A stretch of 22,929 nucleotides of DNA. Origin: Candidatus Micrarchaeota archaeon. GTDB lineage: Archaea; Micrarchaeota; Micrarchaeia; Norongarragalinales; SBBD01. The notes beneath the pieces are model-generated. The model searched no databases. It was not told the DNA's origin and saw nothing but the letters and a program-made list of their open reading frames with translations. Shown here one piece after another: positions 1 through 22,929 of this stretch. Location: positions 1 to 22,929 of the forward strand of contig JBDRLB010000075.1 in the NCBI GenBank assembly GCA_043813365.1, given 5' to 3'. A program made the translations under genes and the position numbers. Each line of letters begins with the position of its first letter. Within the stretch, counting starts at the first letter, position 1.

Positions 1-93
1 ATACGTGATTTGGAGGGAATCGCTTACCTTAATGCCGCTGGTCGAGTGGGACCAGTTCTCATAATATGCTATTGTGCGTATTTTTTCAGCCAT
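1..93 (-). CDS. 5' end of a hypothetical protein running off the left edge (MAEKIRTIAYYENWSHSTSGIKVSDSLQITY...)
   Basis: ATG at 93, preceded by GGGATTGAAA; frame stays open for 31 codons to the window edge; not in the ORF track. Confidence 0.55.
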   Translation of the reverse strand, partial: MAEKIRTIAYYENWSHSTSGIKVSDSLQITY

Positions 94-174
94 TTTCAAT
101 CCCATTTTTTGCAGGGAATACCCGTGCGACCAATAATATAAATGCGAGTGAATTTTTAAGAATGCCTTACCGGC

Positions 175-903
175 TCATTTCACATGAAAGCCGTGCCTCT
201 TTCCGCCTATTTGCAGGAAGCGCTTCACAATTGCGATTTTTTCGGGGGGTATGAAGTAAAACGGGATTTTCCCCGACTGCTTCCTGATTGCCTTGAACCT
301 GACGAATTTGCCCCCATTGATCGCGGCAGGCATGAGCAACCCCCTTGAAACAAGCGGCTTGAGAATTCCGGGCAAAATCTGCGGGCCAAGAAGCCGGATT
401 TGCTCGTCCTGTATTTCCATATAATTGAACCGCGATGCCCTAGGCGGAATGGCCCCTCGGCGTTCGTGGAAAATATCAACGCTAAATGCGTCCCTTATTG
501 CCCTTATGGGAAAAGTAAGCGCCCTTTTGAGGTGTCCTGAAGCCGGCGGTTTGGGAATTTCCTCTTGATTAGCTTGGGGGAAACGGCGCTCCAAGCTGCT
601 TATAGCCCGGCTTTCCGAGGGGAGGATATCGGAATACGTGTTCTTGGTCGGGCCTCCAAGGGAGCGCAAGTGGTTGAAAGTTCGGAGGAAAATGTCGCCA
701 ACAGCGGCGGGCTGCTGGATTTGCTGAGATTCGTAAATGTAATGCAATGAAACGATGCTTGAGGGAGGGATTTTTCCATCATTGGCGCTTTTTTCCAGTG
801 AGGAAAGCTCATCCATGGCGCGGGTATGCCTGAGCTTGCGGTTTACGGACTGGCCCAACGGAGAGATCCGCGTATTTTCTTGCGTTTCGGGTTCAGATGG
901 CAA
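175..903 (-). CDS. Hypothetical basic protein (orphan)
   Basis: 242-aa ORF with TTG start, co-oriented with its neighbours; no recognisable motif. Confidence 0.6.
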   Translation of the reverse strand: MPSEPETQENTRISPLGQSVNRKLRHTRAMDELSSLEKSANDGKIPPSSIVSLHYIYESQQIQQPAAVGDIFLRTFNHLRSLGGPTKNTYSDILPSESRAISSLERRFPQANQEEIPKPPASGHLKRALTFPIRAIRDAFSVDIFHERRGAIPPRASRFNYMEIQDEQIRLLGPQILPGILKPLVSRGLLMPAAINGGKFVRFKAIRKQSGKIPFYFIPPEKIAIVKRFLQIGGKRHGFHVK

Positions 904-972
904 CTGGGGTTCGCCTTTTTTCCTATATTGGAAGGCAGGCTTTATAATACTGGCTCAAGCGAAGGGGTTGCA

Positions 973-1293
973 TCAGATTTTTTTCCGCATTTCAAGGCTC
1001 TGGAGGTAGGTTTTGAGGCGCAGTATGCCATTTGCCTTTTCCAAGGACTCGGTGGCCATGCTGGAATTTGATTGAAGACCGTCGGGCGTGCCATTCTCAA
1101 CGGATTTAAGCGCATGGAGATGCAATCTCCTTGCATCGCGGTGATGGGTATTCAGAGTATGAAAAACATCCCCCAAGTTCTTTGCATCTGCAACTGTACG
1201 GCCATGCTCCCCGAATAAATCGCTGAGCTGCCGGTAGAGGTTGGAGTCCATCTCTAACCTAAGATTCTTGGAAAATTTCGTTTCAAGTTGCAT
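973..1293 (-). CDS. Hypothetical helical protein, 106 aa (MQLETKFSKNL...)
   Basis: 3' part of track ORF 973..1500. Start moved to ATG 1293 because the upstream part overlaps the 1311..1523 membrane gene. Confidence 0.6.
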   Translation of the reverse strand: MQLETKFSKNLRLEMDSNLYRQLSDLFGEHGRTVADAKNLGDVFHTLNTHHRDARRLHLHALKSVENGTPDGLQSNSSMATESLEKANGILRLKTYLQSLEMRKKI

Positions 1294-1310
1294 GGGAATT
1301 CCCAGCGGTA

Positions 1311-1523
1311 TTAGATGCGCTTCAGCATCATGGAGATGCCGAAGAATATGAGCAGGAGGGGCCAGAACGGGAAGGAGATTCCCTTTATGTAGCCAAGCTG
1401 CGACGCGAGCTCGAACATTCCCCAAGCTAGGAGGAACAGGCCGAACCAGAATCCGAAGCCGAACTTGTTTTCGCGGCACCACCACATCCCGCGCTTCCAT
1501 TGCATTTCATCGTTCTCTTTCAT
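1311..1523 (-). CDS. Small two-TM membrane protein (LiaF/DUF5668-like hairpin)
   Basis: FWFGLFLLAWG...FWPLLLIFFGISMM pattern; ATG 1523 preceded by AAGGGTGGT. Confidence 0.75.
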   Translation of the reverse strand: MKENDEMQWKRGMWWCRENKFGFGFWFGLFLLAWGMFELASQLGYIKGISFPFWPLLLIFFGISMMLKRI

Positions 1524-1556
1524 CTGAACCACCCTTGAATTCCATGAAGAAAAAAA

Positions 1557-2273
1557 TTATTTGCCAAGCCTGCTAATGTTGAACATCCAGATGCCCTTCT
1601 GCGCTTTAGGCAATCTCGTGTAATATAGCTGGATATCATGCAGGAGCATCGGCAGTTTTTCGCTTAAAGGGCCCTTGTGGCGCATGACCTGCTCTATGGT
1701 TTCGCCTGATATTTGGGATAATCCGCGCACATGGGCAAAGTGTTCACGAAGTAGTTTACGCATTTCCAGCAATTCGGATTCCTTGGGTTCGAAGGATAAG
1801 CCGGCGCCTATTCGACGGATGACCTCTCCGGCTGGCTGTTTTCCAACGGAGCGCAATAGTGCGGCAAGTTGCTGGGTGGAAGGGATTCCCTGCGTAACCA
1901 CCGTCAAAGGCAACTTTCCTTCACCAGTTGGCATTAAGATCGTATGCAATCGGGATGCGTCATCTTTGGCAGTTACATTTGTGATCAACTTCCTTCTTCC
2001 GAGAGCGCTCGTGATTCCCCCTACAAACCGCACATACATGCCATGGGTTGTGGGATCGCTATGTTTAAGGCGTTCAAATGTCACAGGAGGGCGCTTACTC
2101 AGCGTAGTTAAATGCTGATCCACTTGCCTCCTAAGGAAATTGATCTTCTCCTGCTCATGTGGAGGCAAATGGCTGAAATCAGCCCGTTTCAGCTGACGTT
2201 GCAGCTTCCCCAGTTCTTCCTCCACCTTTCCGCTTGAGTTCATTTTTTCCATAAATATCGGAAGAATACTCAT
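1557..2273 (-). CDS. Hypothetical protein (orphan)
   Basis: 238-aa ORF with protein-like composition, followed by a T-run on the coding strand. Start may be a few codons later. Confidence 0.65.
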   Translation of the reverse strand: MSILPIFMEKMNSSGKVEEELGKLQRQLKRADFSHLPPHEQEKINFLRRQVDQHLTTLSKRPPVTFERLKHSDPTTHGMYVRFVGGITSALGRRKLITNVTAKDDASRLHTILMPTGEGKLPLTVVTQGIPSTQQLAALLRSVGKQPAGEVIRRIGAGLSFEPKESELLEMRKLLREHFAHVRGLSQISGETIEQVMRHKGPLSEKLPMLLHDIQLYYTRLPKAQKGIWMFNISRLGK

Positions 2274-2306
2274 TGAGCAGGAATAAAATGGTTTGTATGG
2301 GGGGGT

Positions 2307-2747
2307 TCATTTCCTGCGGTATCTTTCCCTCGTCTGGGCGCTTATCCGGTTTACCTCGTTCACAATCCTCGCCTGTTCTGCATCCGACATCTTCAGGAAA
2401 TGCGAATGCACTTTATCCAATGCCGCAATGATTGGGTCGTGAAGCCCGGCTCGATCCTTCTTTCTTATGGTTCTCATCGAGCCGATTGAAAGGTCGCGCT
2501 GCCTTCTTGAGGCTGCTGCAATTAATTTGGCGATAGAGGCCCCTAGCTCCGGCGGCAAAGCATGCGCTTCCGACAAATAGCTCATCCTCCGGATAAGCGC
2601 GCCTGCCGGATGGCTTTCAAATGTTTTTCCAAGGAGTTCCTTGTTAGAAGGGGATTCGGCAGCAGTCAATGGCTTTGACTTCAATGTTCCCCGATCCAAT
2701 GCAAGGATCCTTTCAAGGCTCATTCTCGAATTGAACGGATTTCCCAT
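2307..2747 (-). CDS. Hypothetical basic helical protein (orphan)
   Basis: 146-aa ORF; GGTGGAAAA immediately before the ATG. Confidence 0.7.
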   Translation of the reverse strand: MGNPFNSRMSLERILALDRGTLKSKPLTAAESPSNKELLGKTFESHPAGALIRRMSYLSEAHALPPELGASIAKLIAAASRRQRDLSIGSMRTIRKKDRAGLHDPIIAALDKVHSHFLKMSDAEQARIVNEVNRISAQTRERYRRK

Positions 2748-2819
2748 TTTTCCACCATTGGAGTTTTAGAAAATAGTGTTATTTAAACGGATGGGAAGGG
2801 AAAATGCTGGCGTGATGGA

Positions 2820-3263
2820 TCAGCCGGTGGAAAGGCCGAAGAACTCCACGCCGAGGTAGAGGAACGCCGCGACTTTTATCATCCGGGCAACGAGCGCCCA
2901 CACGAAGAAGCGGTAGAAGTCCATCCTCAGTGCGCCAGCAACGATCAGCAGGGGGTCGCCAACGAAAGGCACCCAAGGGGCGAAAAGAAGAACCGAAAAA
3001 CCATATTTGTTTATTAGATTCTCCGCGCGCTTCTCCGATTTCGGGTCGCGTTTTGCAAGCCAATTGTGGATGCCCTTAAAGCCGATGTAATAATTGGAGA
3101 TTGAGCCGATCATCGCTCCGATGACGGCGATTATGAAAACATCAATGGGGCCCATGACTTTCAATGAAAGCAGGATCGCGGGCTCCGAGGGAAGGGGCAC
3201 GATGGAAGCGGATAGTATGGTTGCAATGAACAGGTTTATGTGCCAGATTGATATGCCTAACAC
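2820..3263 (-). CDS. YqaA/DedA-family (VTT domain) membrane protein
   Basis: SASIVPLPSE, GAMIGSISNYYIG, KYG...PWVPFVGDPL...AGALRM motifs; TATA-like TTTTATA about 50 nt upstream. Confidence 0.9.
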   Translation of the reverse strand: MLGISIWHINLFIATILSASIVPLPSEPAILLSLKVMGPIDVFIIAVIGAMIGSISNYYIGFKGIHNWLAKRDPKSEKRAENLINKYGFSVLLFAPWVPFVGDPLLIVAGALRMDFYRFFVWALVARMIKVAAFLYLGVEFFGLSTG

Positions 3264-3331
3264 GGTTTCAGGACCTCGAAAAGCTTCTCATTTAGTTATT
3301 TCGTTCCCGTATAAAAACGCATTGCAAGCGC

Positions 3332-4213
3332 TCATTTGAATCCTGCTGAAAGCACCTTTGCCATCCGGACGCCCAGCTCGAGATTATGCATTGAAAGGGG
3401 CTCTATGTTGAGGCCTAGGGGGATATCAAGGGAGTTTTGCTCGCAATGGCCAAGGATGTCGCTGAACAGGCTTTTCGCAATTCGAATGGATTTCTCACCC
3501 GTCTGGGAAGAATTTTCCAGAAGAATGCGCTCAATATCTGCGGGAATGGCCGCGCCAAGCCACTTGCAGAACTCAAGGTCGTAGGAGTCTGCAATGGGCG
3601 CAAAACTGAGGAAATAAGAGGAGGGTTCGATGTTCCCCTTCCTGCATTCCTCGCCGTATTCCGAAAGCAGGGATTTGACGGATTCCGCCTCGAAAAGCAC
3701 CTGGGTGGTGAAAAAGGAGCATTTCGCAATGGATTTGTCCAAGAGGCGCCTGCATTCGTTTTCCCGGGAAGGGATGGAGATGTTGCCTACCTCGATAGGG
3801 TATTTGGAAGAGGCAAGCTCATTGGCAGCGATTACAGATGGACCCGAATAGTCGATTGAGCTGTTTGAGCCGCCGACGAATACGATGGATCTTATCCCAT
3901 AAGCAGTGACGGTTTCATTTAGCCATTGCAGGAATTCGGGCTCGCCCTTGAAATGGGGAGTGATCTTATTGACAACGATTTCCTTTTGCATTTTTTTGGA
4001 AAGAAGGGAACCGAATTCGCGGTTGTCCATGTTCCGGAAAAGCGGCTTTCCCAAGCGATTTTCCTCGACGACTTCCGGGACGTTGATGTACTTTACAAAA
4101 TCAAGCGGCGCGATGGCCGAACTGATCCTTTCAATGTTTTTCTCAACCGTTGCGGCTGAGGCGCGGCGCGGCGGCGGAGTGACTTCAAACATCATGTCAA
4201 TTTCCTGCGCCAT
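3332..4213 (-). CDS. Methylenetetrahydrofolate reductase-fold protein, most like the flavin-independent mycobacterial type
   Basis: N-terminal FEVTPP, INVPE, IVFVGG, IPSRENECRRL, FFTTQVLF, FLSFAP and WLG motifs; last gene of the met operon, 5 nt after the metE catalytic subunit. Confidence 0.8.
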   Translation of the reverse strand: MAQEIDMMFEVTPPPRRASAATVEKNIERISSAIAPLDFVKYINVPEVVEENRLGKPLFRNMDNREFGSLLSKKMQKEIVVNKITPHFKGEPEFLQWLNETVTAYGIRSIVFVGGSNSSIDYSGPSVIAANELASSKYPIEVGNISIPSRENECRRLLDKSIAKCSFFTTQVLFEAESVKSLLSEYGEECRKGNIEPSSYFLSFAPIADSYDLEFCKWLGAAIPADIERILLENSSQTGEKSIRIAKSLFSDILGHCEQNSLDIPLGLNIEPLSMHNLELGVRMAKVLSAGFK

Positions 4214-4218
4214 GCACT

Positions 4219-5403
4219 TTACCTCTCGAATTCCTTTCTTGCAAGTTCCGCGCCCTTGACCATGTTAACCAGTTTTTCGTAAGCTACGGGCCATTGCCTC
4301 GTGCGGAGGCCGCAATCGGGGTTAACTTGGACGCGTGCGGGGTCGCCAACAAGCTTTGTTGCATAAAGCAGCCGGTCCCGGATCACTTCAGGCGACTCGA
4401 TCACATTCGAGTGGATGTCCACAACACCGACACCCACATTCACATCCATCTTGTACTCGTTGAAAAGCTCGATGATTTTGTACGCCTCGGGCGAAACCTG
4501 CTCTGGGCTGAAATGGGTTGGGGAAGCATGGTTCGTGAATTCTATCAGGTAGGAATCTGCCTTGCATTCTGCCAAATAAGGGAAGAGCGCTGGGTAGTTG
4601 CTGTAGCATAGGTGTATCGCCTTTTCCACCGAATCGGGAATGCCCTTGAAGGATTCGTTCATAGATCGCACGAATGCCTCGGACTCATATTCCTTGGTTG
4701 TCGCGGCTGGCTCGTCAAGCTGGATCACCGTCGCGCCTTTTTTTGCAAGGGATTTTATGATGGGATTATGCACCTTGGCAGCGAATTCTATGATCGCATC
4801 CTCGCGGCTGTGCTTCAATGCTTCGAAGGGGGATTCGCCCTTCCCTTCCCGGGTATTGCGGTGGTACTCAATATACGACCAGTCGGCCATTGTGTAGGGA
4901 CCCGAAAAGCATGGCTTTACTATGCGGTCCGAATGCTTTGCTACAAATTCGAATGAAGTGTCGAAGAACTCGATGCCCTCGGGCTTTACTGAAAGTTCCC
5001 CGTCAATGATGCCTTTCTTGAAATAGTTCGCATCGAAGGAATTCAGCGTGCCTGCAGTGCGGATGCCGTTTGTTCGGCGCGCGACGGTATCATACATTTC
5101 GGTACCGGGATTCTCGCCGTTGAAAATGCGGTCAAGCCCTGCAGTTTCGAGCATGCGGATTACGTAGATGGTGGCGATGTCGATGATGCGATTTTTTTCC
5201 TCGGGAGTCCGTTTCTTGCCGTCCTTCTGCAGGAGGCCCGTGCCTTCCTTGTTTGCAAGCTCTATCCTCTCATTTACTTGCAACTTTTCCCCCCATTCAT
5301 GGGCGGATGCTATCCACTCCTTGTTCACTGGAGCGTCAAGCTTCTGGCGCCAGATGGGCCTTTGGATGCTTCCGATCTCCTGCGTCATGAATATTTTTTT
5401 CAT
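4219..5403 (-). CDS. metE: Cobalamin-independent methionine synthase, Zn-binding catalytic subunit (split MetE C-half)
   Basis: TQEIGS, GPYT, IQLDEPA, HLCY (His/Cys), LIEF (Glu), GVVDIHS and VNPDCGLRTR (Cys); ATGA overlap with the upstream subunit. Confidence 0.92.
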   Translation of the reverse strand: MKKIFMTQEIGSIQRPIWRQKLDAPVNKEWIASAHEWGEKLQVNERIELANKEGTGLLQKDGKKRTPEEKNRIIDIATIYVIRMLETAGLDRIFNGENPGTEMYDTVARRTNGIRTAGTLNSFDANYFKKGIIDGELSVKPEGIEFFDTSFEFVAKHSDRIVKPCFSGPYTMADWSYIEYHRNTREGKGESPFEALKHSREDAIIEFAAKVHNPIIKSLAKKGATVIQLDEPAATTKEYESEAFVRSMNESFKGIPDSVEKAIHLCYSNYPALFPYLAECKADSYLIEFTNHASPTHFSPEQVSPEAYKIIELFNEYKMDVNVGVGVVDIHSNVIESPEVIRDRLLYATKLVGDPARVQVNPDCGLRTRQWPVAYEKLVNMVKGAELARKEFER

Positions 5404-6362
5404 TTCAGCTTTCCTATTAGGGATGATAGCGACCTGATCTTCTCCAATGCGAAATTGAATGGCACGTCGTAAAGCCGGTCGGTGGTGCCGGCGTAATAAT
5501 TGCCGGAAAATTCAGCCTTTTCGAGGAAGGGCTGCAGGCTCGACTTGATTTCCTCAGCGGTTTCAGTTTTCGCGCGCACGCCGTCAACAATGCCGAAAAG
5601 AAGGTCCTTCGTAGTTAATATTTTTTCAGAGGTATAAATGCAGTCAATGCCGATGAAATCAATTGGTGTGTTTTCGAGCATTGGTGCCACTTCTGAAGCG
5701 TCGCACAGCGGGAGATGCACTCCCAAGGCGAATCCCTCCTTCTTGAATTCGCCCAAAACTTCCTTGTACCATTCCTCCATGCGCAGCTTTTTTTTTGATT
5801 GGTCGTAGCCGATGGATGGCTCCAATAGGAGGATGCAGGAATAGCCGTGATTTTTTAACGAGGGGAGATTCTTTGCAACTGCTTTTGCGTAATCAAGTGC
5901 AAGCTGTTTTTCATCGTTGTAATAGGTGTCGACAACCATTCTTGAAAAGGAATACGGCCCCAATATCAAAAGCATCCCGTTCCCGCCCAATTTCGGGAGA
6001 GCCTGCACAAGTTCATTCCCAACGCAATCAATTTTCCCGGCAACAGTGGGCATCCTGTAGAATGAGTTCGTCCGGAACCACCTTGTAACGGGGCCGATTG
6101 CATCCTCGCCGGGGGAATCCCGTTTGGAGAAGCCGGCGAAGGAATGCGCCAAGGGCCTCAGGAGATCCAGCCAATCGGGCTGCCCGCCTGAAATGAATGC
6201 GAAATTTTCCTGCGCTTTTATGTATGCATCCGCGTCCTCTCCGCAATTTTTACGGAAATCCTCGAAGGGGCCGTTTCCGTCGCGGAATAGCCTATGCGCT
6301 GCTGCTGTTTTTTCCGAGCGTGTTGTTTGGCCGCATATCGCAGCCCCTAAATATTTTGGCAA
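5400..6362 (-). CDS. MetE N-terminal-half-like (folate-binding, non-catalytic) subunit of a split methionine synthase
   Basis: SGGQ..W.D..RP, TRWFRTNSFYRMP, GPYSF, LLEPS and GIVDG; lacks the HxC and PDCG Zn ligands. TTG start at 6362 after GGTGGGA removes the overlap with mat. Confidence 0.8.
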   Translation of the reverse strand: MPKYLGAAICGQTTRSEKTAAAHRLFRDGNGPFEDFRKNCGEDADAYIKAQENFAFISGGQPDWLDLLRPLAHSFAGFSKRDSPGEDAIGPVTRWFRTNSFYRMPTVAGKIDCVGNELVQALPKLGGNGMLLILGPYSFSRMVVDTYYNDEKQLALDYAKAVAKNLPSLKNHGYSCILLLEPSIGYDQSKKKLRMEEWYKEVLGEFKKEGFALGVHLPLCDASEVAPMLENTPIDFIGIDCIYTSEKILTTKDLLFGIVDGVRAKTETAEEIKSSLQPFLEKAEFSGNYYAGTTDRLYDVPFNFALEKIRSLSSLIGKLK

Positions 6363-6378
6363 TATTCCCACCCTAAGA

Positions 6379-7566
6379 TCAAAAGACAGTAACCTTCTTA
6401 TCAATTATCATTTTTGTCAGGTCCGATATATGCTCCAAGTGATGGTCTACAAGGTCGTGCACGTCCCTTTGGATTTTCCCAAAATCCTGCCCATTGCCGT
6501 CTGTCTTAAGGCGGACGTCCGCCATTTTGGGCTGGTCCACCGGCTGCCCGATCTGCGAGAGCATGTAAATTTCGCAATTCTTTACCTCGGGGTGCTTTTT
6601 CACTATCTCATTTGCGATGTAGAATGATGCGACATTGTAGATTTTCCCGATATGCGTGACGGGGTTCTTGCCTGCGGCCGCTTCCAATGACATGGGCCTG
6701 AAGGGCGTTATCAATCCGTTGACGCGGTTGCCCCTGCCGACGCTGCCGGGGTCGCCTGCCTCCGCGGACGAGCCTATTGCTGTAAGGTATACGGATTGGG
6801 TCGCGTAATTGTCGCCGGTATTCACGTGGATTTCAATCCCGCCATCGCCAACGGCCTTATGCGCCTCCTCCTTGATTTTCAGGATGGTTTCCTTGTACTG
6901 CTCGAGCCCGGATACATATTTGCTGACGATTGCGCATGCGACGGTGATTTTTTCCTTCGTCCCTTCGCGAAGGCCCATTACCTTTATGTCTTCCCCTATT
7001 GCAGGGATCCTTTTTTTCAGTTCGTCCGAATTGAGGTGCCTCTCTATTTTGAGGACTTTTTGCTCAATGGGAGAAAGCGGCGCATATCCGCAACCGAAAG
7101 ACGTGTCGTTGCTGCTCTTCTTCCCCTTCCGTCCGAAAATGTCAGCAAGGTCAACGGATCCGCGGACTATGCGGGAATCAAGCGTAACATCGTTTTCAAC
7201 GTCAACATACCGGAGAGCGGTTTTCATGTAATCCTTTGCGGCCTTAATTGCAACGTGGGGCACATTGATCTCGAAATCCCTTGTCTTGTAGGTGGCATTT
7301 CCGCTCAGCACGATGTGGATCGGCCGTATTATCCTGCCTTCCCCGAACTTCGCTTCGGATTCACCCGCATTGAGAAGCACCTTATCGGTGTTGTGGTGGA
7401 GTATCGAGCCGCATTCCTTTATGTATTCCCTGCAGAGAGCGATGCTTACCTCCTCCGCAATCCCGTCGCAGATGGAGTCCGGGTGGCCTAGCCCTTTGCG
7501 CTCCACAATCTCCACATTCCCTATGTCCTTCGCGGTATGCTCCACATTAATGTTCCGGCTTGCCAT
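6379..7566 (-). CDS. mat: S-adenosylmethionine synthetase, archaeal type
   Basis: ERKGLGHPDSICD, NDTSFGCG, GEDIKVMG and GRGNRVNGLITPFRPMSLEAAAGKNPVTHIGKIYN; ATG 7566 after AAAGGTGGGA. Confidence 0.97.
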   Translation of the reverse strand: MASRNINVEHTAKDIGNVEIVERKGLGHPDSICDGIAEEVSIALCREYIKECGSILHHNTDKVLLNAGESEAKFGEGRIIRPIHIVLSGNATYKTRDFEINVPHVAIKAAKDYMKTALRYVDVENDVTLDSRIVRGSVDLADIFGRKGKKSSNDTSFGCGYAPLSPIEQKVLKIERHLNSDELKKRIPAIGEDIKVMGLREGTKEKITVACAIVSKYVSGLEQYKETILKIKEEAHKAVGDGGIEIHVNTGDNYATQSVYLTAIGSSAEAGDPGSVGRGNRVNGLITPFRPMSLEAAAGKNPVTHIGKIYNVASFYIANEIVKKHPEVKNCEIYMLSQIGQPVDQPKMADVRLKTDGNGQDFGKIQRDVHDLVDHHLEHISDLTKMIIDKKVTVF

Positions 7567-7581
7567 AGTTCCCACCTTTAA

Positions 7582-7664
7582 TATTCTTTTCGGAATAGTA
7601 CATAATGCCTCTTAAAAAAGGATCGTTTTATTCCATTTTTGAAAATATTATTCTAATAGGAATA
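7582..7664. promoter_or_regulatory. Two palindromic operator-like sites TATTC-N6-GAATA in the mat / HTH-CBS divergent promoter
   Basis: 7582-7597 TATTCttttcgGAATA and 7649-7664 TATTCtaatagGAATA; a degenerate third copy starts at 7629. Confidence 0.6.
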
Positions 7665-7693
7665 TTTATTAAGGAAGAGGGGCTGATTGAAGC

Positions 7694-8248
7694 ATGTTCC
7701 CGGAACTGTCGCAAATCGGAAGGCTTCGGAGGAGGCTTGGGCTCACGCAGGGGAAGCTGTCGGAAATTTCGGGCGTATCGCAATCCTCAATCGCAAAGCT
7801 GGAGATGGGAAAGCTGGATCCGTCATTCTCCAATGCGAAAAAATTATTCGAGGCACTCGATAATTTGCAAAGGAAGGAAGGCAAAACCGCGGAGGATATC
7901 ATGCACCGCCACACCTATTCTGTAAGGGGCAGCCAGAAGCTTGGGAGCGCGGTAGCGATGATGAGGCAAAACGGGATTTCGCAGCTCCCCGTGCTGGATT
8001 CGCACGGAAAAATAATAGGAAGCATTTCCGAAAAAGGCGTCCTTTCAAGAATCGACGAGGAGCCCGATTTTAATATTGGAAAATCAAGGGTTTCGGATGT
8101 GATGGAGGATGCATTCCCAACTGTGGGCGGGCACACTCCGCTGCAGACGATTTCGCACATCCTGCGGGATTCGCTGGCGGTGCTGGTGATGAAGGGCAAC
8201 CGGATTGAGGGGATAATCACAAAATCGGATTTGTTGGGGAATGCCTGA
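7694..8248 (+). CDS. XRE-HTH transcriptional regulator with a C-terminal CBS pair (COG3620-like)
   Basis: LRRRLGLTQGKLSEISGVSQSSIAKLEMGKLDPS HTH; ISQLPV...IGSISE and GIITKSD CBS motifs. Confidence 0.93.
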   Translation: MFPELSQIGRLRRRLGLTQGKLSEISGVSQSSIAKLEMGKLDPSFSNAKKLFEALDNLQRKEGKTAEDIMHRHTYSVRGSQKLGSAVAMMRQNGISQLPVLDSHGKIIGSISEKGVLSRIDEEPDFNIGKSRVSDVMEDAFPTVGGHTPLQTISHILRDSLAVLVMKGNRIEGIITKSDLLGNA

Positions 8249-8253
8249 TTTTC

Positions 8254-8778
8254 CTATTTTTTCGAGGCAACGATCTCATATGCAAGGTCCCATGCGAGGA
8301 ATGCGATGAAATGCCATGACGTTATCGCGCCGAAAAAGGCAGCCGCGAACATCCCCAATTTAAGCGTCATCCTCCGGAGGAAGAACCATTGGATAAGCCC
8401 GTCACGGATTTTTGGGACCCTTTCATGGCCGAATTCGTCCAGGAAACCGCAAACACCCAATGAAATTGGGAGGGCGATGATTGCAAGGAAATCATCATAG
8501 AGTATTCTGGAGAGCAAGCCGCCGCCGGCAATAAGGATGCCGATCAGCCACGGGAGCGCATCCACCTTTCCCCCGAAAATAACCCCGAGGAGTATTGCTG
8601 TGAATATTATTGCAGAACCCTCATCAACTGCGATGAGATATCCCATAAGGAAGGAAGCTACAACTGCAAGGAAAATCGGCTCGAGCTCGCTGCGCTTCTC
8701 ATTTTCGTCCTCCAAACGGTCTATAAGCGCGACCATCCCCCCTATAAGGCCGTATGCGGCAACAAGAATCAGGCTCAT
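8254..8778 (-). CDS. Uncharacterised multi-pass membrane protein
   Basis: About five or six hydrophobic segments with charged motifs (DRLED, GKVD, DEFGHE, WDLAYE). Start likely ATG 8778; the track uses 8826. Confidence 0.75.
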   Translation of the reverse strand: MSLILVAAYGLIGGMVALIDRLEDENEKRSELEPIFLAVVASFLMGYLIAVDEGSAIIFTAILLGVIFGGKVDALPWLIGILIAGGGLLSRILYDDFLAIIALPISLGVCGFLDEFGHERVPKIRDGLIQWFFLRRMTLKLGMFAAAFFGAITSWHFIAFLAWDLAYEIVASKK

Positions 8779-8846
8779 AGTGAGAGAAAGAATTCGCGCT
8801 TTATTAGGGTTTTGATGGCGACGCAATTAATCCTTTTTTTAAAAAT

Positions 8847-9707
8847 TCAATTCCTGAATTCGAGCAGCACTTCCTCGCGCAGCTGGCGTGCGAGGTCCGG
8901 ATTGCGGGAGACCAGCACGTTTACTGGTTCTGCTTTCTCATACATCAGCGAATAGAGGTTCGATAACGCCCTTCCGTTTTGCGACTCCCTCGCGTTGAAG
9001 ATCCTTGAGAGCGCATTCTTCGTGTTTTTTGGGAGGAATAGTTGAACCACGTAATCGCGGTAGCCGAGCATGTCGCAGTTTTTGGAGCATTCCGCCTTCA
9101 GTTTCGCCGTTGTGCCCGCACTTTTCCAGAGGGATATGAGCGTTTTATCAAGGGAGGAGTTGCCTTTGCATGCGATGAAATGCTTTCCGGCGGAGAGGAA
9201 TTTCCGCAGCTTGTCAAACTGGTATTTTGAGAGGTTGGTGATCGGCCAGGGATGATAGGAGATTATGAAAGCGCCCTCTTCCGCCCCGTTTTCCAGCTGG
9301 TTTGCTGCGAGCTCCTCAAGCAGCCAGTAAAAATATTCGATCATGGAATCGAAAACGAGCTGGACAGATGAATTCGGCCCGATTTCCGCAAGATGGATGC
9401 TTCTTTGGCCCTTGAAAGCGGAATCCAGCTCCTCCCCGAATTTTTTTATGGATTCGATCCAATCGGATGATATGGAGTATTTTGAATGCGTTTTTGTGAG
9501 GACGGCATCGCCCGCTAATTGGAGTATTGCCTTATGAACTCCCTGGTAGGTTATGCTTTCCCCCGCTTGTGCGTGGATGCGGTTGTAGATCTCCTTTGCT
9601 GACAATGGCCATTCCCGGCCCAAAACGGACAAGATCTGCGATTTCGCATCCTTCCTCAGATTGCTGGCATTCACATACGGTATGCGTTTTTGTTGCAGCA
9701 GCACCAT
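8847..9707 (-). CDS. Winged-helix transcriptional regulator with an unknown C-terminal domain
   Basis: ILSVLGREWPLSAKEIY...ITYQGVHKAILQL...VLTK...YSIS wHTH pattern; TTTATAAA about 35 nt upstream. Confidence 0.8.
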   Translation of the reverse strand: MVLLQQKRIPYVNASNLRKDAKSQILSVLGREWPLSAKEIYNRIHAQAGESITYQGVHKAILQLAGDAVLTKTHSKYSISSDWIESIKKFGEELDSAFKGQRSIHLAEIGPNSSVQLVFDSMIEYFYWLLEELAANQLENGAEEGAFIISYHPWPITNLSKYQFDKLRKFLSAGKHFIACKGNSSLDKTLISLWKSAGTTAKLKAECSKNCDMLGYRDYVVQLFLPKNTKNALSRIFNARESQNGRALSNLYSLMYEKAEPVNVLVSRNPDLARQLREEVLLEFRN

Positions 9708-9763
9708 TTACCCACGCTTAACGAAACTGATTAAAAAAATTTATAAACCCTGCAGAAACGCCA

Positions 9764-9852
9764 TCAACTTCCTGTTTACTTCAAATCAACCAAAAAATCA
9801 ACTGAAAGTTTACTTTATGCGCTATTATGCAAAAAAATAAACTAAAAGTTGA
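9764..9852. promoter_or_regulatory. Three copies of an imperfect palindrome TCAAC-N5-GTTTA
   Basis: 9764-9778 and 9798-9812 are direct copies sharing the flanks A...CTT; 9838-9852 is inverted (TAAAC-N5-GTTGA). Confidence 0.65.
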
Positions 9853-9899
9853 GAATATTTTTACCAAACCAATAAATGCTTAGGAAGGGGGAAACATTG

Positions 9900-9969
9900 G
9901 GCGGCGATCGCCGGCTGAAAGAATAAGCCTCCACGACCTTATTGCCGGCATCGGCGCCTTTCTTTTGTT
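9900..9969 (+). ncRNA. GC-rich extended hairpin followed by a U-rich tract (candidate sRNA or terminator)
   Basis: GGCG/CGCC, CGAT/ATCG, GCCGGC/GCCGGC and AATAAG/CTTATT stems; loop CCTCCACGAC; then TTTCTTTTGTT. Confidence 0.45.
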
Positions 9970-10103
9970 CACGCAAATTGACACCCAATCGCAGGCCATT
10001 TACGGCAAAAAGTTTAATTTATTAACCCCGCTAGCCTAATTTTTCGGCTTTTGTGCGTGCCGATTGCCGCAAACTTGCCTAACTGGCAAAAAGGTTGATT
10101 TGT

Positions 10104-13100
10104 ATGCAAGCGTATGACCAGCATGATATAGAAAAGCAGATGCTCGAATTCTGGGAAAAACAATCTATTCCCCAGAATATTGGAAAGCAGCGGCCTGGTG
10201 CAAAGCCGTTCTTTTTGCTGGACGGCCCGCCGTATGCGAATGCGCAGCCCCATGTGGGGCACGTGAAAACAACTGCCTGCAAGGACATCTGGAGCAAATA
10301 CAAGCAGATGCAGGGTTTTCGCTCCTATTTGCAAGCAGGTTTCGACTGCCACGGGCTACCAACTGAAGTTATGGTGGAGAAGGAGCTGGGCATACAGGAC
10401 AAGCGCGACATTGAGCTGATCGGAATAGACAAATTCGACGCGAAATGCCTTGAGAAAGTGCTCAACACCGAAAAGGGCTGGATGGAATATTACCGCAGGC
10501 TGGGCGCTTGGAGATTCTACTCGGAGCCGTATTTCACATACAAGGACTATTACATCGAAAGCGGTTGGTGGACCGTGAAGCAGCTGCATGAGAAAGGCCT
10601 GCTTACTGAAGGCGAGAAGCCGGTTTATTGGTGCCCGCATTGCGAAACAACCCTTTCCGGATATGAGGTCAGTGATTCCTACAAGGATATGCTGGACCCT
10701 TCAATATTCGTGAAATTCAAGGTGAAGGGGAGGGAGGACGAATACTTGCTTGTTTGGACGACGACTCCTTGGACGCTTGCCGCAAATGTTGCAGTCGTAG
10801 TGCATCCTGAGGAGGATTATGTGCGGGCAAAAGTGGGGAATGAAACCTACATCATTGCCGAGAAGAGGCTTGCCCCGATCCTGGATGAGAAACTCAAAGT
10901 GAAATACGAGGTGCTGGAAAAATTCAAGGGAGGGGAGCTGGATGGCATTGAATATGAACCGCTCCTTGACATTCCTTCGCAAAAGGAGCTCGGGCCAACC
11001 GGAAGGAAGGTGCACCTGAGCATCGTCATCATGACTTCGAAGAAATACAAGAAGCATAAATTGAGCCATAAAAAGGAGGAGCCTAAGGAGGGCGGAGTTA
11101 GTACCCCAATTCAGCCGGAAAAAATAATCGCCTCGCTTACGGGGAAGCAGAAAACTGATGTTGACAAGGTCACCGGCACGGAGGAAAGGGAGGAGTATGA
11201 GGAGTTTGTGAGCATGGCAGAAGGAACCGGATTGGTTCATTGCGCGCCGGGGCATGGGCAGACGGATTTCTTTGTCGGGAAATATTACGGCTTGCCCGCA
11301 GTATCGCCTGTGGATGAGGCAGGCAAATTCACGGAAAAAGCGGGCGAGTTCAGAGGCAAATTTGTCAAGGGTGCGGACGACGAGATCATTGCACGCCTTA
11401 AGGAAACAGGAAAATTGCTGTTTTCTGAAAAAGCGACGCATCGTGCAGCGCTCTGCTGGAGATGCAAGACTCCGCTGATTTTCAGGCTGAGCAAGCAATG
11501 GTACCTGAAAGTGGAGCCGATAAAGGAAAAGCTCATATCCGAGAACCAGAAGCATGTAAAATGGCTTCCCGAATATGGGAAAACGAAGTTCCACAATTGG
11601 CTGGTTGACAGGGAGGATTGGGCGATTTCGCAGCAGAGGTATTGGGGAATACCGCTCCCCATATGGATTTGCGGGAAATGCGGGAAATTCGACGTTATTG
11701 GGGGCCGGGAAGAGTTGAAGCAAAAGAGCCGTGCCCCGCTCAAGGATGAGGAGCTCCAGGACCTGCACAGGCACACGGTGGATAAGATAGAGCTTAAATG
11801 CGGGAATTGCTCCGGGACGATGGCGAGGGTGAAGGACATCCTGAACGTTTGGTTCGATTCCGGAATAGCGCCATGGGCCTCGTTCGGCTACCCGTATAAA
11901 AACAAGGAGCTTTTCGAGGGCATGTTCCCAGTTGATTTGATTAACGAATCGCAGGATCAGATACGCGGATGGTTCGATTCCCTCATGTTCACCTCCGTCG
12001 CAGCATTCGGGAAGGCGCCGTACAAAACAGTATCGATGATGGGCTGGGTGCTGGATGAGAAGGGCGAGAAGATGAGCAAATCGCTCGGGAATGTGGTGCC
12101 CGCAATGGACGGCATCCAGAAACTATCTGCCGATGTAATACGAATGTATTACTGCTATGAAATTGCCCCGTGGGATGTGCAGAAATTTTCCTATAAAACG
12201 GCGGAGGAGGTGCGGCGCGCATTCGCAATACTTTTCAACACATACTCCTTCTATAAGATGTATTCGGGCGATTCGCAGATAGGCGCTTATGAGGAAGCCG
12301 CCTTGAAAACGGAAGATAGATGGATATTGGGAAGGCTGAATATACTGAAAATGCGCATGAAGGAGAAAATGGATGCGTTTGAATTCCATTCAGCGGGAAG
12401 GCAGATGGTTTCGTTCCTTGTCAATGATTTTTCCAGGACGTACATCAAGCTAATAAGGGACCGGGTTTCATCTGCAGAAAATCCGCAGGATAAGGCAACG
12501 TGCCTTGCATTGATCCGGCACATCATCATGGAATATTCCAAAATGCTCGCACCCATATCGCCGTTCATTTCAGAATACCTTTACCAGCACTTGAAGGTGG
12601 CGTCGGATCCGGCAAGCGTGCATTATTGCGATTACCCCAAAATACAAGAGGGAAGCGTGGACCTTGAGCTTGATGCGCAATTTGGGACGATGATGAAAAT
12701 TTCAGAGGCGGTGAATTCGCTGAGGCAGGAGCTGAAGCAGAAGCTCCGTTGGCCAATTGAGGAACTGAGCGTCAGTGGCGACGGCCAAGTGGAAGCAGCT
12801 GTAAAATCAATCGGGGAAGTGATCGAGCTCATGACCAACTCGGAAAAAATAAATTTCGGCGATAATGTTTCGTACGCCTCGAAGGAATTTGAGAACGGGA
12901 AGGTTTTCATTCCGCGTGAACTATCGGAAGGTGCAATCCTGCGGGCCGCATTCCGGGAGCTTACCCGTGCCGTGCAGGCGGAGAGGAAGAAGAACGGGCT
13001 CGTTGTGAATGACCGGATCGGCCTTTCCGTTTATTCAAATGACCCCAAATTGCAGGAGTACCTCGGGAACATGAAGCAGGCGCTCGCTTCGGAAGTGGGG

Positions 13101-13220
13101 GCGTCCGGAGTTGAGATCAGCATGAAGGAAACTGACCCCCAAAGCGGGATATCCGCCTCGCTGGACCTGAAGGAGTTGAAGGATGGGATGAAAATAACCT
13201 TCAAATTTTCCAAAGCTTGA
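10104..13220 (+). CDS. ileS: Isoleucine--tRNA ligase (archaeal/eukaryal type)
   Basis: GPPYAN, HVGH, GFDCHGLP, WTTTPWT, GTGLVHCAPGHG, DQIRGWF and KMSKS; ATG 10104 after AAGGTTGA. Confidence 0.97.
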   Translation: MQAYDQHDIEKQMLEFWEKQSIPQNIGKQRPGAKPFFLLDGPPYANAQPHVGHVKTTACKDIWSKYKQMQGFRSYLQAGFDCHGLPTEVMVEKELGIQDKRDIELIGIDKFDAKCLEKVLNTEKGWMEYYRRLGAWRFYSEPYFTYKDYYIESGWWTVKQLHEKGLLTEGEKPVYWCPHCETTLSGYEVSDSYKDMLDPSIFVKFKVKGREDEYLLVWTTTPWTLAANVAVVVHPEEDYVRAKVGNETYIIAEKRLAPILDEKLKVKYEVLEKFKGGELDGIEYEPLLDIPSQKELGPTGRKVHLSIVIMTSKKYKKHKLSHKKEEPKEGGVSTPIQPEKIIASLTGKQKTDVDKVTGTEEREEYEEFVSMAEGTGLVHCAPGHGQTDFFVGKYYGLPAVSPVDEAGKFTEKAGEFRGKFVKGADDEIIARLKETGKLLFSEKATHRAALCWRCKTPLIFRLSKQWYLKVEPIKEKLISENQKHVKWLPEYGKTKFHNWLVDREDWAISQQRYWGIPLPIWICGKCGKFDVIGGREELKQKSRAPLKDEELQDLHRHTVDKIELKCGNCSGTMARVKDILNVWFDSGIAPWASFGYPYKNKELFEGMFPVDLINESQDQIRGWFDSLMFTSVAAFGKAPYKTVSMMGWVLDEKGEKMSKSLGNVVPAMDGIQKLSADVIRMYYCYEIAPWDVQKFSYKTAEEVRRAFAILFNTYSFYKMYSGDSQIGAYEEAALKTEDRWILGRLNILKMRMKEKMDAFEFHSAGRQMVSFLVNDFSRTYIKLIRDRVSSAENPQDKATCLALIRHIIMEYSKMLAPISPFISEYLYQHLKVASDPASVHYCDYPKIQEGSVDLELDAQFGTMMKISEAVNSLRQELKQKLRWPIEELSVSGDGQVEAAVKSIGEVIELMTNSEKINFGDNVSYASKEFENGKVFIPRELSEGAILRAAFRELTRAVQAERKKNGLVVNDRIGLSVYSNDPKLQEYLGNMKQALASEVGASGVEISMKETDPQSGISASLDLKELKDGMKITFKFSKA

Positions 13221-13224
13221 TTCT

Positions 13225-13797
13225 TCAAACAATCCCGAACATCATCAGGAACAGCAAACCCCAGCACAAGACTACGATCGCCAGCCATGCGGATTCGCTC
13301 CACATCTGCACCTTCTGCCCATCTAGGGGGTAAATGGGGATCATGTTGAACGCTCCCAGAAAAGCATTGATGTACGCACCGGTCCTCCCAAGCATCTCAT
13401 AGCCGTTGCCAGCATACGCAATGGAAAGGAAAACAAGCGCAAGCACAAAATTGACCGACGAACCCGCAATTGAAATCCTGCCATTCTGCTCCTGCGTCAA
13501 ATGCCTTCCGTAAATGACAACGGCCCCGGGAGCCGCGAAAATGAATTTGCCCTCGGTGACAATCGCGAGCCCGATTGCTATAAGCAAACCGATCCACCAT
13601 GCGCGGTAGATGGCATAGGCGCCATACGATTGCGCAACGAATTTGTGCCCCAGCTCATGGAGGATGAACCCCAAGCCGAGCGTGCAAAGTATCAGCCAGA
13701 ACCCAGCCTGCTCGTTGAAGAGGGAAAAAGTAATTGATATGGTTATGACTGAAATGAGTATGTGCAGCACTTCATCCATCTCGAATCTCATGGCCAT
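13225..13797 (-). CDS. Site-2 (M50) membrane zinc metalloprotease
   Basis: HELGH, FAAPGAV, ISIAG and FNMIPIYPLDG motifs within TM helices. Confidence 0.93.
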   Translation of the reverse strand: MAMRFEMDEVLHILISVITISITFSLFNEQAGFWLILCTLGLGFILHELGHKFVAQSYGAYAIYRAWWIGLLIAIGLAIVTEGKFIFAAPGAVVIYGRHLTQEQNGRISIAGSSVNFVLALVFLSIAYAGNGYEMLGRTGAYINAFLGAFNMIPIYPLDGQKVQMWSESAWLAIVVLCWGLLFLMMFGIV

Positions 13798-13849
13798 AGG
13801 GGTAAATCACGTGAAAACATGAATAAAAACCAAACGGATTCCGGGAAGC

Positions 13850-14257
13850 TCACATTTCGCTTTCAGTGAGCCTGATGGTTGCAGGTGAAAGGGTGCCCGC
13901 ATAGCCGATGATGACGCCCTCCCCGCGCTTCCCGTTCCAGAGCTTCACCCTGATTTTCTGCCCGGCCCTCCCTGCCTCGAGGGCGGTCACGATGAAATTG
14001 TCGACGTGGGTATGGAGCTGGTTGTTGTGCATCACTTCCCGCTTGAGAATTGCAACCATCTGGTCCTCCTTCCTGATGCCGCGCACATGCGGGGACACCC
14101 AACCGGCTACGAGCGAAATTGCAAGCACCAATGCAAACAGCTTCCAGAAGGAATCAACTGGCGGTGAGGAAGGTACGCCTATGATTGAAAAGCCATACCC
14201 TGCAAGCGTAACTACCAGCAGCAGGAAAAATACCTTCCCGGTCATCCGCAAATCCAC
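13850..14257 (-). CDS. Two-TM membrane protein with a C-terminal FlgA-C-like beta domain
   Basis: Two hydrophobic helices, then ALEAGRAGQKIRV. GTG 14257 lies 5 nt after the GGTGA at the serS stop (alternative ATG 14245). Confidence 0.7.
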   Translation of the reverse strand: MDLRMTGKVFFLLLVVTLAGYGFSIIGVPSSPPVDSFWKLFALVLAISLVAGWVSPHVRGIRKEDQMVAILKREVMHNNQLHTHVDNFIVTALEAGRAGQKIRVKLWNGKRGEGVIIGYAGTLSPATIRLTESEM

Positions 14258-14262
14258 ATGAT

Positions 14263-15525
14263 TCACCCTATCCTTTTTCTTCCCAGCAATTTTTGGAGCT
14301 TTGCGGGCACATCGATTGTTCCGTCCTCCCTCTGGCAATTCTCCAAAATCGCGACCAGCGTCCTTCCAATGGCAAGCCCGGAGGAATTGAGCGTATGGCA
14401 GAATTTGAACTGGTTGTCCTTGCCGCGGTACTTGATGTTTGCGCGCCTTGCCTGGAAATCAGTGCAGTTGCTGCAGCTTGCGACCTCGCGGTATTTCCCT
14501 TGGGCTGGAAGCCACACTTCCAAATCGTAAGTTTTTGCGGAGCCGAATCCCAGGTCGCCGGCGCACAATTCGATGACGCGGTAGGGAAGCTCCAATGCCT
14601 GAAGGACGGACTCGGCATCCTTCAGTAGCCTGAGATGCTGCTTTTCTGAATCATCCTGATGGCAAACCACTACCATTTCCACCTTGTCGAATTGGTGCTG
14701 CCTGATGATGCCACGCGTGTCCTTTCCATGCGAACCCGCCTCCCTACGGAAGCACGGTGTGAATGCGCAATATGATTTAGGGAGATCCTTGTATTCGAGA
14801 ATTTCATCCGCATGGAGGTTGACAAGCGGCACCTCCGAAGTAGGTATGGCGTAAAGGCCGTCCCTTTCAATTTTGTATAAGTCATCCCCGAATTTCGGCA
14901 GCTGGCCGGTGCCTATAAGCATTTCAGCCCGTACCAGCAGGGGCGGATTTATTTCCTCATGCCCGTTTTCCTTGGCATTCTGGAGCATGAAATTCATGAG
15001 CGCCCGCGATAATTCGGCGCCTGCACCTTTCAAAACAGTAAAACGCTCGCCTGAAAGCTTTGCCCCGGCAGCAAAGTCAAGGATCCCCAGCTTTTCCCCC
15101 AGCTCGTAGTGATCTTTAGGCGTAAATTTGAATTTGCGGGGAGTGTCGACCTTCCTGATTTCCTTGTTTCCCGCTTCATCCTTTCCCAGAGGGACGGAAT
15201 CCAGCGGGAGGTTTGGGATGAGAAGTTCCAATTGGCGCCGTTCCGCCTCTACCGACCTCAATTTTTCCTCAATTCCCTTGATTTTTTCCGGGATCCGCTT
15301 CGCTTCCTCCAGTTTCTGCTTCGCATCCTTTTTCCCTTTTATCAGCTCGTTGATTTCCCTTGAAATGGAATTCCGCTGCTTCCTCAGCTCCTCCATCTGT
15401 TGCAGTTCCCTGCGCCATTCTGCATCCTTTGCAATCAGTTCCTCCAGCGGGGATGGCATTCCACGCTTCTTCAATGCATTCCTCACAAATTCAGGATTTT
15501 CACGGATAAGCTTGATGTCCAGCAT
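14263..15525 (-). CDS. serS: Serine--tRNA ligase (standard type, bacterial-like signatures)
   Basis: MLDIKLIREN start, coiled-coil arm, TGQLPKF, IPTSEVPL, FRREAG, HQFDKVE, SCSNCTDFQARR and HTLNSSGLAIGR. Confidence 0.97.
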   Translation of the reverse strand: MLDIKLIRENPEFVRNALKKRGMPSPLEELIAKDAEWRRELQQMEELRKQRNSISREINELIKGKKDAKQKLEEAKRIPEKIKGIEEKLRSVEAERRQLELLIPNLPLDSVPLGKDEAGNKEIRKVDTPRKFKFTPKDHYELGEKLGILDFAAGAKLSGERFTVLKGAGAELSRALMNFMLQNAKENGHEEINPPLLVRAEMLIGTGQLPKFGDDLYKIERDGLYAIPTSEVPLVNLHADEILEYKDLPKSYCAFTPCFRREAGSHGKDTRGIIRQHQFDKVEMVVVCHQDDSEKQHLRLLKDAESVLQALELPYRVIELCAGDLGFGSAKTYDLEVWLPAQGKYREVASCSNCTDFQARRANIKYRGKDNQFKFCHTLNSSGLAIGRTLVAILENCQREDGTIDVPAKLQKLLGRKRIG

Positions 15526-15620
15526 AGGATTTCCCATTCCTATTGTCTGGAAGCATTAAAAAAGGATAACTTTAAGGCAGTTAAAAAATCGGGAATTCAA
15601 TCAAAACGTATTTAAGCTGG

Positions 15621-16124
15621 ATGAGCGAATCCCTTTCCATGCACCATTTGGAAAAGCCGAAGGAGGAGAAGAAAGCGTACACCCCAGATGAGCTCGACCG
15701 CAGGATTATCGACGAGCTTCTGGAAAACGCAAGGGATTCCTCCAGGGAAATCGCAAAACGCCTGGGAATTTCTACGTCTACGATGATCCAGCGGCTGACA
15801 AGGCTCGAAAAGGAAGGGATAGTCAAGGGGTATTCCCCGAACCTGGATTTCACCAAGCTGGGATATGAGTTCATGGGGCTGATTGAAATCAGGATAAGGA
15901 AGGGCGCACTGCTTGAGATACAGAGGAAAATTGCGGCAATGCAGGGCGTCTCTGCGGTATATGACCTTACCGGCGAGTCGGATTCGGTGGTGCTCGTGAA
16001 ATGCAAGAGCCGGATGGAACTTAGCAAACTAGTAAAAGCAATCCTCGCAATACCGGAAGTGGAACGTACCATCACACACGTCATCCTGAATGTGGTGAAG
16101 GAGGAGTATAGGCAATTTGTCTGA
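15621..16124 (+). CDS. Lrp/AsnC family transcriptional regulator
   Basis: DELDRRII..L..NAR.S.REIAKRLGIS HTH, LEKEGIVKGY, and YDLTGESD RAM domain; divergent from serS. Confidence 0.95.
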   Translation: MSESLSMHHLEKPKEEKKAYTPDELDRRIIDELLENARDSSREIAKRLGISTSTMIQRLTRLEKEGIVKGYSPNLDFTKLGYEFMGLIEIRIRKGALLEIQRKIAAMQGVSAVYDLTGESDSVVLVKCKSRMELSKLVKAILAIPEVERTITHVILNVVKEEYRQFV

Positions 16125-16125
16125 A

Positions 16126-16486
16126 TTAATGCATTACTTTCATCCGAGCTAATTTGAAAACCACCTCGAGCTGATGGGGATTGGCAGAAGTTTTTAAATT
16201 TACTTCCCGATCAATAAAACATGTGCTCTTGGATCCAGCACCCAAAAAACGGTCCGAAGCCATTTTTGCCTTCAATCTAGCCATGAAATCATTGATGGGC
16301 TTTCCCGCATCCTTCTTGATCAAATCTTGGAACTCGTCGGGACCTAATTTTGGCAATTTGTTGCCAACATAAGTGATAGTAATGCTGGCAATTTTTCCCC
16401 CCTGGCATCCAATCTTTTGGTTCCTCCAAAAAATAACCATCCACCCTAAATTTTTTCTCATCCAATGCACATACTAACTTTTCCAT
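16126..16486 (-). pseudogene. Hypothetical ~119-aa protein interrupted by one extra base in a G6A5 run (pseudogene, phase variant or assembly error)
   Basis: ATG overlaps the proS stop (TGATG) and reads MEKLVCALDEKKFRVDGYFLEEPKDWMPGG, then continues in the +1 frame as KIASITITYVG...KVMH. The span is 361 nt (3n+1). Confidence 0.65.
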
Positions 16487-17943
16487 CAGTACTGCCTCCC
16501 GAAATATGCGCGGATCCCGGGCCTTCCGCATGCAATGCAGTTGCCTTTTTCGGGCTTTTCGCCTAGCAGCGTTCCCCTCACTTTGCCTCCTTTTGTTGCT
16601 TCCTTGAGCGCATCCCCGCATTTTTTCCCTTCCATACCGATACTGCAGATGAAGATTTTTGCAATGCCCTTGGAGTCAAGGATGGCGAGGGCGTCTTCTT
16701 TCGTATCCGCGATTTTTATGGCAGCAAATAATTCAGTTTTCGATTTTTCCCTAAGCGAGGAGAGCATAATTGCCTCATTTTTCCTTACCCCTTCAATTAG
16801 TTCCGCTTCGGAAATTTTCATCTTTTCCTTGTTGTCCCTCCGGGCAAGCGTAACGTTTCCCTCGTTGACCTCCCTTTCCCCCAATTCAATGCGGAAGGGA
16901 ACGCCCCTCATTTCCCACCAGTTGAACTTGAAGCCGGGGGTTTTGTCAGAGAAATCGATCTCTGAACGGATGCCTGAAGAAATGAGCTTCCCCTTCAATT
17001 CTATCGCTTTCTGCCTCACTTTTTCCGCACCTTCCCCTTTCAGGATGGGGACGATGATTACCTGGATGGGAGCGATTGCAAAAGGCATTACGAGCCCTTT
17101 CTGGTCGCCATGCACGGAAACAACAGCACCCATCATCCTCCAGATGCCGGGCCCGAAACAGGTCGAGAAGGGATATTTCTTGTTCCCTCCCTGGTCGGTA
17201 TATTGCACTTCAAATGCTTTGGTAAAATGCTGCCCCAAAAGGTGCGTCGACCCGAATTGGAAGAGTTTCCCATCCGGCATCAGGCAGTCGTAAGCAAATG
17301 TTTTCTCAGCACCGGCGAACTTGTCCCATTGCGGCCTCTCGAAAGCTAGGAACTCTATTCCCAGATTTTCTGAAGCGATCTTTTTCATCGTTTCATAATC
17401 CATGCTCGTCTGTGCTTCCGCCTCCGCACTGGTCGCAAATAAATCATGGGTCTCGATCCAGAGGAACTCCGATCCCCTCAGGAAGGGATTCGTTTCCTTC
17501 TCTGCCCGGAAAACAGAGCAGCTTTGGTAGAGCTTCAACGGCAAGTCGTTCTGGGAGGATACCCAAAGTGAGTACATCTGGTAGAATGCGGTTTCGCTTG
17601 TGGGCCGGAGGGCGAGCTTGCGTTCAAGTTTTTCAGTTCCTTTCTCGGTGACCCAGAAAACCTCCGGCGCAAACCCCTCAACATGCTCCTTTTCCTTATG
17701 GAAATTGTCCTCGGGAATGAGCGTCGGGAATATTACAGGCTGGTGGCCGTCTTCCTCAAGCAGGCCTTCGAAAATCCGGTAAATTTGGCGGAATGCGATG
17801 GTGCTCCATGGCCTGTGCACCAGGAAGCCCTTGATGTTGTACCGGATGTCTGCTAGTTCGGACGCATATATGATGGTGTTGTACCATTCCGAAAAGTTGC
17901 GCTGCTTGTCAATATTGAATTCCCGCTGTTTCATCTCCACCAT
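16486..17943 (-). CDS. proS: Proline--tRNA ligase (archaeal/eukaryal type)
   Basis: NFSEWY, LRPTSET, FLRGSEFLWIETH, KFAGA, H.LGQHF, HGDQKGL, anticodon-binding domain and C-terminal GRQY. Confidence 0.97.
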   Translation of the reverse strand: MVEMKQREFNIDKQRNFSEWYNTIIYASELADIRYNIKGFLVHRPWSTIAFRQIYRIFEGLLEEDGHQPVIFPTLIPEDNFHKEKEHVEGFAPEVFWVTEKGTEKLERKLALRPTSETAFYQMYSLWVSSQNDLPLKLYQSCSVFRAEKETNPFLRGSEFLWIETHDLFATSAEAEAQTSMDYETMKKIASENLGIEFLAFERPQWDKFAGAEKTFAYDCLMPDGKLFQFGSTHLLGQHFTKAFEVQYTDQGGNKKYPFSTCFGPGIWRMMGAVVSVHGDQKGLVMPFAIAPIQVIIVPILKGEGAEKVRQKAIELKGKLISSGIRSEIDFSDKTPGFKFNWWEMRGVPFRIELGEREVNEGNVTLARRDNKEKMKISEAELIEGVRKNEAIMLSSLREKSKTELFAAIKIADTKEDALAILDSKGIAKIFICSIGMEGKKCGDALKEATKGGKVRGTLLGEKPEKGNCIACGRPGIRAYFGRQY

Positions 17944-17949
17944 AAATTG

Positions 17950-18075
17950 TCACTCCTTCTTTGGCGCGGAGCCATCGCACCTCCCAGAAGAGCCAAGACT
18001 CTTCGGGGCCGCAAAGAGCAAAGCTCTTTTCGGTTCTTGGAAGAAAGGGGCAAGGCGTTGCTTCATTTCAACCAT
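17950..18075 (-). promoter_or_regulatory. proS leader: in-frame 41-codon uORF (MVEMKQRLAPFFQEPKRALLFAAPKSLGSSGRCDGSAPKKE*) over a four-way-junction RNA
   Basis: Same first 7 aa as ProRS, with synonymous differences; three adjacent hairpins plus a closing stem overlapping the proS RBS. Confidence 0.6.
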
Positions 18076-18202
18076 AATGCCCACGCTCCCTTTTCACATC
18101 CACAAATTTATTGCTGGATGATTTAAATATGCCTATGGAATGGCGGCGGAAATGGGGGGGGGTCGTTTTAAAAGGTTCAATGACAAAATGATTCCGGTTC
18201 GG

Positions 18203-19147
18203 ATGGCCAGCGTTACAATCGGGGTTTTTGGGGATAATGCGGAGGCAAGGCAGCATATCGCGTCCCAGCTTGCGAAAAAAAGCACGCCGGAAGACATTAC
18301 CGTGTACCAGACCGTATATTCCGGGAAAATAATTTCCATCATTGAGCCAACGAAATATCCTGAAAAAGTCGCAAGCATGGCGTATGCCGCATACCTGAGC
18401 GATTATTGCATAATTTCCGGGGAGGCGCTGACCCCTTTTTTGGGCGAAACCATAATAGCTCTCGACCTTTTGGGAAAAAAGAATGGCTGCTTCATCACGA
18501 GCCTTGATCTGAAACCCATGATCAAGGGGACGTCGCTGGAAAATTACCCGATTTTTGCAACCTTCGAGGAAGCGAAGCAGGAAATCCTGGCATTTTCACC
18601 GGAAAAAGGCGTATTCCGGGATACGTTCGGTTCGATTGACCATTCGTTCGAGGTGAAGGGCATCGGTTCCATCCTGCTGGGGTTCCTCCATACCGGAAAG
18701 ATAAGCGTCCATGACAGGCTGACGGTCCATCCCTCGGGGAAGGAGCTCGAGGTGAGGAGCATACAGATGCATGATGAGGACGTCAAGGAAACAAATGAGG
18801 GGGACCGGTTCGGGCTTGCAATTAAGCTGCTTGCAAGCAAGGATGTTGGAAGGGGGGATTTTGTCTGCGGCCAGAATACAAAAATACTTGCATCGAAAAA
18901 CCAGGGGATGAAAATTGAGGCTGCAAAGTTCCTGAAGGAACCGCTCAAGCCGCTGGAACAGATCCATGCATTCCAGTTCCTTGAGGACATGCCGTGCAAA
19001 TGGGATGGCCCCGAATTGCAGGCGGGGAAAAATGCAGCAGGCATGCTAGTGTTTGAAAAGGAATTCGCCCTTAACCCCAACTATCCCGTTTTGCTTGCAC
19101 GCCTGGATGGGAAGGGGTTGAGGATCATTGCAAAAGCGGTTCCGTGA
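18203..19147 (+). CDS. Archaeal SelB-like / EF-Tu domain 2-containing protein with a degenerate G domain
   Basis: IDHSFEVKGIGSILLG, EVRSIQMHD..V, GDRFGLAIK and VGRG; no intact P-loop or NKxD. Start may be 18188 or 18140. Confidence 0.85.
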   Translation: MASVTIGVFGDNAEARQHIASQLAKKSTPEDITVYQTVYSGKIISIIEPTKYPEKVASMAYAAYLSDYCIISGEALTPFLGETIIALDLLGKKNGCFITSLDLKPMIKGTSLENYPIFATFEEAKQEILAFSPEKGVFRDTFGSIDHSFEVKGIGSILLGFLHTGKISVHDRLTVHPSGKELEVRSIQMHDEDVKETNEGDRFGLAIKLLASKDVGRGDFVCGQNTKILASKNQGMKIEAAKFLKEPLKPLEQIHAFQFLEDMPCKWDGPELQAGKNAAGMLVFEKEFALNPNYPVLLARLDGKGLRIIAKAVP

Positions 19148-19245
19148 TTCAATTGGATGCCAATGCCTGAATTGGGGGTAACTGTTCCGCCTTATAAATA
19201 CGCAAAATATATATTCCCGAATTAGGGGAATTTAGCCGTGATCGC

Positions 19246-20034
19246 ATGGGAAGGTACCCCGACTTCTTCTTATTGGCAGGAATTCTCGCATTGGGCATAC
19301 TCATAGGGATACTTTCCTACCAGTCCCTGTTCCAGCCGAAGATCATCGAAAGGGCGTACTTCGAGGAAGCCAATGGAACCGTCACCGTAACAACCAGGCC
19401 TCTTTCTTTCACTGACATTTACAATTCAAAAATCCCCGTGCTGGCAGTCAGAAGCGATGACAATGCAGGGATCCTGAGCTTTGCCAATATTGAAATCCGT
19501 TCCGGGAAGGGAAGGGTGCTGATCAACACGAACCCGTTTGTGGAGCCGGATACGCAGTATTCGGCGGAAACGGCAGTCACCATCGCGGAAAAAATTACGG
19601 GGGCGGACATGCGGGAAAGGGATGTGATCCTGACATTCGAGGCAAATACCTCCCTTGTGGGAGGGCCTTCGGCGGGAGCGGCAATTACAATTGCGGCAAT
19701 TGCCGCGATTGAAAAGGAAAAATTGCCCGGAAATATCGCGATAACCGGCACAATAGAGGAAGACGGAAGCATAGGTCAGGTGGGAGGGGTCCTTGAGAAA
19801 GCGCAGGCAGCTTCGCAGAGCGGGATAACGCTTTTCCTGGTGCCGGAAGGCTCGCTTAATCTGGTTTATTACGAAAAACAGGTGAATGAGAGGCGGATTG
19901 GGCCGTTCGTGGTACAGGAGGTCAATTACGTCCCGAAAAAGCTGGACCTTGCGGAGTATGCGATGGACAAATGGAAGCTTGAAGTAAAGGAAGTGCGGAA
20001 TATTTCGGAAGCAAGGGCGTATTTCGGCGTTTGA
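19246..20034 (+). CDS. Membrane-anchored Lon-like (S16) serine protease domain without an ATPase module
   Basis: N-terminal TM, GGPSAG (Ser) and ITGTI..DG.IG.VGGVLEKA (Lys) dyad. Confidence 0.92.
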   Translation: MGRYPDFFLLAGILALGILIGILSYQSLFQPKIIERAYFEEANGTVTVTTRPLSFTDIYNSKIPVLAVRSDDNAGILSFANIEIRSGKGRVLINTNPFVEPDTQYSAETAVTIAEKITGADMRERDVILTFEANTSLVGGPSAGAAITIAAIAAIEKEKLPGNIAITGTIEEDGSIGQVGGVLEKAQAASQSGITLFLVPEGSLNLVYYEKQVNERRIGPFVVQEVNYVPKKLDLAEYAMDKWKLEVKEVRNISEARAYFGV

Positions 20035-20041
20035 ATTTTTT

Positions 20042-20299
20042 TCAGATAATCCTTTCCCCCGTATCCTTGTTCTGGATGTGGATGACCTTCACGGGGCAGC
20101 CGTCGGCCGCAAGCTTCATGCTCTCATAGTCCTCCTGCCCTATTTCCTTCTCGTAAACCTCGCCTTCGGGATGCTTCAAGGACCCCGGCATGTCGACTTT
20201 CCCATCATCCGCCATCTTGAAGTGCTTCGGGCAGACCGCCTCGCATACCGCAGCACCGATGCACCCGTCCCTATCCAGCTCTACTTTGAATTTTGCCAT
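20042..20299 (-). CDS. Single-cluster ferredoxin, probably [3Fe-4S]
   Basis: CIGAAVCEAVCP...GCP; ATG 20299 after GATGGTGG. Confidence 0.92.
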   Translation of the reverse strand: MAKFKVELDRDGCIGAAVCEAVCPKHFKMADDGKVDMPGSLKHPEGEVYEKEIGQEDYESMKLAADGCPVKVIHIQNKDTGERII

Positions 20300-20414
20300 T
20301 TTTACCACCATCAATTTTGGTGAATAACTACGGCAGATTTTTTTAAGCTTCCGTTTTATCAGGGCAGGCGTTTAACCAACTTTTTTAAATCCGGCGAACG
20401 TATAGTAAAGTGCG

Positions 20415-21650
20415 GTGATGGCAATGAAATTCCTATTGATGCTTGTGTTTTCTGCGGCCTTGATTTTCGGATGCCTCCAGATAGATTCAAAGAAGTCCAC
20501 CCCGACGCCGGAAATAATCTACGTCAATGTTTCGCCGCAAATTATCGTCACCGTGCAGCCTACTGTGGTGCCGACAGTCACCGAAAGGGTCGTTTACGCT
20601 TCACCGAGCTTTGCGCCTCCTATAAGAGGAGGGGTGGAGGATTTCGGCGAGAGGGTGGAATACCTGAATTACGACATTTCAAAGGTGGCGAATGCGGACT
20701 ATCACCACAATCCGTTCCTCATGCTAAATGCAATAGGGCAGAATTTCTACCCCGAACTAAAGGAGGGCACCATCCGCTGGAAAAGCGTTCCTTTTACCAT
20801 ATTGCCCGACTACCTTTCATCGAGGAAATGGAGCGTCATAACCACGGCAAGCGAGGATTTCTACTCCGCATCTTTCCTTACGGGAAGGGAGAGGATCAGC
20901 ATCCTTGACCTTCTTGTCGCAGGCAATTTCCGCAAGGGCGACAGGCGTTTGCTGGCAACGGTGAAGGTGAATTATGAGGACGGCGACATCCAGGAAGTGA
21001 AAATCATGTCCAATGAAAACGTCTGGAATTATGAGCCAGATGAAGCGTATCAAATTCCGAATGAACTCATTGCATGGCAGGCCGCCAGCGATACCAAGCA
21101 GACGCTGACAGTCATAGAAGTGCCCATCGCCCGGCCCTTGACGCCAGTCGGGGGTATTACCATCAAGAAGGAGGCCACGGGCGAGAACGGGTTCGCCCTC
21201 TTCGCAGCAACCGGCGTGAAGAAATTCAGGACGAAAAAAATCACGCACACGCAATACGAATTCCAGAACCTCGATTACAACCGGATATACTCTACAACTC
21301 TGAGTGCGGGGGCGACGATCAATTACGACGATTCCTCCGGCAGCCGGGTTTACCGCCCGGAAGGCATTTTCGAATCGCCGATCATTGACGGCGAAACGGA
21401 TCTCGTCTTATGGAAAAGCATCGCATGGGAATCCGAGGTAACTCCAGGGACCGCCATTAAGGTGCAGTACCGCACCGGCTCAAACCCGGTGATCGACACC
21501 ACTTGGAACGAATGGTCGGATATCCAGAACAACCAGCCCATAAGCAGGAACGCAAGATTGCTTCAATGGCGCGCTGTGATGACGACATTTGACTCCACCA
21601 GGTCACCCCTACTGACGGAAATGAGACTTACGTACGAGAATCCGGCCTGA
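20415..21650 (+). CDS. Surface lipoprotein with a Pro/Thr-rich linker and beta-rich domains
   Basis: MK-hydrophobic-LIFGC lipobox, STPTP...PTVVPT linker and Trp-rich C-terminal domain (GIFESPIID...WNEWS...QWRA...SPLL). Start may be ATG 20418 or 20424. Confidence 0.8.
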   Translation: MMAMKFLLMLVFSAALIFGCLQIDSKKSTPTPEIIYVNVSPQIIVTVQPTVVPTVTERVVYASPSFAPPIRGGVEDFGERVEYLNYDISKVANADYHHNPFLMLNAIGQNFYPELKEGTIRWKSVPFTILPDYLSSRKWSVITTASEDFYSASFLTGRERISILDLLVAGNFRKGDRRLLATVKVNYEDGDIQEVKIMSNENVWNYEPDEAYQIPNELIAWQAASDTKQTLTVIEVPIARPLTPVGGITIKKEATGENGFALFAATGVKKFRTKKITHTQYEFQNLDYNRIYSTTLSAGATINYDDSSGSRVYRPEGIFESPIIDGETDLVLWKSIAWESEVTPGTAIKVQYRTGSNPVIDTTWNEWSDIQNNQPISRNARLLQWRAVMTTFDSTRSPLLTEMRLTYENPA

Positions 21651-21686
21651 AAGGCATCTTCAAGCAGGTGGATTGCAGATGGGGAT

Positions 21687-21715
21687 AATGTTTAGGTAAA
21701 CCTAACATTTATATA
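21687..21715 (+). promoter_or_regulatory. Palindromic operator abutting a TATA box
   Basis: AATGT(T)TAGGT-AA-ACCTAACATT with perfect core TTAGGT-AA-ACCTAA at 21692-21705, followed by TTTATATA at 21708-21715. Confidence 0.65.
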
Positions 21716-21761
21716 CTAGTTGTCCTTTTATTGTTAAAGATAAACTTGAAAGGGGGTCTAT

Positions 21762-22436
21762 ATGAAATCAACCATGGTAGCGATTATTGGGCCGGATGCA
21801 GATTCGGATGATGTTCTTTATAGGGGCATTAGGGAGTTTTCGCCGGAAAAGGTGGTTCTGCTTTCCGAAGCTGCGCACACTCAGCGCACGGAAAAGATCC
21901 GCAAGGACCTGGAGAAGCTCAAAATTCCGGTCATTTCCGAGCAGCTGGAGAAGCGCACCTCGATGGAGGAAGTATTCGGCAGGCTTGCAAGGATTCGGGA
22001 TCGGGAAAGGGAAAACAAAATTCTGGTGAATGTGGACACGGATTACATGTCGAGCTGCATCGCGCTTTCAGCCTCGTTCGTAAATGGGGTGCAGGCAATA
22101 GGCGTGCTGAACGACGAAGTAATAGCTTACCCCATAATGAAGTTCTCATACTACAATGCATTGTCCGACAAGAAGATGATGCTTTTGCAGACAATATCCA
22201 AGAAAGGGCAGTTCGATTCGCTGGAGTCATTGAGCAACCAGGTGAAGATGTCCCTTCCTTTGGTAACCTATCATGTCCGGGGAGTAAGAGACAAGCCCGG
22301 CTTGGAGGAGCTGGGGCTTGTGGAAACAAGGCGCAATCGCGGGAAGGTGATAACTACGCTTTCCCCTTTGGGGCGCCTGATCGTGAACGGGATGGTTGAC
22401 CTGAAGCCGGACGAAAAACGGAAGAAACAAGCCTGA
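21762..22436 (+). CDS. Rossmann/CARF-like (DUF6293/Csa3-like) plus winged-helix transcriptional regulator
   Basis: VAIIG...IREFSPEKVVLL...ILVNV N-domain; SLESLSNQVKMSLPLVTYHVRG...GLEELGLVE...LSPLG wHTH; RBS GGGGG. Confidence 0.8.
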   Translation: MKSTMVAIIGPDADSDDVLYRGIREFSPEKVVLLSEAAHTQRTEKIRKDLEKLKIPVISEQLEKRTSMEEVFGRLARIRDRERENKILVNVDTDYMSSCIALSASFVNGVQAIGVLNDEVIAYPIMKFSYYNALSDKKMMLLQTISKKGQFDSLESLSNQVKMSLPLVTYHVRGVRDKPGLEELGLVETRRNRGKVITTLSPLGRLIVNGMVDLKPDEKRKKQA

Positions 22437-22926
22437 GAAACCTCGAACCCTCAAATTTTTGGCCCCTGAGGGCTCTATGCACATTCCCCCTAATTTCCTG
22501 GATAGCTTTAAGAGATCTTTCAAGGGATTCTGGGCTCTCACCGAACTTTTTTGGCATGCTTTGCATTTTTTTCAACGCTTCTTCAAATTTATCCAGCCTT
22601 GATCGATAGGTAGTCAGGAGGCGCAAGCGTTTTTTTTCAGAATGGTGCTCGATTTTATCGCGGTTGTCCTCAATGTCCGCTGCTTTAGCAACCATTACGG
22701 ATGCCCCCCCATCTATGAGGCGGGCAACATAATCGGCTTCCTTTTTCTCCACCAATTCCGGGGTCTTTTCGGGCTCCAATATCTCATGGTAGTCAGTGTG
22801 CTCCGGACGGATCAGCCGCTTGCCGTCATGCTTTGATTCAGAAAGTGCGGCAACCTGCTGGGCAATTTCCTCTCCGAATTTCACACCGACCATATGGTAA
22901 GTAACAGGGAATTCCTTGCCGTACAT
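22354..22926 (-). CDS. Hypothetical helical protein, possibly 5'-truncated by the window edge
   Basis: 190-aa ORF whose frame is open to the edge; its 3' end overlaps the convergent regulator by 83 nt. Confidence 0.6.
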   Translation of the reverse strand: MYGKEFPVTYHMVGVKFGEEIAQQVAALSESKHDGKRLIRPEHTDYHEILEPEKTPELVEKKEADYVARLIDGGASVMVAKAADIEDNRDKIEHHSEKKRLRLLTTYRSRLDKFEEALKKMQSMPKKFGESPESLERSLKAIQEIRGNVHRALRGQKFEGSRFLRLVSSVFRPASGQPSRSRSGAPKGKA

Positions 22927-22929
22927 CCG

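Follow-up and report, generated by a model that had tools for sequence, protein, structure and literature searches.

A candidate Mfr-like methylenetetrahydrofolate reductase beside a split methionine synthase in a Micrarchaeota archaeon

Flavin-free methylenetetrahydrofolate reductases (MTHFRs) are so far known only from Mycobacteriales, and candidates outside that order are described as uninvestigated in the part of Gehl et al. 2024 (PMC11094777) that deals with their distribution. The same part names missing intermediate sequences as the obstacle to choosing between divergent and convergent evolution of the mycobacterial enzyme, Mfr, and canonical MetF. Functional positions A–D of Mfr are defined elsewhere in that paper: position B is Leu in Mfr and Phe223 in MetF, and the acidic residue at position D comes from an extended loop after strand 2 in Mfr, which lies over the active site, whereas MetF uses Asp120. 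Residues of the NADH pocket of the mycobacterial enzyme MSMEG_6649, two of them from this extended loop, are given in the description of that pocket in PMC10586308, and the passage of PMC8765232 on E. coli MetF assigns residues 165–172 to the nucleotide-phosphate region that binds FAD. For methionine synthase, the split-MetE concept as set out in PMC7857596 covers adjacent Meth_synt_1-like and Meth_synt_2 genes, each encoding fewer than 400 aa. No publication on Mfr-like enzymes of archaea came up in our literature searches.

Here we analyse a gene in a 22,929-nt stretch of DNA (the window) from Candidatus Micrarchaeota archaeon, contig JBDRLB010000075.1, which an earlier note had put forward as encoding a flavin-independent MTHFR of the mycobacterial type. 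In our judgement its product is probably, if not securely, an NAD(P)H-dependent, flavin-free MTHFR of the Mfr type that supplies methyl-THF to the split MetE encoded next to it.

A methionine operon and its counterparts in related genomes

The reductase candidate is the last gene of an operon that opens with S-adenosylmethionine synthetase (MAT) and continues with the two parts of a split MetE (Table 1). The gene for the MetE N-terminal-like subunit overlaps the catalytic-subunit gene by 4 nt, and the stop of the latter lies 5 nt upstream of the candidate's start. The N-terminal-like subunit is presumed to be the pterin/folate-binding half of the enzyme; the catalytic subunit also matches NCBIfam NF003317 (E = 2e-62) and NF002272 (E = 1e-49), both under the curated cut-offs. 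At 334 and 394 aa, the two neighbours answer to the split-MetE description. The divergent HTH–CBS gene, which recurs with the same position and orientation in 3 of 80 related loci (L002, L003 and L008), may encode the regulator of the operon.

Table 1 Features of the methionine operon and its divergent neighbour
Feature	Position	Strand	Size and start	Evidence and remarks
Mfr-like methylenetetrahydrofolate reductase candidate	3332..4213	−	293 aa, ATG start	Putative (beta/alpha)8 barrel
Catalytic subunit of split cobalamin-independent methionine synthase (MetE C-terminal type)	4219..5403	−	394 aa	PF01717, E = 2.4e-33, 116 bits
MetE N-terminal-like subunit	5400..6404	−	334 aa	PF08267, E = 1.2e-9, 38.6 bits (cut-off 27)
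Archaeal-type S-adenosylmethionine synthetase (MAT)	6379..7575	−		First operon gene; PF01941, E = 5.8e-152; NF003366, 461.9 bits (cut-off 435)
HTH (XRE-type) and CBS-pair protein	7694..8248	+		Divergent; PF01381, E = 1.2e-11; PF00571, E = 1.2e-19

A position in a met operon had been claimed from the outset; the domain matches establish the MAT and split-MetE neighbours as real, and the arrangement recurs in relatives. Among the 80 loci, each of 12 kb and from a related genome found with a closer 12-sequence alignment, a split metE lies close to the reductase gene in 22, mostly directly upstream on the same strand (the exceptions being L061, L073 and L075), and an N-terminal-like gene adjoins the catalytic-subunit gene in 21. 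In Micrarchaeota and Iainarchaeota loci, MetE catalytic copies that are 61–79% identical stand directly upstream of the reductase gene, and a full five-domain MetH does so in 2 of the 80. None of the 24 genomes with the reductase gene beside a methionine synthase gene carries a canonical MetF at E ≤ 1e-8. Canonical MetF does occur alongside the family in 24 of the 80 genomes, nearly all from one Thermoplasmata clade, and the family is thus not a simple MetF substitute everywhere. A phylum sample of 121 genomes contained seven with MetE: four of these had the family, two had canonical MetF, one had neither and none had both. The neighbours in Thermoplasmata loci (PurL, amidohydrolases, a DNA methylase and an HFX_2341-like gene) gave no functional hint. 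Separately, longer, fusion-like family members contained no informative extra domain, and one joined to a LysR regulator is probably a gene-calling artefact.

The source genome is small and Micrarchaeota-like. It encodes SHMT/GlyA (3e-165), FolD (7e-69), ThyX and SAH hydrolase, and the candidate is its only PF19345 match. No PF02219 (MetF) match appeared at E ≤ 1 anywhere in the assembly; as this is 88.6% complete, a MetF gene could sit in the missing part. No FolP or pterin-binding gene was found in the genome, and folate import would therefore be required.

Sequence relationships and predicted fold

The open reading frame is listed as quoted in the earlier note, and a script scan found each of its eight motif blocks in the order given: FEVTPP (residues 9–14), INVPEVVEE (43–51), IVFVG (110–114), ISIPSRENECRRLLDK (145–160), TTQVLF (169–174), FLSF (201–204), WL (218–219, with a second copy at 97–98) and PLGLNIE (265–271). 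The note drew its parallel with Rv2172c/Mfr; in alignments with two Mfr proteins of solved structure, MSMEG_6649 and M. hassiacum Mfr (hMfr), the blocks LELVP, IPGMIEED, FVG, IPTRD..E..R...K, MTQLLY, LLSF and WL occupy the corresponding places. Several relatives start at M[FL]EV, which makes Met7 or Met8 a possible true start of the candidate.

The resemblance to Mfr exceeds chance. A single-sequence search of PDB sequences matched the candidate to 7wmw (MSMEG_6649) at E = 6.8e-5 and to 3ijd at 4e-20. When a family profile of 46 sequences was searched against all PDB sequences, the matches included 3ijd (3.1e-37), 7wmw (5.3e-13), hMfr (8bgr, 2.7e-11) and its E9Q variant (8qpj, 1.8e-10), and the five matches contained no canonical MetF chain at E ≤ 10. 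Judged by profile search, the candidate and its family are thus closer to Mfr than to canonical MetF. Pfam gave a more graded picture. The candidate matched PF19345 over residues 39–190 only (E = 1e-4), and its 21.9 bits fell short of the gathering cut-off of 27; it had no match to PF02219 (cut-off 24 bits) at E ≤ 1. Within the family, 36 of the 46 members matched PF19345 at E ≤ 0.01 (best 3.6e-9). The score below the cut-off and an identity to Mfr of about 17% place the candidate outside the mycobacterial family proper, in a separate family of its own whose closest solved member is 3IJD. At the level of sequence and structure, the assignment to the Mfr type was supported by the profile, the residues described below, the absent MetF motifs and the operon, but membership in the narrow mycobacterial family was not.

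An AlphaFold2 model of the candidate (pLDDT 96.1) predicts the barrel fold. The earlier note had proposed a structural comparison with Mfr and MetF; Foldseek TM-scores were 0.79 for 3ijd, 0.76–0.77 for MSMEG_6649, 0.74 for hMfr and 0.63–0.71 for MetF/MTHFR entries, which puts the model slightly nearer to Mfr. By VIA-align, Mfr and MetF score almost alike, with MSMEG_6649 alone a little higher (Z of 31.4 for 3ijd, 28.2 for MSMEG_6649, 26.0 for hMfr, 26.1 for the E. coli and Thermus MetFs and 16.4 for Mer, 1Z69). The fold leaves the cofactor undecided, because the model scores about as well against the FAD-containing MetFs as against hMfr.

This near tie is one of several observations that would suit a very divergent MetF, that is, an MTHFR with bound FAD or FMN and ping-pong kinetics that has the same function and pathway role and differs in its cofactor. 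We regard this as unlikely, although less so than the other alternatives below. In its favour, hhalign gave a 98.5% homology probability between the family and 19 canonical MetFs (18 of them cut from the searched genomes), and 26 of the 46 family members touch PF02219 (best 1.6e-6), whereas the candidate itself does not and the family profile retrieved no MetF chain. The MetF signatures H[LI]TC and LRGD, which had been reported missing, indeed occur nowhere in the 293 residues; their aligned counterparts are N-K-I-T and V-G-G-S, with Asn82 at the position of MetF His88 and an invariant Gly114 at that of Arg118. Clustering with canonical MetF, named beforehand together with FAD binding as an outcome contrary to the Mfr assignment, was not seen: in a tree of 81 family rows and the 19 MetFs, built without Mfr sequences and thus addressing only the separation from canonical MetF, the longest branch split all family rows from the MetFs (SH-aLRT 100).

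Functional residues, cofactor pocket and proposed reaction

The key residues of the candidate are Glu10, Glu50/Glu51, Ile147, Arg150, Glu153, Arg156, Lys160, Gln171 and Leu219. Alignment with hMfr pairs Glu9 with Glu10 (which also aligns with Glu28 of E. coli MetF), Leu221 with Leu219, Gln177 with Gln171 and Glu55 with Glu50. Across 240 relatives, Gln171, Arg150 and Lys160 are present in all, Glu153 is invariant, and the remaining positions are conserved as Leu219 in 230, Arg156 in 226, Glu10 in 215 and Asp or Glu at the Glu50 position in 185. As far as the alignment can tell, the Leu at position B and the acidic residue supplied by the loop are the Mfr solutions, unlike those of MetF. The loop itself, PEVVEEN(R) after strand 2, pairs with PGMIEED of Mfr in the alignment; compared with E. 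coli MetF and with 18 MetFs from archaea and bacteria, it is an insertion. That this Mfr-type loop, two residues of which line the NADH pocket in MSMEG_6649, stands where MetF has T-Y-G also argues against a divergent flavoprotein.

Eleven NADH-pocket residues of MSMEG_6649 could be mapped onto the candidate. Five are identical (V113, I147, R150, R156 and K160) and three conservative (V48, V49 and I84); the other three differ (G115, S116 and N117 against V117, P118 and R119), and D221 has no mapped counterpart. Part of this region binds FAD in MetF: the stretch from E153 to K160 aligns with the FAD phosphate-binding residues 165–172 of E. coli MetF, a point on the side of the flavin-containing alternative, and its conservation would suit either cofactor.

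For a flavin-free Mfr-type enzyme, our preferred reading, a single-domain (beta/alpha)8 barrel would hold 5,10-methylene-THF and the reduced nicotinamide cofactor together. Glu10 would protonate the substrate to give a 5-iminium cation before the hydride step, and hydride would then pass directly from nicotinamide to substrate, without a flavin intermediate. With the resulting 5-methyl-THF, the split MetE from the genes immediately upstream would methylate homocysteine, and MAT would convert the methionine to SAM. Together with GlyA, which forms methylene-THF from serine, and SAH hydrolase, both encoded elsewhere, this would close the activated-methyl cycle without an ordinary MetF. The analysis shows the homology, the fold, the conserved residues, the gene context and the lack of a PF02219 gene in the assembly, whereas we infer the reaction, its independence of flavin, NADH or NADPH as donor and the monomeric state of the candidate.

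A reductase of the same fold could instead work with another hydride donor (F420H2 or a partner linked to ferredoxin) or with a pterin carrier other than folate, along lines suggested for some archaea. In favour of this are a weak PF19345 match in the Sulfolobus acidocaldarius control genome and, in one Thermoplasmata clade, the joint presence of the family and MetF, which may point to a separate role in that clade. FolD is a THF-specific enzyme, and the source genome encodes it together with ThyX, whereas the M. jannaschii and Sulfolobus control genomes lack FolD. Moreover, two relatives have the gene in an operon with a MetH bearing a Pterin_bind domain, the Arg/Arg/Lys set that binds NADH in MSMEG_6649 is conserved, and Mer-type F420 enzymes score far lower by fold. 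We therefore consider a different donor or carrier improbable. Least plausible of all, and in our view very improbable, is a folate-binding or folate-handling protein like 3IJD that is no reductase and, for example, delivers methyl-folate to MetE: 3IJD is the top match by both sequence and structure, but it and the rest of its small subgroup carry Gly instead of the catalytic Glu and Y-D within the loop, whereas Glu10 and P-E are retained in the candidate and in 215 of 240 relatives; the invariant residues Arg150, Glu153, Lys160 and Gln171 are in keeping with a site for cofactor and pterin, and the pathway in the source genome would otherwise be without any MTHFR.

Family breadth and comparison with known systems

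The family comprises 851 sequence clusters, mostly archaeal, that lie between Mfr and MetF and are spread over Micrarchaeota, Iainarchaeota, Woesearchaeota, Thermoplasmatota and some bacteria. A broader proposal, which we hold more tentatively and would put a little short of even, is that the candidate represents an ancient lineage of flavin-free MTHFRs, found mainly in archaea, that fills the sequence gap between Mfr and MetF. If so, flavin-independent MTHFR, far from being a mycobacterial oddity, would be the usual way in which many archaea make methyl-THF, and the family would provide the 'missing link' whose lack, according to Gehl et al. 2024, leaves the choice between divergence and convergence undecided. 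As a conserved archaeal family that includes a solved structure, 3IJD, it provides a concrete set of proteins for the question of Mfr and MetF origins. It is the sole MTHFR candidate in genomes that link it to metE or metH, and would supply a missing step in metabolic reconstructions for those DPANN and Thermoplasmata genomes in which methionine synthase is present and MetF absent. The novelty lies in the proposed cofactor use and in where the family stands in evolution; the functional label is already in use for some relatives, a minority being named '5,10-methylenetetrahydrofolate reductase' in one source.

Compared with Mfr (MSMEG_6649, PDB 7WMW–7WMZ; M. hassiacum, 8BGR; PF19345), the candidate has the same barrel (TM 0.74–0.77, Z 26–28) and a similar length of about 290 residues; its catalytic Glu likewise falls among the first ten, and Gln, Leu and a loop Glu occupy the remaining functional positions. 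Both have the P-x-x-x-E-E loop after strand 2 and the I-P-x-R...E..R...K and T-Q blocks, and the candidate would, like Mfr, supply methyl-THF for methionine synthesis. They differ after strand 4, where V-G-G-S-N in the candidate stands against V-G-V-P-R in Mfr, and in setting: the candidate's family is archaeal (DPANN and Thermoplasmatota) and the candidate lies within a MAT/split-metE operon, whereas Mfr is actinobacterial.

The closest solved relative, 3IJD (Cthe_2304 of Clostridium thermocellum), is functionally uncharacterised and was crystallised with two molecules of 5-methyl-THF; our searches turned up no paper that mentions Cthe_2304. 3IJD gives a full-length alignment with 22% identity over 270 aligned residues, but has Gly in place of Glu10 and I-Y-D-L-Q in place of N-V-P-E-V. 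Gly at the catalytic position is a minority variant (6 of 240 relatives), and the candidate falls outside this 3IJD-like subgroup. With canonical MetF (PF02219; E. coli MetF and Thermus MTHFR) the candidate shares the superfamily, the fold (Z of about 26), the catalytic Glu and the Gln, and the same reaction would be expected; it differs in an insertion of 7–8 residues after strand 2 and in lacking the N-terminal extension of about 20 residues. Mer, the F420-dependent methylene-H4MPT reductase (PDB 1Z69), is likewise a TIM barrel that has an N-terminal catalytic Glu and carries out an analogous reaction, but it belongs to the luciferase superfamily and shares only 8% identity with the candidate.

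A methionine operon in a micrarchaeote

The earlier note had tentatively read the 293-residue protein as a methylenetetrahydrofolate reductase (MTHFR) of the flavin-free mycobacterial kind (Mfr), and our in silico analysis supports this reading. In a scripted search, each of the eight quoted motifs was found once and in the proposed order (residues 9–14, 43–51, 110–114, 145–160, 169–174, 201–204, 218–219 and 265–271), and neither signature of the FAD-dependent MetF, H[LI]TC or LRGD, was present. The note compared the motifs with those of Rv2172c; equivalent blocks stand in the alignments to two solved relatives, MSMEG_6649 and M. hassiacum Mfr (hMfr). The proposed met operon was also recovered: the gene is the last of four closely packed minus-strand genes, in the order SAM synthetase, MetE N-terminal-like protein, MetE catalytic protein and candidate reductase, and starts 5 nt past the stop of the MetE catalytic gene. 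The two MetE genes are the ‘split MetE’ that Price et al. 2021 (PMC7857596) predict to use methyl-THF or another methyl pterin.

Divergent from this operon lies a gene for an XRE-type helix–turn–helix (HTH) fused to a CBS pair, kept at the same place in 3 of the 80 relatives’ loci (L002, L003 and L008; best 80 of 227). Because CBS pairs often bind adenosyl ligands, its product may regulate the operon by sensing SAM. Elsewhere in the window, a stretch of 8 kb contains three aminoacyl-tRNA synthetase genes, and Pfam gave no match for the window’s open reading frames (ORFs) at 1557–2273, 2307–2747, 8254–8826, 8847–9707 and 20415–21650.

Coordinates of genes in the window, in related genomes and elsewhere in the window’s own genome
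Feature	Position	Strand	Remark
Mfr-like reductase candidate (target)	3332..4213	-	ATG start, 293 aa
MetE catalytic protein	4219-5403	-	PF01717, 2.4e-33
MetE N-terminal-like protein	5400-6404	-	PF08267, 38.6 bits
Archaeal SAM synthetase	6379-7575	-	PF01941, 5.8e-152
XRE-type HTH–CBS pair	7694-8248	+	
Class I Ile/Leu/Val-type aminoacyl-tRNA synthetase	10095-13220	+	
SerRS	14263-15537	-	
ProRS	16486-17943	-	
MetH, L007	2621-5992		overlaps start of Mfr-like gene
Mfr-like gene, L007	5989-6843		
MetH, L009	630-4046		
Mfr-like gene, L009	4787-5641		
Cys-rich ORF, L085	2455-3447	-	upstream of metF
metF, L085	1414-2367	-	
ThyX frame, own genome (L090, L091)	G000:C13:25333-26613		two Thy1 (ThyX) matches, 553 aa

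Across the genome’s own assembly (1.34 Mb in 78 contigs, 88.6% complete), the target was the sole match to the Mfr model PF19345, and the MetF model PF02219 had no match at E ≤ 1. SHMT (3e-165), FolD (7e-69), ThyX and SAH hydrolase were found; ThyA, Pterin_bind (FolP or MetH) and formate–THF ligase were not found in this 88.6% complete genome. The presence of FolD argues for tetrahydrofolate as the carrier, and the missing FolP suggests folate salvage in this archaeon. All steps of the activated-methyl cycle are encoded bar MTHFR, which the target would supply. The ThyX frame looks like a tandem-fused ThyX.

A family between Mfr and MetF

Pfam returned a single weak match for the target, to PF19345 ‘Mycobacterial methylenetetrahydrofolate reductase’ (E=1e-4; its 21.9 bits fall short of the 27-bit cut-off); PF02219 did not match at E ≤ 1, and NCBIfam models gave no useful match. 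Against all PDB sequences, the target alone matched 3ijd_A (Cthe_2304 of Clostridium thermocellum) over its full length (4e-20) and 7wmw_A (MSMEG_6649; 6.8e-5), and six further matches (E>0.2) were chance-like. At E ≤ 1e-3, 173 homologous proteins were retrieved. Among the best 120, the closest non-self sequence had 56% identity, names were mostly absent or ‘hypothetical’, with ‘5,10-methylenetetrahydrofolate reductase’ the label of a minority from one source, and the organisms named were Micrarchaeota, Woesearchaeota, Nanoarchaeota, Levybacteria and Terriglobia. In an exhaustive profile search the family numbered 851 clusters at E ≤ 1e-3, a figure that falls to 585 at ≤ 1e-10 and to 266 at ≤ 1e-30.

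The profile of a 46-sequence family alignment had five matches among PDB sequences at E ≤ 10, namely 3ijd (3.1e-37), MSMEG_6649 (5.3e-13), hMfr (2.7e-11), its E9Q variant (1.8e-10) and a glutaredoxin (0.89); no canonical MetF chain was among them. Scanned one by one, 36 of the 46 members matched PF19345 (best 3.6e-9) and 26 matched PF02219 (best 1.6e-6), which places the family between Mfr and MetF, closer to Mfr. In profile comparisons, it matched E. coli MetF with probabilities of 57% and 38%, and an alignment of 19 canonical MetFs with 98.5% (E=2.5e-15).

The AlphaFold2 model, built with the family alignment, is a (beta/alpha)8 barrel (mean pLDDT 96.1, pTM 0.92). The Foldseek comparison that had been proposed slightly favoured Mfr over MetF, with TM scores of 0.79 for 3ijd, which ranked first, 0.76–0.77 for MSMEG_6649, 0.74 for hMfr and 0.63–0.71 for MetF/MTHFR entries, but did not discriminate for flavin. 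VIA-align Z scores were 31.4 for 3ijd, 28.2 for MSMEG_6649 with NADH, 26.0 for hMfr, 26.1 for Thermus and E. coli MetF and 16.4 for Mer. The modelled fold is that of the MTHFR superfamily, in which flavin-free and flavin-dependent enzymes are not told apart by fold, a reason not to read too much into the structural likeness.

Phylogeny, likewise suggested earlier, set the family apart from MetF. In a tree of 100 rows (the window’s protein, 80 relatives and 19 canonical MetFs, none dropped; IQ-TREE ‘quick’ mode, LG+C20, to which the program’s long-branch warning applies), the longest branch parts MetF from the family (SH-aLRT 100). The tree, built without Mfr, covers family versus MetF only. 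The window’s protein and two Micrarchaeota sequences form a group (support 96) nested in a clade of 11 rows, 10 of them MetE-linked.

Linkage to methionine synthase and co-occurrence with MetF

Scanning one genome per species yielded 227 stretches with relatives; the best 80, to which the following counts refer, came from Micrarchaeota, Iainarchaeota, Woesearchaeota, many Thermoplasmata, one Thaumarchaeota record and two bacterial records. In these loci, tblastn found a MetE catalytic gene in 22 of 80 and an N-terminal-like gene in 21. In DPANN loci metE immediately precedes the family gene on the same strand; in L061, L073 and L075 it either follows that gene or lies on the other strand. The window’s entire arrangement recurs in L002 and L003. 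In L007 and L009, one a Woesearchaeota record and the other labelled Methanosarcinales, a complete, bacterial-type MetH with all five domains (Pfam) lies directly upstream of the family gene. MetH, which is not homologous to MetE, is the second methionine synthase to which the reductase family is linked. The remaining 56 loci had no methionine synthase near the family gene, and neighbours in such loci (64 ORFs, 14 loci) gave no functional hint.

Canonical MetF (E ≤ 1e-8) was present in 24 of the 80 genomes (21 among the first 50 and 3 among the remaining 30), which counts against a simple displacement of MetF by the family. Sub-threshold PF02219 matches cover profile positions ~154–252; in L028, where coordinates were checked, the match was the family gene itself. 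MetF was found in none of the 24 genomes with a family gene linked to metE or metH, and 22 of the 24 co-occurrences fell in one Thermoplasmata clade of 23 tree rows (including L010, L014, L015, L017, L018 and L021–L025), whose MetFs are full-length (E ~1e-35 to 1e-41) and whose family genes are not linked to methionine synthase. Together, this co-occurrence and lack of linkage suggest that the family reductase and MetF may differ in role in this clade.

Of 121 sampled genomes of the window’s phylum, 5 carry the family, 2 canonical MetF and 7 MetE; 4 of the 7 MetE-bearing genomes had the family, 2 MetF, 1 neither and none both, counts that are descriptive only because the genomes are kin. One of the two MetF-bearing genomes (L085) carries a Cys-rich ORF that we take to resemble MetV, the partner of acetogen/methanogen-type MetF. 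The Sulfolobus acidocaldarius control genome had a weak PF19345 match below cut-off, no PF02219 match and a MetE match; a distant Mfr-like protein may occur in Crenarchaeota too.

Functional positions and predicted cofactor

Gehl et al. 2024 (PMC11094777) give four functional positions as Glu9, Leu221, Gln177 and Glu55 in hMfr and Glu28, Phe223, Gln183 and Asp120 in E. coli MetF; the hMfr residues align with target Glu10, Leu219, Gln171 and Glu50. Among 240 relatives of 265–365 aa (from 264 proteins), 215 have Glu at position 10 (T occurs in 8, G in 6, S and N in 1 each, and 9 are gapped there) and 230 have Leu at position 219; Gln171 is shared by all 240. Position 50 is D/E in 185, and the neighbouring position 51 is E in 219. 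Arg150, Glu153 and Lys160 are invariant, and Arg156 is R in 226.

The window’s protein belongs to the Glu-bearing majority. By contrast, its closest solved structure, 3ijd, has Gly at the catalytic position and I-Y-D-L-Q in the loop after strand 2, its subgroup having Y-D there where the target has P-E. This unassigned structural-genomics entry, titled as holding two 5-methyl-THF molecules, and for which our literature search found no paper, is the only solved family structure and joins P0206, P0208, P0216, P0254, P0260 and P0264 in the Gly-bearing minority. Reductase chemistry may be lost or changed in the Gly and Thr subgroups.

By analogy, the mechanism is most likely that of Mfr. Gln171, Glu50 and Leu219 would hold methylene-THF above the top of the barrel, and Glu10 would protonate N10, opening the imidazolidine ring to a 5-iminium cation. 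NAD(P)H, bound by Ile147, Arg150, Arg156 and Lys160 beneath the V48–V49 loop, would transfer hydride directly, and the 5-methyl-THF product would pass to split MetE. The target is very probably the MTHFR of the methionine pathway; that it works without flavin is a somewhat favoured reading. Its function is probably ordinary (MTHFR); interest rests on the predicted cofactor and the proposed evolutionary position of the family.

According to PMC10586308, M50, I51, V88, V115, V117, P118, R119, I150, R153, R159, K163 and D221 line the NADH pocket of MSMEG_6649. Eleven could be mapped onto the target, where five are identical (V113, I147, R150, R156 and K160), three conservatively replaced (V48, V49 and I84) and three different (G115, S116 and N117). 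Target Asn82 and Gly114 occupy the positions of MetF His88 and Arg118 in profile comparisons, and E153–K160 aligns with E. coli MetF residues 165–172, described in PMC8765232 as the nucleotide-phosphate-binding region for FAD, so that the conserved basic residues would suit one cofactor as well as the other and do not discriminate. The discriminating feature is an inserted loop common to target and Mfr, PEVVEEN in the target at the T-Y-G of canonical MetF, of which two residues line the NADH pocket in MSMEG_6649 (PMC10586308).

Literature outside subscription journals and supplements yielded no report of archaeal Mfr-like enzymes, which Tables S2/S3 of PMC11094777 might list. In Price et al. 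2021 (PMC7857596), the first jackhmmer round from MSMEG_6596 did not leave Actinobacteria, and PF02219 proteins were reached by the third. The gene described here is a new, mainly archaeal variant within this Mfr/MetF kind.

Follow-up and report, generated by a model that had tools for sequence, protein, structure and literature searches.

A miniature hairpin repeat probably separates proS from a displaced copy of its start in a Micrarchaeota-like genome

Introduction

In Escherichia coli, excision of the e14 element swaps the C-terminus of icd for icdC; the alternative ends differ by multiple synonymous changes and two conservative substitutions, and the enzyme is active with either (excerpt of PMC13626634, citing Hill et al. 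1989). Archaeal integrating elements are flanked by direct repeats of tRNA parts, with inherited attP/attB mismatches, and their integration has been linked to tRNA introns (excerpt of PMC3293823). An intron in a protein-coding gene, cbf5, exists in Crenarchaeota (excerpt of PMC2738675). The locus described here also resembles aminoacyl-tRNA synthetase and amino-acid leader peptides, in that a short open reading frame lies directly upstream of the main gene and ends at its ribosome-binding site (RBS). MITE and REP-REPIN repeats are short, non-coding, multi-copy sequences with conserved hairpins, often arranged as inverted pairs. We know of no REP or MITE insertions accompanied by 20-66 nt duplications of still-coding gene termini.

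The window analysed here is a stretch of 22,929 nt (contig JBDRLB010000075.1) from a Micrarchaeota-like metagenome-assembled genome (MAG) of 78 contigs with 3% contamination, referred to as G000. All proS features below lie on the minus strand.

Results

The proS start is encoded twice

The window contains proS (16486..17943), encoding an archaeal-type prolyl-tRNA synthetase (ProRS) of 485 aa with the Pfam domains tRNA-synt_2b, HGTP_anticodon and ProRS-C_1, and orthologues are present in 40 of 40 related genomes. As the first-pass annotation had noted from the sequence, the first codons of the gene occur twice. The downstream copy, c2 (17943-17923), comprises the ATG and six further codons from which proS is read and is contiguous with the gene body; the upstream copy, c1 (18075-18055), is detached from it. 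Both encode MVEMKQR, at an offset of 132 nt, and MVEMKQREFN is the ProRS N-terminus in 6/6 species of the genus. c1 reads on through a repeat element, named E, to give an upstream open reading frame (uORF) of 41 aa plus TGA (18075-17950), which matched no Pfam family. The uORF contains four Pro codons, three of them in Pro-Lys, and its TGA lies 6 nt upstream of the proS ATG, again in agreement with the original description.

The uORF stop (17952-17950) falls in a spacer (17944..17956) that carries the Shine–Dalgarno (SD)-like sequence GGAGTGA and whose first bases continue the right end of E. The copies of E on contigs C40 and C19 also run on into AAAGAAGGA, and the proS spacers of two other species of the genus, G003 and G004, likewise carry GAGTGAT. 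On the other side of c1 is the native upstream region of proS, with a purine-rich GGGAG (18076..18100), and the native promoter presumably lies further upstream. Since c2 runs directly into the gene body and is preceded by an SD-like sequence of its own, it is best read as the working ProRS start.

Five codons differ between c1 and c2 (GTT/GTG, GAA/GAG, AAG/AAA, CAA/CAG and CGC/CGG), all of them synonymously. In simulations, five random base changes preserved the peptide in 0 of 50,000 trials, and the silent-only divergence is therefore far beyond chance. Codon 7 of c1 (CGC) shares bases with the beginning of E, so part of the seven-residue identity may be fortuitous; the C before GCCTTG is also found in 4/7 seed copies of E elsewhere. 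The mean distance to the single-copy species, of 21 nt, was 2.7 for c1 and 3.7 for c2, and codon usage did not discriminate between c1 and c2 as the native copy. An 18-nt match of c1 to a gene start on contig C58 was considered as a transduced module and rejected, because the G001 orthologue starts MVKMKQ, so that this start is native. Contig C58 resembles a co-binned relative.

The insert belongs to a family of two-hairpin repeats

The insert between c1 and c2 measures 111 nt (18054-17944), with the uORF as its only open reading frame, and 104 nt at 18057-17954 constitute the local member of the E family. The left arm (18034..18057), identified by nhmmer and repeat matches, consists of GCCTTGCCCC and the 5' half of hairpin 1, and overlaps the last c1 codon. 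Nested in the loop of hairpin 1 is an inner piece of 51 nt with two further hairpins (17983..18033), followed by the right arm (17957..17982), which consists of hairpin 2 and CCAAAGAA and was matched by nhmmer to model positions 26-51. Positions 17982-17954, containing CCAAAGAAGGA, are 100% identical to C40:37878-37906. All four Pro codons of the uORF, and the AAGGA of the RBS, fall inside the repeat. The inner piece is missing from short copies of E and occurs in either orientation in others, being inverted in the proS copy of G003; related pieces were found on C42, C9 and C50. On C40, C47 and C70 the two arms adjoin each other directly, and precisely 17983-18033 is left out of a run X2 read contig that comes from another locus.

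Altogether 27 copies of E were compiled in G000. Such multiplicity at unrelated sites is what the first-pass annotation itself had named as the mark of a mobile repeat rather than a proS regulator. The family was found in 6/6 species of the genus, mostly within tRNA genes as T-loop or anticodon-loop introns, and left-arm 15-mer matches in the six genomes numbered 16, 6, 16, 14, 12 and 8 (reversed control, 0). One otherwise intact tRNA gene on C70 (50.3 bits) is interrupted by a 59-nt intron that is E, and by a rough regular-expression search 32 of 53 E copies in relatives adjoin T-arm or anticodon-arm sequence. The T-loop introns contain inverted pairs, arranged as E, a palindromic centre and inverted E.

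Alignment of 40 copies gave a mean column identity of 78%. Both hairpins were paired in 99.4% of the 480 cells, with none of 500 shuffles as high, and four base pairs were changed on both sides; helix 2 was paired in 100% of cells, with two pairs changed on both sides, and the covariation signal rests largely on two subfamilies. The proS element of G000 folds at -41.4 kcal/mol, with a fold z-score of only -2.0. Stop codons are depleted in E (mean 1.1 vs 4.2 in shuffles), and 13/40 copies are stop-free in all six frames vs 0.8% of shuffles, although the copies are related and the observations not independent. By its multiple copies, conserved ends and structure, and presence/absence variation, E resembles miniature, non-autonomous MITE/REP-like repeats.

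No enzyme linked to E was found in G000. One tyrosine-recombinase (Phage_integrase) match is cut at a contig end, the single IS200-type Y1 transposase (Y1_Tnp) has flanking hairpins unlike E, and the 111-nt insert contains no recombinase. The 15-mer was present in 50 viral contigs, which is about chance level, and full E in 0/50 of them.

The proS arrangement varies among related species

In G003 and G004, proS has a 10-codon c1, followed by E (after codon 10), a spacer and c2. The copies differ at six codons in G003 and at one in G004, in all cases synonymously; the G004 difference is a single base in 30 nt, and for G003 random changes were silent in 0/50,000 trials. G008 has a 9-codon c1, a short element other than E, and c2, with one synonymous, one ATG/GTG and one non-synonymous difference. 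The first-pass annotation had raised the question of a uORF in relatives, to which the answer is mixed: a displaced start is present in G003, G004 and G008, while G001, G002 and G005 have a single clean start without E or a uORF.

The offset from c1 to c2 is 132 in G000, 150 in G004, 72 in G008 and 155 in G003, and because the last is out of frame, the in-frame relation of the copies is not conserved. Read-through of the UGA, suggested earlier, is not borne out, given the variable frame and the use of TGA to end 219/458 long open reading frames. The uORF stop precedes the c2 start by 6 nt in G000, 11 nt in G003 and 3 nt in G008, and lies 69 nt upstream in G004. The uORFs of G000, G003, G004 and G008 contain 4, 2, 2 and 0 Pro codons, respectively, and past residue 7-10 both the frame and the sequence of the peptide vary between species. 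A metagenome scan yielded 110 proS loci including the genome loci, of which 7 had too short an upstream sequence; among the 103 used, a second upstream copy was found at L011, L014, L015, L039 and L040 only, L039 and L040 being identical to L011 and L014 and hence not independent additions.

Duplicated termini flank E at other genes

Flanking direct repeats scoring above all 100 shuffles were found at 4/27 E copies in G000, namely at proS, a FEN1-like gene tail, a SpoU-like gene tail and a tRNA 3' part; the other 23/27 have no flanking duplication. In relatives, 8/53 copies passed this threshold, among them one at a G002 gene tail whose copies show three differences, all synonymous, and a 24-nt identical run. 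The SpoU-like 3' ends differ at 15/19 codons, every change being synonymous, including TGA/TAA, and random changes were silent in 0/50,000 trials. The FEN1-like 3' ends have four synonymous and two non-synonymous codon differences and a 16-nt identical run. At the FEN1 and SpoU sites E is restricted to G000 in the comparison with 9 and 8 loci of relatives, respectively. At both genes the two G000 copies have common G000-specific residues missing from the orthologues shown, so the idea of a donor among the other sampled species was dropped.

In old copy pairs the identical runs, read from the alignment, are only about 5-8 nt long, against 16 nt and 24 nt in the young FEN1 and G002 pairs. No splicing is needed to complete the C42 tRNA, and tRNA-associated orphan fragments are partly decayed, for example at L241. 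The orphan copy is on the left side of E at 6/7 distinct sites, FEN1 being the exception, a bias that is not significant; the count covers the seven sites analysed in detail, with L233, L255 and L264 outside it. The three most diverged pairs have 10 identical codons vs 16.8 expected for independent codon draws (P = 0.007), a value given no weight because the pairs were picked after seeing the differences. The odd duplicated-terminus arrangement is not a proS-specific regulator; other genes and related species show it too.

Discussion

The observations are probably explained by a mobile element that prefers certain sites and is accompanied by a duplicate of, or a replacement for, the gene terminus, similar to e14 in icd but miniature and non-coding, and the "leader ORF" is best read as the displaced original start of proS, cut off by a mobile hairpin repeat. 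In the proposed sequence of events, the small non-coding element E would interrupt the 5' end of proS, with the insertion flanked by a direct target duplication that takes in the first 7-10 codons with their ATG and SD-like sequence. The displaced start, c1, would be read on into E and so give the uORF. E may come and go precisely at sites that it prefers, often T-loop-like (TTYRAAY), and either copy would therefore serve as the gene terminus at different times, both staying coding while their silent sites drift apart. The downstream copy could be carried by E or made at insertion. Of the candidates in the first-pass annotation, an inserted element bringing a recoded start came closest, with an element-borne and an insertion-made downstream copy both allowed. 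Ribosomes reading the uORF through E and stopping 3-11 nt before c2 may in addition help initiation at c2.

The earlier suggestion that both copies are under selection is upheld: protein-level constraint acts on both start copies, because their divergence is synonymous only, and the other loci greatly strengthen this conclusion.

Some observations count against the mobile-element reading. No enzyme is tied to E, and identical runs of 5-8 nt are too little for a classical att core. If E inserted in place and left identical copies, long selection on the unused one would need a cause, and such a cause we can only infer. An element-borne downstream copy would require E to have co-evolved with each host, because the G004 copies are nearly identical and lineage-specific residues are common to both copies. 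Read contigs of runs X1-X4 at proS are only 2-3x, break at the repeat and leave the E/c2 junction unbridged; they showed no empty site, no excised form and no joint across 17943-18075, at a depth too low to bear on excision or splicing.

A bolder form of the mobile-element reading is possible but more doubtful. Micrarchaeota would then harbour self-patching miniature elements, kin of the tRNA T-loop introns, that enter protein genes close to one end, each accompanied by a silently recoded replacement terminus, with both termini selected over the long term through precise removal and re-insertion. The terminus displaced and replaced would be the SD, start and first codons, or the last codons and stop. 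A trans-acting enzyme could remove the element from the DNA, or a broad-specificity splicing endonuclease could remove it from the RNA.

Among described systems, e14 and phage 21 in icd resemble this locus in having an insert between a working gene end and a displaced copy with mostly synonymous differences, and either copy gives an active enzyme there, with the element in or out (as far as the excerpt of PMC13626634 describes it). E too is bounded on both sides by a direct repeat of a gene terminus and leaves the gene intact. However, e14 is about 15 kb with its own integrase and excision system, whereas the E insert is about 112-132 nt, non-coding and part of a multi-copy family, without a linked recombinase and, in old pairs, without an identical core. 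The att repeats of SSV1/pNOB8-type elements are similar in that the insert lies between repeats, tens of bases long, of a tRNA 5' or 3' part, as at C42, L218 and L213/L241. Inserts of that type are kilobases long with a recombinase gene, whereas the repeats here enclose just E and a short spacer, and the targets of E include both ends of protein genes. The inverted pairs of E in T-loop introns, and a single-copy Y1 transposase in the genome, recall MITE and REP-REPIN repeats, but the hairpins of the Y1 gene itself are unlike E.

An exapted leader, in which the uORF, whatever its origin, now serves proS expression by termination-reinitiation coupling, is unlikely as the main explanation, yet it is the strongest of the rivals. 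Ribosomes starting from c1 would melt the stable element and terminate beside c2, consistent with uORF stops 6, 11 and 3 nt before c2 in G000, G003 and G008, with the predicted folding energy of -41.4 kcal/mol and with the depletion of stop codons in E. The G004 uORF stops 69 nt upstream of c2, however, and coupling leaves unexplained both the amino-acid conservation of c1 and the 3' ends duplicated at three further genes; moreover, related E copies make the stop depletion non-independent evidence, and the fold z-score is only -2.0.

Removal at the RNA level is less likely again. The tRNA splicing endonuclease and a ligase would cut E and one copy out of part of the transcripts, and spliced and unspliced mRNAs would encode the same protein from different copies, keeping both selected. 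Members of the E family form tRNA introns in G000 that, like archaeal bulge-helix-bulge (BHB) introns, break up tRNA genes and need splicing for their removal; two tRNA_int_endo domains lie in a 392-aa frame on C73 of G000, the Micrarchaeum endonuclease has a broad substrate range (excerpts of PMC3488258 and PMC12397907), and a pre-mRNA intron is known in archaeal cbf5 (excerpt of PMC2738675). Exon bases TCAAY and ATTGA at the site, read from the sequence, can pair, and splicing would account for the stop codon kept in orphan tails. Against this, E stands alone at proS, FEN1 and SpoU, lacking the inverted partner with which T-loop introns close their long helix, minimum-free-energy folds of G000, G003 and G004 keep equivalent points of c1 and c2 apart, and the C42 tRNA needs no splicing to be complete. 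In further contrast to BHB introns, the predicted proS folds give no BHB motif, removal of E alone does not restore the frame, and proS is readable without splicing. A strict BHB scan found no meaningful motif at proS, but the same scan also missed accepted tRNA introns and therefore carries no information.

It is very improbable that the repeats are a neutral, still undecayed leftover of target-site duplication. The G004 copies, one base apart in 30 nt, and the decay of some tRNA-associated orphans (L241) would fit, but all 26 codon differences of the diverged pairs (5 + 6 + 15) are synonymous, with 0/50,000 silent trials per simulation; because one copy would have to be neutral, the diverged pairs contradict such a leftover.

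A proS-specific proline-sensing leader peptide or attenuator, the regulatory role first proposed, has almost no remaining likelihood: four Pro codons and a stop in the RBS region are found in the G000 uORF, but these codons are repeat sequence present at unrelated loci, their number falls to 2, 2 and 0 in G003, G004 and G008 with a different frame through E, G001, G002 and G005 have no uORF, and FEN1-like, SpoU-like and tRNA genes share the architecture. Unlike known aminoacyl-tRNA synthetase leaders, the proS uORF has an unconserved peptide, no enrichment of cognate codons outside the repeat and no counterpart in half of the congeners, and its body is not gene-specific (27 copies in G000, 6-16 left-arm matches per congener). 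Equally little speaks for an assembly chimera in which two strain haplotypes were joined at a repeat, also raised at first, since a 78-contig MAG with 3% contamination, 2-3x contigs that do not bridge the E/c2 junction and the co-binned appearance of C58 are outweighed by the same architecture in G002, G003, G004 and G008, including a 263-kb contig of a 7-contig genome, by a run X1 contig that bridges c1 and the E left arm without any difference, and by the lack of a common long k-mer in the copies for mis-joining.

If the mobile-element reading is true, a minimal mobile element can occupy essential genes in a reduced DPANN genome free of cost by duplicating or carrying their terminus; the genes in question include an aminoacyl-tRNA synthetase, a flap endonuclease and tRNAs. 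If removal takes place at the RNA level, these would be the first BHB-type introns with duplicated exons in any protein gene other than cbf5. For annotation, uORFs and orphan gene tails of this kind should not be called genes or regulators. Silent divergence such as that at 15/19 codons amounts to natural recoded direct repeats, which may serve as a sensitive marker for further such elements. The link between integration and introns has so far been argued mainly from one Caldiarchaeum locus (excerpt of PMC3293823); the mobile-element reading, if true, would tie the origin of non-canonical tRNA introns concretely to integrating elements and target duplications.

Duplication of the proS start

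On the minus strand of the window, the heptapeptide MVEMKQR is encoded by an upstream copy of the proS start (c1, 18075-18055) and, 132 nt further on, by a downstream copy (c2, 17943-17923). c2 opens the gene for an archaeal-type ProRS (17943-16486), and c1 opens a 41-aa uORF (18075-17950) that contains four Pro codons and terminates in a TGA, 6 nt short of the ATG of proS, confirming both features described in the first-pass annotation. The two copies differ in five codons, synonymously throughout, and the peptide was kept in 0 of 50,000 simulations of five random base changes. An SD-like GGAGTGA precedes c2; in G003 and G004, two other species of the genus, the corresponding sequence is GAGTGAT.

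The proS insert is a copy of a repeat element

A search of the window's own genome (G000, a MAG of 78 contigs, 1.34 Mb and 88.6% completeness) with positions 18110-17923 returned 36 matches on many contigs, the outcome that the first-pass annotation had associated with a mobile repeat. Both insert ends recur side by side on contigs C40, C47, C70, C59, C44, C74 and C11, and the middle 51 nt were found again on C42 and C9, so the insert is a copy of a repeat, here termed E; positions 17982-17954 are 100% identical to the copy on C40. The left arm of E comprises GCCTTGCCCC and half of hairpin 1, and the right arm the other half of hairpin 1, followed by hairpin 2 and CCAAAGAA. The proS copy also contains a nested inner piece with two more hairpins. 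E sequence also supplies all four uORF Pro codons and the AAGGA of the RBS.

Further members were recovered with a profile of seven short copies, and 27 copies were compiled in G000. The six genomes of the genus contain the left-arm 15-mer 16, 6, 16, 14, 12 and 8 times, and its reversed control 0 times. When 40 copies from these genomes are aligned, 99.4% of cells in the two helices are paired and four pairs have changed on both sides; 0 of 500 shuffles came as high, with the covariation coming largely from two subfamilies. The fold of the proS copy has an energy of -41.4 kcal/mol (z-score -2.0). Over all six frames the mean number of stop codons is 1.1, versus 4.2 in shuffles, and 13 of the 40 copies are stop-free in six frames, versus 0.8% of shuffles, the copies being related rather than independent observations. 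Presence or absence of E differs at orthologous sites.

The proS 5' end in related genomes

proS was found in all 40 related genomes searched, with an arrangement at its 5' end that is variable within both genus and family. In G003, a 10-codon c1 (MVEMKQREFN) is followed by E, a spacer of about 20 nt and c2, and the copies differ in six codons (7 nt), all synonymous; E and c2 are likewise separated by a spacer in G000. G004 is arranged as G003, with one codon difference, again synonymous. In G008, from another genus, a different short hairpin element lies between a 9-codon c1 and c2, which differ by one synonymous change, ATG/GTG and one Phe/Ser. The other congeners (G001, G002 and G005) have a single clean start and no element, and an identical decapeptide is encoded by all nine proS starts in the genus. 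Among 103 proS loci with enough upstream sequence, a second start copy was present only in G000, G003, G004, G008 and two metagenome loci, identical to G004 and G003.

Relative to G000 and G004, G003 has an inverted inner piece in its proS copy of E. The c1-to-c2 offsets in G003, G004 and G008 are 155, 150 and 72 nt, differing from that of G000, so neither the frame relation nor the uORF peptide is conserved. The uORFs of these three genomes contain 2, 2 and 0 Pro codons and stop 11, 69 and 3 nt before c2. A uORF conserved across relatives was not found: half of the congeners lack it, and peptide and Pro counts vary. A shorter relative of E (GACC, a TTTCTT/AAGAAA hairpin, CTCGACC, AAAGAA) was observed in other genera of the family, at the same proS site in G008 (locus L015) and inside a tRNA region upstream of proS in G006 (L029).

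Duplicated termini at other genes

Each E copy was examined for similarity between its two flanks, against 100 shuffles. Direct repeats exceeding all of these shuffles were present at 4 of the 27 G000 copies, involving the 5' end of proS, the tail of a FEN1-like gene (C74), the tail of a SpoU-like methyltransferase gene (C47) and a tRNA 3' part (C42). Both FEN1-like copies end in KQQNLQKWF and TGA, and differ by four synonymous and two non-synonymous codons, the latter at the edge. Both SpoU-like copies encode EIKALFVAIGGISKRIKR and a stop; 15 of 19 codons differ (17 nt), all synonymously, TGA versus TAA included. In congeners, repeats exceeded shuffles at 8 of 53 E copies and consisted mostly of tRNA 5' or 3' parts. 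A gene tail in G002 (L237:1350-1700, minus strand) reads NQPVFGGLERK and TAG, then E, then a second NQPVFGGLERK and TAG in the same frame, with three differences, synonymous throughout. The C42 tRNA duplication was found again in G004 (L247), and a tRNA 5' duplication is common to G002 and G004.

A minority of E copies lie between direct duplicates of 19-66 nt of the target, with gene function preserved. Both copies of the duplicated termini evolve under protein-level constraint, as first proposed for proS: all 26 codon differences in three diverged pairs are silent, which rules out a neutral leftover. E was found at none of the loci shown for family relatives, 9 of them orthologous to FEN1 and 8 to SpoU. 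Residues peculiar to G000 are common to both G000 copies of the FEN1 and SpoU termini, indicating that the copies originated in the G000 lineage or co-evolved with it, and ruling out import from sampled species.

E in tRNA genes and its insertion sites

A tRNA gene on C70 (50.3 bits) contains E as a 59-nt intron at the anticodon loop. Other tRNAs have E within the T loop, often with a palindromic centre between E and an inverted E. The entire G000 genome yielded just 19 tRNA matches, as would fit interruption of many tRNAs. A rough regex places 32 of 53 E copies from the five congeners next to T-arm or anticodon-arm sequence. E often directly follows T-loop-like sequence, as in tRNA T loops; it is preceded by GAATTCAAC at the proS site of G003 and of G004, and by GTTTTGAAT both at FEN1 and on C7. 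Several G000 copies lie immediately 3' of stop codons (C7, C74 and C44).

Long T-loop introns with two inverted E copies around a palindromic centre (ATTTGATTTGCAAATCAAA type) were observed in G000 tRNA genes at C40:60-270, C31:1340-1620, C76:18400-18680, C62:22916-23075 and C59:14000-14260, with the T-loop sequence partly repeated at the 3' border.

Neighbouring genes

A second copy of the gene pair at window positions 18140-20034 (EF-Tu-domain-2 and Lon_C-like) is present on C58 (L121:1763-3704, minus strand). Its Lon_C-like protein is about 71% identical to that of the window, no closer than orthologues from other species are, and C58 is probably from a co-binned relative. The first 18 nt of this Lon_C-like gene are identical to proS c1, and the G001 orthologue begins MVKMKQ. 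The listed start of the EF-Tu-domain-2 ORF in the window (18140-18175, plus strand; MAAEMGGGRF...) spans a run of nine G, read as nine C on the minus strand at about 18152-18160. The C58 homologue has a later start (MKIMTSITLGVFG), so that the ORF in the window probably begins further downstream than listed.

Proposed mechanism

IS200/IS605, REPIN/RAYT and translational bypass (T4 gene 60, yeast mitochondrial byps) were among the mechanisms considered. The proS arrangement most likely works like an att-type gene-end duplication around a mobile repeat. ProRS would be translated from c2, the downstream copy that keeps an SD-like sequence; c1 would be the displaced proS start, and the uORF c1 read on into E. 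Each copy would at times be the terminus of the gene, keeping both coding, and we argue that even rare precise excision would select against orphan-copy damage in large populations. Of the earlier suggestions, an inserted element bringing a recoded start comes closest to the evidence, with the addition that the insert is the repeat E.

The known model is the e14 prophage (PMC13626634): it is flanked by icd and an icdC fragment, and its excision swaps the C-terminus, with a set of synonymous changes and two conservative substitutions, both forms being active. PMC3293823 describes direct repeats of tRNA parts left by archaeal integrating elements, which have been proposed as the origin of tRNA introns. 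The E arrangement would work like e14/icd and SSV1-type tRNA repeats. E resembles a MITE or REP-like repeat in appearance and doubles as a tRNA intron. An integrative element would be expected to carry a recombinase and a common core between its repeats, whereas the insert at proS encodes nothing and the old duplicated pairs lack an identical core. No enzyme in G000 is linked to E; the genome has one recombinase match, located at the end of a contig, and one IS200-type Y1 transposase, whose hairpins differ from E. The single Y1 transposase gene (IS200/IS605 type; C8:44-562, 95.7 bits) opens a contig of 38 kb and lies between GC-rich hairpins of its own. No full E was found on viral contigs.

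Alternatively, a splicing endonuclease might remove E and one copy from part of the transcripts. RNA-level removal would account just as well for selection acting on both copies, and the idea has appeal since E is a tRNA-intron module; a 392-aa frame in G000 contains two splicing-endonuclease domains. However, solo E copies without an inverted partner argue against it, the folds give it no support at proS, and neither does a strict scan for the BHB intron motif, which also missed true introns. A secondary role is plausible, in which the uORF is translated through the stop-poor E to a stop next to c2 in three of the four species. A chimeric assembly is rejected, as the architecture recurs in five MAGs, one a 7-contig genome. 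The runs containing the stretch are groundwater metagenomes; a contig of one of them (X1) reads through the junction of c1 and E with no mismatch, whereas at 2-3x depth no contig bridges that of E and c2; no excised form was seen at this depth. UGA read-through is not supported, the frame being variable and TGA ending 219 of 458 long ORFs. A proline-sensing leader is dismissed because the Pro codons are repeat sequence, the peptide is not conserved and half of the congeners have none; a proS regulator, the main interpretation of the first-pass annotation, is not supported.

A non-exhaustive literature search, with subscription journals outside its scope, found no account of miniature repeats that have silently recoded gene termini on either side. 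The interest of the proS arrangement is raised by its recurrence at other genes and in other species, and by the long-term conservation of unused copies.
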